Origin: Candidatus Hydrogenedentota bacterium
GTDB lineage: Bacteria; Hydrogenedentota; Hydrogenedentia; Hydrogenedentales; SLHB01
NCBI GenBank assembly: GCA_045863295.1
Contig: BTWA01000003.1
Location: forward strand, 96,001-160,000
Direction of reading: 5' to 3'
DNA length: 64,000 nt
Within the stretch, counting starts at the first letter, position 1. Each line of letters begins with the position of its first letter. Made by a program: the position numbers and the translations under genes. The notes beneath the pieces were generated by a model. That model saw only the letters and a list, made by a program, of their open reading frames with translations, was not told the DNA's origin and searched no databases. Of this stretch, positions 1-64,000 are shown piece after piece.

Positions 1-2
1 AT

Positions 3-287
3 GGGCAAGCGACCGCATTCGAAAAACCAGCAGAAATTCGATACGACGATATCGTCAAAGCCACCCCGGAATACAAGGAAATCAAGGAAAAAAAGATCGA
101 ACGTGGCACCGGGAAATACTGGCTACTGATGAGCCAAGCCAGCGACAGAGCGGTAAAGGCAATCGCCACGGTGGGAAAAGACAGCGAATACGACCTCATT
201 GCGGCTTCAGGGTACCTGGGCAAACTTGAACCCGCCATCACTGCCACAGACATCACCGAGTTGGTCCTGGAGGCCATCAAAGGGTAG
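3..287 (+). CDS. 5'-truncated CDS, possibly OmpH/Skp-like periplasmic protein (C-terminal part)
   Basis: Frame 3 is open from the window edge to TAG 285-287 (...AIATVGKDSEYDLIAAS...ATDITELVLEAIKG*). The YDLI...DIT..VL ending resembles Skp/OmpH. Not in the ORF track. Confidence 0.5.
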   Translation, partial: GQATAFEKPAEIRYDDIVKATPEYKEIKEKKIERGTGKYWLLMSQASDRAVKAIATVGKDSEYDLIAASGYLGKLEPAITATDITELVLEAIKG

Positions 288-363
288 CATACCGTGCCCT
301 GCCCGGGAGCAGTCACAGGGCCATGAACGGAGTCACCTACGGAATGAACGGGGGCGGACCATT

Positions 364-1329
364 GTGCGATTTTGGCTTAGCGTTACTTTAGTCACAGCGC
401 TATGGGCTGGTTGTGCCGCCCCCCGATCAACCTCGCCAAGCGCTAACCTTCCCAATCCGTCCAACCGAATGTCGGCAAACCGGACAGCGGAAAGGGAAGT
501 GGAAAGTGCCAAACAATATCTGGATTCCGGCGAATACAGCCTCGCCATTCCCAGATTCATCCATCTGATCGGAAAATATCCAAATACGCCCGCCTCGACC
601 GAGGCGCGCTATTGGCTCGGAGTTACCTACAGCAAAGTAAAAAGCTATCAAGACGCCATGCTCATGCTGAAGGAATACCTGGAAATGGCGCCAGAGGGAA
701 AATTCGCCGCCGAAGGCTCGGCGTTGCTGAATGAACTCTCCGAAGAATACCAGTCGAAATTCTGGACCACGGAAAAATTCGAAAATCGAGCGAACGAACT
801 GAAACAACAACTGGCAAGCAATCCGAAAAACCTGACCGTCCAATTGGAATTAGCCGATCTGTACTGGAAACGCGGAGATTACGAAAATTCCGGCCGACTG
901 TACGTGGAGATTGTGGAAGATCATCCCGAATACTTGAAGGACGCAACCATCGTCACTCGCATCGAACCCTTGCCCACCGGCGAATACGTGGTCTTGACCC
1001 CCGCGGAAATTCAACGTCGGGCCTACGAAGACATGCCCCTTCAGGTGTTCAACGAAACCGCGTTTAAATCCGGCGAGGATTTATTGACGCGCAGGCCCCG
1101 GTACTATGTGGTTACCGGTCAATGCGTGAACCGTGGAGACAGTGTCCTGTACGGCGTTCAAATCAATTGCAGTATCTATGGATTTGGCAGTGTGGTACTC
1201 GATACAAGCACCATCAATATCGGGCGCCTCGCACCCGGAGAGATCCGCGCGTTTAGCGTTCGGTTCAGCAACTTTCCAAATATCGACGACATACACCGCC
1301 ACGAGTGCGTGGGGGTATTCGAACGATGA
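364..1329 (+). CDS. TPR-repeat lipoprotein (BamD/CpoB-like TPRs) with C-terminal FxLYD-like Ig domain
   Basis: GTG start at 364 gives a signal peptide with lipobox LWAGC. TPR motifs EARYWLG..Y and LELADLYW. C-terminus VVTGQCVNRG...GRLAPGEIRAFSV. Confidence 0.75.
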   Translation: MRFWLSVTLVTALWAGCAAPRSTSPSANLPNPSNRMSANRTAEREVESAKQYLDSGEYSLAIPRFIHLIGKYPNTPASTEARYWLGVTYSKVKSYQDAMLMLKEYLEMAPEGKFAAEGSALLNELSEEYQSKFWTTEKFENRANELKQQLASNPKNLTVQLELADLYWKRGDYENSGRLYVEIVEDHPEYLKDATIVTRIEPLPTGEYVVLTPAEIQRRAYEDMPLQVFNETAFKSGEDLLTRRPRYYVVTGQCVNRGDSVLYGVQINCSIYGFGSVVLDTSTINIGRLAPGEIRAFSVRFSNFPNIDDIHRHECVGVFER

Positions 1330-2540
1330 AGTATCCAAATCGCATAGTCGTCCGATGGACGTTGCGCGGCGCCATGGCCATGGCGGCATGCATGACACCC
1401 TGTATGGTCTGGGCACAGGCGCCAGCCGAACCGCCGCCCCTTACGGCCCCGACCGTAATGCTCATGCCCACCCTCCAGGAGGGCACGCCGCAACAAGTCA
1501 GCGTCTCCGTAAAGGTCGTTGAGTTTCAGGCCACCAAGGGCGTGGAAACAGGCTTCAGCGCCTACTTCGCGCGACGCAACAAAACCCGCCCCTGGGGGCG
1601 CGTCTCCAGCGGAAACGGCGCCATTACAACCGCCGATCTATCCTTTCCCATGGATGCCGAAGCAGCGATTACGGTTTTCCTCGACAAGATCCGCATGTCG
1701 GAAGGCGATCTGGAGTTCGTGCTGCAGGCGCTAGCAAACGAGAACAAGGCCTTCATTCTCTCCCAACCCAAACAACTCGTGCGAGTACGCTCGGCCATGC
1801 CAAGCGTTATCAAAACAGTTCAGGAAAACCCCTATGAACAGCCAGTGGTCGTAGGCCAGACCATTATCGGCACGACCGCATTCCGCAACACCGGCGTTAC
1901 CCTCGAAGTATTCGCACCCGATGTGATCGATGACGACCTGGATTGGAATACCACGGAAGATACCTATGTCCGGCTCGTGTTGCGCGCCTCGGTGAATGAA
2001 CTGGGTGAAAACCTTATCATCGCCGTGGATGACCGCATTATCGGCGCGGACCAGATCAGCGCCCCCTCCTTCGTCTCACGCAGCATCGAAACGGAAGTCT
2101 GGGTGCGCAACGGACAAGTGTTGATACTCGGCGGACTCTACCGCAACCGAAAAATCAAACAAGGCGAAACCGTGCCATGGTTGGCCCAGGCGGAAGACCT
2201 CGCGGTCGGCGTGGCCGAACGCCTGATCCCTGGCAATCTGATCGGCTCGCCGCTCACATCCACCATCGGCGCACGAGCGTCGGAAGAACAACGGCGCGAA
2301 CTCGTATTCTTCATCAAAGCGGAAATCTGGCGGCCCTCCTTCACCGTGGCCGACGAAATGGGCTTTGACGACGACGAGAAGGAAGAAGAAAAGGAAGGCA
2401 AACGGCCAACCGATGTGATTGGAGAAGTCATCGAAGGTGTCGGGCAAATCCCCAAAGGTATCGCGGAAGGCATCGCCGGCGACGCGCGGCCCGGACCTAC
2501 GAAAGTCGAACAGGACTTGAGCGGGGAGGGATTGCGATGA
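1326..2540 (+). CDS. short secretin-family (type II/III secretion) outer-membrane protein
   Basis: ATGA overlap with upstream stop and a signal peptide. Secretin motifs QVSVSVKVVE, ILSQP, NTGVTLEV, RSIETEVWVRNGQVLILGGL, VPWL, RELVFFI. Confidence 0.8.
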   Translation: MKYPNRIVVRWTLRGAMAMAACMTPCMVWAQAPAEPPPLTAPTVMLMPTLQEGTPQQVSVSVKVVEFQATKGVETGFSAYFARRNKTRPWGRVSSGNGAITTADLSFPMDAEAAITVFLDKIRMSEGDLEFVLQALANENKAFILSQPKQLVRVRSAMPSVIKTVQENPYEQPVVVGQTIIGTTAFRNTGVTLEVFAPDVIDDDLDWNTTEDTYVRLVLRASVNELGENLIIAVDDRIIGADQISAPSFVSRSIETEVWVRNGQVLILGGLYRNRKIKQGETVPWLAQAEDLAVGVAERLIPGNLIGSPLTSTIGARASEEQRRELVFFIKAEIWRPSFTVADEMGFDDDEKEEEKEGKRPTDVIGEVIEGVGQIPKGIAEGIAGDARPGPTKVEQDLSGEGLR

Positions 2541-3694
2541 ACTGCATCCGCACTTCAATCGCCTCCCTGTGCATATTCGCGGCATGTTGGCTGGCCACGG
2601 CACAAGACCCGGCCCCAGCACCACCCCCTGCCGACCCCGCCGCAGCCGCAGCACCGCCACCTGCGGAAGCGCCACCGCCCCCACCTCCACCGCCGCCGCA
2701 GCCATTGGACATCCCAATACGGCAGGTGCAGATTCAAGTATGGATTAGTCAAACCGACGAAGATGGACTGCGCGAGATCGGGTCCAATCTCAATTATGTC
2801 CGCCGTGTCCGCGACGATGAAACCGGAGCCGCGGTCGAACGTGTGCGAACCAACACCTTTGACCCGACCAGCGGACCGTTTACCACCGTACTGCCAGCGC
2901 CCGATGGCGGACCGTACAGGGACAACGTGCGCCTGACGCCGGAATCCAACACCCCTTGGACTCCGGGCAACATCCTGCTGACCGACCCAAACAATCCCGA
3001 AGAGTTCTTCGTGGACACGCGCGCAGGCGCCGGATTGACCTATTCGATCATCGACGACGACCGTGGAACCATTGAAGGACTTATTCGGGCAATCGAATCG
3101 AAAACCGATTCCGATCTTATTTCGAAACCGTCCTTGCTCGTTGTCGATAAAGCAAAGGCCACCATTAAGACTGGCGACGAAATCCCTTATCAAAACGTCG
3201 AGTACAAAAACGGCCAACCTGTACTGGGAATCACCTGGAAACCCATCGGCGTGAATATACAATTGATGCCGCAAATCCTCGGCGAAGGCCTGATCGCCAT
3301 TGACATCACGCAGCTTGAAGTCATCGACCGGCTGCGCGACACACCCATTCAAGGCCTGCAAGTGCCCATCTTCTCCACCCGCTCCCAAAGCGGCTCCGTA
3401 TTGATTCCGAACGGAGAAAGCCTCGTCATCGGTGGTCTTTCCAGCCGCGTTGTGCGCTCCGCTGAAAGACGCGTGCCGATCGTAGGCAAATTGCCCTTTG
3501 TCGGCGCACCATTCCGCGGACGCCGCAACGAAGCCCTCAATTCACATCTACTCGTGTTCATCATGCCAACCGAAGTAAACCTCCGAGACACAAACGAAAC
3601 CATGCAGGGGGCACTGGACTTCTGGCGCGAGACCGAATGGCGCAACCGTGAACGGATCGAAGAAGAAATCCAATACATGGAAGATTCACTGTAA
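2537..3694 (+). CDS. short secretin-family protein with Pro-rich N-terminus
   Basis: ATGA overlap, signal peptide, then a poly-Pro linker. Motifs QVQIQVWI, ISKPSLLV, IKTGDEIPY, GVNIQLMP, NGESLVIGGL, VPIVGKLPFVG.PF, LLVFIMP. Confidence 0.85.
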   Translation: MNCIRTSIASLCIFAACWLATAQDPAPAPPPADPAAAAAPPPAEAPPPPPPPPPQPLDIPIRQVQIQVWISQTDEDGLREIGSNLNYVRRVRDDETGAAVERVRTNTFDPTSGPFTTVLPAPDGGPYRDNVRLTPESNTPWTPGNILLTDPNNPEEFFVDTRAGAGLTYSIIDDDRGTIEGLIRAIESKTDSDLISKPSLLVVDKAKATIKTGDEIPYQNVEYKNGQPVLGITWKPIGVNIQLMPQILGEGLIAIDITQLEVIDRLRDTPIQGLQVPIFSTRSQSGSVLIPNGESLVIGGLSSRVVRSAERRVPIVGKLPFVGAPFRGRRNEALNSHLLVFIMPTEVNLRDTNETMQGALDFWRETEWRNRERIEEEIQYMEDSL

Positions 3695-4343
3695 CGGCCG
3701 ATCGCCAAACAGAATGCCTGATCCCTCAAAAGGGTGTACTGTTCCACGGACTGATTTCGCATAAACTTGCCATGGATATGGATTGGTTTCGCGCGTGCGT
3801 CCAATAAGCAAAAAACAACCGGTCACGGTCATGGAGAGAGTCAAGGCCATATAGAGGGTCTGCCCGCCTTTGCTTGTTTTTCGCCCACGGGACGGTGATA
3901 AGTGCCTTGGGCAGTTGGAAAACGCCATTGGCATTCATAAGCGTGGCTTGAGTACTAGCCTAGTGTGGAAGCCCCCAACGCGACAGCGTCGCCACGCCTT
4001 AAATGCAACATCCTTTTTCCGCTCCCCGCCACCCTCATACCCGACAATTCAATAATTAACCCTTGTTTTGTAAAAATACGATGATCAGGTGGCGTAGCGC
4101 CGCCACCATACCCCAAATCGCTATATGGAATGCGCTGGCAGAAGCCGCCTCAAAGCGGCTGGCGACGGCGCCTTGGCTCGGTGGACGTGATCGCGGGCGA
4201 GGAGGTTAAGCGATTGCGCGGACCAAAACGGGTGAGCACTGAGTTTTTGCCCAGGCCGACGCGAACGGCGTTTCCCGTTTTCCGGGTGGCGGCGACTATG
4301 GAGTACCCATTAAGGAAAGGGTCGTTTGGAGACACTGAAGGCC

Positions 4344-7019
4344 ATGCCCATGGACGATGCCGCGCTGCTGGAACGGTGGACACGCCGCCGGGATACGGAG
4401 GCGTTCAACGAGATTGTTGAACGGTTCGCGGGACAGGTATTTGGCACGTGCCGACGGGTCTTGAACAACGATGCGGATGCGGAGGAGGTGGCTCAGGAGG
4501 CGTTCTTCGCGTTGGCGCGATGTCCGGCGGACGTTCGTACATCGTTGGGTGGATGGCTGCATCGGGTGGCGACGTACAAAAGCAGGGATCGCATTCGCGG
4601 TGAAGTGCGGCGGCGGCATCGGGAATTTGTCTATGGCCAATCAATGCCTGCGTCGGTGGAACCGCGGTGGAACGACATACGCGAGTATGTAGATGAGGCG
4701 ATCGAAGCGATCCCGGAGGAGTTGCGCGATGCCGTTGTCGCTCACTTTCTGGGGCGGAAGGCGCACGCGGAAATCGCGGCCGAACTGGGTCTTACGCGCC
4801 GCGCGGTGTCGTACCGGATTGAGCGCGGGCTTGAGGCCGTGCGCGGCGAACTCCGGCGGCGAGGCGTGGCGGTGTCCGCGGCCGCGCTTGGAACCTCGCT
4901 CGCTTCGGACGTATCCGCAGCCCCACTTTCCTTAAAGGCTTCACTGGGAAAACTTGCCATCGCCGCCGGAACGACTTCCGGAGCAGGCGGGTCCACCGCC
5001 ATCAGCAGCATGCTGGGGAGCCTCTTGGTCATGAAGACAAAGACATTGCTAGTTGCAGGGATCATGGTCGCCATTGCGGCCGGCCTTTATTACGCGATTT
5101 CGCGCGGCGGGGACACCGCGCCGGACTGGAGCCACGTTCCTGAAGTCAAAGGGGTGTCAAGCACTTTGGCGGATGGCCCCACTTCCGTGGTGGCGCCTCC
5201 ACCCAAGACCCGGGTGGAAATTGTCCCTGCGGTGGAAACGCCTACATTGGACACGTTGCTCGCACTTTCGCGACTGGAATTGGAGCGCGAATCGGATCGG
5301 TATCCGCTCATTACGGATCCTTCCCAGTATGCCTCGGTCTCGGGCACGGTAATCGACGGGGACGGCTATCCCGTGCCCGATGCGACGATAGCGCTAGTGC
5401 CGACACACGCGTGGGGCCAACTGCCGGATTCTGAAGACATTGCACACACGGCGGCCAGCGGCGCAGACGGCGTCTATCGCATCGAATCCATCAGGCGCAC
5501 GGGGGATTTTCGCGTCGTCGCTACGAAGCCCGGCTTTGAGTCGGAAGCGGTGTACACCGCGGTCCAAGCGGGGAAGGACGCGATTGTCGACATAACGATG
5601 AAGGGTGGATTTAGCATCCAGGGACGCGTCGTGACGGCGACGGGAGGGCCTGTTCCGGGTGCATATCTCTATTGCATTGGCCTGACGGGCCCGAGAGATC
5701 TCGTCCACGATCTGACTCGCGCCACGCAAACCGATGGCGAAGGGTACTTCTCTTTTGGTTTCAAAGAGGATCAGGTGGGGTTGGTGGCGGCGTTCCGCGT
5801 TCAATCCGCGAAACACGGCGACCGCACGTTCCCGGACATCCTCATTCAAAATAATTCCCTGATCGAGCTGCGCCTGGAGCCGCCCGCCGTCATCCGCGGC
5901 ACGGTACGAGACAGTTCGGACAAGCCCTTGTCGGGCGCGCGGCTGACGTTTTACGCGGCAAAGTCCATTGATGTCGAGCGTGCCGACGGCGAGATTTGGG
6001 CCAGTCCCTCGTACGCAGGTAGTTTTTTGGCGGTCAGCGACGGGTCTGGCCGCTATGCGACGGAAGTGGACACCGGCATGGAGTTTCATGTCAATGTTGA
6101 AGTGCATGGGTTTGATGATGGCCGCGAACGAATGGAGATAATCAAGGCATTGGCTGCGGGCGAAACGCGGGAGTATAACCCCGTGTTCAACACGGACACC
6201 ATTGCGGTTCATGCTGCGTTCGTCGGTCAAGAGTCCGGCCAACCGCTGACACAGTACGTTCCCATCGAGGCCTTCGCGATTTATGAGGGGAAGACCGTGG
6301 CGAAAGGCCAACAGGACGGACTTTTCGCGGCCCGGTTCACGTTGCCGGGCGCCAAGGGGGCCTATTCCTTCCAAGCGCGGTATATGTACGATGCGGACGT
6401 GGCGGGCGATATTTCAGCGGTGTATGAGTTGGAGGGCGGCGACGAGATCGAGATTGAATTGAATGTCCCCGATCCGCAGCGTTTTGAAGTACGCGTCGTG
6501 GACCCCAACGGCAGTCCTGTGGAAGGCGCGCGCATACGGTTTCAGACGGAAACATGGGGAGGCAACGCAATCAGTTACGGCCAGACCAACGCCGATGGCC
6601 GCCTTAGCGAGCCCATTCTGCTTGCGCCGATGAGCGGAGCCCGGATGATTGTGGAGAAGCCCGGATATGCGCTGGCTTTTGGGCAACCTTTCTCGGAACA
6701 AAGTCCGGGAACGGTGCATCCCGAGGAAACCGTTGTGCTCTGGCCGGGGGCGGGCTTCGAGGGAGTGTTGCTGGATAGCGCAAAACAACCGCTCGCGAAC
6801 ACGGCGATTGCCATTTCCGTGACCAATCGCGAAGGCCAGGAATGGCCTCTGCATGCGGCGACCGATTCAGCCGGGCATTTTACGATCGTGAGCGAGGCGC
6901 CGGCCGATGTGGTGGATATAGCCGTCTTTGCCGGCGACGGGGCCGGAACAAGCGTCGCTCAACAGATGCAACTGGAGGCCAACGCAATTGCGTGGCTTGG
7001 GGAGTTTACGTTGGAGTGA
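4344..7019 (+). CDS. ECF sigma-70 factor with transmembrane segment and C-terminal carboxypeptidase-regulatory-like (Ig) repeats
   Basis: Region 2 DAEEVAQEAF..WL and region 4 HAEIAAELGLTRRAVSYRI. TM helix LLVAGIMVAIAAGLYY. Repeated G.V.D..G.P(V/L).GA motifs. Start codon uncertain (4326/4344/4350). Confidence 0.85.
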   Translation: MPMDDAALLERWTRRRDTEAFNEIVERFAGQVFGTCRRVLNNDADAEEVAQEAFFALARCPADVRTSLGGWLHRVATYKSRDRIRGEVRRRHREFVYGQSMPASVEPRWNDIREYVDEAIEAIPEELRDAVVAHFLGRKAHAEIAAELGLTRRAVSYRIERGLEAVRGELRRRGVAVSAAALGTSLASDVSAAPLSLKASLGKLAIAAGTTSGAGGSTAISSMLGSLLVMKTKTLLVAGIMVAIAAGLYYAISRGGDTAPDWSHVPEVKGVSSTLADGPTSVVAPPPKTRVEIVPAVETPTLDTLLALSRLELERESDRYPLITDPSQYASVSGTVIDGDGYPVPDATIALVPTHAWGQLPDSEDIAHTAASGADGVYRIESIRRTGDFRVVATKPGFESEAVYTAVQAGKDAIVDITMKGGFSIQGRVVTATGGPVPGAYLYCIGLTGPRDLVHDLTRATQTDGEGYFSFGFKEDQVGLVAAFRVQSAKHGDRTFPDILIQNNSLIELRLEPPAVIRGTVRDSSDKPLSGARLTFYAAKSIDVERADGEIWASPSYAGSFLAVSDGSGRYATEVDTGMEFHVNVEVHGFDDGRERMEIIKALAAGETREYNPVFNTDTIAVHAAFVGQESGQPLTQYVPIEAFAIYEGKTVAKGQQDGLFAARFTLPGAKGAYSFQARYMYDADVAGDISAVYELEGGDEIEIELNVPDPQRFEVRVVDPNGSPVEGARIRFQTETWGGNAISYGQTNADGRLSEPILLAPMSGARMIVEKPGYALAFGQPFSEQSPGTVHPEETVVLWPGAGFEGVLLDSAKQPLANTAIAISVTNREGQEWPLHAATDSAGHFTIVSEAPADVVDIAVFAGDGAGTSVAQQMQLEANAIAWLGEFTLE

Positions 7020-7130
7020 GGCACGCAGGTGGACGTGGGCGATGAATGAAGATTGCCCGGCGAACCCGCCGGCAGATATCGATTGAAGAAACGATCTTCA
7101 TGAATGACTATCTCTGGGACTTTGCGCAAC

Positions 7131-8927
7131 TCATTTCTCGATCACGAATTCGTCTTTCAGGTTGCCGTCGATGTCGAAGGCTTTGTAGACAAGGCGGTCT
7201 CCCATGATTTGAATGTCGAGCGTGTGGTAGAGGGAGATGTTGGTCAGCCCGAACTCCTTGTAGTCGAAGTCTCCCTGATCGTAGAACTTGGTGCCGGATA
7301 CGGACACGATATAAATGGTGCCTTCGGCAGCGGACCCCACTCGCTGTTCGCCCTTCATGGGATACGTTCGCAAATAGGCGTGGTCGTGGCCTTGCAGAGC
7401 GAGGTCCACGTGATACTTGTCAAAGATGGAACCCCAAATCTTACGAACCTCCGGATTGTCTCTTTCAGGGCCGGAAGAGTAAGCGGGATGGTGATAGCAA
7501 ACGAACTTCCATGTCGCCGTCGAATTGGCAAGGATGTCGTCCAGCCATGGGGCCTGGGTTTCCGCCGGGAGGTTGGAATCGAGCACGACAAAGAGCGCAT
7601 TGCTGTAATTGAACCAGTACGCCTTTTCGGGGGCGATTTCCTTGGGGCCGTGTTCGGGCAATTTGAACTGCTTTAAATACAGTTCGGGTTCGCCGCCCTG
7701 GTATTCGTGGTTGCCGAGCACTGGGACCAATTGGCGCTTGTCGAAGACGCCTTGCGCATTTTCGAAGAACATATCCCAATCATCGCGTTCGGCACCTCGA
7801 TTCACGAGATCGCCCGCCATGATATAGAAAGCGGCGTCGGGGCGTTTGTTGTAGGCGTTGTGCACGAGCGTGCCCCATCGTTCGAGTCCGTTCTGGGCGT
7901 CGCCCATGTAGACGAACGAGAACGGCTCTATGCCTTCGGGGGCGGTGGTGAATTCGTTGTACTCGGTCCACCCTTTTTCGGTGCCATCGCCGACGGCGTA
8001 TAAGTAGGTGGTTTCAGGTTCGAGGCCGAGCAGTACCGCGGTGTGGCGGTTAACGACGGGGTTGTTGACGACGTTGGGGGTTTCCAGTTTTTCCGTCTGC
8101 GCAGCCACGATTACGGGCTTGCCCGGATTGACGGTTTTGAAGTCGGCCTTCTTGATATAGGCCACGGCCCCTTTATGCACGTTTTCGCTGGTGCGCCATT
8201 GAATGGCCTGGGTTGTTTTCGGGTCGTCGCTCCAGGTGAGCACGATGTGGTCTGGGCGGTCGGACGCTGGGTATTCGGTATACCGGAACAGGTTGACCAA
8301 TTGAGCGTCACGCCGTTTGGCATAAGCGCCTCGCAGAAGGACAGCGCCCTCCAAGTCGGCCGGGATCTCGGTGATTGCGGTCTCGCCGTCACCGAACGCC
8401 GAGGTGCCTTTTTCGAGGATGCCGGTGGTATGAACGGCCGGGTAGACTTCGGTGACCTCGATGGTAGCCCCGGATTGCAGTGGCTTCATGGCGACGAAAT
8501 AGTGATCGCCCCCTCCGGACAACGAATTGACGCCAAGACCGATGGCACCGGGATCAAAGTTCTTCTTCCACACGTCAAAGGGCCGGCGGCCGACCATGAC
8601 CTTCATGCCGGTCCGCTCAAAGTTCCGTTCCTTTAGCCAATAGGGTTCTTCCCCGAGGCGTTCGTCTCGCATCACATACAGTGTGACTGACTGATTCACC
8701 CGGAACGAAATGTGGTGGTTGGCGAGAATGTCGCGCTCTTCCGGCGTAAGTGCTTCGAGCGCCTGATCGACCGTCAAGCCGGTTAACTGTTCGTGGGTCA
8801 TGGTTTTCGTAAACCGGCTGACGATGCCGGCCACGACGTCGTGGATGGAAGGATGGTCGCCAACATGCGCCCAAGCGCCAATAGTTGCGATGAACAGTCC
8901 GGTAAACACCAGCAGGAAACGCCGCAT
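7131..8927 (-). CDS. secreted purple acid phosphatase-type metallophosphoesterase (FN3 + calcineurin-like domain)
   Basis: GAGGAG RBS and signal peptide. FN3-like H...L.GLEPETTYLY.VG. Motifs MGD, GDLV, GNHE, HHP, GHDH. Confidence 0.88.
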   Translation of the reverse strand: MRRFLLVFTGLFIATIGAWAHVGDHPSIHDVVAGIVSRFTKTMTHEQLTGLTVDQALEALTPEERDILANHHISFRVNQSVTLYVMRDERLGEEPYWLKERNFERTGMKVMVGRRPFDVWKKNFDPGAIGLGVNSLSGGGDHYFVAMKPLQSGATIEVTEVYPAVHTTGILEKGTSAFGDGETAITEIPADLEGAVLLRGAYAKRRDAQLVNLFRYTEYPASDRPDHIVLTWSDDPKTTQAIQWRTSENVHKGAVAYIKKADFKTVNPGKPVIVAAQTEKLETPNVVNNPVVNRHTAVLLGLEPETTYLYAVGDGTEKGWTEYNEFTTAPEGIEPFSFVYMGDAQNGLERWGTLVHNAYNKRPDAAFYIMAGDLVNRGAERDDWDMFFENAQGVFDKRQLVPVLGNHEYQGGEPELYLKQFKLPEHGPKEIAPEKAYWFNYSNALFVVLDSNLPAETQAPWLDDILANSTATWKFVCYHHPAYSSGPERDNPEVRKIWGSIFDKYHVDLALQGHDHAYLRTYPMKGEQRVGSAAEGTIYIVSVSGTKFYDQGDFDYKEFGLTNISLYHTLDIQIMGDRLVYKAFDIDGNLKDEFVIEK

Positions 8928-9065
8928 GATGAACTCCTCGTGCAATTTCAAAGTCAATGCCGTGACACGGATCATTCCACTGTTTTGTTAGTCAAAGGTG
9001 AATCCGCGCCGGAAAAGGGCATGGTACCGGACGGTGCAGGGTTTTGACAAGGCAAGGGCGCCGCG

Positions 9066-10544
9066 TTACCCGCCGATTCGACGCCGCATCATTTGCCGGA
9101 TGGCCATGTAGGGCATGCGCACGCGTCTGGATGCCGTGACGCGACGGGCAAGCCCTGCAGATTCAATTACGAGCGCACGAATAACGACTTTATCTTCGAC
9201 TTCTCCGTCCTCCCGCACCTTCATGAGGCGATGCAGGGCATACATGCCGAGCAAAAACGCGACGACGAACGTGAAGTCGAGTCCGCGCAGGTCGAGGGCG
9301 GCCAGGGAGAACCCGGTTTCGCCCGTGGATCGGTAAGACCAGTCGACGATGAGCTTGAGTTCGTAAGCGTCATACCACTCTGCGGCGGCACCCGCGAGAA
9401 TAGGGGCCGTCATCGCGGCCAAGCCAGTAATAAGCGCATTGACAGCGAGGTAGCTGGTGGCGCGGCCGTGAGGCGCGGACTTCAGTGCGATGTTGCTGGT
9501 GCAAAGCGTCACGCCGGCCTGGGACATGCCGAACAGGACATGGATGAATACGAGCAGCGTCATGGTCAGGGCATGGGGTTCGGGAAGCGTGGTAAACGGC
9601 CAGAGAAGAAAGCTCGTGATGAACAGGGGACCGCACACCAGCAGCACGGATTTGTTGGAGAACATGTCGGCGAACCGGCCCCAGACGCGGTAGAAAACCA
9701 CGTTGGTCAATTGGCCGAGGACGGTTAGCCCGAGGACCCAGGTCATGCTGAGGTGGATACGTTCGATCAAGTAGACGGCAAAGAACGGGACGGCAAAATT
9801 GATGGCGAAGTTCCACCAGCCGAGAAAGACGAGCAGCCGCCGGAACACCGGGTCGTGGAACGGCTGCTTCAGCAGACCGACGAAGTCAACGTCAGGGTTG
9901 GAAACCATGGCGGGTTCGGGCGTCCGCGCGAGTGCGGCCGCGCCGGCCAACCCGGCCACGGATGCAACAAGGAACAGAATATTATAGGGCGTGATGGGAT
10001 CGGAAAAGCGGCCTTGGGCGTAGTCGACAAATATCGCTCCGCCGACGCTGGCCATCGCGCCGAAAAAGGTGGCGACCGCCATACGGACGCCGAAGAAGCG
10101 GTTTACGTCCTGTACGGGGATGACATCCCGAATCCAGGAACTGAAAGCGCAGCCGGCAACGGCCGCGAACACGTAGTGAATGGTCAGGAGTCCGAGCAGC
10201 GCGGTGACCCGGTACTCTGGCGCGACGAGCCAAGGAATGAGTACAACGGGAACCCAAGCCACACGGCTCGCGGCGGCGCTCACAACCACGAGCAGCCGGC
10301 GCATTCGAACCCGCTCCACCAATAGGATGGAGGGGATTTGCGCGATTTGCGACAACGGCATTATGGCGGCGAGCAGGCCGATGACGATGTTGTTGGCGCC
10401 CATGTGCAACGCGTAGGCCACGATAAAGGGTCCGGTGGTCAGCGTGAACATGAGTTGGAAAAACAGGCCGTCGTAGACAAACAGGCGCTTTGCCTGATGC
10501 ACGTCGGCCGTAGTGAGGGATGCACGGGGTCTAAGCCAGTTCAT
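9066..10544 (-). CDS. MFS transporter
   Basis: About 12 hydrophobic segments and the loop motif WGRFADMFSNK. Start set at MNWLRP (uncertain). Confidence 0.8.
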   Translation of the reverse strand: MNWLRPRASLTTADVHQAKRLFVYDGLFFQLMFTLTTGPFIVAYALHMGANNIVIGLLAAIMPLSQIAQIPSILLVERVRMRRLLVVVSAAASRVAWVPVVLIPWLVAPEYRVTALLGLLTIHYVFAAVAGCAFSSWIRDVIPVQDVNRFFGVRMAVATFFGAMASVGGAIFVDYAQGRFSDPITPYNILFLVASVAGLAGAAALARTPEPAMVSNPDVDFVGLLKQPFHDPVFRRLLVFLGWWNFAINFAVPFFAVYLIERIHLSMTWVLGLTVLGQLTNVVFYRVWGRFADMFSNKSVLLVCGPLFITSFLLWPFTTLPEPHALTMTLLVFIHVLFGMSQAGVTLCTSNIALKSAPHGRATSYLAVNALITGLAAMTAPILAGAAAEWYDAYELKLIVDWSYRSTGETGFSLAALDLRGLDFTFVVAFLLGMYALHRLMKVREDGEVEDKVVIRALVIESAGLARRVTASRRVRMPYMAIRQMMRRRIGG

Positions 10545-10719
10545 TGCGGTGTACTTCGGAAGCCTTTTCAGACCGGGGAACCTGAGGTGAGGCACGGGAC
10601 GGAGCATCTCCACGGGGACGCTCTTCACTTGTCTGTAATCTATTGTATACGAAAAAAGTTTCCTATACAAACCCGAAGGGGGAAAAACACTTCACGCCGC
10701 ATGTGTTATAGTCTTTCGT

Positions 10720-11493
10720 ATGGCAGTGACGATTGAAAAGAGCGGTCCAGTCGCGACGGTAATACTTGATCGACCGGAAGTCCGCAATGCCGTGGACGGC
10801 CAGACCGCCCACGAGTTGGTTACCGCGTTCAAGGCGTTCGAGGCGGATCCGGAAGCGGCCGTCGCGGTGCTGTGGGGCGCGGGAGGCACGTTCTGTTCCG
10901 GCGCGGATCTGAAGGCGTTGGGCAGTGAACGGTCGAACCGCATCGAGCCGGAGGGAGACGGCCCGATGGGGCCGACTCGCTTGGTGTTACACAAGCCGGT
11001 TATCGCGGCGATTTCCGGTTTTGCCGTTGCTGGAGGGCTAGAGTTGGCGCTCTGGTGCGACTTGCGCGTGGCGGAAGACAGCGCGGTTCTGGGCGTGTTC
11101 TGCCGCCGGTGGGGCGTGCCGTTGATCGATGGGGGTACGGTGCGGTTGCCACGAATCGTGGGACTCGGCCGGGCGTTAGACATGATCTTAACGGGACGGC
11201 CGGTGACAGCGCGCGAGGCACATGGCATGGGTCTGGTGAACCGCGTTGTGCCGGACGGAGAGGCGCGTCAGGCAGCGGAATCGCTCGCCTATGAAATCGC
11301 GCAGTTCCCCGAAGTGTGCATGCGGAATGATCGTTTGTCCGCCTATGAGCAAGCGGACAAGGCGCTTGGGGAAGCGTTGGCCAACGAGTTTCTCCGGGGG
11401 ATGGATACGCTTCGGACGGGTTCGCTTGAAGGGGTAACCCGTTTCAAGTCCGGTGAAGGCCGGCACGGCCAATTCAGCCAGCCCGATGCCTAG
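10720..11493 (+). CDS. crotonase/enoyl-CoA hydratase family protein
   Basis: LDRPEVRNA, FCSGADL, KPVIAAISGFAVAGGLELAL, A.DMILTGR. Confidence 0.92.
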   Translation: MAVTIEKSGPVATVILDRPEVRNAVDGQTAHELVTAFKAFEADPEAAVAVLWGAGGTFCSGADLKALGSERSNRIEPEGDGPMGPTRLVLHKPVIAAISGFAVAGGLELALWCDLRVAEDSAVLGVFCRRWGVPLIDGGTVRLPRIVGLGRALDMILTGRPVTAREAHGMGLVNRVVPDGEARQAAESLAYEIAQFPEVCMRNDRLSAYEQADKALGEALANEFLRGMDTLRTGSLEGVTRFKSGEGRHGQFSQPDA

Positions 11494-11517
11494 TCCAGCC
11501 GGGGAGTAGCTTTCTCG

Positions 11518-13506
11518 ATGCCTTCTCATGGCCCGGAATTCATGACGCAAATCGTGGTGTTGTTTGGTACGGCACTGGTCACCGCGTGGTTATTCCGGCT
11601 CGTACATGCGCCATCGATCATCGGATATTTGTTTACCGGGATCGTGTTGGGGCCATCTGCGCTTGGGTTAATTACCTCGGACGGAGTGGGCGAACTTTCC
11701 GAGATTGGTCTGATCCTGCTCTTGTTCATCGTGGGACTGGAACTGTCTCCCAGACCGCTTGTGCGGCTTGGCGCGTCTATCTTAGTTGCCACGGGCCTCC
11801 AAATCGGGATTACGGCGGGCGGTGCAGGAGCCGTGGCGTGGGGACTTGGGGGCTTGTCTCCGTCGGCTTCGCTGATTGTGGGGATAGTGGTTGCGCTGAG
11901 CAGCACGGCCATTGTGCTGAAACAACTGAGCGACCGGGGCGAAACGAACACGGTGAATGGGATCATCACGACGGCGATCCTGCTTCTCCAAGACATCATC
12001 GTAATTGTGGTTATGTTGTTCGTGCCGTTGCTCGCCGCGGCGGGCAGTGGCAATCTGGGCGAGACTCTGGGAACGACCCTTATATCGTTGGCCGGGGTAG
12101 TGGCCGCCGCGTTGGGCGCGCGCAAGGTGCTCCCTTTGTTCTTGAACAAGGTGGTGCGTTCGGGTGGTTCGGAGTTGATGGCGCTTTTTGCCGTGATGAT
12201 GGCATTCGGGGGCGCGTGGCTGGGAGGTTTGGCGGGTTGGTCGCCCGCGCTTGGTGCGTGTGTGGCGGGGCTGCTGCTTGCGGAGGCCGATGAGCGCCAC
12301 CAGTTGGCGGCGGATATCATGCCGTTCCGGGATGTATTCAACGCCATCTTCTTTATCACGCTTGGGGTAATGGTGGATGTGCACCTGGTTCTCCCCCACC
12401 TTGGCCTGCTCGCGATCGCGGTGTTGGCCACGCTTGCGGCAAAGACAATCATCACGACATTCGCGGTAATGGCCTGCCGGTGGCCGTTGCGGCCGGCGTT
12501 GCAGGTTGGGTTGGGGCTATGCACGGTCAGCGAATTTGGGTACGTGCTTGCGAACGAGGCGGCCAAAGCGGGTGTATTGCCCGAGGGCGTTCTGGAGATC
12601 GTCATTGCGTACGCAGTCGGCACGATGATGATCGGAGCGGCTTTGGTGCCCCTGTCGGGGCCGGTCGCGGAAGCCATCGCAAACCGGTTGCCGGGCAAGA
12701 CCAGAGAGCCGGATCGGGAAGATTCGCTCGCGGCCACATCCCAGTCGCACCACGTCATCATCGTAGGTTACGGCCTGACCGGCGAGAACATGCACAAAGT
12801 GTTGGCGGCCACGCGCATACCTCATTGCGTGATCGAGATGAATGCCCGGCTCATCGCGGAAGCGCGTGCGGATGGCGCGGACGTTATTATGGGGGATGCG
12901 TCGCGGATGGCCATTTTACGGCATGCGGGTATTGGCCACGCGCATGCGATGGTCATTGCGATCAATGACCCGCAAGGCACGCGAAGCATAGTCGCCAAGG
13001 CGCGTACGACGCGGCCGGACATTTTTATCCTTGCCCGAACGCGGTTTGTGGAGGAACTGGATGGCCTGTACCGGTTGGGCGCGAATCAGGTGATACCGGA
13101 GGACTTTGAGACGTCGGTGGAAATTGCCGCGAACATCCTTAAGGAAATGGACATACCGGACAATATCGTGGACGCGCAGATCGCGGCGATTCGGGCGGGA
13201 CGTTATGGGATGTTGCGCGGTCTTGCTTCCGATCGCAACGCACAAGAAGAGCTGATTCGCGTGTTGAACCTAACGGCGACACGTTCCCACTATCTTCAAG
13301 AGGGAAAGGCGGCCTGTGGCAATTCGATCCTGAGTCTCAACTTGCGTGCGGTTACAGGCGTGACCATCATTGCGATCATGCGCGGGAGCAAGCCCATTAT
13401 CAGTCCGGATCCGGACTTTGTACTTACCGCGGGCGACGTGCTCATCATGGTGGGATCTCATGCGCAACTGGAGGCGGCGAAAGTGTTCTTGGAGTCTCCG
13501 GCTTAG
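11518..13506 (+). CDS. CPA2-family monovalent cation:proton antiporter (Kef-like) with TrkA-N and TrkA-C domains
   Basis: LLLFIVGLE, ALSSTAIV, LLLQD, SEFG membrane motifs. VIIVGYGLTG Rossmann fold and C-terminal RCK_C. Confidence 0.92.
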   Translation: MPSHGPEFMTQIVVLFGTALVTAWLFRLVHAPSIIGYLFTGIVLGPSALGLITSDGVGELSEIGLILLLFIVGLELSPRPLVRLGASILVATGLQIGITAGGAGAVAWGLGGLSPSASLIVGIVVALSSTAIVLKQLSDRGETNTVNGIITTAILLLQDIIVIVVMLFVPLLAAAGSGNLGETLGTTLISLAGVVAAALGARKVLPLFLNKVVRSGGSELMALFAVMMAFGGAWLGGLAGWSPALGACVAGLLLAEADERHQLAADIMPFRDVFNAIFFITLGVMVDVHLVLPHLGLLAIAVLATLAAKTIITTFAVMACRWPLRPALQVGLGLCTVSEFGYVLANEAAKAGVLPEGVLEIVIAYAVGTMMIGAALVPLSGPVAEAIANRLPGKTREPDREDSLAATSQSHHVIIVGYGLTGENMHKVLAATRIPHCVIEMNARLIAEARADGADVIMGDASRMAILRHAGIGHAHAMVIAINDPQGTRSIVAKARTTRPDIFILARTRFVEELDGLYRLGANQVIPEDFETSVEIAANILKEMDIPDNIVDAQIAAIRAGRYGMLRGLASDRNAQEELIRVLNLTATRSHYLQEGKAACGNSILSLNLRAVTGVTIIAIMRGSKPIISPDPDFVLTAGDVLIMVGSHAQLEAAKVFLESPA

Positions 13507-13753
13507 CCCGGATATTTCACGACTTTGTCCAATTAACTGTGTACCAACAATTCAACCGGCCTGTTACCAAAACTGGCGCACTTACAGTATGCAGGTGAAA
13601 TATCCTCAGCGTTTCAAGCTTAAGGAATTCTGTGTGAGCATTTTGCACCACGGAGACTGTACTTCAGTCTTCCACGGAGACTGTACTTCAGTCTTCCACG
13701 GAGACTGTACTTCAGTCTTCCGCGCACGAATTAGGCGTGGTGCAAATTGCGGG
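13507..13753. mobile_element. non-autonomous MITE-like element, copy 1 (247 bp; ends resemble IS1380-family IRs)
   Basis: Near-identical to 26888-27086. Imperfect terminal IRs CCCGGATATTTCACGAC / GTGGTGCAAATTGCGGG. Flanked by a TTAG direct repeat (13503-13506, 13754-13757). No transposase. Confidence 0.75.
13648..13719. repeat. perfect 24-bp tandem repeat x3 (CCACGGAGACTGTACTTCAGTCTT)
   Basis: Three adjacent exact units with no spacers. Only one unit is present in the second element copy. Confidence 0.95.
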
Positions 13754-14731
13754 TTAGGCATTCACCATAACGGCTTTGCCATGGCACGCGCGGTTTTCAA
13801 TGGCTTCAAGTGCCGATGGCAAATCGTCCAGCGGGAATTCCCGATAGATAACGGGTTTGATCTTTCGCTCGTCATAGAGGCGGTACAGAGTATGCTGCGT
13901 GTCCCGAATGCGCGCGGTATCGCGCGTTTGATAGGCCCCCCAATACACGCCGATTACTTCCATATTCTTAAGGAGGACCCGGTTTGCCGGGATAGAGGGA
14001 ATGGTGCCTCCGGCAAATCCGATGACGAGCAAGCGGCCTTCGTGTGCGATACATTTGACGCTTTTTTCCAGGACGTCGCCGCCAACGGGATCGAGGATCA
14101 CGTCCGCGCCATTGCCGCGCGTGATTGCCTTTACTTGACTTACGAAATCGGTGTTTGAGTAGTTGATGACGTGGTCGGCGCCGCATTCGGCGCAGACGCG
14201 GCACTTGTCTTCGTGGCCCGCCGTTGCGATGACGTTGGCGCCGAGGACTTTGCCCAATTGGATGGCTGCCGAACCGACACCGCCCGCACCTCCATGCACG
14301 AGCAGCCACTCCCCTGCTTTCAAGCGGCCGCGATACGCCAATGCGAAGTGCGCGGTTTGGTAGTTTATCGTAAGCGCGGCGGCGTCGACGGCGGTCATGG
14401 CATCGGATATGAGGAAGGTCGTGTCGTCCACGGCAAGCATTTCTTCAGCGAATGCGCCCATGAGGTTGACCGTGACAACGCGATCTCCCGGTTTGAAGCG
14501 GCTTTGACTGCCGCATTCGGTTACGACGCCCGAAGCTTCGCTGCCGGGCACAAACGGCAAGGGCGCCCGCACTTGGTATTGTCCGGCGATGTTTAACAAG
14601 TCAGCAAACATGACGCCCGCCGCCTGTACGGCGATGCGAGTGGTTTCTCCTTCGGGGATGGGCGACGGCTGATCGGACAGTGTCAGGACGCTCTTGTAGT
14701 GGCCGTATTCGGCGACGGTCCATGCGCGCAT
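13754..14731 (-). CDS. NADPH:quinone oxidoreductase (zeta-crystallin/MDR family)
   Basis: PFVPGSEASG, LVHGGAGGVGSAAIQ, ILDPVGG, GFAGG, GKAV. Confidence 0.92.
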   Translation of the reverse strand: MRAWTVAEYGHYKSVLTLSDQPSPIPEGETTRIAVQAAGVMFADLLNIAGQYQVRAPLPFVPGSEASGVVTECGSQSRFKPGDRVVTVNLMGAFAEEMLAVDDTTFLISDAMTAVDAAALTINYQTAHFALAYRGRLKAGEWLLVHGGAGGVGSAAIQLGKVLGANVIATAGHEDKCRVCAECGADHVINYSNTDFVSQVKAITRGNGADVILDPVGGDVLEKSVKCIAHEGRLLVIGFAGGTIPSIPANRVLLKNMEVIGVYWGAYQTRDTARIRDTQHTLYRLYDERKIKPVIYREFPLDDLPSALEAIENRACHGKAVMVNA

Positions 14732-14761
14732 TGGGGGGCTCCTTGATTGGATGTAGCCGTT

Positions 14762-17104
14762 CTAAAAATGACGTTGGGCGCCGTACCAGTTGCTTGCGCC
14801 ATGGTCGAGGTGCAATACGGGGACGCCGGCAATGCGTGTAACGGGTCCGTAGTGCGCGATCAACTCCTTGGCAAACTTCCAGTCGGCTCCTTCAAAATGT
14901 TGGAGTTCTTCGTATCGCACCTTTTGAAGGCATTCCCGGCGAAAACACTGACAGAAGCCGACCGGAATTCCGTCGGCCTCGTCCTGGCGGTATTCTCCGG
15001 GACCGTTGACCAGGTCGTTCCATTGATTGGACGGCTGAATTTCGCCGATGAGAATTCCAGCCGTCGCCTCGCGAGTCAACATTTTTCTCCCGTCGGGCGC
15101 TGCGAAATACGTCTCCGGGGGCAATTCTCCCAACGTCTTCATCCACAGTGTCGGGAGAATGATGTCGGCATCCATGATGAGAATCCATTCCCCGCGGGCC
15201 TGTGCCATGCATTCGTTGAGCATGAACCCTTTGGCCCGGGCATGATCCGGCGCGAATGGCACGCGGATCATTCGAAGTCCCGGATAGGCGGCTTCGATGG
15301 AGTCCATGACATCCGGCGTCGCATCAACGCCGGGCACGTGCGCAACGAGCACTTCAATGTCTTGTCGATCGACGCCTTGTTGACGTGCGACGCTGAGTAG
15401 GGACGCCTGTAATCGCCGGGCGTAGCGAGTGCTGACCACGACAACGGAGAATCGAGGCGTGTGTTGGAGAGTCTGTTGTGTTTCCTGCCATATCGCGACG
15501 CCTTGCGTGCCAACATTGCCGTCGATATTCCAGATGGCGATGCGCGGCTCGAGATTATTTCCCAGCCGTTCGGGCACGTAATATTTGCCGATGAATTCCG
15601 TAGGCACTTGCGGTACGCCATCGCGGAGAAGTACGTAGCGTCCATCGCTTTCGACGTGAATGGCAATTCGATGGGCGTAGGCGGTCATGGGACACATGAG
15701 TGTGGCGTGGCGTCCAAATTGGAAACCCACGTATTCAGCGATACCTCCTCCAACGGTGTAGGCCAGTGTGAACGGCGGCGCAAGCCGCGCAAGCGGCGTG
15801 CTGATTTTTTCCGAGACTGTAAAACTAAACCAGCCAACACTGCCCGGCCCCTGCCAGCTCCACTCGCCTTCCACCTTGTAGTCTTGCGAGCCGAATTCGC
15901 GGACCGGTTGCGTGTTCTGAAGGATGCTGTTCGCGCGGGCTGTCATTTCGTTGAGCTCCGAACGCCGAGACAGCCTATCCGCATCGAGCGCGTCCAGGCG
16001 ACGCTTGCGGGACTTTGAAAACGCGAACGGATCCATGGCCACGTCGCCGGGCAGCGCCTGCAGACGCAGATCGGGGTAGGAGCGCTGTAGATGGGCCGGC
16101 GCATGGTCGCAAATGCGTCGCAAGGCACAGGCGTTGCACGGAGGCGGGCAATGCTGTGTGTGACTGCCGGACCATTCACGCGCTTCGGAAGTCAAGGAGC
16201 CCGCGAGCGGTTGCGGCGTAGGGGCTTTGCTGTGATGGCGCGTAAGTTTATGTAGTGCCCAAAGTCGAGCTTTGGCCCATGGATAGTCCATTAACCATGG
16301 CAACAATTTGCGGTCGATCGGGTTGTCGTATGCGGTGTGCCTTCCCAGAAGCATGGACAGTGCTGAACCAGCGATGGCCGGCGACATACGGGTAATCTTT
16401 TGGGCGAGCAGGTAGGACTCGCGCACATAAAACTGATGGTCCGAATAGAACTGCGCGTCGTTGACTATGAATTGCCGGACATCCTCCGGCACAACACAGA
16501 AGGGCCAACCGATGAGGTTTGCTTCCATGCCGTGTTGCGTTGCGGCGCGGGCGAGCGCAGCGGCCCGATCCAACGTGACGCTGGTGGCCATGGCATTTCG
16601 CGCGCGGCCGGGCGACACAAAGGGATCGGTGGCGGCGATGTGCACGGTCTGTACGCCTGCAACCGCCCACCCTGCGGCGGCGGATTCCGGATCCCACTCG
16701 ATGGCGAGAGGACCGGTAATCTGAATACGAATCGGCAATCCGGCCAAGTGCGCCGCCTCAAGCCACCGGTTGACATGTTCGCCACGGATTACGGAGGGTG
16801 CCAGTAGAATGTCCAGGAGTCCAAGGGACTCCAAGATTGTGGGATCGGGCGGAGGCATAGCGGCGGCGGTGCGAAGGGACAGGCGCGCATCCATTTCCCT
16901 GGCCACATCCGCCGCGTATCGGGCCGCTTCCGAGTCAAAGGAATTCGAAATCAGATCGAGTTTGGCGGTCTTGTAGGCGACGCGGTTGAGGCGAATCCAC
17001 CGGGCGATATCGACGAATCGGAAGGGTTTTCCCTTTTGATTGTGCAGGCAGATCAGTCCGCGAGTTGGCGGAAGCGACGTATCGAGGTACGTGACGTCCT
17101 GCAT
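14762..17104 (-). CDS. GT-A (GT2-like) glycosyltransferase fused to a degenerate radical-SAM-like N-terminal region, paralogue 2
   Basis: TGATG overlap with upstream paralogue. C-terminal FSVVVV...ARGEWILIMDAD...HLDH. N-terminal RLSLRT..LESLGLLDILL, WPFC, CNACALRRICD. Confidence 0.75.
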   Translation of the reverse strand: MQDVTYLDTSLPPTRGLICLHNQKGKPFRFVDIARWIRLNRVAYKTAKLDLISNSFDSEAARYAADVAREMDARLSLRTAAAMPPPDPTILESLGLLDILLAPSVIRGEHVNRWLEAAHLAGLPIRIQITGPLAIEWDPESAAAGWAVAGVQTVHIAATDPFVSPGRARNAMATSVTLDRAAALARAATQHGMEANLIGWPFCVVPEDVRQFIVNDAQFYSDHQFYVRESYLLAQKITRMSPAIAGSALSMLLGRHTAYDNPIDRKLLPWLMDYPWAKARLWALHKLTRHHSKAPTPQPLAGSLTSEAREWSGSHTQHCPPPCNACALRRICDHAPAHLQRSYPDLRLQALPGDVAMDPFAFSKSRKRRLDALDADRLSRRSELNEMTARANSILQNTQPVREFGSQDYKVEGEWSWQGPGSVGWFSFTVSEKISTPLARLAPPFTLAYTVGGGIAEYVGFQFGRHATLMCPMTAYAHRIAIHVESDGRYVLLRDGVPQVPTEFIGKYYVPERLGNNLEPRIAIWNIDGNVGTQGVAIWQETQQTLQHTPRFSVVVVSTRYARRLQASLLSVARQQGVDRQDIEVLVAHVPGVDATPDVMDSIEAAYPGLRMIRVPFAPDHARAKGFMLNECMAQARGEWILIMDADIILPTLWMKTLGELPPETYFAAPDGRKMLTREATAGILIGEIQPSNQWNDLVNGPGEYRQDEADGIPVGFCQCFRRECLQKVRYEELQHFEGADWKFAKELIAHYGPVTRIAGVPVLHLDHGASNWYGAQRHF

Positions 17105-19461
17105 CAGAAATGCTTCGTCGTGCCGTACCACTGGCTGCCGCCGTGGTCGAGGTGCAATACGGGAAGACCGCTCAACCGGACTTCCTTTCCGTATTTATCC
17201 TGGAGGGCCATTCCGAACCACATGTCGGCTCCCTCAAAATGGTCGAGCTCATGGTATTTCACTTTGCGCATGAACTCGGTGCGGAAGCATTGAAAGAAGC
17301 CTACGGGAACGCCTTTCGCTTCGCGGTAGCGGTATTCACTCGCTGTCTTCAAGAGGCGGTCCCATTCATCCCAGGGTTGAATCTCGCCGAGCAATATCTT
17401 GGCAGTATCTTCTTTGCTGAGCATCTTCCGACCGTCAGCGGCAATGAAATTGCAGTTTGCGGATTCTTCCTCCACTCTGGCGAACATATCGGGTGACAGC
17501 ACGATGTCGGCATCCATGAGGACGGTCCATTCGCCGGAAGCCATGTTGACGCCTTCGTTGATCATGAATCCCTTGGCATTGGCGTTTTGCGCGGGAAACG
17601 GTGCGCGGAGAATGCGCAATTCCGGAAACGAGTTGTGCATGCTGTCGATAAGATCGTCGGTAGCGTCGAGTCCGGGAATGTAGCAGACGATGACCTCGAG
17701 CTTGCGGAGATCGAAGTTGCGCTGATGGGCAAGGCTTCGAAGCATGGCCTGCAATCGCCGGGCATAGCGGGAGTTCACGACGACGACCGAGTACTTTACC
17801 TGGTTGGCGTCCCCGGCAAGCGACTTTTCGCCTCGCCAGATTTTCACAAATTGCGTCACGATGTGCGTGTCGATGTTCCAGATGGAAATGCGCGGATTGA
17901 GCACGGTCGGCAATCGCACCGGTGCGTAGTGCAGCCCTTCGAATTCGACCGGGCTCACGGCTTTTCCATCGCGGAGCAACACGTAGTGTCCGTCACGCTC
18001 CACGTGGAGCGTCAATGTGTGCCGGTATCCTTCCATGGGACAAACCACCTTGATGTGCCGCCCGAAACTGAATCCGATGTAATCGGCGATGCCGCCGCCA
18101 AAGCCGACAGAAATGGTGCACGGCGGCTCGATCTGGGGCAGTGCGGTGCTCACCTTCTCCCCGGCGGCAAGGGAATGCCAGCGCACTCCTCCTTCCATGG
18201 GTTCGAACGGCGCGGCCTCCACGCCGTATTCATAGGGCATGAGTTGCTGATCGGGCTTTACGTTCTCCACGATTTCGTTGGCGTGATGAACAAGCTTCCG
18301 ATGCGCGTCTGTGGTGGAGCGGCGCGGGCGATCGATTGCATCGTAGTGCTTGGGCTGGTGCGCACAAAAGTGCATGGCCGATACCACCAATTCGCCCTCT
18401 TGCTTCTTTGGGTTGAGTCCGGGCAGCGCTTCCGCGACGGCGGGTGTCACGCGATCGCAGATTCGGCGCAGGCTGCACTCTCCGCACTCGGGCCCCATGC
18501 GCTTGAGGTCGTCCGCACGGATTTGTTCCAGCCGCTTTCGCACGTCTGCGTTGGTTTCGTCGGCGGCGCGGGCTCGGCCACGGAGCCGGTGGAGATGGCG
18601 GGTCAGTTTGTGCCAGCCGACCATCCAAGGCATGAGGAAGCGGGAGTGCATCAACAGGCGCAGCAGGACGGCGTCGACAAACGTGCGCTGGAACGTGGCG
18701 CGAGCGGTCATGATCAGCAGGATCTTGCCGACGGCGGAATACGGGTTGCGGTAGAGCGTCTGCGCGAGTTCGTAGGCTCCCTTCCGGTATTGCTGGTGGT
18801 CAAGAAAAAACTGAGGGCTATTGACCGCGTGCGGCCAGTTTTCGTTCGACACGTGGCAAAAGGGAAGAAAGGTGAGGTTGACTTCGATTTCCCTGGCGGC
18901 CAGATTCCGGACAAGCGCGTTCATCCGGTCCAAGGTGTGCGCGGTATCCCGGGAATTGGAGGAATGCATTTTGTGAATAAACGGATCGTACGTCGCGATA
19001 TTCACGGAAACTGGGGAGTACAAAGCGATCTCCGCGGCGATGGACTCTGCGTCCAGGGATGCACAAAAAGGCGCGTGTAATTGCAGTCGCAACGGCACGT
19101 CGGCATCGCGGCAAGCCTTTGCCCACGACTCCGCGTTCTTGCAGGGCCATTCCGGGAGCGTCAAAAAAACGTCGAGCAGGCCGGCTTGCTTCAGGGACAG
19201 CAATGGCACGCCCGGAAATTCCCCTTCGCACCGGATGGACAAACGCACGCCCATTTCCTCGGCGTCTCGTAGCAGACCGTTCATTCGGTCGATGGTGTGT
19301 ACATTGACCAGCACATCGACTTTCTCCGCATTGAACACGATACGATTGAGGCGCAGCCAGCGCTTCACATCGATCGCGGAAAAAGCCGATCCTCGGTGGT
19401 TTTGCAGGACGACTAACCCGCGCACAGGGGCAATTCGCTGTTCGTCGACTATCAGGGACAC
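17104..19461 (-). CDS. GT-A (GT2-like) glycosyltransferase fused to a degenerate radical-SAM-like N-terminal region, paralogue 1
   Basis: GTG start. C-terminal YSVVVV...ASGEWTVLMDAD...HLDH. N-terminal GVRLSIRCEG..LKQAGLLDVFLTL, LPFC, CGECSLRRICD. Colinear with 14762-17104. Confidence 0.75.
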   Translation of the reverse strand: MSLIVDEQRIAPVRGLVVLQNHRGSAFSAIDVKRWLRLNRIVFNAEKVDVLVNVHTIDRMNGLLRDAEEMGVRLSIRCEGEFPGVPLLSLKQAGLLDVFLTLPEWPCKNAESWAKACRDADVPLRLQLHAPFCASLDAESIAAEIALYSPVSVNIATYDPFIHKMHSSNSRDTAHTLDRMNALVRNLAAREIEVNLTFLPFCHVSNENWPHAVNSPQFFLDHQQYRKGAYELAQTLYRNPYSAVGKILLIMTARATFQRTFVDAVLLRLLMHSRFLMPWMVGWHKLTRHLHRLRGRARAADETNADVRKRLEQIRADDLKRMGPECGECSLRRICDRVTPAVAEALPGLNPKKQEGELVVSAMHFCAHQPKHYDAIDRPRRSTTDAHRKLVHHANEIVENVKPDQQLMPYEYGVEAAPFEPMEGGVRWHSLAAGEKVSTALPQIEPPCTISVGFGGGIADYIGFSFGRHIKVVCPMEGYRHTLTLHVERDGHYVLLRDGKAVSPVEFEGLHYAPVRLPTVLNPRISIWNIDTHIVTQFVKIWRGEKSLAGDANQVKYSVVVVNSRYARRLQAMLRSLAHQRNFDLRKLEVIVCYIPGLDATDDLIDSMHNSFPELRILRAPFPAQNANAKGFMINEGVNMASGEWTVLMDADIVLSPDMFARVEEESANCNFIAADGRKMLSKEDTAKILLGEIQPWDEWDRLLKTASEYRYREAKGVPVGFFQCFRTEFMRKVKYHELDHFEGADMWFGMALQDKYGKEVRLSGLPVLHLDHGGSQWYGTTKHF

Positions 19462-19530
19462 GATATCGTAATCCGATCCGGCAGTTTTTGTTTTGAGAGC
19501 TCACGCGCACGAGGCGCAGCCAGTCGGGCA

Positions 19531-19559
19531 ATGATAGTCGCACCGGGGAAAAGTGTCAA
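19531..19559 (-). promoter_or_regulatory. putative sigma-70 promoter for the fusion-glycosyltransferase operon
   Basis: Minus strand TTGACA (19559-19554), 17-nt spacer, TATCAT (19536-19531), about 70 nt upstream of the GTG at 19461. Confidence 0.55.
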
Positions 19560-19674
19560 AAGTTTACCTGTTCTATGGTAGAGTTTTCGCGTTGAACGGC
19601 ATGTACAGGGGTCTTAGACTTGAAGTTACACAATGCGTGCGCGTTCTTCTCGCGATTGATGGGGTTGAAAGCCG

Positions 19675-20304
19675 ATGAAGCTTGCGGTTGCCTTATCCAT
19701 ATTGTTCATGGCGTTTGTAGCCGTTGCTTTCGACGCCTCGGCCCACGAGGAACTGGAGCGGTATATCCAGCAACGAGTGATGGCGGAGGTCTCGCGCGAG
19801 AACATTGACTTTACGTTGGAGATCTTGTTCACGAGTCCCGCTTCCGTGAGGGAGCGTAAGCGTATCGACGCGAATCATGATGGCGCTTTGGACAAGGCGG
19901 AGCGCAAGGCGTATCTGGAAAGCGCGCTGACGAAGTTGGAATCCGATGTTCGTTTTCAAATTGACATGGAGGCCGTGAACATTGTTCCTCTGGGGGAACC
20001 AGAACTGGATCTGCTGGATTCAAAGGATATGGAGGCGCACCCGCATGTGTTGCGGTTTCGATTTTTTGCGCGCACGCCGGGGTCGTTTCGGGGGGGCAGC
20101 GTGTTGCAGTTGGATTCGCGGTTGTTTGTGGACGAGCCGTGTTTGGTGTCTGTGTCCGTGCAGGGCAAAGGCGGCATTCAGATGAGCGTATCGCCGACGG
20201 AGGGACTCAAACGGGCGGCCGAGGATGAAGAGGGCATTTGCCTTCTCAAGGCGACTTGCCGGTACATTCGTTTGACAAAAAGCACTTCGGGGGAAGAGCC
20301 ATGA
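19675..20304 (+). CDS. secreted hypothetical protein with an EF-hand-like loop
   Basis: Signal peptide ending ASA-H. DANHDGALDKAE fits the Dx[DN]xDG Ca-binding loop. ATGA overlap with the next gene. Confidence 0.65.
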   Translation: MKLAVALSILFMAFVAVAFDASAHEELERYIQQRVMAEVSRENIDFTLEILFTSPASVRERKRIDANHDGALDKAERKAYLESALTKLESDVRFQIDMEAVNIVPLGEPELDLLDSKDMEAHPHVLRFRFFARTPGSFRGGSVLQLDSRLFVDEPCLVSVSVQGKGGIQMSVSPTEGLKRAAEDEEGICLLKATCRYIRLTKSTSGEEP

Positions 20305-22448
20305 AGCAATTTCTGATCGTGACGTTGTTCGCATTCGCCGTGGCGCACGGCCAGGAAATGGAGGCGCTACCGGGCGCTCCGGAGATGGCGGGCGCGCTTG
20401 TGAAACAGCATGGGTATCTGTTTGGCGCCCCGGTATCGGCGGAGGCGGATGCCTCGAATCGGGATTGGCAAGAAATACAGCAGGCGTCGCGCCGAGCGAC
20501 CAGCGAAGAACAGAAGGCCGAAGTGGCGACACGGCGGGCCGCCGCGGCGGATGCGCTCGTGAAGTTGCTGGAGTCGTGTCCGGAAAAGTATGACTTGGCA
20601 TTCACGGGGATGGAGACGACATTGCCGCCGCTGGCGCCGGCACGGTTTCCGGGCGACTCCGCCGCATTCCTGTTTCGCGTGGCAACGGGCGATGGACCCG
20701 CTCGGTGTCTTGTGTTGGACTTCGATCTTTCGGAGCATTCCCATCTCCCGCAATTTCCGGTGGAAGTGGCGCCCGGTTGCACAACGTGGGTACTGGTTTC
20801 GTTGCGGCGGTTGCCGCAATTGACGACGCACTGGTCGTTCGAATTTCGCGTTGCGGGCCTTCCCACGACCTCACTTCCACTAACCCTGAAGGCATCGGAT
20901 CACGGCACGCTGAAACTGTCGGTACTCTCGGATGACGATGGCAAGGTTTCCCCCGCCATGATTCGATTGACCTGGAAGACCGATGGCAGCGATGTGCGTC
21001 CGGGCGGGGCATTGGATTTCAGTCCGCAGTTCGACAAACAGGGGAACCATACCGGCGCGCGGCGCGCGAACCTGCCGGGCAAGCTCGCGGGAGCGTATTG
21101 GTGCATACCGGGCGCCATTTCCATGTCGGTCGCGCCGGGCGAATACGACGTAGTGGTCCTTCGCGGGGTTGAGCACGTGGCGGTATACGACACGGTGACC
21201 GTGCCAGAGGGAGGCATGGCCGAGCGGACGTACCGGCCCCGGCGCTGGGTGAATATGCCGAAGGCGGGGTGGTACTCCGGCGACGACCATGTGCACTCGC
21301 AGATCTTGAGCGATGCGGATGCGGACGCGACCATGACCTGGATACAGGCTGAAGATGTGCATCTGGCCAATGTGGTCAAGATGGGCGATATCAACCGGAC
21401 GTGGTTCGAGCAGCGGGGCTTCGGCAAGAACTACAGGGTAATCGACGGCGACTATATTCTCTCGCCGGGGCAGGAGTGTCCACGCACGCATAACGAATTG
21501 GGCCACACGCTGGCGATGAACATCAAGAACATGATCCGGGACACGGATCGCTATTATTTGTACGACACGGTTTTCGACGAAGTGCACCGGCAAGGGGGAT
21601 TATCGGGCTATGCCCATGTGAACGCGGGGCTGTTTCACGTGCATCGCGACATGAGCATGAACATTCCCAAGGAAAAGATCGATTTTGTGGAGTTGCTCCA
21701 ATTCGCGGACATGAGCACGGATCTCTACTACGAGTTCCTGAATACCGGGTTTCCGGTCACCGCGTCGGCGGGGAGCGATGTGCCGTGGGGCGGGACTGTG
21801 GGCGAAGTACGGGTATTTGCCTACGTGGGCAAGAAGCGGTTTACCGCGGATCGCTGGTTTGAGGCAGTGCGGCGGGGAAATACGTTTGTGACCAACGGCA
21901 TCATGCTGGATTTTACCGTGGATGGCGCGTTGCCCGGAGACACGCTGAAGGTCGGCAATGGGGATTCGGTGCGCGTGAAGGCCCGCGCGTGGGGCGATCC
22001 GGAACGGGATGTGCCTTCCAAGCTGGATGTGATGGTGCATGGCGCGGCGGTGAAGACGGTCGAATCCAGCGATCCGAGACAGGCTGAACTCGCGATCGAA
22101 TTCGAATTGCCCGCCGCGAACGGGTTCTGGATTGCAGCGCGCGCGGAAGGCGCGGACGGGTCCCGCGCACACACGACGCCGGTATATGTGATCCGGGACG
22201 GTCTGCGGTTCTGGAAATATGATGCGCTGGATGAGTTGATCGCCAAGCGCGAAGCGAGCCTCGCGGAAATAGAGCAGATCGTGGCCGAGGCGACGCAGGG
22301 GAACAGTCCGCGGATTCCCATGGGGCCGCGTCCGGCGGAGTTGCTGGCGCAACAAGGTCCGGCGTTGCTGGAAAGAGTGGAAGCGGCCAAGGCTATCTAT
22401 GCGGAGCTGCGCGCAGCAAAGGAGGCCGAGGCGGCGTTACGGGAGTGA
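20301..22448 (+). CDS. secreted CehA/McbA-type (PHP-fold) metallohydrolase
   Basis: Signal peptide MKQFL...AVAHG. GWYSGDDHVH, GYAH, YYEFLNTG.P.TASAGSD, FVTNG, AHTTPVYV. Confidence 0.8.
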   Translation: MKQFLIVTLFAFAVAHGQEMEALPGAPEMAGALVKQHGYLFGAPVSAEADASNRDWQEIQQASRRATSEEQKAEVATRRAAAADALVKLLESCPEKYDLAFTGMETTLPPLAPARFPGDSAAFLFRVATGDGPARCLVLDFDLSEHSHLPQFPVEVAPGCTTWVLVSLRRLPQLTTHWSFEFRVAGLPTTSLPLTLKASDHGTLKLSVLSDDDGKVSPAMIRLTWKTDGSDVRPGGALDFSPQFDKQGNHTGARRANLPGKLAGAYWCIPGAISMSVAPGEYDVVVLRGVEHVAVYDTVTVPEGGMAERTYRPRRWVNMPKAGWYSGDDHVHSQILSDADADATMTWIQAEDVHLANVVKMGDINRTWFEQRGFGKNYRVIDGDYILSPGQECPRTHNELGHTLAMNIKNMIRDTDRYYLYDTVFDEVHRQGGLSGYAHVNAGLFHVHRDMSMNIPKEKIDFVELLQFADMSTDLYYEFLNTGFPVTASAGSDVPWGGTVGEVRVFAYVGKKRFTADRWFEAVRRGNTFVTNGIMLDFTVDGALPGDTLKVGNGDSVRVKARAWGDPERDVPSKLDVMVHGAAVKTVESSDPRQAELAIEFELPAANGFWIAARAEGADGSRAHTTPVYVIRDGLRFWKYDALDELIAKREASLAEIEQIVAEATQGNSPRIPMGPRPAELLAQQGPALLERVEAAKAIYAELRAAKEAEAALRE

Positions 22449-22489
22449 GGCGGCGGGAGTGCGGGCCGGAAATCTGTGATGCTTTGGTC

Positions 22490-22539
22490 CACGGGCTTGT
22501 GGCCCGTGACTATTCCCATTTTGTCCCCATTCGGGGACA
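22490..22539. repeat. REP-like double hairpin between convergent genes
   Basis: CACGGGC-ttgtg-GCCCGTG (22490-22508) and TGTCCCC-attc-GGGGACA (22522-22539). Confidence 0.5.
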
Positions 22540-22597
22540 TGGCGCGCACTGAATTTCGGGGCGTACACAACTTCTAGAATGGCATGTTCGCATGGCA

Positions 22598-23890
22598 TTA
22601 CGACAAGCCCAGTTCCGCGGCGAGATCGAGCACGGTGAATCGATTGCGAATGTAGCGGGCGCGGGAGAGCGCGTTCTGGTATTCGTTCAATGGCATGGCG
22701 GTATCTTCGGGGGTAACGGGACCGCCCGCGTCGCGGATGGCCTGTTCGACGAGGGTGGAAGACAACAGGTCGCGCGACACGCTTTCACGAATGGCGGCAT
22801 GGCTTGAAGCAAACCTAGCGATTTCGATTTCGATGTCTTCCGTAGACCGCGCTTTTTCGCTCCATTGTTTGATGACTTCCTGGCCGACGGCTTCGCCCCA
22901 GTCGTCGAACGCCCATTGCTTGACTTGGTCCATGGACGGCTGGCTGGCGGCGAGGGTCTTGGCGTCGAGCGATGCAGGATCGAGTTCGCAAATGCGCTCC
23001 CAGAGCCGCAGGCAATGCAGCGTCGCCACGCCCACCTGCACGCCGTGGAGATCGTGCGTGGACCCGTAGAGCGCGGACTTCATGTCGATGTAGTGCGAAA
23101 TGAGGTGTTCGCCGCCTGACGCGGGCGCCGACGAACCGGCCACCAGCATCGACAGGCCGGAGAGGATAAGCGCCTCGAGCAACACGCCGATGGCCTGCGC
23201 GTCGCCTTGGCCGATGGCGGCGGCCGAGTCCAGCGTCTCTTGCAGGATGCCCTCGTAGAATTGCAGCGCTTTCTCGTCGTAGTACTCGTCGCGCAGCATG
23301 TGGGCGGTGCGCCAATCGGCGCCCGCGGAACATTTGGAGAGATAATCGGCGAGTCCGGAGGCGGCCATGCGGGGCGGCGCTTTGCAAACGATATCCGGAT
23401 CGGCAAAGACGGCGAGGGCGGGTGTGCAGGGTATGGTGCGCTTGAGGCCGCGCAGCTTCACGGCGGTGATGCCGGAGGTATAGCCGTTCATGGAGGCGGC
23501 GGTGGCAAACAGCACGACCGGCTTTTTGAGGTCGCTGCCGGCCTGTTTGGCGAGATCGCACACAGTACCGGATCCCACGCCGACGATGGCGTCCACGGAA
23601 TCGCATGCTTTCGCAAGATCCTTCGCACGTTCCATGGTGGCATCGAGATGGGGGTCGTCGAAAGAGAATTCCTGTATTTGGACCCCCGCGGCGTTTAATG
23701 CAAGCAATACGGGATCCATTGCCGCGAGCCGGGTGTGCGGATCGGATACGGCCATGACGCGCGGCAGGCCTTTATCTCGAATGAACTTGCCCATTTCCGG
23801 GGCGGCATCGGGGCCGATGTGGCACTTGGCGATGGGAAACAGACCTGAACGATCGTAGGCGAGTTTCAATAAACTGCCGACTTCATACAT
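22598..23890 (-). CDS. sn-glycerol-1-phosphate dehydrogenase (AraM/EgsA family)
   Basis: VGVGSGTVCDLAK, TAASMNGYTS, SG.AD.LSK..A.ADW, PASGGEHLISH, LHGVQVGV. Confidence 0.85.
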   Translation of the reverse strand: MYEVGSLLKLAYDRSGLFPIAKCHIGPDAAPEMGKFIRDKGLPRVMAVSDPHTRLAAMDPVLLALNAAGVQIQEFSFDDPHLDATMERAKDLAKACDSVDAIVGVGSGTVCDLAKQAGSDLKKPVVLFATAASMNGYTSGITAVKLRGLKRTIPCTPALAVFADPDIVCKAPPRMAASGLADYLSKCSAGADWRTAHMLRDEYYDEKALQFYEGILQETLDSAAAIGQGDAQAIGVLLEALILSGLSMLVAGSSAPASGGEHLISHYIDMKSALYGSTHDLHGVQVGVATLHCLRLWERICELDPASLDAKTLAASQPSMDQVKQWAFDDWGEAVGQEVIKQWSEKARSTEDIEIEIARFASSHAAIRESVSRDLLSSTLVEQAIRDAGGPVTPEDTAMPLNEYQNALSRARYIRNRFTVLDLAAELGLS

Positions 23891-24065
23891 GCGGGTGGCT
23901 CCGGTAGTCAGGTTTGCGAGAACGCCCAATGGCGGACCATCCTAAGCCAGCAGGGGCGCGGGGAACAAAATCCGGTTTGCCGTGTCCTTGCGGCGTTGTG
24001 TTGCGCCCGGTACCATAGTGTCTTGGCGGCTGCAACGTGACGTAGAAAAATCAAAGGATGAGTCC

Positions 24066-24860
24066 ATGCCCATTACCCAACTTTCCAGCGAACAGTTGGC
24101 GCAATACCAGCGCGACGGTTACCTCTTGATCGAGGGGCATTTCGATCGCGACGAGACCGAATTGTTGCTCAACATTGCCAAGGCCGACAAGGCCTTGATC
24201 GACGGCGCGACGGGCAAGAAGGACACGTCGGGCAACATCACGAAATTGACGTTGCGCAACGCCCTTTTTGACGACACGTACAGCGCTATAGTGCGGTCGG
24301 AGCGTGTTGTGAACATCATGGAACAGCTACTCGGCGGCGAAGTCTATCATTATCACCATAAGATGATGCTGAAGGAGCCGCGTGTGGGCGGGGCGTGGGA
24401 ATGGCATCAGGATTACGGGTATTGGTACGACAACGGATGCCTGTTTCCGTACATGGCGAGTTGCATGATCGCGGTGGATCGGGCCAACAAGGAGAACGGT
24501 TGCCTGCAAGTAATTCGCGGGTCGCACCAGATGGGACGCGTGAATCACATGCGCATCGCAGAGCAGACCGGCGCGGATCCCGAGCGCGTGGAGCAGGCGC
24601 TCAAACGGATGGAACTTGTTTATTGCGAGATGGAGCCGGGCACAGCGCTTTTCTTTGACGGCAATTTGCTGCACCGTTCCGACATGAATGCGAGCGAGCA
24701 TTCGCGCTGGTCGTTGATCTGTTGTTACAACGCGGCACGGAACGACCCATACAAGAAGCACCACCACCCCAATTATTCCTACTTGGAGAAGTGGCCGGAT
24801 AGCCGCGTGAAGGAAAAGGCGCTGCAGGAGTGGTCGGCCATGCAGGCCGCGACGGCCTGA
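24066..24860 (+). CDS. phytanoyl-CoA dioxygenase (PhyH)-family Fe(II)/2-oxoglutarate dioxygenase
   Basis: WEWHQD (HxD), [18 protein letters not shown]...R. Confidence 0.9.
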
Positions 24861-24863
24861 CGT

Positions 24864-25787
24864 ATGGCGAGGACGCCGTATGGAATTGGCGTAGACTTGG
24901 GCGGCAGCCGGATCAAAGCAGCCGCGGTGGACGAGGACGGGCGCGTCGTCGAGCAGCGAATTGTTCCCACGTTCGAAAGGTATGCCTCCAGTAGCGATTC
25001 GGTTCCGGTTTGGGCAGGGGGAACCGCCGATCTGGTGAGTACGCTGGAGTCGGCCGTAGGGTACCGTGCGTCACGCATCGGGCTGGCTGCGCCGGGCCTG
25101 GCCGCGGCGGACGGGCGATCGGTCGCGTTTCTTCCCGGACGGTTGGAGGGGCTGGAGGGATTCGACTGGACAGCCTTTCTGGGCCGCGACGCCGTCACGC
25201 CGGTGATGAACGATGCGCAGGCGGCGCTGTTGGGAGAGATGTGGATTGGCGCGGGCCGGGGCCTTCAAGACGCGATTCTGCTGACTCTGGGCACAGGGGT
25301 GGGTGGAGCGATTATGTCGGGCGGCCGGGTTTTGCATGGTGCGATTGGGCGCGCGGGTCATCTGGGTCATATCTGCCTCGATGTTCATGGCGCGCCCGGT
25401 ATTACCAACATCCCGGGGAGTTTGGAAGAAGCCATTGGCGAGTGTTCGATATTGCGGCGAAGCAAGGGCCGTTTTGAGTCCACCCGATTGCTTGTCGATG
25501 CGGCGCGGGGTGGCGACGCGGAGGCGGCGCGCTGGTGGTCCGAGTCGGTTCGGTCGCTTGCCTGCGCGATTGCGTCGTACATCAACATACTCGATCCTCA
25601 AACCGTTATACTGGGCGGAGGCAACGCGCAACTTGGGGCGGCGTTGTTCGATCCGTTGTCACTTGAGTTGGATTCCATGGAATGGCGGCCCGGTGGGCAT
25701 TGCACGCCGGTGATTCCGGCGGCGCTTGGGGAATTGGCCGGCGCGATCGGCGCGGCCCGGAACGCCATGTTGCATGGACTGCATTGA
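24864..25787 (+). CDS. ROK-family sugar kinase
   Basis: IGVDLGGS, GLAAPG, NDAQAALLGE, LTLGTGVGG, AGHLGH. Confidence 0.9.
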   Translation: MARTPYGIGVDLGGSRIKAAAVDEDGRVVEQRIVPTFERYASSSDSVPVWAGGTADLVSTLESAVGYRASRIGLAAPGLAAADGRSVAFLPGRLEGLEGFDWTAFLGRDAVTPVMNDAQAALLGEMWIGAGRGLQDAILLTLGTGVGGAIMSGGRVLHGAIGRAGHLGHICLDVHGAPGITNIPGSLEEAIGECSILRRSKGRFESTRLLVDAARGGDAEAARWWSESVRSLACAIASYINILDPQTVILGGGNAQLGAALFDPLSLELDSMEWRPGGHCTPVIPAALGELAGAIGAARNAMLHGLH

Positions 25788-25807
25788 TTTCATGGAGAGG
25801 CCGTTGC

Positions 25808-26887
25808 ATGTCGAAAACGTGGCGTATCGCCGGGATCAATTTTGACCACTCGCACATGGGCGACAATTTGCGCATGGCGCATGAGCATCCGCAGGCGGAG
25901 ATAGTGGGTGTCTGTCATTCGGAGCCGGGTGCGATGGAGCCCACGATCGCAGCGCTTTCCATTGCGCGGGATCGCGTGTTTACGGACTATCGGGAATGCA
26001 TCGAGAAGACCAAGCCCGACATCGTGGTGTTGTGCCCGGCGACCGCCTACCACGCGGAATGGGTTGAGAACGTTGCACCTTTCGGCACGGCCATTCTGCT
26101 GGAGAAGCCGTTTGCGTCGACGCTTGGGGAAGCGGACCGGATTCTGGCGGTAACTGAGTCGAACGGAAATGTATTGGCCATCAACTGGCCGTTGCGCTGG
26201 TATCCGAGCCATGTCACGGCGAAACGCCTGGTGGACGAAGGGACTGTCGGCGACGTGACCGAGGTTCACTACTACGACGGCAACCGAGGACCGCTTTGGC
26301 ATGTTGCCGACAAGATTACAACCGATTCGGCCTACGTGGCGCGGGAGAAGTCGAAGAGTTGGTTTTATCAGCGGTCCGCGGGCGGCGGATCGCTGCTGGA
26401 CTATCTTGGGTATGGCACGACTTTGGGCACCTGGTATCACGGAGGCAAAGCGCCGTTGGAAGTGACGACTGTGGTCGATGAGCCCGCGGATTTGGAGGTG
26501 GATGAACACAGCATCACGGTGGCGCGGTACTCGTGCGGGCTCTCCAAATTTGAAACGCGCTGGGGCACGTTCAGCGATCCCTGGACGCATCAGCCGCAGC
26601 CCAAGTGCGGTTTCGTGATCAAGGGGACTTTGGGTACGATCAGCAGCTACGACTACGAGCCCAGTATCCGTGTACAGACCGCGGATCGGCCGGAAGGTTT
26701 TGATTTGCCGGTGGACCCGTTGCGTCCGCCGTATCAGAACCCGGTGCAGTACTTGATTCAATGCCTGGGTGCGGGGAGCCCCGTGGAGGGTCCACTTTCG
26801 CCCGCGATGTGCCGCGTAGGTCAACAAATTGTGGACACCGCAGTGCTGAGCGCGCGAGAAAAGCGAACCGTGGCGTTGTTGCCCTAG
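25808..26887 (+). CDS. Gfo/Idh/MocA-family oxidoreductase
   Basis: GGAGAGG RBS. Rossmann N-terminus, LLEKPFA, GGGSLLDYLGY. Confidence 0.88.
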   Translation: MSKTWRIAGINFDHSHMGDNLRMAHEHPQAEIVGVCHSEPGAMEPTIAALSIARDRVFTDYRECIEKTKPDIVVLCPATAYHAEWVENVAPFGTAILLEKPFASTLGEADRILAVTESNGNVLAINWPLRWYPSHVTAKRLVDEGTVGDVTEVHYYDGNRGPLWHVADKITTDSAYVAREKSKSWFYQRSAGGGSLLDYLGYGTTLGTWYHGGKAPLEVTTVVDEPADLEVDEHSITVARYSCGLSKFETRWGTFSDPWTHQPQPKCGFVIKGTLGTISSYDYEPSIRVQTADRPEGFDLPVDPLRPPYQNPVQYLIQCLGAGSPVEGPLSPAMCRVGQQIVDTAVLSAREKRTVALLP

Positions 26888-27086
26888 CCCGGATATTTCA
26901 CGACTTTGTCCAATTAACTGTGTACCAACAATTCAATCGGCTTGTTACCAAAACTGGCGCACCTACAGTGTGCAAGTGAAACATCCTCAGCGTTTCAAGC
27001 TCTAGGAATTCTGTGTGAGCAATTTGCACCACGGAGACTGTACTTCAGTCTTCCACGCACGAATCAAGCGTGGTGCATAATGCGGG
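26888..27086. mobile_element. non-autonomous MITE-like element, copy 2 (199 bp)
   Basis: Aligns end to end with 13507-13753 apart from two missing 24-bp units and scattered substitutions. Flanks are CTAG / TTAG. Confidence 0.75.
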
Positions 27087-27096
27087 TTAGCGCCTC

Positions 27097-28365
27097 TTAC
27101 TTGGCGACGGGTTCGAGCACGTCGGAATCCGCTGGCACGATTGCCTCGCCACCGCCCACGACGACAACGCCGTTTGGCGTCACGTGATACCGTTTGCGAT
27201 CTTCGTCGAGGTCGTAGCCGATGACGGCATTTGCGGGGATTTCCACGTTCTTCTCGATGATGGCCCGTCGAATACGGGCGTGTCTTCCAACCGTTGCGCC
27301 GGGAAACAGGATGGATTCGCGCACGCTGGAATAGCTGTTGACGCGCACGTCGGGACCGAGCACGGACCGCTTCACGATGCCGCCGCTGATGATGCAGCCG
27401 GCGCTGACGATTGAGTCCACGGCCGCGCCGTACCGCACCCCCTCCTGGGCGAAGACAAACTTTGCTGGAGGCGAGGCCGGTATAAGCGTATGAATGGGCC
27501 AATTGCGATCATAGAGATTAAACATGGGATCGACCTGGACCAGATCCATGTTTGCTTCCCAGTATGAATCGAGCGTGCCGACGTCGCGCCAGTATTGGGC
27601 TTCCTTTCTGTTCTCATCCTGAAACATGTAGGCGAATACGCGATTCTTTCCAATCATGCCAGGGATGACGTCGCGGCCAAAATCGTGCGTGCTGCGGCGC
27701 TCGTGATCTTCCCGGCAGGCTTTCTTGAGCACCTCGGTACTGAATACGTAAATGCCCATGGAGGCGAGGGCACTGTCCGGACGGCCTGGCGCGGGCGTGG
27801 GGTGCGAAGGTTTTTCCTCGAAGCCGGTCACCTGACCCGTAAAGTCCACTTCCAACACGCCGAACCGGTGCGCGTCGCGCAGCGGCATTTGAATGGTGGC
27901 CACCGTGACGTCGGCCTTGTTTCGCCGGTGGTGTTCGACCATACGGGCGTAATCCATTTTATAAATGTGATCGCCCGCGAGTATGAGCACTTCGCGCGGC
28001 TGTACGGGGTCGATCGAGTAGAGATTCTGGTAAATGGCATCCGCGGTGCCTTGATACCAGTCATCGCCGACACGTTTTTGCGCGGAGATGACCTCAATAA
28101 ACTCACCCAACGCGGGGTGGAGCATGTTCCAGCCTTGCCGAATGTGGCGGCTCAGACTTAAATGTTTGTATTGAACAAGCACGAGAATGCGCCGGCATTG
28201 GGAATTGATGCAGTTGGACAGCGTGAAATCGATAAGCCTGTAGATGCCGCCAAAGGGGACGGCGGGTTTCGCCCGGTTGAGCGTGAGCGGATAAAGCCGT
28301 TCACCGACGCCGCCGGCCAACACCACGGCAAGGACATCTTTCATTGTGGCGTGGAGGCTAAGCAT
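27097..28365 (-). CDS. glgC: glucose-1-phosphate adenylyltransferase
   Basis: LAGGVGERLYPLT..RAKPAVPFGG, WYQGTADAIYQN, GDHIYKMDY, FEEKP, ASMGIY, DFG, YWRDVGT. GGAGGA RBS. Confidence 0.96.
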   Translation of the reverse strand: MLSLHATMKDVLAVVLAGGVGERLYPLTLNRAKPAVPFGGIYRLIDFTLSNCINSQCRRILVLVQYKHLSLSRHIRQGWNMLHPALGEFIEVISAQKRVGDDWYQGTADAIYQNLYSIDPVQPREVLILAGDHIYKMDYARMVEHHRRNKADVTVATIQMPLRDAHRFGVLEVDFTGQVTGFEEKPSHPTPAPGRPDSALASMGIYVFSTEVLKKACREDHERRSTHDFGRDVIPGMIGKNRVFAYMFQDENRKEAQYWRDVGTLDSYWEANMDLVQVDPMFNLYDRNWPIHTLIPASPPAKFVFAQEGVRYGAAVDSIVSAGCIISGGIVKRSVLGPDVRVNSYSSVRESILFPGATVGRHARIRRAIIEKNVEIPANAVIGYDLDEDRKRYHVTPNGVVVVGGGEAIVPADSDVLEPVAK

Positions 28366-28993
28366 GTAAGTCCTCCCAGCCGATAAAGGCGCGGCATGGA
28401 GCGCCATCCGCCCCCTCAAGGGGCAGAGGCAACACGGTGAACCAGCAGTCACCCGCCGGCACGCCCATGAGACGCAGCCCTTCCACTATCAATACGTTGT
28501 TCTGCAAGAGGATGTGATGCGTTGGCTGGCCGGGCTGTTTGTAGGGGGCGACGGACAACGCATCCACACCCACAAGGCGAACGCCCTCGTCCACCATACG
28601 CTGTGCGGCATCCGGATCCAACGCAACATAATCGGTCCGGAAAGGGTCTGAAGGAAACGAGGAATTATCTGTTTTGATTAGAATTCGGGGCGGCAGATTC
28701 GCCTTGCCCAAGTCTTCCGCGGTGACGATCACTTTTCCTGTGCAGTCGATGACTGCCGCTTCTCCGAAGAACAGGTTTTTCGGTACCTGGTCAAGACGCG
28801 CGCCGTCATTTTCAAAATGCCAGGGTGCATCCACGTGGGAACCACAGTGGGTGCTCAACGTGATGGCGGAAACGTTAGTTGACGCGCCATTGTCGATACG
28901 GGAACTGGGTGCGATAGAATACGGCACGTCGCCGGGCCATACGGTCATCCCTTCGCGAATTGGAATGCTGACATCGTGCCAAACGAGGCCCAT
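28358..28993 (-). CDS. cyclase family protein (kynurenine formamidase-like)
   Basis: THCGSHVDAPWHF (HxGTHxDxPxH-like), VGVDALS, H..LL, IVE, GADGAPCRA. Confidence 0.88.
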   Translation of the reverse strand: MGLVWHDVSIPIREGMTVWPGDVPYSIAPSSRIDNGASTNVSAITLSTHCGSHVDAPWHFENDGARLDQVPKNLFFGEAAVIDCTGKVIVTAEDLGKANLPPRILIKTDNSSFPSDPFRTDYVALDPDAAQRMVDEGVRLVGVDALSVAPYKQPGQPTHHILLQNNVLIVEGLRLMGVPAGDCWFTVLPLPLEGADGAPCRAFIGWEDLHA

Positions 28994-29224
28994 AGAAGGC
29001 CGCCCCCCTTTCGAATGCGGGCAAGTTGCGCCGAGGTTGCCATACCAGGGGTATCTTGCAGGAAACACGATCCGAGCGACGTGACCGAATAAGGGCCGCG
29101 CCTGTCAAATCCCATATAACCCAGATGAATTATGCCACACGATTGTGATTTTGTCAGTAGGAATTCACCGCAAATGACCATACGATTTATTGGTATGCCT
29201 GTTCGAGGAGTTCGCCCTGCGGCA

Positions 29225-29611
29225 TCAAGGACCGCTTTTCCGCTTTTCCAGGGCGTCGACAGACTTGGCTAAGAGCGCCACCTCCTGAGCCAATGTGCGG
29301 TTTCGTTCTGACAGGCGCGATATTACTACGGTAAAGCTCAGCACGATACCGAGTGTGAAGATGAAATACATTGCGAACAAGAGCGTCAGATACTGGAAGT
29401 GCAGCCAGTTGGACACCGCCACGATGATATTCGGAAAGACTCCAACCACAAGCCCTGCCCCAGACGTAACCAGCCACAACAAGGCGTAGCGTTCCTTGAG
29501 GTAGCCGCGCCTGACCAGTTCCAGTACCGCTGCCAGTAATGCCAGGCTCAACAGCAGCAAGCCGATTCGGTGTGCGGGATGGATACCCATGAGTTGGTAT
29601 TCAGGTGGCAT
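29225..29611 (-). CDS. DUF2304-family membrane protein
   Basis: Three TM segments, LKERYALLW, ISRL......LAQEVAL. Lies downstream of a DPM1-like GT2, the usual context. Confidence 0.8.
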   Translation of the reverse strand: MPPEYQLMGIHPAHRIGLLLLSLALLAAVLELVRRGYLKERYALLWLVTSGAGLVVGVFPNIIVAVSNWLHFQYLTLLFAMYFIFTLGIVLSFTVVISRLSERNRTLAQEVALLAKSVDALEKRKSGP

Positions 29612-30329
29612 CGGTATCTCCGGGTCGTGCCGTGTATTTCCGGAACACATCGATGAAGATGGCCAATCCGACTTTGACCATATAGTACACGGCCCGCAGA
29701 GGCGTAATGGACGTGCGGCCGCCTTGGCGCGGGTTCATATCCACCGGTACTTCGACAGCGCGCAGGCCGTGTTTGTGCAGAATAACCAGCGCCTCCGCCT
29801 CGGGGTAGTCGTCGGGATAATGGTGGGCGAAGACTTTTAGCGCCTTCCGGTTGGCGGCGCGGAACCCGCTTGTGGTGTCGGTGATGCCTCCACCGACTAC
29901 GGTATCTACCAGCCGGGACAGCATCGATTTGCCGATGCGCCGGAACACCGAAGGGGTGTATTCGGAATCGGCGACGAATCGCGAGCCAATCACCAGATCA
30001 CAGTCTCCCTGTTCCAGCCGCGACAGTAGTCGCGGAATCTGATGCGCTGGGTGTTGACCGTCGGCGTCGCATTGTATGGCGACGTCGAATCCCTCACGGA
30101 CGGCATATTTGAATCCGGTTTGCACCGCGCTGCCAATCCCCATGTTGAACGGCAGTCGAATCAAGTTGACGCCATCCATGCTCCGCACAATGGCCGCAGT
30201 CGCGTCCGCCGATCCGTCATCTATTACAAGGATAGCGCCATTGGGGACGTGCGCTTTCAGTGAAGCTACAACATCTGCAATGGTATCTGCTTCGTTGTAC
30301 GCGGGAATAATAATTAGAATCCGCATCAT
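29601..30329 (-). CDS. GT2 glycosyltransferase (DPM1-like, polyprenol-phosphate sugar synthase type)
   Basis: IIIPAYNE, IDDGSAD.T, CDADGQH, VIGSRF, DTTSGFRA, R.GG.TS. Confidence 0.9.
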   Translation of the reverse strand: MMRILIIIPAYNEADTIADVVASLKAHVPNGAILVIDDGSADATAAIVRSMDGVNLIRLPFNMGIGSAVQTGFKYAVREGFDVAIQCDADGQHPAHQIPRLLSRLEQGDCDLVIGSRFVADSEYTPSVFRRIGKSMLSRLVDTVVGGGITDTTSGFRAANRKALKVFAHHYPDDYPEAEALVILHKHGLRAVEVPVDMNPRQGGRTSITPLRAVYYMVKVGLAIFIDVFRKYTARPGDTDAT

Positions 30330-31393
30330 GATCGGCGTTCCCGAACAAACGTCCCATAGTAGGCCAGGCCGGCAATCAGGCCGAGTCCGCGCGCAACATC
30401 GCGGAAGAAGTATAGCGGCCACGCCCAAAAAGTACCGAGGTACTTATACTCGTTCTGGGCATTATGCATCATGACGTTTCTCTGCAATCGATATCGCACG
30501 CGAGAAAAAAAGATAGAAACCGGAAGCATCACCACGATACACGCAAGCACCGCGAGTTTGCCAAAGGCACCAATTGGAGATTCCAGATCGAACGCTCTCC
30601 CGGCTATCTCAACACTGACAGACACTATAACGAGCAAATAGAAGAATAGCTCTAAAATGGCCGCGGGCGGCGCCCACAATTCGGCCTTGCCCGCGTATTG
30701 ATCGCCGCTGCGCCGGTTCGGGTGATTCACGTAAATCTTCACCCGCCAGAAACCGTGCCGCGCCTGAGTGCGCAGGTAGTTCCACATTTTGTCGGGGTGA
30801 TGATGGGCCACACGAGCCTCTTTTATAAACCGCAAGATACCGCCGTTGTCCTGCAACCGGTAGGCGAGATCATTATCCTCGCCGGAAGCCTTTTTGAATG
30901 TTTCGTCGAAACCTCCGGCGAGATCATACGCGGACTTGAGATAGGCCACGTTGAATGAACCCAGGAAGTCGACCTCCGTTTCGAACAGAGCATGCCTATA
31001 CTCTATTTCGGCCTGTATCAGGCCCGCGAGCACGCTTTCCGGATTGGCAATGGTATAGGTGCCACCGACTCCGACGACGCCCTCGCCAAATCCGCTGACC
31101 AAATGCTCAATCCAATCAGTTTCCGGTATGCAGTCGCTGTCGGTAAACGCGATGATGTCGCTATCCGCGATTCTGGATCCGTGATTGCGCGCGGCAGCCG
31201 GCCCTCCATTTTCCTGATAGATGTACGTTACCGGAAAGCTCTTGGATACGTCTGCTGTATCGTCGGTGGATCCGTCGTCAACGACGATGACATCGTCGAT
31301 GGGATAGGACTGGTTCAAACAAGCGTCGATACACGCCGCTATCGTACTTCCGGCATTATATGCGGGGATTATAATCGCTACGGTTGGCTGCAC
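30326..31393 (-). CDS. GT2 glycosyltransferase with C-terminal TM helices
   Basis: IIIPAYNA, VVDDGSTD, GPAAARN, FTDSDC, GGFDE, ED.DL. Confidence 0.9.
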   Translation of the reverse strand: MQPTVAIIIPAYNAGSTIAACIDACLNQSYPIDDVIVVDDGSTDDTADVSKSFPVTYIYQENGGPAAARNHGSRIADSDIIAFTDSDCIPETDWIEHLVSGFGEGVVGVGGTYTIANPESVLAGLIQAEIEYRHALFETEVDFLGSFNVAYLKSAYDLAGGFDETFKKASGEDNDLAYRLQDNGGILRFIKEARVAHHHPDKMWNYLRTQARHGFWRVKIYVNHPNRRSGDQYAGKAELWAPPAAILELFFYLLVIVSVSVEIAGRAFDLESPIGAFGKLAVLACIVVMLPVSIFFSRVRYRLQRNVMMHNAQNEYKYLGTFWAWPLYFFRDVARGLGLIAGLAYYGTFVRERRS

Positions 31394-31401
31394 GCCTTCC
31401 C

Positions 31402-32913
31402 CTACTTTGCGTTTGCGTCGTCAACGCGCTGGCTCCAGAATGCTTCGGCCTTGTTGTGATACGCGATTACCTCGGCAAGTTTTTCCGGATCGTCGTGCTT
31501 TACTCTTTCCCGGCGCTCGCGAGTCCAATCGAGAAAGAATTGCGCGGATTCGCGGCTGACACGACGGGGATTCTCGCCGATCTCCACATAAAAGGGTGCC
31601 GAGGAGGCGAAACGAAATGTATGTTGAACATCCGCGATAACCCGCACAAGAAACCAACCGCTGTCTTCAAATGCGACAGACGCCAAAAATCCATCAGCGG
31701 CGACATCCTCCCTCGCGACGGTATGGGTTACTCGCCCGTTTTTTACAATTTCTATCGTGGTGTACGGGTCTCGCGCGATAATTTCCGCGGACACATCCAC
31801 ACTCAGGGGGGAGGCGGACTTAAACACATGTCCCGGCAATTCGCCGCTGGCGGCTGCCAACAGCAAGGGTCCGTTCGTGACGAAACTTCTCCCGGCAAGC
31901 AGCCCCTTCCACCACTTCTCATAAGTCAACTCGCCATCCAATTGCACATAAACGCGGTTGTATCCCACGGGATTGGGCAGCACACCGGACGCACTTCCGG
32001 CGGAGGGCGGTACGCGCAATCCGGTGTTGAGCAGGTGGTAGTAGATTTCCTGCGTCCATGTGCCGTTGCCTCGAGGCGCTGGCAGGCGAACGGCATCGCG
32101 CGGTTTACCCCACGCTTCGCTTTCGTACATGCCGCCGCGGCACATATGGTTATTTGCAAGCCCTATGGAATCGCCGTGGCCCATGGCCAGCGCGGTCGGC
32201 ACATCCCACCAGAATGGCTTTTCGATATCGATGTAAGTCTCCCGCTCATCGGCCACGCGTTCGAGAAAGGACATAGGTGAGGGCCATTCCCGGTCGGCTT
32301 TGGAAATCTCAAGAGGTTCTGTCCGGTTGAAGTAGAGAAAGGCGCCGCCTTCCCGCTCGTCTTCACCTCCCATTATGTGGTAGTAGCGATTGCCGGCGAG
32401 CTTCCGGAGTAGGGGTTCTTGAGGCGCGGTATCGCCCCACAGATTTTTTGCATTCCACCAGGTAATGAATGGGGCTATGTACAGGTCTTCTGATTGCATT
32501 AGCAATTCGGCATGTTCGATGGGCCTGTGAACGTGGAGATCGCCGCACCACCACCCGCGAGAGGCCATGTTCGCCATCCGGTTCAGCGAAGCGACCACAT
32601 CCTGTTTGCCTCCTCCGGCGAGTTCAAACGTGCCGGACACGGCACGATACTCCGGTCCCCGGTCTATTTCGTACGAATACGATCCGGGCGGCACATCGAG
32701 CGCGGCGGTGCCGTCGCACGAAAAATGATCGTGCCACCAAGGATAGCTTTCTACTTTGACCGGCTTGTGCTCCGCATCCCAGAGGTGAATGCGACACGGG
32801 ATGGCTTGGTCATTTTCCGTGACCCGAAAAGTTACTATTTCCGCAAAGAGACACGCGGGCCCGGCCATTAGCGCTGCCGCCATGCAAAGAGCGATTCTTT
32901 CCATCATTGACAT
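31402..32913 (-). CDS. secreted CehA/McbA-type (PHP-fold) metallohydrolase
   Basis: Signal peptide. RGPEY, GWWCGDLHVH, YYHLLNTG.R.PPSAGS, NRVYV, SFVTNGPLL. Confidence 0.78.
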   Translation of the reverse strand: MSMMERIALCMAAALMAGPACLFAEIVTFRVTENDQAIPCRIHLWDAEHKPVKVESYPWWHDHFSCDGTAALDVPPGSYSYEIDRGPEYRAVSGTFELAGGGKQDVVASLNRMANMASRGWWCGDLHVHRPIEHAELLMQSEDLYIAPFITWWNAKNLWGDTAPQEPLLRKLAGNRYYHIMGGEDEREGGAFLYFNRTEPLEISKADREWPSPMSFLERVADERETYIDIEKPFWWDVPTALAMGHGDSIGLANNHMCRGGMYESEAWGKPRDAVRLPAPRGNGTWTQEIYYHLLNTGLRVPPSAGSASGVLPNPVGYNRVYVQLDGELTYEKWWKGLLAGRSFVTNGPLLLAAASGELPGHVFKSASPLSVDVSAEIIARDPYTTIEIVKNGRVTHTVAREDVAADGFLASVAFEDSGWFLVRVIADVQHTFRFASSAPFYVEIGENPRRVSRESAQFFLDWTRERRERVKHDDPEKLAEVIAYHNKAEAFWSQRVDDANAK

Positions 32914-32999
32914 ACCCCTCGCACCGCTACCCTGGACATTCCCATAACAATATCATACGCCGTTTAACCGAGCCGTGCTAAACCGATGGCCGAAGTATA

Positions 33000-33494
33000 C
33001 TAACGCGAACGCGCAAGGTTCATGGCCACTTGTGCCACCGCGGACTGTATGGAGCGCACCAGGGGAACAGTGGCCGGCTCGTAGTCTGTTTTAGCCGGAA
33101 GGGGGTTGGCGAGCGCTTCCGCCAAATCATCCATGTGTACAATCATTCGGCCCCAGCCACGCCGCGCCACGGCTTGCGCCAAATCCAACTGATGATCGTC
33201 CATATGCTCATTGTGTTTTTTCAGGCGCGGCACCACAATAAGGGGACGCGAGGCCTGCATGGCCTCAATGACACATCCGATGCCCGCATGAGCGACAATG
33301 ACCCGGGCTTCCCGCTGCAGCGCTACAATTTCTTGTCTGGGTTTGAACCGGAAATGTTCGCAGTGAACGGGCACGGTTTCCCCCATGCCGATCTGGCAAA
33401 TGATTCGTTCGCCCGTGGATTGGGCGATGTCGTCCATCTTGCGAATGAGCCGCGCGAAATCGAGAAACATGGTGCCGACGGTGACATAGATCAT
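33000..33494 (-). CDS. PssE/Cps14G (Alg13-like, GT28 C-terminal) glycosyltransferase subunit
   Basis: MIYVTVGT..F.RL, QIG, HAGIG, IVVPR, EHMDDHQ. ATGA overlap with the partner gene. Confidence 0.88.
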   Translation of the reverse strand: MIYVTVGTMFLDFARLIRKMDDIAQSTGERIICQIGMGETVPVHCEHFRFKPRQEIVALQREARVIVAHAGIGCVIEAMQASRPLIVVPRLKKHNEHMDDHQLDLAQAVARRGWGRMIVHMDDLAEALANPLPAKTDYEPATVPLVRSIQSAVAQVAMNLARSR

Positions 33495-33982
33495 GGATTT
33501 GATCCCCGCCATTCGTCCACCAGACTGCCTTTGAATAACGCTTTGGGCCCGTACACGGGCTGCAATTCCGGCCATTGCACGTAGAACCAGTCGGCCAGGT
33601 GATACATAATGCGGCCGGTAAACGAGGGTCTTGTCACTTGGGCGCCGCATTCGACGTAGATAACCGGCGTGCGAAAGAACAGTTTTCCAATCACGACGGC
33701 GGGAATAGCAATTTCCGCACCGGTTGAGACAATCAAATTGGGCTTTTCCTTACGAAATATTCGCCACACGCGCACGAGGTTTTTCGCCATTTCGATGGGA
33801 TTGCGCGCCATGTTTGGAATCCGGTAGGCGGGATCCAAATGGCGGGTTGTGTCTGCGTCGTAACAGAAGTAAAACGTCCGATGCCCGTCGAAGGCCCCGA
33901 GCAATTGCAGCATTTCGGTGAGATGGCCGCCATGCGAGCATACAAGACAAATGGAAAGACGAGGCAGCGCCGAGTCCGTCAT
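33491..33982 (-). CDS. PssD/Cps14F (Alg14-like) glycosyltransferase subunit
   Basis: CLVCSHGGHL.EM, EKP.LIVSTGA.IA.P, IYVE, PSFTG, FYVQW. Confidence 0.9.
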   Translation of the reverse strand: MTDSALPRLSICLVCSHGGHLTEMLQLLGAFDGHRTFYFCYDADTTRHLDPAYRIPNMARNPIEMAKNLVRVWRIFRKEKPNLIVSTGAEIAIPAVVIGKLFFRTPVIYVECGAQVTRPSFTGRIMYHLADWFYVQWPELQPVYGPKALFKGSLVDEWRGSNP

Positions 33983-34968
33983 GGCGTCGCGCCGTCCCCG
34001 CGAAAGGGTTGCGGATTGGGGGTTGGCCGCGCATTACCGGGGATAGGGGTAAGCAATCCTTTTAAAATGCCCCACGAGTAGGGCCATATAATAATCCATC
34101 GGGCAATCCACCGGGGAGCGGCCTTGGAAATACTGTTGAACTGAACCGTCAAGTAGGCGAACGTGGCGATCAGGGGCAATGCAGCGGTCGCGAGTCCTAT
34201 CAACGGATTCAAAAATGCGAGAGCGATACCGGAAAGAAAGGTGGCCGCAAGAATAGGAATGACGAGGGTATACCACCACAAGCCTTCATACCACCCGGCC
34301 GCGCGCAACATGACGACGATATCTTTCCCCATCATCACGGCTTTGCGCCAGAGTCCCTTTAACCGTGTTTCGTAGTGGTGGTGCACCGCGGCATCCGCTT
34401 CAAACCAGATTTTCCACCCGGCCTTTCTCAGTGCCATGGACACATAGACATCTTCGGCTGCGCTGTGACCCGGCAGGCGGAGCCACCCCCCCACCTCGGC
34501 CAGTGCTGCCATTCGAAATGCGCTGTTACCCCCTATGACGCCGTCGGTCTCGCCCGTATCCCGGGTCTCCACAAGAAACCACATGTGATGGAGCCACGCC
34601 GCAAGATTGCGGGGCCCGATCGGAGGGTGGCGGCCGGTAACTGCCGCGACGTCCGCCCGGGAGTCCAGGACCTGTTTCATTCGTTCGACCCATACTGGCG
34701 CGAGCACGCAGTCGGCGTCGGTGAACGCGAGGTATTCGGTGCGGCATTCCGCGAGAACCGCATTGCGCGCTTCGTACAACCCGGTGGCGTCGCTTGCGAT
34801 TACCCGTGCACCGAAGGAACTTGCCACGGCAGCGGTTGGGTCGCTCAGGTTGTCGACCGCGACAATGATTGCCTCGGGCGGGACCGTTTGCTCGGCGATG
34901 CTACGCAGGCAATTACCGATGATGCTTTCGGCGTTGCGCGCACAAATGGCCAGGGTCAAGGAAGGCAT
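33979..34968 (-). CDS. GT2 glycosyltransferase with C-terminal TM helices
   Basis: GLYEARN, AFTDADC, VGGW, AED. AAAGGA RBS before MPSLT. Confidence 0.85.
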   Translation of the reverse strand: MPSLTLAICARNAESIIGNCLRSIAEQTVPPEAIIVAVDNLSDPTAAVASSFGARVIASDATGLYEARNAVLAECRTEYLAFTDADCVLAPVWVERMKQVLDSRADVAAVTGRHPPIGPRNLAAWLHHMWFLVETRDTGETDGVIGGNSAFRMAALAEVGGWLRLPGHSAAEDVYVSMALRKAGWKIWFEADAAVHHHYETRLKGLWRKAVMMGKDIVVMLRAAGWYEGLWWYTLVIPILAATFLSGIALAFLNPLIGLATAALPLIATFAYLTVQFNSISKAAPRWIARWIIIWPYSWGILKGLLTPIPGNARPTPNPQPFRGDGATP

Positions 34969-35111
34969 GCGATTCCTTTCAGGACATAGTTCCCACACGA
35001 CTGCGCATTGAGCGTAGCATACGGCGTGGCAACGGGTGCGGCAACCGGCCTTGACTGGCTGAGCGCAAATTGTCTACTTTGGCCGCCTTGGGTCTGTTCT
35101 GTGCACTGTGG

Positions 35112-35183
35112 GCCCCGGTAGTTCAATGGATAGAACGAGTCCCTCCTAAGGACTAAATCTGGGTTCGATTCCCGGCCGGGGCA
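35112..35183 (+). tRNA. tRNA-Arg (anticodon CCT), CCA not encoded
   Basis: Acceptor GCCCCGG/CCGGGGC, D arm GTTC..GAAC, anticodon arm AGTCC-CTCCTAA-GGACT, T loop TTCGATT. Confidence 0.95.
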
Positions 35184-35249
35184 TATAGCATAAGTTATTT
35201 TAACTAAATAGCTTGCCTCGAAAGTGCCTGAGTTTTTCGCAATCGATTC

Positions 35250-35278
35250 TTGACAGAAAAACTCGAAAAAGCCATAAT
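35250..35278 (+). promoter_or_regulatory. putative sigma-70 promoter
   Basis: TTGACA (35250-35255), 17-nt spacer, CATAAT (35273-35278), upstream of the 35403 ORF. Confidence 0.6.
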
Positions 35279-35402
35279 CTAATGTAGAGAAATAGGACTG
35301 CGAACTGATTGCCCAGCGCGAAAGGGCGCTGTGTGTCGTGAGTGCATTGTCTTGGTCACCATGCGTGGCAAGGTATGTACGCGCGGTATGGGAAGTGGTG
35401 TC

Positions 35403-35981
35403 ATGGGCGTTCGAATCGGCGATAGCGCACAACGCTTGGAAGCGTTTCGATTCGCGTCGTTCAATACGGCGGGAGCGGCCGCACCGCGCGCTTCGGAAGC
35501 AGCCATTCCAACGGTTGGGTTTGGTTCCAGGTCCAACGAATCCGGTGCGGCGTCCACGCTTTTTCCTGAGGAGCGCCCGGAACCGCAGCGCGTTGGATTT
35601 GGCACGGGAACCGTGTCAGCGCCGGCAGCGGCATTGCGCACGCTGGATCGGAATCTTGCGGAAGCGGAGAAAATCGTCCCCACCTTTGAAGAACTTCAGC
35701 AGGAAGTCCGGGACCGGATTACTCGCGAGCAGGAACGTTTGGCGCGGGAAAATCCGCCCACGAGTTCTCCGGCAACGTTTGACTTGCGCGAGGCCACGAC
35801 CAGAGCTTCGGATACAGCGCGCGGATTTGTAAACGGTTTGAACGATGCGGCCGGCACTGCGCGGGCGCGATTGCAAGGCGAGACACCGCCGGAAACCAAT
35901 CGCATCGATGTACGCGTGGGCAGCGAGCAGGTTGCGCTGACGCGATCGACACAAACCCCCGCTTTTGAATTTTTTGCCTGA
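35403..35981 (+). CDS. hypothetical protein
   Basis: Only long plus-strand ORF behind the promoter. Low-complexity sequence with a coiled-coil-like centre and no recognised motif. Start uncertain. Confidence 0.55.
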   Translation: MGVRIGDSAQRLEAFRFASFNTAGAAAPRASEAAIPTVGFGSRSNESGAASTLFPEERPEPQRVGFGTGTVSAPAAALRTLDRNLAEAEKIVPTFEELQQEVRDRITREQERLARENPPTSSPATFDLREATTRASDTARGFVNGLNDAAGTARARLQGETPPETNRIDVRVGSEQVALTRSTQTPAFEFFA

Positions 35982-36080
35982 CATCCCCTTTTCGTTTCAC
36001 TTCTTCGATTGCAGTACACTTGTGGAATGTCCCACGTGTGAATTCTATTCTGCTAGACTCCAAGAATCGAGGGATACCGG

Positions 36081-36497
36081 GTGGTCGTTTTGAAGACTTC
36101 GATGCGCTATCTGATGGCCGTGTTGTTCGTTGCGGCAGGCGCAAATCATTTCATCAATCCCGATTTCTATATCCAGATCATGCCGACGTACCTGCCGTTC
36201 CCTCGCGCACTGGTATTGTTGAGCGGCCTCACAGAGATTGCGGGCGGCGTTATGCTGTGCTTTCGCAAGACGGCTGTGGTTGGAGCATGGAGCATAGTGG
36301 CGATGTTGGTTGTGTTTTTTCTGGTGCACATCGACATGATCATTCACGCGGATCGGTATCCGAGCATGCCCATGTGGGGCCTTGTACTGCGGTTGTTGTT
36401 GCAGTTTCTTTTGATTGCGTGGGCATGTTGGTTTACCCGGCCCGTATCCAATGCCGCTGCGACAATTTTCGATCGGCAAGCAAAGCAGGAGCAGTAA
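36081..36497 (+). CDS. DoxX-like membrane protein
   Basis: LF..AG.NHF..P.FY..IMP.YLP, SG..EI.GG, LRL.LQ. Confidence 0.8.
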   Translation: MVVLKTSMRYLMAVLFVAAGANHFINPDFYIQIMPTYLPFPRALVLLSGLTEIAGGVMLCFRKTAVVGAWSIVAMLVVFFLVHIDMIIHADRYPSMPMWGLVLRLLLQFLLIAWACWFTRPVSNAAATIFDRQAKQEQ

Positions 36498-36502
36498 GAG
36501 AC

Positions 36503-36886
36503 ATGAGTCGAAATGGGTTTCTGGCGGTGTCGGGGGTATTGGGCGCACTGGCGGTCGGTCTGGGGGCGTTTGGGGCGCACGGACTCAAGGATCGCTTGTC
36601 CACGGAAATGCTGGCCGTTTGGCACACGGCCGTGCAGTATCATTTTTACCATGCAATTGCGATGCTGGCCGTGGCTGCGGGCGTGGCTGGATTGTGGAAA
36701 CAACCCTTGACCGGTTGGGCGTGCTGGGCGTGGACCTTGGGCATCGTCGTTTTCTCCGGCAGTCTGTATGCCCTTGCGCTGACTGGAATCAAGATACTAG
36801 GCGCGATTACCCCGTTTGGCGGCGTGGCCTTTATTGCGGGATGGGTATTGATTGCCATTGCCGGCTGGAAAGCTTCTCTGGAGTAG
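36503..36886 (+). CDS. DUF423 (YgdD/TMEM256) membrane protein
   Basis: GAFGAHGL, TAVQYHFYHA, FSGSLY.L, GAITPFGG..FI.GW. Confidence 0.92.
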   Translation: MSRNGFLAVSGVLGALAVGLGAFGAHGLKDRLSTEMLAVWHTAVQYHFYHAIAMLAVAAGVAGLWKQPLTGWACWAWTLGIVVFSGSLYALALTGIKILGAITPFGGVAFIAGWVLIAIAGWKASLE

Positions 36887-36976
36887 AGTCGACAGCGGGC
36901 TGTGGTATAGTGGTGTGTAGAATGTTATTCGGTCGAGCGTAAGTGGATTGAACCCGGTTTTACGCAAGGAGGCGTT

Positions 36977-37132
36977 ATGGCGGGAAGTAGTCCAAGCCCA
37001 GGCACCGTTGCCATCTTCTGGGGAGTCTTTCAGACCCTGATTCTCGTGGCGCAATTGGTTCAAGGGGTCGAGATCAATTGCGAATGCAATGACGAAGACG
37101 AGCAGAAAACAGAGGCGGCGCCGGCGAGTTAG
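36977..37132 (+). CDS. putative 51-aa small membrane protein
   Basis: AAGGAGG RBS 4 nt before ATG. MAGSSPSPGTVAIFWGVFQTLILVAQLVQGVEINCECNDEDEQKTEAAPAS*. Fills the intergenic gap and is below the ORF-track cutoff. Confidence 0.6.
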   Translation: MAGSSPSPGTVAIFWGVFQTLILVAQLVQGVEINCECNDEDEQKTEAAPAS

Positions 37133-37452
37133 TCATCCGAGATTTTACCCCTGGCCGATTTCACGCTCGATCGGCGCTTTTTTGAATCGAGCCGCCTTTC
37201 CACCGACCCTTTGGTCGGTCTGGTTGCACGCCGTCTCTTTCGCTTGCGATTTAGTGCCGCAAGCCGCTTCTCCAATTCGGCGATGGCCTCTTCACGATTG
37301 CGCGTTTGCGATCGCTCACCTTTGGCCACCACGGTAATCCCCGTGGGAATGTGATGAACGCGAACAGCCGTTTCCGTCACATTGCGGTGCTGTCCGCCGG
37401 GGCCGCCGCTGCGGAAGAAGGTCACTTCGATATCGTTTGGGTCGATTGCCAT
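37129..37452 (-). CDS. ArfB-like ribosome-rescue peptidyl-tRNA hydrolase (class I release factor GGQ domain)
   Basis: RSGGPGGQH.N...TAV, ERSQ.RN, basic tail RRATRPTKGS.ERRL..KK..S..K..R. Confidence 0.88.
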   Translation of the reverse strand: MAIDPNDIEVTFFRSGGPGGQHRNVTETAVRVHHIPTGITVVAKGERSQTRNREEAIAELEKRLAALNRKRKRRRATRPTKGSVERRLDSKKRRSSVKSARGKISDD

Positions 37453-37559
37453 AACCGAATCGTACCATTGCGCGAAGCGGGTTGCCAAAAATGACGGGCC
37501 GTGTGGTACAGTGTGGCGCACTTGGGGTCAAGGCAACCCGCATTGGAGACGAATGTGTT

Positions 37560-38426
37560 ATGAAGGGCATTATTCTGGCTGGCGGATCGGGCACTCGGTT
37601 GCATCCGATTACCCTGGGCATCAGCAAACAACTGATGCCTATCTACGACAAGCCGATGATCTATTACCCGTTGTCGACGCTGATGTTTGCGGGCATTCGG
37701 GATATCCTCATCATTTCGACTCCCCACGATTTGCCTTTCTTTAGGCGACTCCTGGGGGATGGCAAGCCGCTGGGGTGTACGTTTTCGTACGCGGAGCAGG
37801 CCGTGCCGAATGGACTGGCGCAGGCGTTTGTGATCGGCGAGGAATTTGTGGGTGACGACAAAGTGGCGCTGATCCTGGGCGACAATATTTTTTACGGCAT
37901 GGGTTTGGGAAAGCATATGCGGTCGTACTCGGATCCCGATGGCGGCGTGGTGTTCGCGTATCACGTGTCGGATCCGGAGCGGTATGGCGTGGTGGATTTC
38001 GATGCGACGGGCAAGGTGCTGTCGATCGAGGAGAAACCGGCGAAACCGAAATCGAACTATGCAGTCCCAGGGCTTTATTTCTACGACAACAGTGTGGTCG
38101 AGATTGCAAAGAATTTGAAGCCGTCCGCTCGAGGCGAATACGAAATCACGGATGTGAATAAACATTATCTTGCCATGGGCAAGTTGAAGGTGGGTATTCT
38201 CGAACGGGGTACGGCGTGGTTGGATACGGGCACGTTTGAGTCATTGATGCAGGCGGCGCAGTTTGTGCAGGTGATTGAAGACCGGCAGGCCCTGAAGATC
38301 GGCTGCATCGAAGAGGCGGCGTATCGAATGGGGTTCATTGATGCGGCGCAAATGAAAGCGTTGGCGGAACCGCTGCGGAAGTCGGGGTATGGGGACTATT
38401 TGCTGAAGTGTTTGGATCATAAGTAA
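37560..38426 (+). CDS. rfbA: glucose-1-phosphate thymidylyltransferase
   Basis: [58 protein letters not shown]. Confidence 0.96.
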
Positions 38427-38450
38427 TAGTTGCGGGGTGGTTGGCTTTGA

Positions 38451-38482
38451 GTCGCACCCCCAAACGAGTTTGGGGGTGGCAC
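38451..38482. repeat. REP-like palindrome
   Basis: CACCCCCAAAC-GA-GTTTGGGGGTG hairpin downstream of rfbA. Confidence 0.7.
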
Positions 38483-38483
38483 A

Positions 38484-38679
38484 TGAGTCCCGGAGGGACG
38501 GCCGAAAATAGCCCAGCACTTCGCGTGCTGGGTAATTAACGGATAAAAATCTTCGAGTCCCGGAGGGACGATAGAAATGGCGTTGCGTTCTGTCGTCCCT
38601 CCGGGACTCGCTTCTTCTTGTACTCTGAACCCAGCCTTGGAAAGGCTGGGCTATTTTCTATTGTCCCTGCCGGGACTCA
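38484..38679. repeat. REPIN-like nested inverted-repeat element
   Basis: Four GAGTCCCGGAGGGAC-type units (two forward, two reverse) plus two CCCAGC..GCTGGG hairpins, arranged symmetrically. Confidence 0.75.
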
Positions 38680-39111
38680 ATTCGCTGAGGGTCCTCCGAA
38701 GCGCTCTTCGTGGACGTCGCCATTGCGGCCGAAGTAGAGCACGCGCGCGCCGGAGATGAATACAGTGTAGCCAATGCAACCTGCCTCCATCGTACGTTGA
38801 AGAAACTCCTGGTAGTAGATCTCCCCGCGTTGGATTGCGCGCACGGCGGATTCGACGCCAACGGCGTTGAAGGTTTCCGCAACGGTGGCATCAGGGTGGG
38901 CCAACGTTAACGTCGTGGCCGCGCCGCTGGGGAGATAGTACGTGCCCACATGGCACGAGTAGTCGATGTGGTACCGTTCGAGGCCGATGGCCTGCAGTGA
39001 TTGCACAACTTCGGGGAATGTGGTCTCTCCGCGCAAGGATTGATTCGCGCAGTTTACAATTACGGCCAATTGTTCTGTGTTCATTGGGGGATTCCTGTAG
39101 TTGGTGCTCAT
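38677..39111 (-). CDS. DUF1398-family protein
   Basis: TFP.VV..L...G.ERY.ID, AIQRG.I.Y.EF......AG..GY.V.I.G.RV.YFG..GD.H.E.F. ATGA overlap with MarR (alternative start 39084). Confidence 0.8.
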   Translation of the reverse strand: MSTNYRNPPMNTEQLAVIVNCANQSLRGETTFPEVVQSLQAIGLERYHIDYSCHVGTYYLPSGAATTLTLAHPDATVAETFNAVGVESAVRAIQRGEIYYQEFLQRTMEAGCIGYTVFISGARVLYFGRNGDVHEERFGGPSAN

Positions 39112-39566
39112 GTTGTAGGCACGTCTTTCCAGCCGTGAAGTCGTACGAGGTCCGTTAACAGTTCTTTCAACTCGGCACGTTGCGCCTTGGAAAGATGGCC
39201 AAAAAACTCTTCTTCATTCGCATCAGCCAAGGCCGCGAGCCGCGGCACGAGGCGTTTGCCCGCGGCCGTAAGCGCAACGGTGTGAAAACGCTGATCACTC
39301 CGCACCTCACCGCGCGCGACAAGGCCTTTGACGATTAAGCGGTCCGTCAGCTTCGAAATGGCGCCCCGCGTCATGCCCAATACGTCGGCGATGGCGCTGG
39401 GATTGGTCTTGCCGTGCCGCAACAGTTCGCGAAGCACTACCCACTCCGCGACCGTCACTCCGCAGGCCTCGACCTTCAGCTTGAAGGCATGCGAGACGTG
39501 GTTGGACACGAACCGGAGCCAGTATCCAAGGTGATCGTCGAGTTGGCTGATGGGTTTTGTTTTCAT
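39108..39566 (-). CDS. MarR-family transcriptional regulator
   Basis: GVTVAEWVVL..L, IA..LGMTRGAISKL.DRL..KGLV, D.R...V.LT..G. Confidence 0.9.
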   Translation of the reverse strand: MKTKPISQLDDHLGYWLRFVSNHVSHAFKLKVEACGVTVAEWVVLRELLRHGKTNPSAIADVLGMTRGAISKLTDRLIVKGLVARGEVRSDQRFHTVALTAAGKRLVPRLAALADANEEEFFGHLSKAQRAELKELLTDLVRLHGWKDVPTT

Positions 39567-39574
39567 GGCGGCCC

Positions 39575-39598
39575 ATATAGTTTCCAAGGCAACTATAT
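39575..39598. promoter_or_regulatory. putative MarR operator
   Basis: Near-perfect palindrome ATATAGTTtCC-AA-GGcAACTATAT 8 bp upstream of the marR start. Confidence 0.6.
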
Positions 39599-39640
39599 CA
39601 TGGTAATCGAACAAAGTAAAGACACGATCTGGCCGGGGTT

Positions 39641-39689
39641 GGAGACCTGCGGTCGCGCCGGTATCGGGGTCAGTAGATCGCGACACAAC
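39641..39689. repeat. REP-like repeat, left copy
   Basis: GGAGACCTGCGGTCG...GGGGTCAGTAGATCGCGACACAAC, similar to 40250-40298. Confidence 0.55.
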
Positions 39690-39784
39690 TGCGGGGCAAT
39701 AAGGAAGGGTATGAGTAGTACCAATAACGATGGTGGTAAGTGTCGCATGTGGATAATCGGACCACCGCTGGCACCTCTTTTGAA

Positions 39785-40005
39785 CTAGAGAATATCTATG
39801 AACTCATCGATGGTAATACCCGCTGAGCGGAGAATGCCATGCAAGGTACCCCGGTCGAGCTCTTTGTGGTTTGGGACGGCGACTTACGTTTTGGGTGACT
39901 GCCTTACGAGAATGATGTGGCTTCTCGCTGACGGGCAATTCCGAATTCGACCTTCTTCAGAGCTGTGATGCATTTTTTGCCGGAGACGACCGGCAAAGCG
40001 GTCAT
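39785..40005 (-). pseudogene. hicA: HicA-family toxin pseudogene
   Basis: MTALPVVSGKKCITALKK..F.IARQR/(G)SHIILV...*VAVPNHKELDRGTL.GILRSAG. 1-nt deletion near 39921-39926 and in-frame TAA at 39884-39886. Confidence 0.85.
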
Positions 40006-40202
40006 ACGCTGGTCACCTCAAGATGGTCTTCAGGCACCGGTTCCCCGCGCTCGTTCAGCACTTCGATGTAGAGGTCAATTACTTCACGAATGTTGACCAA
40101 TGCTTGGTCTCGTGTTTCGCCCTGGCGGATGCAGCCGGGCAGGCTTGGGCATTCGACGACCCAGTAGCCGTCTTCGCCGGGGTATAGATTTACTTTACGC
40201 AT
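40002..40202 (-). CDS. hicB: HicB-family antitoxin (short, no DNA-binding domain)
   Basis: EDGYWVVECPSLPGC..QGET...AL.NIRE.I.LY. ATGA overlap with hicA. Confidence 0.88.
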   Translation of the reverse strand: MRKVNLYPGEDGYWVVECPSLPGCIRQGETRDQALVNIREVIDLYIEVLNERGEPVPEDHLEVTSV

Positions 40203-40249
40203 GCTGGCGCTCCTGCCGTAGTCCCTGCATACACCTCCGCAACGGAGAT

Positions 40250-40368
40250 GGAGACCTTCGGTCGGGCGCATAGCAGGGTCGGGAGACCCTGCCACAACAA
40301 CTTTTGGGGAGACCGCGACACAGCTGCGGGGACCGCGACACGACCACGAAGACCGCGATACGACTGCA
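40250..40368. repeat. REP-like repeat, right copy, followed by three degenerate 20-bp tandem units
   Basis: GGAGACCTTCGGTCG...GGGTCGGGAGACCCTGCCACAAC, then GACCGCGA(C/T)AC at 40311, 40331 and 40351. Confidence 0.65.
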
Positions 40369-40390
40369 TGGATATATGCTGCCGCGATGC

Positions 40391-41869
40391 TTACGCAAGC
40401 AACTGCGGCACGAGTTTGCCGGCAACATCGGTGAGGCGGAAGTCGCGGCCTTGGTAGCGGTAGGTGAGTTGCTCGTGGTTGATGCCGAACAGGTGCAAGA
40501 GCGTGGCGTGGAGATCGTTGACGTGGACGGGGTCTTTGACGATGTTCCAGCCGATTTCATCCGTTTCGCCGATGATTTGGCCGCCTTTTATGCCGCCGCC
40601 GGCCATCCACATGCTGAAGGCGAAGGGGTGGTGATCGCGGCCCGTGTTGGGCGCGCGGCCGACACGGTTTTCGCCCAATGGCGTGCGGCCGAATTCGGCG
40701 CCAAACACCACGAGTGTTTCGTCGAGCAGGCCGCGTTGCTTGAGATCTTTCAACAAGGCCGCGATGGGTTGATCGCACATCATGCAATTGAACGCAAGGC
40801 GATCATCGATGTCTTCGTGGTGATCCCATGTAGCGTGGTAGATATTGATGAAGCGCACGCCGCGTTCCACGAGGCGCCGCGCAAGAAGGCAGTTCGAGGC
40901 AAATGAATTGAATTCGTCGGGGCCGCCGTTGCGGAATTTTTTCCAATGATCGCCTTCGGTGCGGTTCACACCGTACATTTCGAGCGTGGCGTCGCTTTCA
41001 TCGGACAGATCGATCAGATCAGGCGCTTCCAACTGCATTCGGCCCGCGAGTTCGTAGGACGCGATCTTGGCCATGATCTCGGGGTCGTGCGTTTGGTTGT
41101 ATCGCATCTGATTTAAATCGCGAATCGCGTCAAGCCCCGCGCGCTGGCAATCGTGCGGCAAATCGGCGGGGTTGCTGAGGTAGAGCACCGGGTCGCCCTG
41201 GTTGCGGAAGAGCACGCCTTCGTAGTTCGACGGCAGAAATCCGCTCGTCCAGTTCGATGCGCCGCCGCTCGTGCCGCGGCCTGAATTCAACACAACGTAG
41301 CCCGGCAGGTTTTCGGATTCGCAACCCAGGCCGTAGTTGATCCAGGATCCCATCGTGGGCCGGCCGAAGGTGGGCACGCCAGTGTTCATCATCAATTGGC
41401 CGGGGTGATGGTTGAACGCTTCCGTGTGCATGGATCGCACCAGCGCAATGTCGTCGGCGCACGTGGCGGTATGCGGCAGAAGGTCCGACAAATCCATGCC
41501 GCATTGCCCGTGCTTCTTGAACACGCGGTTGCAGCCCTTGAGCACGGCCGTTTCTTTTTGAATGAACGCGAAGCGTACCTTTTCCACCATGGAGTCCGGC
41601 AACGGCTGGCCGTCCAACTCGTTCAATTTGGGTTTGGGATCGAAGAGATCGATTTGGCTGGGCGCGCCTTCCATGAAGAAAAAGATGCAGGCTTTGGCCT
41701 TCGCGGGGAAGTGAGGCGTTTTGGGTGCGAGTGGATTCACGGCGTCCGCGTGTGCCAACAAGCCGTCGCTCATGAGTAGATTGGCCAGTGCGATTCCGCC
41801 AATGCCGCTCGCGGCAGAGGTCAGAAAGTGACGCCGGGATTGAAGCCTTTGTTCTTCGAATGGATGCAT
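40391..41869 (-). CDS. DUF1501 domain protein (Tat-exported, sulfatase-like)
   Basis: SRRHFL Tat motif, G.PSQ.DLFDPKP, LLARRLVERGVRF, WDHH, EFGRTP, GRDHHP, GRDFRLTDV.G. Confidence 0.92.
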   Translation of the reverse strand: MHPFEEQRLQSRRHFLTSAASGIGGIALANLLMSDGLLAHADAVNPLAPKTPHFPAKAKACIFFFMEGAPSQIDLFDPKPKLNELDGQPLPDSMVEKVRFAFIQKETAVLKGCNRVFKKHGQCGMDLSDLLPHTATCADDIALVRSMHTEAFNHHPGQLMMNTGVPTFGRPTMGSWINYGLGCESENLPGYVVLNSGRGTSGGASNWTSGFLPSNYEGVLFRNQGDPVLYLSNPADLPHDCQRAGLDAIRDLNQMRYNQTHDPEIMAKIASYELAGRMQLEAPDLIDLSDESDATLEMYGVNRTEGDHWKKFRNGGPDEFNSFASNCLLARRLVERGVRFINIYHATWDHHEDIDDRLAFNCMMCDQPIAALLKDLKQRGLLDETLVVFGAEFGRTPLGENRVGRAPNTGRDHHPFAFSMWMAGGGIKGGQIIGETDEIGWNIVKDPVHVNDLHATLLHLFGINHEQLTYRYQGRDFRLTDVAGKLVPQLLA

Positions 41870-41884
41870 CGATGCGGTACCTCG

Positions 41885-44800
41885 CTATTCCCGCGTTACA
41901 AATTCGTTCAGATTCATAATAACCCGCGCCAGCGCCACGTGGGCGGCGGTGTCGCACGCGTTGGGATCGTCCGGTTTCAACCCGCCGGCAAATTGCGCCA
42001 CCATTTCGCCGCCGCTGGCGAATGCCTGGCGTTGCTCGTTCAGAAAATCCACCAGCCGTTGAATCTCTTCCTCGGCGGGTTTCCGGCCCAAACAGGCGCG
42101 AAAAGCGTATTCAACGCGATCGCGGTCGTTGGGCTGGCCCGTCGCCAAGGTCTTTTTTCCGAGGGCCTGGGCGCACTCGAACAACACGGGATCGTTTAAG
42201 CGGTTCAACGCCTGAAGCGGCGTGTTTGATCGGTTCCGCGCGATCGCGGTCGTGTTCGAATTTGGGCAATCGAAATTCATGAGCATGGGATAGGGCACGG
42301 TGCGTTGAAAGAAGATGTACAGGCCGCGCCGGTATTTTTCCGGTCCGTTGTCCACCGCCCACTTTACCGAGTTGGCATAGCCCAGATCGGCAATCCCCTC
42401 GGGCATGTACGGCCTTACACTTGGACCCCCGACTTCAAGATTGATCAAACCGCTCGCGGCGAGATTAATGTCTCGAATGACTTCCGCCTCCACGCGGAAC
42501 GTGTTTTGCCGGGCGAGGAGTTTATTTTCGGCATCCGACTCGGCCAGTTCAGTCCGGTAGTGCGACGACTGCCGGTACGTGGCAGACGAAGTGATCAAGC
42601 GAATGGCATTTTTCACGCTCCAACCCTGCGCCATGAATTCGGTGGCGAGCCAATCCAACAATTCGGGGTGGGTGGGCTTTTCGCCCCGCACGCCAAAGTC
42701 CTCGGGGGTGCGCACCAGTCCTTCGCCGAACAGCACGCTCCACATGCGATTCACCTGCACGCGCGCGGTGAGCGGGTTTGCCGGGTCGATAATCCAGCGT
42801 GCAAGGTCAAGACGATCGGGCCGTTCGCCGCGCGCCTTAAACGGGTGTAATACGGCCATAGTGCCGGCCTGCACTTCTTCGCCGGGCGAAAGGAAATCGC
42901 CTCGCTGATGGATGAATGTCTTGGGCGGTTCAGGGTTTTCCGCCAATGCCTGCGCCTTTGTGTCGGGCTCTTTGGGGAGCGCTGCGCGCAAAGCGTCCAA
43001 CGTGGCAATGAGCCTTTTGATGTTCGGCTCGTTACGGCCGAAGTATTCAAGCACGGCCTTCTGCTGCACCTCAGTTCTTTGATCGGAAGGTGTACGCAGC
43101 GCCACATGTACATCATCCGGATACGGGAGCGCGGATGGCGGCGTCTTTGAATAGGACAACCGAAAACGGCCGATATTGTGCTCGCGACCGTAATTGAAAT
43201 CCATGACGAACGTCAGGACGGTGCCGTCGGTCTGGCCCACGTCCTTGTTTACGGCAAAGGTCGCAGTACGATTCTCGTTCATGTTTTCAGCGCGATAGAT
43301 TGCCCAGCCCGTGTTGAGATCGCCATCAATGGCATTGGCTGCACGCAAATCGTTTTGTTCAAAATCCGCCACTGGCTCGGACAGTTCATACTTCGTCTGT
43401 TTCGCCGGGTTGGGAATGGGCGATGCGTAGACCGCAAACTCACTCAGCACGAAATTTCCATTGTGGGCGCGGCCCGGGCCATTTCCCGGCAGGCTGGGAT
43501 CCGTGAGGGCTTCAATGCGGAAGCCTTTGATGCCGGTCTCTTGCGTCCGCACCACGACGGTATATTTATCGCGTCCCGATGCCGGGCCGGTGACCAGGAT
43601 AGACTTGTCTTCCTGCACGGCAAAGCTCGACCCCGATGCGGACAGAAAGCCCGAAGGTTCGAGTGCGGTCCAGCCCTGATCGGGCACCTCGAGAGATGCT
43701 TCCCATTCCGCGAGCTTTCCGGCGAGGGCTTCTCGCTGCTCCAGAATCTGCTTCTCGACCGACGCGATTTCCTTTTCGATTTGCGCTTTTGCCTGCACGT
43801 AGGTGGCCATTTCCCCATCGCGCAATGCGGGGATGTCTTGTTCCATGGCCGTATTGAAAAACGAGTACATCTGGTAGTACTCGCGTTGGGTGATGGGATC
43901 GTATTTGTGCGTATGGCACTCAGCACAGGCCATGGTCAGGCCCATTAAGGCGGATGCCGTTGTATTGATGCGATCTTTGGCTTGCGCCACTCGAAACTCT
44001 TCTTGATCGACACCGCCTTCGCGATTTGTCAGGGTGTTCCGGTGAAATCCCGTTGCCATGCGTTGCTCGGTGGTTGCATTAGGGAGCAAATCGCCTGCCA
44101 GTTGTTCAACGATGAATTGGTCGTAGGGCATGTCGCGGTTGATGGAATCGATTACCCAGTCCCGGTACCGGTATGCGAATGGTCGTGGCGAGTCCTTTTC
44201 GTAGCCATCGCTGTCCGCATAGCGCGCCAAGTCCAGCCAATGCCTCCCCCACCGTTCGCCGAAGTGCTCAGAGGCCAACAGGCGGTTGATCAGGCTTTCG
44301 TAGGCATACGGGTTGGTGTCGTTCACAAAGGCGTCGACGTCTTCAGGGGTCGGCAACAGGCCAAGCAGATCAAGATACAGGCGCCGGATCAATGTGGGAC
44401 GATCCGCCTCGGGGGCGGGTGAGATCCCCGCAGCCTCAAGCCGTGCAAGGACGAAGTTGTCAATGGGGTTCCGTGTCCAGTCCGGGCGGCTCACGCCGGG
44501 GACAGTCGGATGTGCAATAGGTTGATACGCCCAATGGTCACTGACAACCCGGGCATCGCCTTCGTCCTCGGGCCAAAGGGCGCCCTGGTCGATCCAGGAC
44601 TTGACGAGCGCGACCTGATCAGCGCTGAGCGGTTCGCCCTTGGGGGGCATGATGTCTTCGGGCCTCGCCCCACTTATCCTTTGGAACAGATCGCTATTTG
44701 CGCTGTCGGATGCTACCAGCACGGGTCCGGAATCTCCTCCGCGCATGGCATCGGCCTTGTGGTCGAGACGCAGCCCGGACTGCTGCTTTTCAGGACCGTG

Positions 44801-44968
44801 GCACGAGATGCATTTGGCGGCGAAGATTGGGGCGATGTCTCGTTGAAAGTCGACCATACCGGTGGGCGCGGCTGTTGCGTTTTCCGGAGGAGTATCGCCG
44901 CTCGACCAACTGGCTAGTGTGAAAGCGGTTAGACACCAAATACTTGCAGGCCACATGACGCTCTTCAT
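41885..44968 (-). CDS. planctomycete cytochrome c / DUF1549 (PSCyt2) / DUF1553 (PSD1) protein
   Basis: CISCH and CAECH haem motifs, HWAY, NPID.F, GERWGRHWLD.ARYAD, NPLTARV.VNR.W, PTHPELLDWLA, NTPLQAL. Confidence 0.93.
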   Translation of the reverse strand: MKSVMWPASIWCLTAFTLASWSSGDTPPENATAAPTGMVDFQRDIAPIFAAKCISCHGPEKQQSGLRLDHKADAMRGGDSGPVLVASDSANSDLFQRISGARPEDIMPPKGEPLSADQVALVKSWIDQGALWPEDEGDARVVSDHWAYQPIAHPTVPGVSRPDWTRNPIDNFVLARLEAAGISPAPEADRPTLIRRLYLDLLGLLPTPEDVDAFVNDTNPYAYESLINRLLASEHFGERWGRHWLDLARYADSDGYEKDSPRPFAYRYRDWVIDSINRDMPYDQFIVEQLAGDLLPNATTEQRMATGFHRNTLTNREGGVDQEEFRVAQAKDRINTTASALMGLTMACAECHTHKYDPITQREYYQMYSFFNTAMEQDIPALRDGEMATYVQAKAQIEKEIASVEKQILEQREALAGKLAEWEASLEVPDQGWTALEPSGFLSASGSSFAVQEDKSILVTGPASGRDKYTVVVRTQETGIKGFRIEALTDPSLPGNGPGRAHNGNFVLSEFAVYASPIPNPAKQTKYELSEPVADFEQNDLRAANAIDGDLNTGWAIYRAENMNENRTATFAVNKDVGQTDGTVLTFVMDFNYGREHNIGRFRLSYSKTPPSALPYPDDVHVALRTPSDQRTEVQQKAVLEYFGRNEPNIKRLIATLDALRAALPKEPDTKAQALAENPEPPKTFIHQRGDFLSPGEEVQAGTMAVLHPFKARGERPDRLDLARWIIDPANPLTARVQVNRMWSVLFGEGLVRTPEDFGVRGEKPTHPELLDWLATEFMAQGWSVKNAIRLITSSATYRQSSHYRTELAESDAENKLLARQNTFRVEAEVIRDINLAASGLINLEVGGPSVRPYMPEGIADLGYANSVKWAVDNGPEKYRRGLYIFFQRTVPYPMLMNFDCPNSNTTAIARNRSNTPLQALNRLNDPVLFECAQALGKKTLATGQPNDRDRVEYAFRACLGRKPAEEEIQRLVDFLNEQRQAFASGGEMVAQFAGGLKPDDPNACDTAAHVALARVIMNLNEFVTRE

Positions 44969-45108
44969 GGACGCCCTCTACTTTCAATCGCATGAAGCAA
45001 CACAGCACCGGACACGACTGGCCATTTTAGCATACGGGGCAAAATCCGGCAAAGCGATGGAAGCAATGGGCGCCATGGCCTGTTACACAATTCACACTGT
45101 TGAAGAAC

Positions 45109-46698
45109 TCAAATCTCTGCCAAGCTTGTGCCGAGTGGCGATAGCGAAATGGTCCTTTCGGCTTCCCGGTAGCGCAGTGTCACGGCCTCAGCTTGTTCCG
45201 ACAGATTCCATAGCAGCACGCGTTGGGCAGTGGGGTACCAGGCGCACACCACCGGTTTGTGGTCCATAACGACGGGAACATCGTGCAATTGGGGCAACGT
45301 GCGGTCTTTTAGAGCGTATACCCGGTCCAATTCCTCTGGCAAGGATTCCAACTCGGGTACAGAGGACGAGATGCGAGAGATGAGTTGAGTTCCTGGCGAT
45401 TTGATGGCGCCACGTTGCACCGCCCGGGCGTCGGCATCTCCCAGAAAGGTCCAGCCATCGGCAGCCAGTTCGCCAGTCACTTCGAAGGGAATCCCCGAGG
45501 CGAGAAACAGACTGTAGGGCTTGTCCTCACCTACATACCGCTCGGCTTCACCATGAAAATGCTTGAAAGGACCGTGCGGTGCGTGCCCGGCGACTTTTTC
45601 GTGTACCCTCTTTTGTTCTGCTATGGCGGGTGCCAGCACTGGCCAATACGATTCCGGAATCGGGGGCAGACCGGACATGAACAGGGTGTGCCGGACATCG
45701 GCAATTGTGGATACGGCGAGTTTGGCCGCCATATTTTTCGCGGATAGACTGTTCTCCGGGAAAATAGTCGTCTCGCTGAAAGCATCTTCCGGTTCAACAT
45801 GCCTGCGATGAAACAGTGCGCTGAAGAGTTCGTCCGTCTTGCCCTTTACCGGCGAAAAGCCTGCATCGTTGAACATGAGTTCGCCCACGCGAAAATGGGT
45901 ATCGGCGTAGTCCTTGAGACGAATGCCGGCTTTTTCCGATCCGAGGTACATTACCATAATCGATACCGTCATCGGAGCCGCCGCGGCTTGCTGCGTTCGA
46001 AACGAGGCGGTCAATTCATCGCAGGTGAATTCCACCCACGCGCGAACTATCGGCGAAAGATCACGCGCGCGCACGTCGGCGAGGAGTGCATGCCATTGTG
46101 AATCCGAATAGCCGTGTAGATTCAAGAAGCGTTGTTTATGGTCACCGCAAAAGCAGCCGCCAATGACTCCGGGCCCTACCGCCAATCGAAAGTCATCGTC
46201 GAGAAAAGCCTCGCGAAAGCCCTGTGCCCGAAGCAACTTCAGGGCATCCGCATTTTCCGCCGTGGCCGGTTCGTGGAGAGATGTTCCGCTGAACTGTTTC
46301 CCGTCCGGCTTGGATGCCATCTGCCAGTGGGCAGGCGGGGTCAGGGGTACGGTCTGCTCCCCGGTGGAACCCAGGGAGTCGCCGGGATGTCCCAACGGCA
46401 CCGTGGCGACTTCGGCTTGCAGGCCCGCCGCGAGGATCTTTTTGCGCCACTCGCCCAGTGCTTCGGGTAACCAGGGCCAGTGGCCGTAGAAATAACCGGC
46501 AATCCAGACCGTACCGATCCCTGCGTCGCGGTAGACCTGCAGGAGATGGGGATGCCGGGTAAGGGTGTCAATGTTGGAGCAGATATGAAAGTCGCGACCG
46601 CCTTGTGTCGAAGATGAATTGGCGTTTAACGCGGAAGGCAACAGCCATGGAATTGTGCCCGAAAGGTGCAAAAAGTCTCGACGAGACAGGCGGCGCAT
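45109..46698 (-). CDS. Tat-exported hypothetical protein, possibly glycoside hydrolase-like TIM barrel
   Basis: SRRDFL Tat motif. FLDDD..., GCFC..H, W.EF pattern reminiscent of GH42-like barrels; function unverified. Confidence 0.6.
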   Translation of the reverse strand: MRRLSRRDFLHLSGTIPWLLPSALNANSSSTQGGRDFHICSNIDTLTRHPHLLQVYRDAGIGTVWIAGYFYGHWPWLPEALGEWRKKILAAGLQAEVATVPLGHPGDSLGSTGEQTVPLTPPAHWQMASKPDGKQFSGTSLHEPATAENADALKLLRAQGFREAFLDDDFRLAVGPGVIGGCFCGDHKQRFLNLHGYSDSQWHALLADVRARDLSPIVRAWVEFTCDELTASFRTQQAAAAPMTVSIMVMYLGSEKAGIRLKDYADTHFRVGELMFNDAGFSPVKGKTDELFSALFHRRHVEPEDAFSETTIFPENSLSAKNMAAKLAVSTIADVRHTLFMSGLPPIPESYWPVLAPAIAEQKRVHEKVAGHAPHGPFKHFHGEAERYVGEDKPYSLFLASGIPFEVTGELAADGWTFLGDADARAVQRGAIKSPGTQLISRISSSVPELESLPEELDRVYALKDRTLPQLHDVPVVMDHKPVVCAWYPTAQRVLLWNLSEQAEAVTLRYREAERTISLSPLGTSLAEI

Positions 46699-46792
46699 AA
46701 GGAATCTCCCAGGGGGGCAGGCTGACTTACCTCAGCATCACACAACACATTGCCGGTTCAGGTCAAATTCGAAGGTGTGGCGTTCACAAACG

Positions 46793-46824
46793 AAAAGTGG
46801 CCTCCCCCGCGAGCGGGGGAGGCC
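46793..46824 (-). terminator. rho-independent terminator of the BON gene
   Basis: GGCCTCCCCCGC-GA-GCGGGGGAGGCC stem followed by ACTTTT on the minus strand. Confidence 0.7.
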
Positions 46825-46866
46825 TATGTCAAAAGCACGCTCCAAACGGACTTAAGTTAGAGTCCA

Positions 46867-47688
46867 TCAAGCGCCCTCAAGAACCAATTCATTGGTCACT
46901 GCCGAGATCCCGTCCGTCACTTTCGCGATGGATTCCGCGAGGTCTTTCTGATGTACGGTGGCCACTTTTCCGGTCAACACGCAGACTCCGTGGTCCACTT
47001 CGACGTCGATGTCGTAGATGCTAAGGTCTTTGCTCCACATAATGGAACTCTCCACCATCTTCTCTGCGAACTCATCCGAAATTTCAGTAGTTACGGTCTC
47101 CGTGACCGTATCGGCCTCTGCGGCCACTTGCGTTTTTCCTACGGTGAGTTGCGAGTCTACTGCACCCACTCCTGAAGTATCGGAGACTATCTTCTCAACG
47201 GTTTCCTTCTTTTCCGGACTCTCCACGTCCCCTTTCAGGGTCACTTCTCCCGCGTTCACATCGATATTCAACAGGGCGTCGTCAATGCCGCTGTGATAAG
47301 CGAGGCGGCGCCGGATTCGCGAGTTTAGTGCGGCGTCTTCGACGCTCTGGCGCCATTCCGCGTTTGTCGTGTTGATCTCCACGGAGCGATCGACGTTCAG
47401 GTTGTTCACGACAGATTTCACGTCCTTTACGGTCAACGCCAGACGCTCGGCAAGATCCTTGTCTGCTTCTTCTTGCACCGTGCCTGTGAGGGAGACTACA
47501 CCTTCGTTTGTGGTGGTATTGATCTTAAAAGGATTCAGATCTCCATTCAGCAGGAACATGGTCTCGATGCGCGCGGTGATGACCGTATCCTTCAGGGGTT
47601 GATCGCTGTTCGGTGTCTGCGCACCGGCACTTGCAACGCATAGGCTGAGGACCAGCACGGCAATTGCCGCGATTGGCAAGGTCTTCAT
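46867..47688 (-). CDS. BON-domain (OsmY-like) periplasmic protein with three BON repeats
   Basis: Signal peptide. Three D..I...I...I.V....G.V.L.G.V.......A...V.GV..V.N.L repeats. GGGAG RBS. Confidence 0.9.
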   Translation of the reverse strand: MKTLPIAAIAVLVLSLCVASAGAQTPNSDQPLKDTVITARIETMFLLNGDLNPFKINTTTNEGVVSLTGTVQEEADKDLAERLALTVKDVKSVVNNLNVDRSVEINTTNAEWRQSVEDAALNSRIRRRLAYHSGIDDALLNIDVNAGEVTLKGDVESPEKKETVEKIVSDTSGVGAVDSQLTVGKTQVAAEADTVTETVTTEISDEFAEKMVESSIMWSKDLSIYDIDVEVDHGVCVLTGKVATVHQKDLAESIAKVTDGISAVTNELVLEGA

Positions 47689-47863
47689 GGCAGTACTCCC
47701 AAGTTTTGTGAATGGCCTGCATTGATCCGAACGTCTGAGGTCTCATCCGGACCGCTTGGTTAGACTATAGAACCTGGGACACTTTCCGGGCATCGGAGAA
47801 AGGACTGTTCGTGTGTAGGATGAGGGCTATACCCAATCATTTGGGCGAAAATTCAGGCAGGAT

Positions 47864-49525
47864 TCATTCGCCGGACACGATGAGATCGAATTTCATCCGG
47901 TTGTACTGCCGCCGGTAAAACGTGTTTGTCACCAGACCCAGCAAAGTAAGGCCTGTAATGCAACCTGCGGACACCCACGCATTTGGAACGGCAACGGCGC
48001 CGACGGCCAACGCAAATGCCATAACCGTGGACAGCACCAGGGCAAAGGTGTGTAACCGGAATCGCTGAGTATCATTCGTGCCGGACGATACACAGAAAAT
48101 AAACACAATCGGTTGTGCTGCCGCCGCGACGAGCTGGATTTTGACCGGCATCCACGCCGCACCGTCCGGCACTTTGGCTGAATAGAGTGAGAGAATGAAT
48201 CCGGTTGCGGCGGCCACAGGCAGTGCCAACAGACACCGGTATAGATTGTATTTCATGAACACGGATCGAAACTGGTCATAGCCAATCGGAAGGTGCGCAT
48301 AGGCCGGCACCTTTACCCCGAAATTCTGTATCGCATTTGTTCCTGGCCAGCTTCCACCCAGCCAAGGCAGTAATGAAAACCCGCCGGCCACAAACAACAT
48401 GGAACCAACCCAGATAAGCCAGTTGATATTGGAAAGAACCAATGGGAAACCCGCGGCAATACATACGACACCCACGGTGAGTTTTCTCGATATTTCCGGC
48501 TTGCCGCACAACATGAACTCCACCACGACCCTTTCTTCCTCGGTCATCCATCGGCCCACAACGCGGTCGAGAAAGGGGAGATCGTGCCAATTCATGGATA
48601 CGCTGAGCGTGTTTTCCCGGATTTCGTCTTCTAATCCGTTCCGTATTTCATCCGGTTGATACGGATAATCCAAGACTTCGTCTTGTTCTTCGTTAATGTC
48701 TTCTCCCGCGAAGAAGTCCCAAACCGGTGACACGTACGTTGCTTGCATTCTTCTCCACATTTGCACCGCAGCGGCTAGCAACAGAGCAATGGGTAGGGCA
48801 AAGTACATGCCTGTTGCATCGCCTTCGATAAGACTCTTCTGAATCAGGGTGTCGACCCAACCGTTGGGCAGAATGCGCGAGGTCCAGGGGTATGCCCGTT
48901 CAAGGTAGTGGTTTAGATCGGATGCGAGCGTGCCGCGGGCTACGATGAGCGATATGCCCAGGGCAACTACCGAAAGTGACACATAGAAAGCAACGCGAAG
49001 CAATTGAAGAAACACCAGCGCAATGGAAAGTGCGGTGACAATCGCTGCATGCAGCGCGAGGATAAATGGAAAAGCGAGCCAATACGTGTCGGGCGCGCTG
49101 GTGGAAACCCCAAATGCGATGAGCGGCGCCGCGACAAAAGCGAACATCAGTGTAGCCTGCCGAATGCCTACTTTCATTTGGCGTTTATACACTTCTCTGT
49201 CTGGGATGGGCAGGAGACTTAGGGCCGCAAGATCGTAAGACTGGTAGATCTGGTTCCAAAACAAACCGCCTTGGATCCATGCAATCAAAATGCCGTACAG
49301 CGCCAGCGCGGTTGACGCAGGCAATCCTGCTTCGATGCGAGTGGCAAAGATGCTGTAAATAACCATGAATACGCAGCAGAGAAAGAAGGCGATCGACGCC
49401 AAAATCTTCGCCTTTTCCGAGCGGCCGGAATTCATACGGGCGCGTTCCGCGCGCAGTCCGGGATCGGCATTGACGCGTTCGCGCACGAGGCGGCGCAGGG
49501 CCCGCTCGATCGATCGTTCTGTCAC
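47864..49525 (-). CDS. ABC transporter permease-like multi-pass membrane protein
   Basis: Many TM segments, L..LPI motif. GTGA overlap with the ABC ATPase. Confidence 0.65.
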   Translation of the reverse strand: MTERSIERALRRLVRERVNADPGLRAERARMNSGRSEKAKILASIAFFLCCVFMVIYSIFATRIEAGLPASTALALYGILIAWIQGGLFWNQIYQSYDLAALSLLPIPDREVYKRQMKVGIRQATLMFAFVAAPLIAFGVSTSAPDTYWLAFPFILALHAAIVTALSIALVFLQLLRVAFYVSLSVVALGISLIVARGTLASDLNHYLERAYPWTSRILPNGWVDTLIQKSLIEGDATGMYFALPIALLLAAAVQMWRRMQATYVSPVWDFFAGEDINEEQDEVLDYPYQPDEIRNGLEDEIRENTLSVSMNWHDLPFLDRVVGRWMTEEERVVVEFMLCGKPEISRKLTVGVVCIAAGFPLVLSNINWLIWVGSMLFVAGGFSLLPWLGGSWPGTNAIQNFGVKVPAYAHLPIGYDQFRSVFMKYNLYRCLLALPVAAATGFILSLYSAKVPDGAAWMPVKIQLVAAAAQPIVFIFCVSSGTNDTQRFRLHTFALVLSTVMAFALAVGAVAVPNAWVSAGCITGLTLLGLVTNTFYRRQYNRMKFDLIVSGE

Positions 49526-50259
49526 GGCGGGTCTTCCTCGCTCAATTGTTGAAAGATATCCGCGAGCGATCCGGTTCCGCCTGTTTCACGATCTCGAAGC
49601 CGATCGATGGAATCGAAGGCGTAAACCTGTCCTTTGTGCAATACACAAATACGGTCGGAGAAGGTCTCCACGATTTCCAGTATCTGTGTGGTGTAGAGAA
49701 TTGTGCTGCCACGATTGGCGGCCGCCTGCGCGTGCCGACGGAAGGCCGCGATTCCCGCTGGATCCATGCCCGAGGCGAAAGGCTCGTCGAGTAGCCACAG
49801 TTCAGGATCGACGGCAAGCAACGCCACGAGAGCCGCCTTGTAGCGTTGGCCGCGGGACAGTTTGTTGAATGGCACTTCGGCCAGGGGAAGCAGGTCGAAT
49901 TCGGCCAGCAAGTCGGCCACCCGGCTACCCGAGCCTGCATCATCACGCCGGTACAGCCGAAGGGTAAGGGCGATTTGGCGAAGTATGGGCCACTCTTCGA
50001 TGACGACGGGGAAATCGGGAAGCACATTCAGCCGCCGCCGGAGATCCATGCGGTCACGCGTGAACAAGTCCCCATCCAGCATCACTTGTCCGCGGTCGGG
50101 GGCGAGTATGCCGGAGAGGCAACGCAAGAGCGTGGTCTTACCCGCCCCGTTGTTGCCGAGAACGGCTACGATCTGGCCGGGAGCGATTTCCAGGTTGACG
50201 TTGTCGAGCGCATAGATCTTTCTAAATCGCTTGGTAACGCCGAGGAACTCGATCTTCAT
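49522..50259 (-). CDS. ABC transporter ATP-binding protein
   Basis: GNNGAGKTT, LSRGQ, LLDEP. The switch His appears as TTQ. Confidence 0.92.
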   Translation of the reverse strand: MKIEFLGVTKRFRKIYALDNVNLEIAPGQIVAVLGNNGAGKTTLLRCLSGILAPDRGQVMLDGDLFTRDRMDLRRRLNVLPDFPVVIEEWPILRQIALTLRLYRRDDAGSGSRVADLLAEFDLLPLAEVPFNKLSRGQRYKAALVALLAVDPELWLLDEPFASGMDPAGIAAFRRHAQAAANRGSTILYTTQILEIVETFSDRICVLHKGQVYAFDSIDRLRDRETGGTGSLADIFQQLSEEDPP

Positions 50260-50292
50260 GCGCGCAGTCCGCTCCCTGGATGAGCGCTTTTA

Positions 50293-52023
50293 TCATGCCT
50301 TGTCACGGGGGCTTTTGCCGGCATCGGTTTTGGACTCTGCCTTGCCGTCTCCGTCGGACTTCACATCGTCGTTAACAGGCTTCATCTTCACGAGATAATC
50401 CGGCATTTCCACGCCGGCGATGTCGCGCATGACGTCGAGCATAGGCGGCAGGCTGCGCGCGAAGTTCTGCAGGAAGTTGGAGGTAGCACTGTGTCCGTTC
50501 TGGCTGCCGCCTTCCCAAACCACGACCTTGTCAAACTTGATGTTGGAGATGGCTTTCGCGGAGGCTTGCGCCAGCCCGTCGAGGTGTTCGAGCATCAGCA
50601 TCTGGAATGCCTCGTTCGATCCGCCGCATGCGTCGATGATCTTTCGCAAACCTTCGCCCTTTTTGGCCAGCTTTTCGTATTCGCCCTTGGCTTCGGCTTC
50701 CAATTTGGCAAAAATGGCGCGGGCTTCGCCTTCTGCTTCAATGCGGCGCTTCTCGGCTTCGGCTTCCGCATTTACGATGGTTTGCGCTTTTTCAGCCTTG
50801 GCCGGCGCTTCCAATTCAGCGCGGCGCTCGGCTTCGATACGCTCGGCTTCGGCAAGCGCGGCCTTGGCCATGGCGCGGTTTTGCGCTTCGAGCACGGCGG
50901 CTTCCGCCTCGCGCTTTTTCGATTCGCCGGTTTGATAGGCCTCGGCCTGTTTCACTTGGAGTTCGGCATTGGACGCCGCGACGAGAGCGCGGGATTTGTT
51001 TTCGCCTTCGATGGCGGCCGCGTCGGCTTGCGCGATGGCGATACGTTTCTCGCGGTCGGCCGATTTTTCGCCGGTGACCGCCGTGGCGTCGGCTTCCGCG
51101 ACCGAGATACGCATTTGCCGCTCGGCATCTTTTTCGCCTTTGACCGCATGGGCATTGGCCTCGGCGACGGAAATACGCATGGCGCGTTCGGCTTCTTTTA
51201 CCTGTGTCTCGCGTTCGTAGGCCGCGCGTTGTTCGCCGATGGCCTGTTCTTTCTGCAATTCGGCGATGCGAACGGCTTGTTCCCGTTGCGCTTCCCGTAT
51301 ACCGACTTCTTTCAACTTGGTCGCATCGGCCACTTTGACATATTTCTCGCGTTCCGCATCGGCCACGCGCACTTCGCCGAGTTTCTCCTGTTCGGCGACG
51401 TCGCCGCGGGCCTGTTGCACAGCCTGGGAAGCGGCCTTTTGCCCGATCGCTTCGATGTATCCAGCGGTATCGGTGATATCGGTGATGTTGACGTTAATCA
51501 GCACAAGGCCAATTTTCCGCAATTCCGGTTCCATGGACTCCTGAATACTGTGCAGGAACTTCTCGCGGTCGCGGTTGATTTCCTGAATGCTCATGGATGC
51601 AATTACCTGGCGCAATTGGCCGAGAATGATGTCTTCCGCCTGCTTCTTGACTTCCATGCCGTTCAGACCCAACAAACGGATCGCCGCGTTTTGCATGGCT
51701 TCTGGTTCCGTGCCAATCGCGACGGTAAACACACTGGGCACATTGACGCGGATATTTTCGATCGATAGGGCATCTTTCAGCGGTACTTCAATCTGAATGG
51801 GTTCGAGACTGAGCCAACCATAGTCTTGTATGAGCGGGATTATGAACGCCGCGCCGCCGTGCACGCAACGGGCCGCCTGGCCGGTGCGTACCTGGCCATA
51901 AATGACCAGCACCTGGTTGCTGGGGCAACGTTTGTAACGGGTGGCGAGCATGAGCACAAAGCCCACAAACAGCACCACAAGTGCAAGCACAATGGCGGCG
52001 ACCCAAATGTTGTCGAACGGCAT
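50293..52023 (-). CDS. flotillin/SPFH-domain protein
   Basis: N-terminal TM, SPFH (GGA.FI.P, GQLR..IA.M, INRDR..F), AE-rich coiled coil, K.DKVVVW. Confidence 0.92.
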   Translation of the reverse strand: MPFDNIWVAAIVLALVVLFVGFVLMLATRYKRCPSNQVLVIYGQVRTGQAARCVHGGAAFIIPLIQDYGWLSLEPIQIEVPLKDALSIENIRVNVPSVFTVAIGTEPEAMQNAAIRLLGLNGMEVKKQAEDIILGQLRQVIASMSIQEINRDREKFLHSIQESMEPELRKIGLVLINVNITDITDTAGYIEAIGQKAASQAVQQARGDVAEQEKLGEVRVADAEREKYVKVADATKLKEVGIREAQREQAVRIAELQKEQAIGEQRAAYERETQVKEAERAMRISVAEANAHAVKGEKDAERQMRISVAEADATAVTGEKSADREKRIAIAQADAAAIEGENKSRALVAASNAELQVKQAEAYQTGESKKREAEAAVLEAQNRAMAKAALAEAERIEAERRAELEAPAKAEKAQTIVNAEAEAEKRRIEAEGEARAIFAKLEAEAKGEYEKLAKKGEGLRKIIDACGGSNEAFQMLMLEHLDGLAQASAKAISNIKFDKVVVWEGGSQNGHSATSNFLQNFARSLPPMLDVMRDIAGVEMPDYLVKMKPVNDDVKSDGDGKAESKTDAGKSPRDKA

Positions 52024-52072
52024 GACAGGCTACCTCTGGTTGATTGGTGATCGGACTGCGATTGCCCTGCAA

Positions 52073-52636
52073 TTAAAGGTACGCCAGATCCCGGTCATTC
52101 GAGGACTCGACCAGGAGCGTATCGGGCCCCGCGACCCCCACGATCTCCACCATTGAGCCGGTGGGCAAATCGGTTTCCCCTTCCGTTACTGCGGTGTATT
52201 CGAGCGTGCGGTCTTGCACGGTGACCGTCACTTTACCTTTGCCTTTTTGAGATCCGGGCACGCTGAGGTATACCACCGCAGTACGGCCGATGGCGTTCTC
52301 AATGCGGGCGGTGCCTTCGGACTGCAGCGACATCAGCAGGCGCATGATCCACGCGACCAGTACCATGGCGAATGCGCCGCCGGTGAGCCCGGTCAAGATG
52401 GAAAAGCCGGTGCCCAAACCGGTTTCCGAGGCCGCAAGCCCTCCCAGTCCGAAGAATGTAACGGCCGCGACAAGGGCTTTGAAGCTAAGTACGCCAAAAA
52501 ACCAAGATGAATCGTGGCTGAGATCGTGGCCATCGCCAATATCGTGGTCGCCGCCCAAACCGGCCACCATGAGAAGGAGTTGCACGACCAGTATCGCACC
52601 GCCGCCCAGACCGCAAATCAAGAACAACGTCGTCAT
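52073..52636 (-). CDS. NfeD-like (YuaF/YqiJ-type) flotillin partner
   Basis: Three TM segments, FFGLGG, C-terminal OB fold IG....VY..VP....GKV.V...LP.G..V. Confidence 0.85.
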   Translation of the reverse strand: MTTLFLICGLGGGAILVVQLLLMVAGLGGDHDIGDGHDLSHDSSWFFGVLSFKALVAAVTFFGLGGLAASETGLGTGFSILTGLTGGAFAMVLVAWIMRLLMSLQSEGTARIENAIGRTAVVYLSVPGSQKGKGKVTVTVQDRTLEYTAVTEGETDLPTGSMVEIVGVAGPDTLLVESSNDRDLAYL

Positions 52637-52805
52637 TGCGTTAACCCCCCAAGTCCGCAGGTTACGCCATCAAGCATAACAATAGGACAGGAAATCCGCG
52701 AATTCAAGGGTTCCCGGCACACACTATCGTCCATCATCTCACGGGTTTATGCGCACCGGCGAGCATCGATACGCCGCACCCGTCGAATCCCATTCGACTG
52801 CAACC

Positions 52806-54542
52806 CTAACGTCCCCAACGCTGTATCAAGGGGTGTCGAATCTCGGTGCTCGCGTTATCGATGGCTTGGTAGCGCTTCTTTCCTTTGTCGAGGTAGAACG
52901 GAATAAAGGCCATCTTTTCAAGGTAGGTGGACCCCGGCTCCACCTGGATAAGGGGACCTCGCTGATAGTCGCTAAACGGATAGACAAGGCCGCGGGTGAA
53001 GTAGGTGAGGGGGATTTGCCAGAAGTGATGGTAGTACAAATAGAATGCGCGGCGGTGAAGGGTCGCCTCGCCCCGCTCCACACTGAACGCTTGCGACGAT
53101 TCGATGGCCGTGCCTACACCGTATCCCTTGGCTTCGTTCGTTAGTGCCAGCCATGGCACGTCGTGCTCCACGCGGGTTGCCCATTCATCCTGCCAGTTCG
53201 GGCCGTGCATGGTGCGATTGATACGAAGTTTGCCGGTGCGTTCACGCCAGACGAAGTGGTCCACCAGGTGCGAGTCCAGCACAATTTCACCGTTGCGTAT
53301 GGCGGAGGCATTCAGCCAGTCCCGTACTTCCAGCACGGTGGTTGTATCAACATACGGAACGCCCGCATAAAACGTATAGGTGACCGAGGCATACACCTGG
53401 GGGGTCCATTCGGGCATGCGCCCGCGATTGGTTACGCGGAACATGAGCGGGCCGCGCGTGCTGACGGTGGTCTGTTCGGGCGGATCCCAGGCGAATGTGT
53501 GCCCCCACTTCCCGTTGTCGGAGAAGGAATCCGGATTCCAATGGACCGCGGCACTCATCGAGTTGGTAAGCAGCGGCGCATCCACCTCGTCGCGGCCTTT
53601 CAATTGAAACGACGCGATTTGCCCTGACTTGTCGTCGAGATCGACAATGAAGTATTCGTTCTCCACGACGGCGCCCAGCGATTCTCCCGTCACTTTCATA
53701 TCGGCCTCGGCCGGCTTCAGGGTCTCTGCGTCTGGATTGTCATAGAGAAACACGTAGGTCTCTGATTCTTTCGCGTCCACTTTCGCGAAAAAAACCGTAT
53801 CAACCGACTTGGATGGATGCTTCAAGTAGTCCGTATTGGCGGTACCGGTGGGGGTGCCTTCAAATTCCTTTGGATTGAACACTTGAAACGGGACGGGAAT
53901 CAACGCGCCGCTTTCCTTGTCCACACGCACAATGCGAAGCTCCCTGGCAAGATCCGCACAATCTTCCGCGCGCACGGCAATAGTACATTCGACCGGCTCA
54001 TTTTCGCGTGCCAGCCCGGCCTCTTCATGCAATACGACAGATTGATACCGTTTCCAGCCGGTTGTGACGCCGCCCGTTTCCGGTGCGCGCGCCGCAAACG
54101 TCTTCAATACGGTCTGCGATCCGGCTTCATTGGTGTAAGTGATTTGAACGTGGATCTGTACTTCCTCACCGCTGTGCCAGGCCGAGCGCGTAACCAGGAC
54201 GACATTTTTTGCTGTGGCGCTATCACGCGTTATCCAACCGGATTGGACGTGAGAGAAGCCGTCTCTAAAGAGGTAAAATGAATCTGACGCAGTACGGTTT
54301 ACATGTACGGAGGCAACCGTTGCCGAAGTCCCCTCCGTCCAGTCGCCCAACGGAACGACGATTTCGTAGTACGGATACTCCGAGGTTGGCGCGACAAACG
54401 TAATCTCATCAACATCTTTTGGGTCGTATGGCGTGTTGTACAGCACATTGCCATCGCCCACATCGCGGCCCACTTCGACGGAGGCCGGCTTCGCCCACGC
54501 GACTGCCGAAATCAGCAACATACTCAGGATTATGCGATGCAT
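52806..54542 (-). CDS. secreted hypothetical protein, paralogue of 54597-56792
   Basis: Signal peptide (AWA). Shares LHE.AGL.RE.EPV, VEN..F, AVHWNPD, A.RNGE.V, PW.AL.N, R.LVYPF with its neighbour. Confidence 0.75.
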   Translation of the reverse strand: MHRIILSMLLISAVAWAKPASVEVGRDVGDGNVLYNTPYDPKDVDEITFVAPTSEYPYYEIVVPLGDWTEGTSATVASVHVNRTASDSFYLFRDGFSHVQSGWITRDSATAKNVVLVTRSAWHSGEEVQIHVQITYTNEAGSQTVLKTFAARAPETGGVTTGWKRYQSVVLHEEAGLARENEPVECTIAVRAEDCADLARELRIVRVDKESGALIPVPFQVFNPKEFEGTPTGTANTDYLKHPSKSVDTVFFAKVDAKESETYVFLYDNPDAETLKPAEADMKVTGESLGAVVENEYFIVDLDDKSGQIASFQLKGRDEVDAPLLTNSMSAAVHWNPDSFSDNGKWGHTFAWDPPEQTTVSTRGPLMFRVTNRGRMPEWTPQVYASVTYTFYAGVPYVDTTTVLEVRDWLNASAIRNGEIVLDSHLVDHFVWRERTGKLRINRTMHGPNWQDEWATRVEHDVPWLALTNEAKGYGVGTAIESSQAFSVERGEATLHRRAFYLYYHHFWQIPLTYFTRGLVYPFSDYQRGPLIQVEPGSTYLEKMAFIPFYLDKGKKRYQAIDNASTEIRHPLIQRWGR

Positions 54543-54596
54543 ACATAAACCTCTCATAGGGTTGACAGTCATTGTACGGCCACAGCTTCGCGACGA

Positions 54597-56792
54597 TTAC
54601 TCTTTGTGTTCACTGCCATCTGTTCGGACGCCCACGCCTTCGTCGAACGGCATTGTGAGAATGGGCATAACCCAAACCGCGGGTGTGCGAGCATCAGTTC
54701 CCATCCACTCCGTAATGTCCAGTGGATTGTTCAGCTTGGTGCATAGCACTTTGATATCCGCAAAGGGATCATCGCCATTGGCGAAACGGAATGGTACCCA
54801 TGCCATTCTTTCATAATAAAAGCTGCCCTTACGCACTGGCATCATGCGTGTAAAGTTCATCCCGCCAAACGGATAAACGAGTGGGCGTGACCAATAGATC
54901 CAAGGTCCATTCTGGACGTAGTAGTAGGGTTGAGTGAGGCTGGGTTCCTTGGCATACCTATTGCCGCATTCGAAAGCGAGTGAGATTTGCGCAAATCCGA
55001 CGCCTTTCTCCCGGTTAATCAGTGCCATCCAAGGCGTGTCGGCCGGAATCTCGAGCGCGTGAATCGGGTGCTTCCGGGACGTCTCAACATCCAGGGTGCC
55101 GACATGGCCAAGCGGATCTTGCCAAACAAATTCATTTAACACGGCGTGGTTGAATACAAGTTCGCCATTGCGCACCGCCTGAACAAACTGTTCCGCTTGC
55201 ACTTCCATCAAAGAAGTCATGACAGTGTAAGGCTGTTGAGCATAGAATTCATAGGAAACGGCCGCGTGAACATTGTCAATGAATGGCATGGCCGCGTGAC
55301 GTTCGGTGCGATGCATAATTGGGCCGGTCTTCTGGTCCATTGCGGGCTTTTCCCAATCGCTTATGTGGACCCAGGGCTTGGGCGGCGGGTAAAAATCCGG
55401 ATTCCAGTGTACGGCACCGTTGGTTTCCAGTTTGTGCTCCAATAACACCGGATCCCCGTTACCCAAAACCGTTACCTGCTCGACAGAGCCGCTGTTCACC
55501 GAGAGAAAATACCGGAACCACTTGTTTTCCACCGTCTGGCTCAGACCCTCGCCGCCGGTGATTTTCAGATCGCTATCATATGCCGGCGCTTCGGCCTTGG
55601 GATTTCCATACACGACGTAGTAGATCCGCTCTTCATACGGAAGCACATCCGCCAGAAACACTAACTCAACCGTGGTCGTTGCATCGTACCGGTGCAGCCG
55701 CTCCTTGGTCTCCGGGTCAATTTCGACAATGGCCAGTACTTTCTCGTCTCGCCAGGTCTCTACGTTCTTCACCTGCACTGGCGCCATCACGTAGCCGTCG
55801 GAGCCAGCCTTTGGATTGGTGGGATCGTAGGTGACTATGCGAATTTCCTTTGCCGGATCGGTGATGTCATCGGCAAATAGTCCCAGCGCAAGGTGGACCG
55901 GCTCGCCCTCGCGCCGGAGCCCGGCGGTCTCATGCAGCTTAATGGACACAAAATGCGGCCAGTCGGCATTCCAATAGCCGCCGCTGGCCGGCGCCGTGCC
56001 CTCAGCCTCGTACGTCGACTCCGCACCCGACTTGTCTTTCCAAGTGACTTTAACTGCGTGCTTCGACCCGTTGGTCCAGGTCACCGGGGCCACCACACGA
56101 AAATTGCGGTTGCCCCCGATGTGGCCGGTATAGCTTTCTCCTTCGGGAATCTCGGATGCGGCCTTTTTCTCCGGGTGCTCCATACCTTCATTAAAGTAGC
56201 GCGCATCGCGGTTCCACACGCCGTCCACCTCCACGCGCGTGACCTCGCCGGGCTGTACAATTTCCTTGGGCACGTTGAATGTAACATGATGATACGGGAA
56301 TTCCGGCGAGGGTCCGCCGAATCCTACCGAAGTGGCTCCGTAGGACTCGGGCGCGGCTGCATTTACCGCGAAGTGCACGGGCGTGCCCTTCTCGCTTGTG
56401 CCGTCCACAGCGACTTCGTACGGTTTGCCCGGTTGCCATTGGCTGTAGGCATAGATGGCGAACGGCTCGGTGCCATGCACGACGCGATGCTTATTCATGA
56501 TTCCCAGGTTCAGGACAATGAAGCGCTCGGCGGGACTGCCGTTGATGGTGACTTTGTCCACCTTGAAGGGATCGGTTTTGGGCATGGCGAACTCAGCAAC
56601 CAGATCGTACGGCATGCGGTCCAGTTGGTTGACGCCTTGAAACTGCAGCGAGTCGGGTTTGGCGGGTGCGCCGTCTTCCCCGTATCCCGACGGCCGGGGA
56701 TGCAATACCGGATTAGCCGCGACGGCGGCGGCGCACAGGCAGAAAAACATCGTTGCAATGAGCGCATCTCTTAGAATACGCACCTTCCGCAT
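54597..56792 (-). CDS. secreted hypothetical protein, paralogue of 52806-54542
   Basis: GGAGG RBS and signal peptide. Same shared blocks, plus one extra N-terminal repeat domain. Confidence 0.75.
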   Translation of the reverse strand: MRKVRILRDALIATMFFCLCAAAVAANPVLHPRPSGYGEDGAPAKPDSLQFQGVNQLDRMPYDLVAEFAMPKTDPFKVDKVTINGSPAERFIVLNLGIMNKHRVVHGTEPFAIYAYSQWQPGKPYEVAVDGTSEKGTPVHFAVNAAAPESYGATSVGFGGPSPEFPYHHVTFNVPKEIVQPGEVTRVEVDGVWNRDARYFNEGMEHPEKKAASEIPEGESYTGHIGGNRNFRVVAPVTWTNGSKHAVKVTWKDKSGAESTYEAEGTAPASGGYWNADWPHFVSIKLHETAGLRREGEPVHLALGLFADDITDPAKEIRIVTYDPTNPKAGSDGYVMAPVQVKNVETWRDEKVLAIVEIDPETKERLHRYDATTTVELVFLADVLPYEERIYYVVYGNPKAEAPAYDSDLKITGGEGLSQTVENKWFRYFLSVNSGSVEQVTVLGNGDPVLLEHKLETNGAVHWNPDFYPPPKPWVHISDWEKPAMDQKTGPIMHRTERHAAMPFIDNVHAAVSYEFYAQQPYTVMTSLMEVQAEQFVQAVRNGELVFNHAVLNEFVWQDPLGHVGTLDVETSRKHPIHALEIPADTPWMALINREKGVGFAQISLAFECGNRYAKEPSLTQPYYYVQNGPWIYWSRPLVYPFGGMNFTRMMPVRKGSFYYERMAWVPFRFANGDDPFADIKVLCTKLNNPLDITEWMGTDARTPAVWVMPILTMPFDEGVGVRTDGSEHKE

Positions 56793-56864
56793 GGTGGTTC
56801 CTCCCAAGTCGATCGGTCAGTTAAGTGGGTTCGATGCACGCGAACCGCTTCTTGCGCACGCATA

Positions 56865-56932
56865 ACCATAGCGCGATGCAAACGCACTGTCAAAGCCCAA
56901 ACTTGACAGGGGGACCACGGAGAAGCGATACT
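56865..56932. promoter_or_regulatory. back-to-back divergent sigma-70 promoters
   Basis: Minus: TTGACA (56893-56888), 17 nt, TATGGT (56870-56865). Plus: TTGACA (56903-56908), 18 nt, GATACT (56927-56932). Confidence 0.5.
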
Positions 56933-57049
56933 GTTTTTATTGCGTGGGCGAGTATGGGCACGCATGCCCGGATAGATTCGATCCGGGTTCTGGTCCGCAG
57001 GACCTGCCTTCATTTCATACGGGACCAAACTCCTGCAAGGAGAGTAGTT

Positions 57050-57952
57050 ATGTCTCGTCCCCTGATTTCAGTGTGTCTCAATACCTATCGGCGGCCGATG
57101 GTGTACGATTGTTTGCAGTCTATACAAAGCCAAGTCTTGCCGCCGGAGGTCAGCCTCGAAATTGTGATTTCCGACAATGATGCGGACGGATCCGGCCGCG
57201 AACATGTGGATCGCTTTCGATCGGAAGGCGGGCTGCCCGTTTCGTACGCCGTAGTGCCGGAGAAAAACATTGCGGTCGCGCGCAATGATGCATTACGGCG
57301 CGCGCAAGGAGATTGGATTGCATTCATTGACGACGATGAAACGGCCGATTCAAATTGGTTGAACACGCTTTACACCTACGCCTTGGAAACCGGCGCGGAT
57401 GTGGTGCTGGGATCTGTGAAAGCTCATTATCACGCGGGTGCACCCTCCTGGTTTGTTCGCGCGGATCCTATGTCGAAATGTTGGGGGCCCAAAGGCACCC
57501 GGATGTTCACGGGTTCGACCTGCAACGCCTTTGTGCGGCGCGCGGCGTTGGATCGGCTGGACGGCTATTTCGATCCCACGCTGGGAATTGTCGGAGGCGA
57601 TGACGCCGATTTGTTCGCACGTCTTGCCCGTACCGGTGCTGTCATCCTGATGTGCCCGGATGCGAGAGTGTTCGAAGACACCCCCCCTGCCCGCACGACA
57701 CTGGACTATCAGCGGCGCCGGGCATTGCGCGTGGGTCAGACCTATGCGCGCATCATGTTAAAAAGTCGCACTCCGGCAGCGGCCGCCTGGTTCTATGCCA
57801 ATGCTTGGATTCGATGGGTGGTGCTGGCCGTTTCAACGCCCGTCATCCGGCCGTTTCGCCGCGACGTGGGACTGCGTCTGCAAATAATCTCCTGGCGGAA
57901 CGCCGGCAAGATTCGTGAATTGCTTGGCCGGGAAATTGTACAGATGTACTGA
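57050..57952 (+). CDS. GT2 glycosyltransferase (ExoM-like)
   Basis: AAGGAG RBS. ISVCLNTYRR, DND, NIA.ARN, AFIDDDE, W L..L, GGDD..LF.R. Confidence 0.88.
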   Translation: MSRPLISVCLNTYRRPMVYDCLQSIQSQVLPPEVSLEIVISDNDADGSGREHVDRFRSEGGLPVSYAVVPEKNIAVARNDALRRAQGDWIAFIDDDETADSNWLNTLYTYALETGADVVLGSVKAHYHAGAPSWFVRADPMSKCWGPKGTRMFTGSTCNAFVRRAALDRLDGYFDPTLGIVGGDDADLFARLARTGAVILMCPDARVFEDTPPARTTLDYQRRRALRVGQTYARIMLKSRTPAAAAWFYANAWIRWVVLAVSTPVIRPFRRDVGLRLQIISWRNAGKIRELLGREIVQMY

Positions 57953-58016
57953 TTCCGTGGTGGTCCCGTTGATACACTAGGTTTGGCTGCCAATACGTAT
58001 ACCGGGAACCTCCGTC

Positions 58017-59468
58017 ATGTCCGATCCAATTCCGTCTGTTGCCGCCATTCTGATGGCGGAAGGCGACCCTGACAGAATCCTCCTCGTCCGAAGAAATCTT
58101 GTGCTCCGGTTTATGGGGGGATTCCACGTCTTCCCGGGAGGGCGCATCGAAGCTCAGGAAAGTACGCTGAATGTCGACGCGGCAGACCATGCCGGACACG
58201 CGGCCGCGATCCATGCCGTAGCGCGAGAAGTATTCGAGGAGACTGGTATTCTTTGCACGCGCGGCCCGAGGCCGCCGGCAGAAGAACTTCACGATATGCG
58301 GGTAAAACTATTGGCAGAGGCCATTACGTTTGACGATGTTCTCCTTCGCTCCTCTCTTCGAATACACGCGGCGGATTTCAGACCTGCGGGCCGCTGGGTT
58401 ACGCCACCGTTCATGCCTATTCGTTTCGACACACAATACTTTTTGTATAGCTGCGAGACGCCGGCCGATGTGCAAATCATTGAAGGCGAAATCATCGACT
58501 TTGGTTGGTACTCTCCAGAGGAGGCGCGCACATTGTGGCAGAAGGGAAGCATAAAACTGCCGCACCCGGTGGCTTTCGCATTGCGCCAATTGTCGCTTCG
58601 CGACCGGCCGGATCTCTTGGACCGGCTCTGTGAGACCTCCGTGAGCAAAGATTCAAGTATCGGACGCATTGAAACACGCAGAGGAATTCACGTATTACCG
58701 CTGGAAACATCGGGCTTGCCCCCGGCCACGCATACGAATTGCGTCCTTGTGGGCGAAGATGATCTGTTTGTAATCGATCCGGGACCGGGTCCGGGATCTG
58801 GGCGTATAGGTTTGCTTGATCAGCTTGACCAACTGTGCCGCAACGGCGCCCGAATACATGCCGTACTGCTCACCCACGGCCACCCCGATCATGTGGGATC
58901 AGCGGAATGGGTAAAGGCTCACTGCGGGGCTCCTATATGGGCACACCGGAACACGAGGCTCAGTTTCGCGCCTGATCGATACCTCGAAGACGGCGACGTG
59001 ATTCCATTGGCCGGAGATCCGGGATGGCGGCTACGCTGCCTTCACACACCGGGTCATGATCCGGGTCATCTCTGCTTTTTCGAAGAGTCCACTCGAACGG
59101 TCATTGCGGGGGATTTGGTTTCCGGTCACGGATCCGTGGTCATTGCGCCGGACAACGGAGGTGAGATGACGGCCTATCTGGCAAGTCTTCGACGCGTACA
59201 GGCAATCGCGGCCAAACTGATCATTCCCGCGCACGGATTCCCCATAGGCAAGCCCGATGAATTTATCCTGAATACCCTAGACCATCGGCTCACTCGGGAA
59301 GCGAGGATAAAGGCCGCCCTGGACGGCGGTCTCGAAACGGAAGAGGCCCTGTTGGCAGAGGCATACAAGGATGTTCACGAATCGTTGTGGCCGCTGGCGC
59401 GACAGAGTCTTCGCGCCCACCTTGCACGTCTGCGGGCGAACACGGTTGAACAAAAAAGCCCGGATTGA
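58017..59468 (+). CDS. NUDIX hydrolase / MBL-fold metallo-hydrolase (LACTB2-like) fusion
   Basis: VFPGG...AVAREVFEETG and RFDT.YF. IDPG, THGHPDH, TPGH.PGH, AGD, PAHG. Confidence 0.88.
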   Translation: MSDPIPSVAAILMAEGDPDRILLVRRNLVLRFMGGFHVFPGGRIEAQESTLNVDAADHAGHAAAIHAVAREVFEETGILCTRGPRPPAEELHDMRVKLLAEAITFDDVLLRSSLRIHAADFRPAGRWVTPPFMPIRFDTQYFLYSCETPADVQIIEGEIIDFGWYSPEEARTLWQKGSIKLPHPVAFALRQLSLRDRPDLLDRLCETSVSKDSSIGRIETRRGIHVLPLETSGLPPATHTNCVLVGEDDLFVIDPGPGPGSGRIGLLDQLDQLCRNGARIHAVLLTHGHPDHVGSAEWVKAHCGAPIWAHRNTRLSFAPDRYLEDGDVIPLAGDPGWRLRCLHTPGHDPGHLCFFEESTRTVIAGDLVSGHGSVVIAPDNGGEMTAYLASLRRVQAIAAKLIIPAHGFPIGKPDEFILNTLDHRLTREARIKAALDGGLETEEALLAEAYKDVHESLWPLARQSLRAHLARLRANTVEQKSPD

Positions 59469-59484
59469 TCGTCAATCCGGGCTT
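59452..59484. terminator. terminator hairpin between convergent genes
   Basis: AAGCCCGGATTGA-TCG-TCAATCCGGGCTT with an A6 run on the left (U-tract for the minus strand). Confidence 0.7.
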
Positions 59485-59510
59485 GTCCTGGCCAACGACT
59501 TGTTCTTACC

Positions 59511-61652
59511 TCACGACGGCGCCGGCACGGGTTCCGCAGCCGGCAACTCGGGCGCGGGCGCCGAGCTTTCATCCAATACCGGTGTCAAGGGGCGGCTGCC
59601 GCGGCGGCCTTGGAACATGAGCAAATCGCCATCGATTGCGAGTTCGAACTGCTGCCCGCCGATGTCCATTTTTACTTTGCCATCGATAACCTCGTATTTA
59701 CCTTTCGGGCCGCGATTGAAGATCACGACGCCGTCTTCCTTGAAGTCAAGGCGCATTCGGTCACCGCGGCGCCATGTCGTACCAACAATGGTTTGTGCAT
59801 CCAACATGATACCGGTATGAATGATAGGCTCATCCGGCTGTTGGCGGCGTTCGCGGGGCGGGTTCTGAGCGACTATTGGCGAGTCCGGATCGAAGGTGTA
59901 CATCATGTAGCCGATAAACATTTCCTCGTACGTCTGTTCGCCAAAGTACACCGTCGCCGAGGGATCGGGATTTTGCGGGTTGCGCGGGGAGTTGTCAAAC
60001 GCTCCGGTCGCAATGATGCGCGTGCCACCCGGCAAATGCTTTGGCTCTTTTAGTTGGTATAACGTTTGCCAATTGAAATCGTAGTTGGGCACGGACAGCA
60101 ACACTTCCGACGTACCGTCGGGATACTGCGCCTCATACTGAAAGCGCTTGCCACGGTAGTGCATGTGCGGCGACATTGCCCACAAGACCGAATCACGTTC
60201 TATCAGGTGGCCGGCCTCAGTGGGGGCATCGTGACTTCCCGCAGGAATTTCAAAACGGGTATTGGATGCGGCACGCGTGGCCAGCACGCGATCCGGCACG
60301 CCTTCGTGAAAATAAAGGGCCATTTGCGGCCGATCGATTTCTTCTTTGCCGGTAGCGGTGTAGTGCAGTTGGAAATAGAACTTGGTGCCGGCCGGCAGGT
60401 ATTTGCCCGAATTCTCGGGGAATGCGTGTGGCTCCATACCGGGCACGTATCCCGCGAAGAAACCGTTCAAGCCGCTGTCCGGATCGGTCTGCTGGTCTTG
60501 CTTTTCCGGTGGAAACAGCTCAAACACCAGTATATGGTGCGCGACTTCACGGTTGCTCGGCCGCACTTCGACCGCACGAACCCACTTGTCTTCCTCTAAG
60601 CCCGAAGGCACTTCAATGTAACGGTAGTCAAAGACGCCGGTGGACGATACCTGCTGGTCTTCCGGTAGTGATATCACCATATCCGGCTCGCCCAATTTCC
60701 ATTCCGTCACGGGCATATCGGCCACGGATTCCAGCGGATCGATTTCTCCGTCGGCCGGCGAGCCCGCATCGATCCAGGCGACAAACTTCCGCAATTCGGC
60801 CGGAGTCAGAGCGCGATCATTTCCGAATTCGCCATGCTTGGGATCGGCGTGCCAAGGCGGCATCCGTTTGGACATCACCGCCTCCTTGATGGTGGGACCC
60901 CACGTTTTTACGCGCTGATGGCTTGAGAATGAAAATGGACCCACGTTGCCGGGGCTGTGACACGCAACACACTTGCCCTGCACAATGGGCACGATATCCT
61001 GCGTGTACGATACGTCTTTCACCGCCGCCGCAAAGAAGATTTTGCAGCCCTTCACCGGCGTTGACTTGACCTTGATCTCCTCGCCCTTCAGCAGCGCCTG
61101 GATTGCATCGTCCAGCCAGGTTTCGGTGGGCTCGGGTTTACGGGCCGTATAGTCGATGCTGTCGTCGATCGCCCCGCGGTAGAGAATTGCCCAATCCTTT
61201 GGATTGATTAGGATGGCTTCGCAGGTCCGCTCGACGCCAAGCGACTTCACCACCAATTGCGCTTCATCAAGCAGGATGGGGATATCTATGCCGAATTCCT
61301 TCGCTTCGCTCGCCACGTCTTCCCGTGTGTCGAGCGGGTTGCCGTTCAACATAAGGAAAACGACGCCCTCGGGGGCATATTTGTCACGCAGGGCTTTCAA
61401 AGCCGGCACGCTTTTTTGCGCAATCGGGCAGCCATTACCCGTGGTATACAGCACAATGGCTTTTGAATCCGCTCCGTACCGGTGCAACTCATGCGACTGA
61501 CCGAGATGATCCATGAGCCGGAAATTCTCGGCCTTCGCGGGTTTGGCGGTTTCGGCGGGCGTTTCGCTGTCGTGCTGCGCCCATGCGTACGAAACCATCA
61601 CTCCAATGGCCAGAAAGGTTCCGGCAACTCCGAAAACAACTGCGCGAATCAT
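59511..61652 (-). CDS. secreted redoxin + cytochrome c + copper type II (PHM/DBH-like) monooxygenase-domain protein, paralogue 2
   Basis: Signal peptide, redoxin fold (GNGCP..YRGAID), CVACH, MPPW, and AHH, QLHY, PHMH, EEM copper-ligand pattern. Confidence 0.82.
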   Translation of the reverse strand: MIRAVVFGVAGTFLAIGVMVSYAWAQHDSETPAETAKPAKAENFRLMDHLGQSHELHRYGADSKAIVLYTTGNGCPIAQKSVPALKALRDKYAPEGVVFLMLNGNPLDTREDVASEAKEFGIDIPILLDEAQLVVKSLGVERTCEAILINPKDWAILYRGAIDDSIDYTARKPEPTETWLDDAIQALLKGEEIKVKSTPVKGCKIFFAAAVKDVSYTQDIVPIVQGKCVACHSPGNVGPFSFSSHQRVKTWGPTIKEAVMSKRMPPWHADPKHGEFGNDRALTPAELRKFVAWIDAGSPADGEIDPLESVADMPVTEWKLGEPDMVISLPEDQQVSSTGVFDYRYIEVPSGLEEDKWVRAVEVRPSNREVAHHILVFELFPPEKQDQQTDPDSGLNGFFAGYVPGMEPHAFPENSGKYLPAGTKFYFQLHYTATGKEEIDRPQMALYFHEGVPDRVLATRAASNTRFEIPAGSHDAPTEAGHLIERDSVLWAMSPHMHYRGKRFQYEAQYPDGTSEVLLSVPNYDFNWQTLYQLKEPKHLPGGTRIIATGAFDNSPRNPQNPDPSATVYFGEQTYEEMFIGYMMYTFDPDSPIVAQNPPRERRQQPDEPIIHTGIMLDAQTIVGTTWRRGDRMRLDFKEDGVVIFNRGPKGKYEVIDGKVKMDIGGQQFELAIDGDLLMFQGRRGSRPLTPVLDESSAPAPELPAAEPVPAPS

Positions 61653-61688
61653 GGCCCACTCCCTGGTTACGCTTGTGGCATCCAACGC

Positions 61689-63704
61689 CTATTGGATACG
61701 CGGTACTGGCTCGCCGTCATCATACGTCAACTGATCGCCGTTGATTAAAAGGTCGTATTCATTCCCCAACACTTTCATTACAACACGCTGTCCGTCAAAC
61801 CACCAGCGGCCGCGGATGCCTTTGTTCACCTGAAGCTTGCCTTCCGCGTTGAATGTGAATTTGTAGCGGCCGCTTTGCCAGACCGTGCCGACAATATTTT
61901 CCTCGGTGATGGGAATTCCCGTGCGGATGGATTCAATTACTTCCTTCTCTTTATCCACCTTTACCGGTGCGTCGGGATCAAACGAGTAGTCCAGATACCC
62001 AATGAACATCTCGTCGAACGTCTGGTCGCCAAAATACACCGTTGTCGTCGGATCCGGGTTGTTTGGATTGCGCACTGAATTGTCGAATCCGCCGGAGGCA
62101 TGAATTACCGTGCCGGCCGGTAGCTTCTTCGGTTTCTGCAATTCGTAGATGTGCTGCCAATTGAAGTCATAGGCAGGCACCGACAACAACAGCTCGCGCT
62201 TGCCGTTGGGGTACTCGGCTTCGTACTTGAACCACTTGCCGCGAAGGTGCATGTGGGGAATCAGTTTGTGCAACGTGGCGTCGCGGTCGACCGTAAACTC
62301 CGCCGTGGTCGTGCTGTTGTAGTCGCCCGGCAGAATCTCAAAATCGATATTGTTCGCCGCGCGGGTCACAAACTCCCTCGCAGGCGGCGTATCGTGAAAA
62401 TATAGCGCCATTTGAGTACGTTCATGCTCTTCCTTGCCAGTCGCGGTGTAGTGATTCTGAAAAACAAAACGGGATCCGGCAGGCAAGAACTTGCCGGAAT
62501 CCTTGGGATATACCTGGGGATGGAACCCCGGTACATAGCCCGCGAAGAATCCCTCCAATCCGCCGTCGTTATCGTCGTCTTCGTCATCGTCCTCATTTTC
62601 GCGCCGGTTGGGTTCGCTGAGAAATACCAGCACGTGGTGAGTTACTTGCCGGTTGTTCGTGCGCACTTCGACCGCGCGCACCCACTTGTCTTCCGTAAGT
62701 CCGGAAGGCACGCCAAAGTAGCGATAGTCGAATACACCCGACGCGGGTATCACTTGATCCTCGGGCAATTCGACCAGCAAGTCCGGTTCACCAAGCGACC
62801 ACGCCGGCATTTCCATGTCTTCCACCGCTTCGAGCGGATCGACATCGCCATCCTTGGGCGCGCCCGCATCAAGCCATGCAAGCACGGTGCGGGTTTCCTT
62901 CGCAGACAAATCCCGCGCATTCGAAAATGCCCCAACCTCTTCGTCCGCGTGCCACGGCGGCATACGTTGAGTCATCAGGACTTCTTCGATCATCGGGCCC
63001 CAGGTTTGTACGCGGCGATGGCTGGAGAAACTGAATGGGCCAATATTGCCCGGACTGTGGCAACTTACACACTTGTTCTCGATGATCGGAACAATGTCGT
63101 TGACATACGAAACCTCTTGAGGCAACGGCTGGTACTTGATGGCCGTACCGTTGCTGGCTTCGCCTGACGTCACTTCTTTCCCTGCGATTACGGCCTCCAA
63201 AGCCGCCTTTAGCCCTGCTGCGGCACCACGATAGACAATTCCGCACTCTTTAGGTTCCACCACCAGGGCCTCTCCATTGCGCTCGAAGCCAAGACGGCGG
63301 GAGACCATTTGCGATTCGTCCATCAGAATTGGCAATGCCACACCCGCATCCGCAACGATGTCGGCCACGTGACCGCGCTTTTCCCGCTTGTTCGCGTCCA
63401 GAAAAAGGAAGACTACGCCTTGTTGGCCCAGTTCCTGGTGAAGGGCATTCAAGTTGGGCAGGTCAGCGCGAGACGTGTCGCACTTGGTCGAGAAGGAGTA
63501 GATAACAATGGCTTTCGCATCGGCGCAGTAGCGTGAAAGTTGATGCGCCTCGCCGTTCTGATCAATTAATAGGAAATCAGGGGCTTTGTTTGGCTTTACG
63601 CCGGGGTCGGCCTGTTCAACGTTTTGCCCCGCGGCAGTCAGAGCCAGCACCATCGTCAGCAGCACGTTCGTCACCCAAATCTTTCCAGCAAACCTTGACC
63701 GCAT
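61689..63704 (-). CDS. secreted redoxin + cytochrome c + copper type II (PHM/DBH-like) monooxygenase-domain protein, paralogue 1
   Basis: Signal peptide, APDF.L.D..G redoxin start, CVSCH, MPPW, and THH, QNHY, PHMH, DEM. Start 63704 or 63713. Confidence 0.82.
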   Translation of the reverse strand: MRSRFAGKIWVTNVLLTMVLALTAAGQNVEQADPGVKPNKAPDFLLIDQNGEAHQLSRYCADAKAIVIYSFSTKCDTSRADLPNLNALHQELGQQGVVFLFLDANKREKRGHVADIVADAGVALPILMDESQMVSRRLGFERNGEALVVEPKECGIVYRGAAAGLKAALEAVIAGKEVTSGEASNGTAIKYQPLPQEVSYVNDIVPIIENKCVSCHSPGNIGPFSFSSHRRVQTWGPMIEEVLMTQRMPPWHADEEVGAFSNARDLSAKETRTVLAWLDAGAPKDGDVDPLEAVEDMEMPAWSLGEPDLLVELPEDQVIPASGVFDYRYFGVPSGLTEDKWVRAVEVRTNNRQVTHHVLVFLSEPNRRENEDDDEDDDNDGGLEGFFAGYVPGFHPQVYPKDSGKFLPAGSRFVFQNHYTATGKEEHERTQMALYFHDTPPAREFVTRAANNIDFEILPGDYNSTTTAEFTVDRDATLHKLIPHMHLRGKWFKYEAEYPNGKRELLLSVPAYDFNWQHIYELQKPKKLPAGTVIHASGGFDNSVRNPNNPDPTTTVYFGDQTFDEMFIGYLDYSFDPDAPVKVDKEKEVIESIRTGIPITEENIVGTVWQSGRYKFTFNAEGKLQVNKGIRGRWWFDGQRVVMKVLGNEYDLLINGDQLTYDDGEPVPRIQ

Positions 63705-64000
63705 GATAGCCATCCTCTTGTCATTACCTACCGGTGGGTACGAATTCGCTTGACAGGCTCCCTTCGAAGGAACCCCTGTCGACCGGATTGGCACAACCTC
63801 GCACAAATTCGAATTGCATGGATATTCGGCAATCGGCACATCGCGCAGAAATGCCGCAAATTACTGATACGAATACCTTTACGGAATAAGCTCCGTTCAC
63901 CATGAGAGCGGGGGCGACCATGCCACTACGAGGCCGGTCCCCGCCAAGCTACGACGATTCCACAGCTAGACGATACACGATACTGGTCTTTTTGACAAGG

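Follow-up and report, generated by a model that had tools for sequence, protein, structure and literature searches.

Two Paralogous Predicted Glycosyltransferases of a Hydrogenedentota Bacterium Carry an N-Terminal Domain Derived from a Radical-SAM Enzyme

Two adjacent genes on the minus strand of a 64,000-nucleotide stretch of DNA from a Candidatus Hydrogenedentota bacterium (the window) were found to encode proteins, designated A and B, in which a barrel derived from the radical-SAM enzymes is followed by a beta-rich block and a predicted glycosyltransferase. The explanation that we favor, with somewhat better than even confidence in it as a whole, is that the paralogues A and B are old members of a Hydrogenedentota-specific family of three-domain cytoplasmic glycosyltransferases of ~785 residues. 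They would most likely function as envelope-glycan transferases that carry a ligand-binding pseudo-enzyme domain. No model in Pfam or NCBIfam describes the three-domain architecture, and neither a paper on it nor a name for it was apparent in the results of a full-text literature search, in keeping with an earlier note on this DNA, which had not recognised the arrangement.

The open reading frames listed for the minus strand are 17104..19461 (785 amino acids, GTG start) and 14762..17131 (789 amino acids when read from a GTG). The N-termini of the homologues agree with the GTG start of A and with an ATG start for B. The two genes meet in the sequence ...TTC TGA TGC..., where the TGA stop codon of A (17106-17104) and the ATG start codon of B (17104-17102) have one base in common. 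Proteins A and B can be aligned over their full length with 39% identity (305/779) and 6 gaps, and B falls in a clade distant from A on the family tree. The TTGACA-17-TATCAT promoter was located at 19559-19531 and is the sole sigma-70-like match within 13400-19900; shuffled sequence contains a mean of 2.7 sigma-70-like sites at a looser scan threshold. No signal peptide was seen when the N-termini of A and B were inspected by eye. The earlier description of two colinear paralogues of 780 and 785 residues, joined by a TGATG overlap behind this promoter and made without signal peptides, therefore stands. The motifs that it quoted are also all visible in the translations, namely RLS.R, GLLD(V/I), PFC, CxxCxLRRICD, GGGIA.Y.GF.FGRH, CPM, YVLLRDG, PRI.IWNID, MDAD, and CYIPGLDAT or AHVPGVDAT. 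The features of the pair are collected in Table 1.

Table 1. Features of genes A and B, in positions of the window
Feature	Position	Strand	Remarks
Sigma-70-like promoter TTGACA-17-TATCAT, 5' of gene A	19531..19559	-	11/12 consensus positions
Gene A	17104..19461	-	785 aa; order pseudo-radical-SAM barrel, jelly-roll (probable), GT2 glycosyltransferase
A residues 1-345, radical-SAM-derived beta/alpha barrel	18427..19461	-	CxxxCxxC and GGE absent
A Cys202 (PFC motif)	18856..18858	-	First of four conserved Cys; homologue alignments
A Cys326-x2-Cys329-x5-Cys335 (CGECSLRRIC)	18457..18486	-	Common to live radical-SAM relatives
A residues ~400-552, beta-rich block	17806..18264	-	Probable concanavalin-A/laminin-G-like jelly roll; conserved CPM Cys474
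A residues 553-785, GT-A fold GT2 catalytic domain	17107..17805	-	DxD D650/D652 at nt 17506-17514
TGATG A/B stop/start junction	17102..17106	-	One base common to stop and start
Gene B	14762..17104	-	780 aa from ATG; paralogue of A, same three domains, four Cys, intact DxD
B pseudo-radical-SAM domain	16076..17104	-	Alignment
B beta-rich (jelly-roll-like) block	15464..15919	-	Alignment to A
B GT2/GT-A domain	14765..15463	-	Pfam and alignment

The last ~230 residues of both proteins had been read as a GT-A transferase with a DxD motif, and this assignment is upheld by GT2 matches above the Pfam cutoffs and by GT-A matches in structure searches. For A, the scores are 40.8 bits with PF13641 (cutoff 27) and 31.1 bits with PF00535 (cutoff 23.3); for B, they are 30.2 and 36.0 bits, respectively. 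These GT2 models, at approximately residues 557-735, are the only ones that Pfam finds in A or B. When the full model of A was used to search with Foldseek and against PDB structures, the matches were dominated by the GT-A domain, and this domain contains the DxD motif within a GT-A fold. Six catalytic-site residues are invariant in 174 of 174 family proteins, the usual VVDDGS stretch is replaced by Y(I/V)PG.DAT, and the C-terminus of A carries HLDHG.S.WYG. The family profile and the predicted structure establish this domain as a GT-A/GT2 glycosyltransferase that is predicted to be catalytically intact.

The closest likenesses of the catalytic domain are found among the GT2 transferases for polymeric or lipid-linked acceptors: AvpGT (9jn3), TarS (5tze), TarP (6h4m), K4CP (2z87), WrtF (9omm), RmlT (8bz8), and SpsA (1h7l). 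These enzymes have the DxD motif in common with A and B; the identities are 13-20%, and their N-terminal partner domains are unlike those of A and B. The top Foldseek match of the full A model is the galactofuranosyltransferase GlfT2 (4fix, 9nj1; E 2.4e-11) over 421 columns, a length that must take in a beta domain preceding the GT-A domain, as is also found in GlfT2. However, the match has a TM of 0.20-0.25 and an rmsd of ~22 A, and thus the arrangement of the domains differs from that in A. GlfT2 lies outside the top 50 by VIA-align Z. GlfT2 also has a C-terminal helical domain, which is without a counterpart in A or B.

The N-terminal domain was identified through its live relatives. Alignment of the N-terminus with hhalign to 22 live standalone radical-SAM proteins of Hydrogenedentota gave a probability of 99.1% (E 5e-19) over 297 columns that span the CxxCx5CD motif, and alignment to the live fused forms gave 98.6% (E 6.7e-16). 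Members of both target alignments match PF04055. The full AlphaFold2 model of A has a mean pLDDT of 86.2 and a pTM of 0.83, and a partial (beta/alpha) TIM barrel with seven beta/alpha repeats is present at the N-terminus, with a basic helical insert at approximately residues 227-300. The structure neighbours of the N-terminal model in the ESM Atlas are radical-SAM clusters; the Foldseek matches are to generic TIM barrels (E ~1e-5, TM 0.3-0.4), including BioB and HydE, and are unspecific when taken alone. More direct searches returned nothing for this region: PF04055 does not match A or B at E values up to 1, PF13186 has no Pfam match on either protein, and a PDB sequence search with the family profile found GT2 matches only, with none in the N-terminal 550 residues.

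The residues needed for radical chemistry are missing. No CxxxCxxC motif is present in A or B by inspection and by alignment, and MAFFT places a gap of 16 columns in A and B exactly at the position of this motif in the live fused proteins P0214, P0219, and P0220. Among the homologues aligned, there is no conserved cysteine in residues 1-200. The GGE/GGEP motif is also absent, and A reads VDVLVNVHT where the live forms have VDITGGEPT or IDIQGGEPT. Canonical cleavage of SAM by the N-terminal domain would be impossible, since the CxxxCxxC loop and GGE have been lost. Profile alignment and the barrel model together show the N-terminal ~345 residues to be a predicted radical-SAM-derived barrel in which the SAM-cleaving cluster motif and GGE are lost, and by sequence comparison the domain is a paralogue of the live standalone radical-SAM enzyme of Hydrogenedentota. 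The earlier proposal of a catalytically dead radical-SAM scaffold is borne out by this homology, by the fold, and by the missing motifs. Its comparison with HxsC-like enzymes is a reasonable lead. When 54 N-terminal domains were searched against NCBIfam, the only matches were weak ones to HxsC models, in 8 of the 54, and the scores with TIGR03977 (12-14.5 bits) are far under the cutoff of 267.9.

Three live metagenomic fusions, P0214, P0219, and P0220, have the same domain order as A and B and can be aligned with them colinearly from end to end, at 22% identity. The PFC, CxxCx5CD, DxD, and HLDHG motifs are held in common. Unlike A and B, the three fusions retain CxxxCxxC, GGEPT, and TNG and match PF04055, and they do not have the ~50-residue helical insert. 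Such live fused forms are very rare; 5 proteins were found, compared with 385 matches for the dead form, and two of the 5 are ~430-440 amino acids long and span less than half of the query. The closest relative of the pseudo-domain is the standalone live enzyme, whose 297 aligned columns include the long insert and CxxCx5CD but which has no glycosyltransferase domain. A precedent for radical-SAM-like pseudo-enzymes is provided by the name of TIGR04347, "pseudo-SAM/SPASM protein", which the live relatives match at E 1e-14 to 1e-19 and which has no match on A or B. The live fused relatives also match HxsC4 end to end, and the scores with both models are far under the curated cutoffs.

Four cysteines are conserved in the N-terminal domain, one in a PxC motif and three in CxxCx5C. 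Of 165 relatives, 144 have all four, 15 have none, 1 has one, 5 have two, and none has three. In structure alignments, the auxiliary-cluster enzymes BlsE (7vob), TigE (8vpo), anSMEcpe (4k36), and MoaA (1tv7) align as far as residues 340-350 of A, where CxxCx5C is located, and the alignments to viperin (5vsl) and PqqE (6c8v) end at residue 255. The SPASM pattern consists of seven cysteines. The domain described here differs from the SPASM/twitch enzymes in having only four conserved cysteines, in being without CxxxCxxC and GGE, and in being fused to a jelly-roll-like block and a GT2 domain. The pattern of conservation among the homologues shows that the four residues act as one putative site, inherited from the live enzyme and kept in most members, and they would be expected to converge in space. 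The complete set was lost at least 4 independent times on the family tree, and the Cys-less members retain 9.9 of 11 barrel residues compared with 10.4 of 11 in the others. The conservation of the cysteines that was anticipated earlier is thus confirmed, and they are lost as a set, whereas an essential role for the site is not supported, given the total losses in which the remaining domain is conserved.

The strands assigned by DSSP on the A model show a beta-rich block between the two larger domains. Its neighbours in the ESM Atlas at TM 0.65-0.70 are 3-keto-disaccharide hydrolase, laminin G, and DUF6250 domains. The block, of ~150 residues, probably folds as a jelly roll of the lectin type, an assignment that serves as a lead only, as predicted structures were matched with predicted structures.

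The family was found in 125 of 135 Hydrogenedentota genomes, 82 of 86 high-quality genomes, and 61 of 66 genera, and it is near-universal and single- to low-copy throughout the main order of the phylum. It is present in 88 of the 90 genomes that carry the live radical-SAM gene. In at least 29 genomes, the coordinates place the live gene upstream of the family gene on the same strand, with intergenic gaps of 23-410 bp. There are also 37 genomes (families f8 and f10, genus g30) with the family and without the live gene, and thus the partnership is not universal. The live standalone protein has intact CNLRCYFCYF, GGEPT, and ITNG motifs and a mean column identity of 67% in its alignment; it is uncharacterised, as no NCBIfam model reaches its cutoff on it. 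In the source genome, the live gene is found on contig 35 (G000, L062:9038-10462) and not on the contig of A and B. It is preceded there by genes for an ABC-2 permease and a 694-residue ABC ATPase, an arrangement like that of a Wzm/Wzt exporter. Nothing recognisable was noticed among the small open reading frames between the exporter and the live gene in an unsystematic look. Prediction of a complex between residues 1-550 of A and the live enzyme of the same genome gave a score of 0.00, which speaks neither for nor against binding.

Alignment over the full length of the 694-residue ATPase with its counterpart in the Hydrogenedens-type loci gave 42% identity; besides this counterpart, those loci contain a family gene, genes of the GT4 and GT2 types, and two further radical-SAM genes. 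Linkage to the exporter was seen in five of these loci (L045, L046, L049, L050, and L057); in L058, the GT4 and GT2 genes are kept and there are no exporter genes in the stretch. The cluster 10 radical-SAM protein of the Hydrogenedens-type loci was examined as possibly identical with the live radical-SAM partner, but its similarity to the fused live domain is weak (28% identity over 98 residues), and it was therefore treated as a different enzyme. A BacA gene adjoins the family gene in L056 and lies a few genes upstream in L028 and L048. The survey of homologue neighbourhoods thus places exporter, GT4, GT2, and BacA genes near the family gene in some loci. Within the window itself, no glycan-pathway genes were found near the pair, and the nearest genes encode a Zn-dependent dehydrogenase and unannotated proteins.

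We propose that A and B may assemble a glycan of the cell envelope on the cytoplasmic side, for outward transport by an ABC exporter. The two enzymes would probably add different or successive sugars. The pseudo-radical-SAM barrel would hold or recognise a ligand, with no catalysis of its own and probably with a contribution from the jelly roll; this ligand may be whatever the live paralogue acts on, be it a sugar, a glycan, or a compound of the adenosine type. The four cysteines may ligate a metal or Fe-S centre, either structural or auxiliary, from which the protein benefits but which it can do without. A bolder proposal, which we regard as possible but doubtful, is that the pseudo-domain still functions, either as a sensor or as a hand-off module, and combines the substrate pocket of the paralogue, possibly adenosine binding, and an auxiliary Fe-S site. 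It would then form one part of a phylum-specific machine, the other parts being the live enzyme and the Wzt-like exporter with its long tail, and this machine would install a radical-modified envelope sugar and then glycosylate or cap it.

It may also be asked whether the barrel does anything at all. If it were a structural relic, kept as a scaffold for folding or oligomerisation with no role for a ligand, then A and B would be ordinary GT2 enzymes. The loss of the catalytic motifs is consistent with this idea, as is the rapid divergence of the N-terminal domain, which is 29-49% identical to that of A compared with 34-61% for the whole proteins and is strongly diverged in one subset of the family. 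On the other hand, about a dozen polar or charged strand residues of the barrel have been conserved in 138-171 of the 174 proteins, which is unusual for a scaffold, and several of these are common to the live radical-SAM relatives. The invariant polar residues in A are R14, K47, D49, S75, R77, D97, R125, E193, and N195, among which K47/D49, S75/R77, R125/Q127, and E193/N195 form i/i+2 pairs with their kept neighbours; they would line a single cavity in the barrel. We consider the relic unlikely.

The earlier note had offered two roles for the N-terminal domain, of which a substrate-binding module fits the data better than a redox- or metal-gated heterodimer. We regard an obligate A/B heterodimer gated by a redox- or metal-sensing four-cysteine site as unlikely. 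The tandem genes with their TGATG junction and single promoter would suit a heterodimer, as would the tandem order of A-like and B-like genes in 13 of 58 loci, the age and retention of both lineages on the family tree, and the presence of the four cysteines and DxD in A and B alike. However, 74 of the 125 genomes have a single family match, and A-like and B-like genes fall on separate contigs in several assemblies (L007/L028, L003/L041, and L009/L048). The 15 of 165 members with none of the four cysteines keep the remaining domain, and hence gating by this site is no property of the family.

Peptide glycosylation of the RiPP/glycocin type, in which the pseudo-domain would bind a precursor that is modified by the live radical-SAM enzyme, is very improbable. 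In its favor, the radical-SAM relatives with names that come closest, the SPASM/twitch and HxsC-type enzymes, mature peptides or cofactors, and the glycosyltransferase domain has a weak sequence match to the S-glycosyltransferase SunS (E 0.0037). Against it, the family is near-universal and single- to low-copy, as accessory RiPP clusters are not; the genes around it encode an ABC-2/Wzt-like exporter, GT4 and GT2 enzymes, and BacA; and the short gaps before the family gene leave little room for a precursor gene.

The family to which A and B belong comes close to being a core gene in this uncultured phylum, although databases offer no annotation for two thirds of each protein. Its members and relatives form a natural series that leads from an oxygen-sensitive radical enzyme to a pseudo-enzyme: a live standalone protein, a live fusion, a dead form with the four cysteines, and a dead form without them. 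The family also appears to connect radical-SAM chemistry with glycan assembly of the ABC-transporter-dependent type, and the literature search returned no paper on such a connection. If ligand binding persists in the barrel, the domain would be of a type new to glycosyltransferases, serving acceptor recognition or regulation, and would provide a handle on the envelope glycans of Hydrogenedentota. Should the sensor or hand-off proposal prove true, this would be the first radical-SAM-derived pseudo-enzyme that directs a glycosyltransferase.

The interval flagged in the earlier note was found to be occupied by two long open reading frames, both on the minus strand, that encode the paralogous proteins A and B. 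The junction between the two genes reads TTC TGA TGC, with one base common to the stop codon of A and the ATG of B, and the two proteins are 39% identical over their full length with only 6 gaps, in agreement with the colinear paralogues and TGATG overlap described in that note. The proposed promoter site is the sole sigma-70-like match within 13400-19900, and all of the quoted protein motifs were located.

Genes A and B and the promoter site (window positions)
Feature	Position	Strand	Description
Gene A	17104-19461	minus	ORF, 785 aa, GTG start
Gene B	14762-17104	minus	ORF, 780 aa from ATG; 789 aa if the GTG 27 nt upstream is used
TTGACA-17-TATCAT site	19559-19531		upstream of A; 11/12 positions matched

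The reading of only the C-terminal part as a glycosyltransferase is also borne out; Pfam detects GT2 models alone, at approximately residues 557-735, with scores that exceed the cutoffs. Outside the GT domain, the best NCBIfam match is to the radical-SAM maturase HxsC (48 residues, E 0.072). Glycan-pathway neighbours of A and B are absent from the window; a Zn-dependent dehydrogenase is encoded downstream, and unannotated ORFs are found upstream. Two ORFs divergent from the A/B promoter region, 19675-20304 (+, 209 aa) and 20238-22448 (+, 736 aa), have no Pfam match and no counterpart among 58 related loci. An 897-aa ORF at 4326-7019 (+), with N-terminal ECF sigma-70 regions 2 and 4, also contains carboxypeptidase-regulatory-like and bacterial Ig-like domains, as if a sigma factor had been joined to extracytoplasmic-type domains.

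The N-terminal domain was identified through three metagenomic proteins (P0214, P0219, and P0220; 727-749 aa) that are distant matches of an exhaustive search. These contain a genuine PF04055 domain followed by the same beta block and GT2 module, and their sequences have CxxxCxxC, GGEPT, and TNA/TNG; radical-SAM proteins with CxxxCxxC and GGE are termed live here. The live fusions and A/B are colinear end to end in a joint alignment. The PFC and CxxCx(5)CD motifs are common to both, as is R-G-(L/V) at strand 1, after which a gap of 16 columns in A and B coincides exactly with the live cluster loop. GGEPT is aligned with VNVHT, and relative to the live fusions A and B are longer by a helical segment of ~50 residues that lies between PFC and CxxC. 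In profile-profile comparisons, 54 N-terminal domains of the family (A, B, and their relatives) matched the live fusions at 98.6% (E 6.7e-16) and 22 standalone live radical-SAM proteins of the phylum at 99.1% (E 5e-19, 297 columns), with the latter alignment extending across both the insert and CxxCx5CD. The N-terminal domain of A and B is thus a disabled radical-SAM barrel, as the earlier note had supposed in calling it a catalytically dead scaffold.

Residues ~227-300 of A (window 18570-18785) constitute a helical, strongly basic insert with a conserved HKLTRH and an invariant D263. This insert is modeled with low confidence (pLDDT 41-65), is missing from the live fusions, and aligns with a long insert in the live standalone protein; it may touch the membrane or a partner.

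Residue conservation was determined from an alignment of 174 proteins, composed of all collected proteins of 600-900 aa through P0181, without P0003 (the database copy of A), and the 3 live fusions. Residues R14, K47, D49, S75, R77, D97, W113, R125, Q127, D159, E193, and N195 (A numbering) are each conserved in 138-171 of these proteins. They form i/i+2 pairs on strands 2, 3, 5, and 7, as do side chains that face one side of a barrel sheet. Residues R14, D49, D97, R125, E193, N195, Q217, and D221 are common to the family and the live enzymes. We infer that the pseudo-radical-SAM domain would still form the ancestral pocket and bind something.

The four cysteines are conserved in the same alignment in 155 (C202), 150 (C326), 156 (C329), and 150 (C335) proteins. 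Among 165 family members with the N-terminus covered, all four are present in 144, three in none, two in 5, one in 1 (P0138), and none in 15. This all-or-none distribution speaks for a single site made up of all four cysteines; because the live enzymes have the same motif, an auxiliary cluster or metal site is its suggested origin. The members with two cysteines (P0018-P0021 and P0051) belong to two separate lineages that lost the same positions, 326 and 335, and retain 202 and 329. In a family tree with the live fusions as root, the Cys-less members fall into a basal clade of 11 (the one-Cys P0138 among them), the basal short form P0176, and three further separate lineages (P0148; P0132; P0078/P0139), so that complete loss occurred independently at least 4 times. 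The site is apparently dispensable, since the Cys-less proteins retain the other conserved barrel residues (mean 9.9/11 versus 10.4/11). Cys474 of A (window 18040-18042), in the CPM motif of the beta block, lies outside this site and is conserved in 161/174 proteins.

Residues ~400-552 of A are all-beta. The Atlas structure neighbours of this block are 3-keto-disaccharide-hydrolase, laminin-G, and DUF6250 domains (TM 0.65-0.70 over ~135 residues), and an Atlas feature search returned a sialidase-like CBM cluster (score 0.89). Taken together, these comparisons between predicted models suggest, as a lead only, a concanavalin-A-like jelly roll. For the full model, Foldseek ranks GlfT2 first (E 2.4e-11, 421 columns, TM only 0.20-0.25), a match that must take in a beta domain preceding the GT-A domain. 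The beta block and GT module are also found after other sugar-modifying domains, such as Methyltransf_24 in P0227 (match residues 425-782).

A word-indexed search returned 385 relatives, nearly all of 750-830 aa and annotated as GT2 only; those that have a name in their source are entered as 'glycosyltransferase' or 'hypothetical protein' from Candidatus Hydrogenedentes/Hydrogenedentota assemblies. An exhaustive phmmer search over 1.84 billion representatives gave 193 matches at E<=0.001, 79 of them at E<=1e-30. The majority of the 58 loci from a genome scan are titled Hydrogenedentota, and the remainder Nitrospiraceae/Nitrospirales, FCB group, Rhodothermaeota, or 'uncultured bacterium'. A family match (E<=1e-40) is present in 125/135 genomes of the phylum, 82/86 high-quality genomes, and 61/66 genera; among the 10 genomes without one are the sole representatives of two outlying families. 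A few family genes contain a single in-frame stop (L001:8001-10355; genomes G104, G097, and G091), and the live radical-SAM match of G016 and G017 is part of a 1143-aa open frame broken by one TAA. Sequencing errors, pseudogenes, or read-through may account for these stops.

The match table gives one match in 74 genomes and two or three in 51. The redox- or metal-gated A/B heterodimer raised as a possibility in the earlier note is not supported as an obligate complex, given the single-copy genomes and the assemblies in which A-like and B-like genes are on different contigs. An A-like gene followed by a B-like gene recurs in tandem in 13/58 loci, and A and B belong to clades far apart on the family tree; the duplication thus dates far back, and both copies have been maintained. 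Together with the single copy of most genomes, this agrees better with two transferases that differ in specificity than with an obligate heterodimer.

The first 550 residues are covered by no Pfam or NCBIfam model, the database names are generic, and full-text literature searches, judged from their listings, brought up neither such a fusion nor a pseudo-radical-SAM glycosyltransferase, all of which supports the view that the architecture is undescribed. The component parts (radical-SAM barrel, jelly roll, and GT2) are of known kinds, and NCBIfam TIGR04347 is a named precedent for pseudo-radical-SAM proteins. The function, ligand, metal content, and partners of A and B are matters that we infer.

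A standalone radical-SAM protein of 452 aa (L039:6626-7984) shares 38% identity (E 1e-56) with the live domain of P0214. This live gene is found in 90/135 genomes (52-73% identity for near-full-length matches); 88 genomes have both genes, 37 the family alone, 2 the live gene alone, and 8 neither. From the coordinates, at least 29 genomes carry it immediately upstream of a family gene and in the same orientation, 23-410 bp away. In the genome of A and B it is unlinked to them (59% identity); it lies on contig 35, where genes for an ABC-2 permease and a 694-aa ABC ATPase precede it on the same strand. The Hydrogenedens-type loci contain, in order, a beta-helix protein, an ABC-2 permease, an ABC ATPase, a GT2, a radical-SAM/SPASM gene on the opposite strand, a further radical-SAM gene, the family gene, two GT4s, a 159-aa protein, a 3-keto-disaccharide-hydrolase-domain protein, and a GT2. 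Across the full length, a C-terminal extension of ~440 residues included, their ATPase is 42% identical to that of contig 35. This extension of the Wzt-like ATPases (L062:11036-13120 from contig 35 and L050:2218-4563) has no Pfam match, keeps 42% identity between distant Hydrogenedentota, and may be a glycan-recognition domain. A gene for undecaprenyl-diphosphatase (BacA) adjoins the family gene in one locus (L056) and is a few genes upstream in two others (L028 and L048). The linkage to exporter, glycosyltransferase, and BacA genes points to a role for the family in the ABC-transporter-dependent assembly of an envelope glycan.
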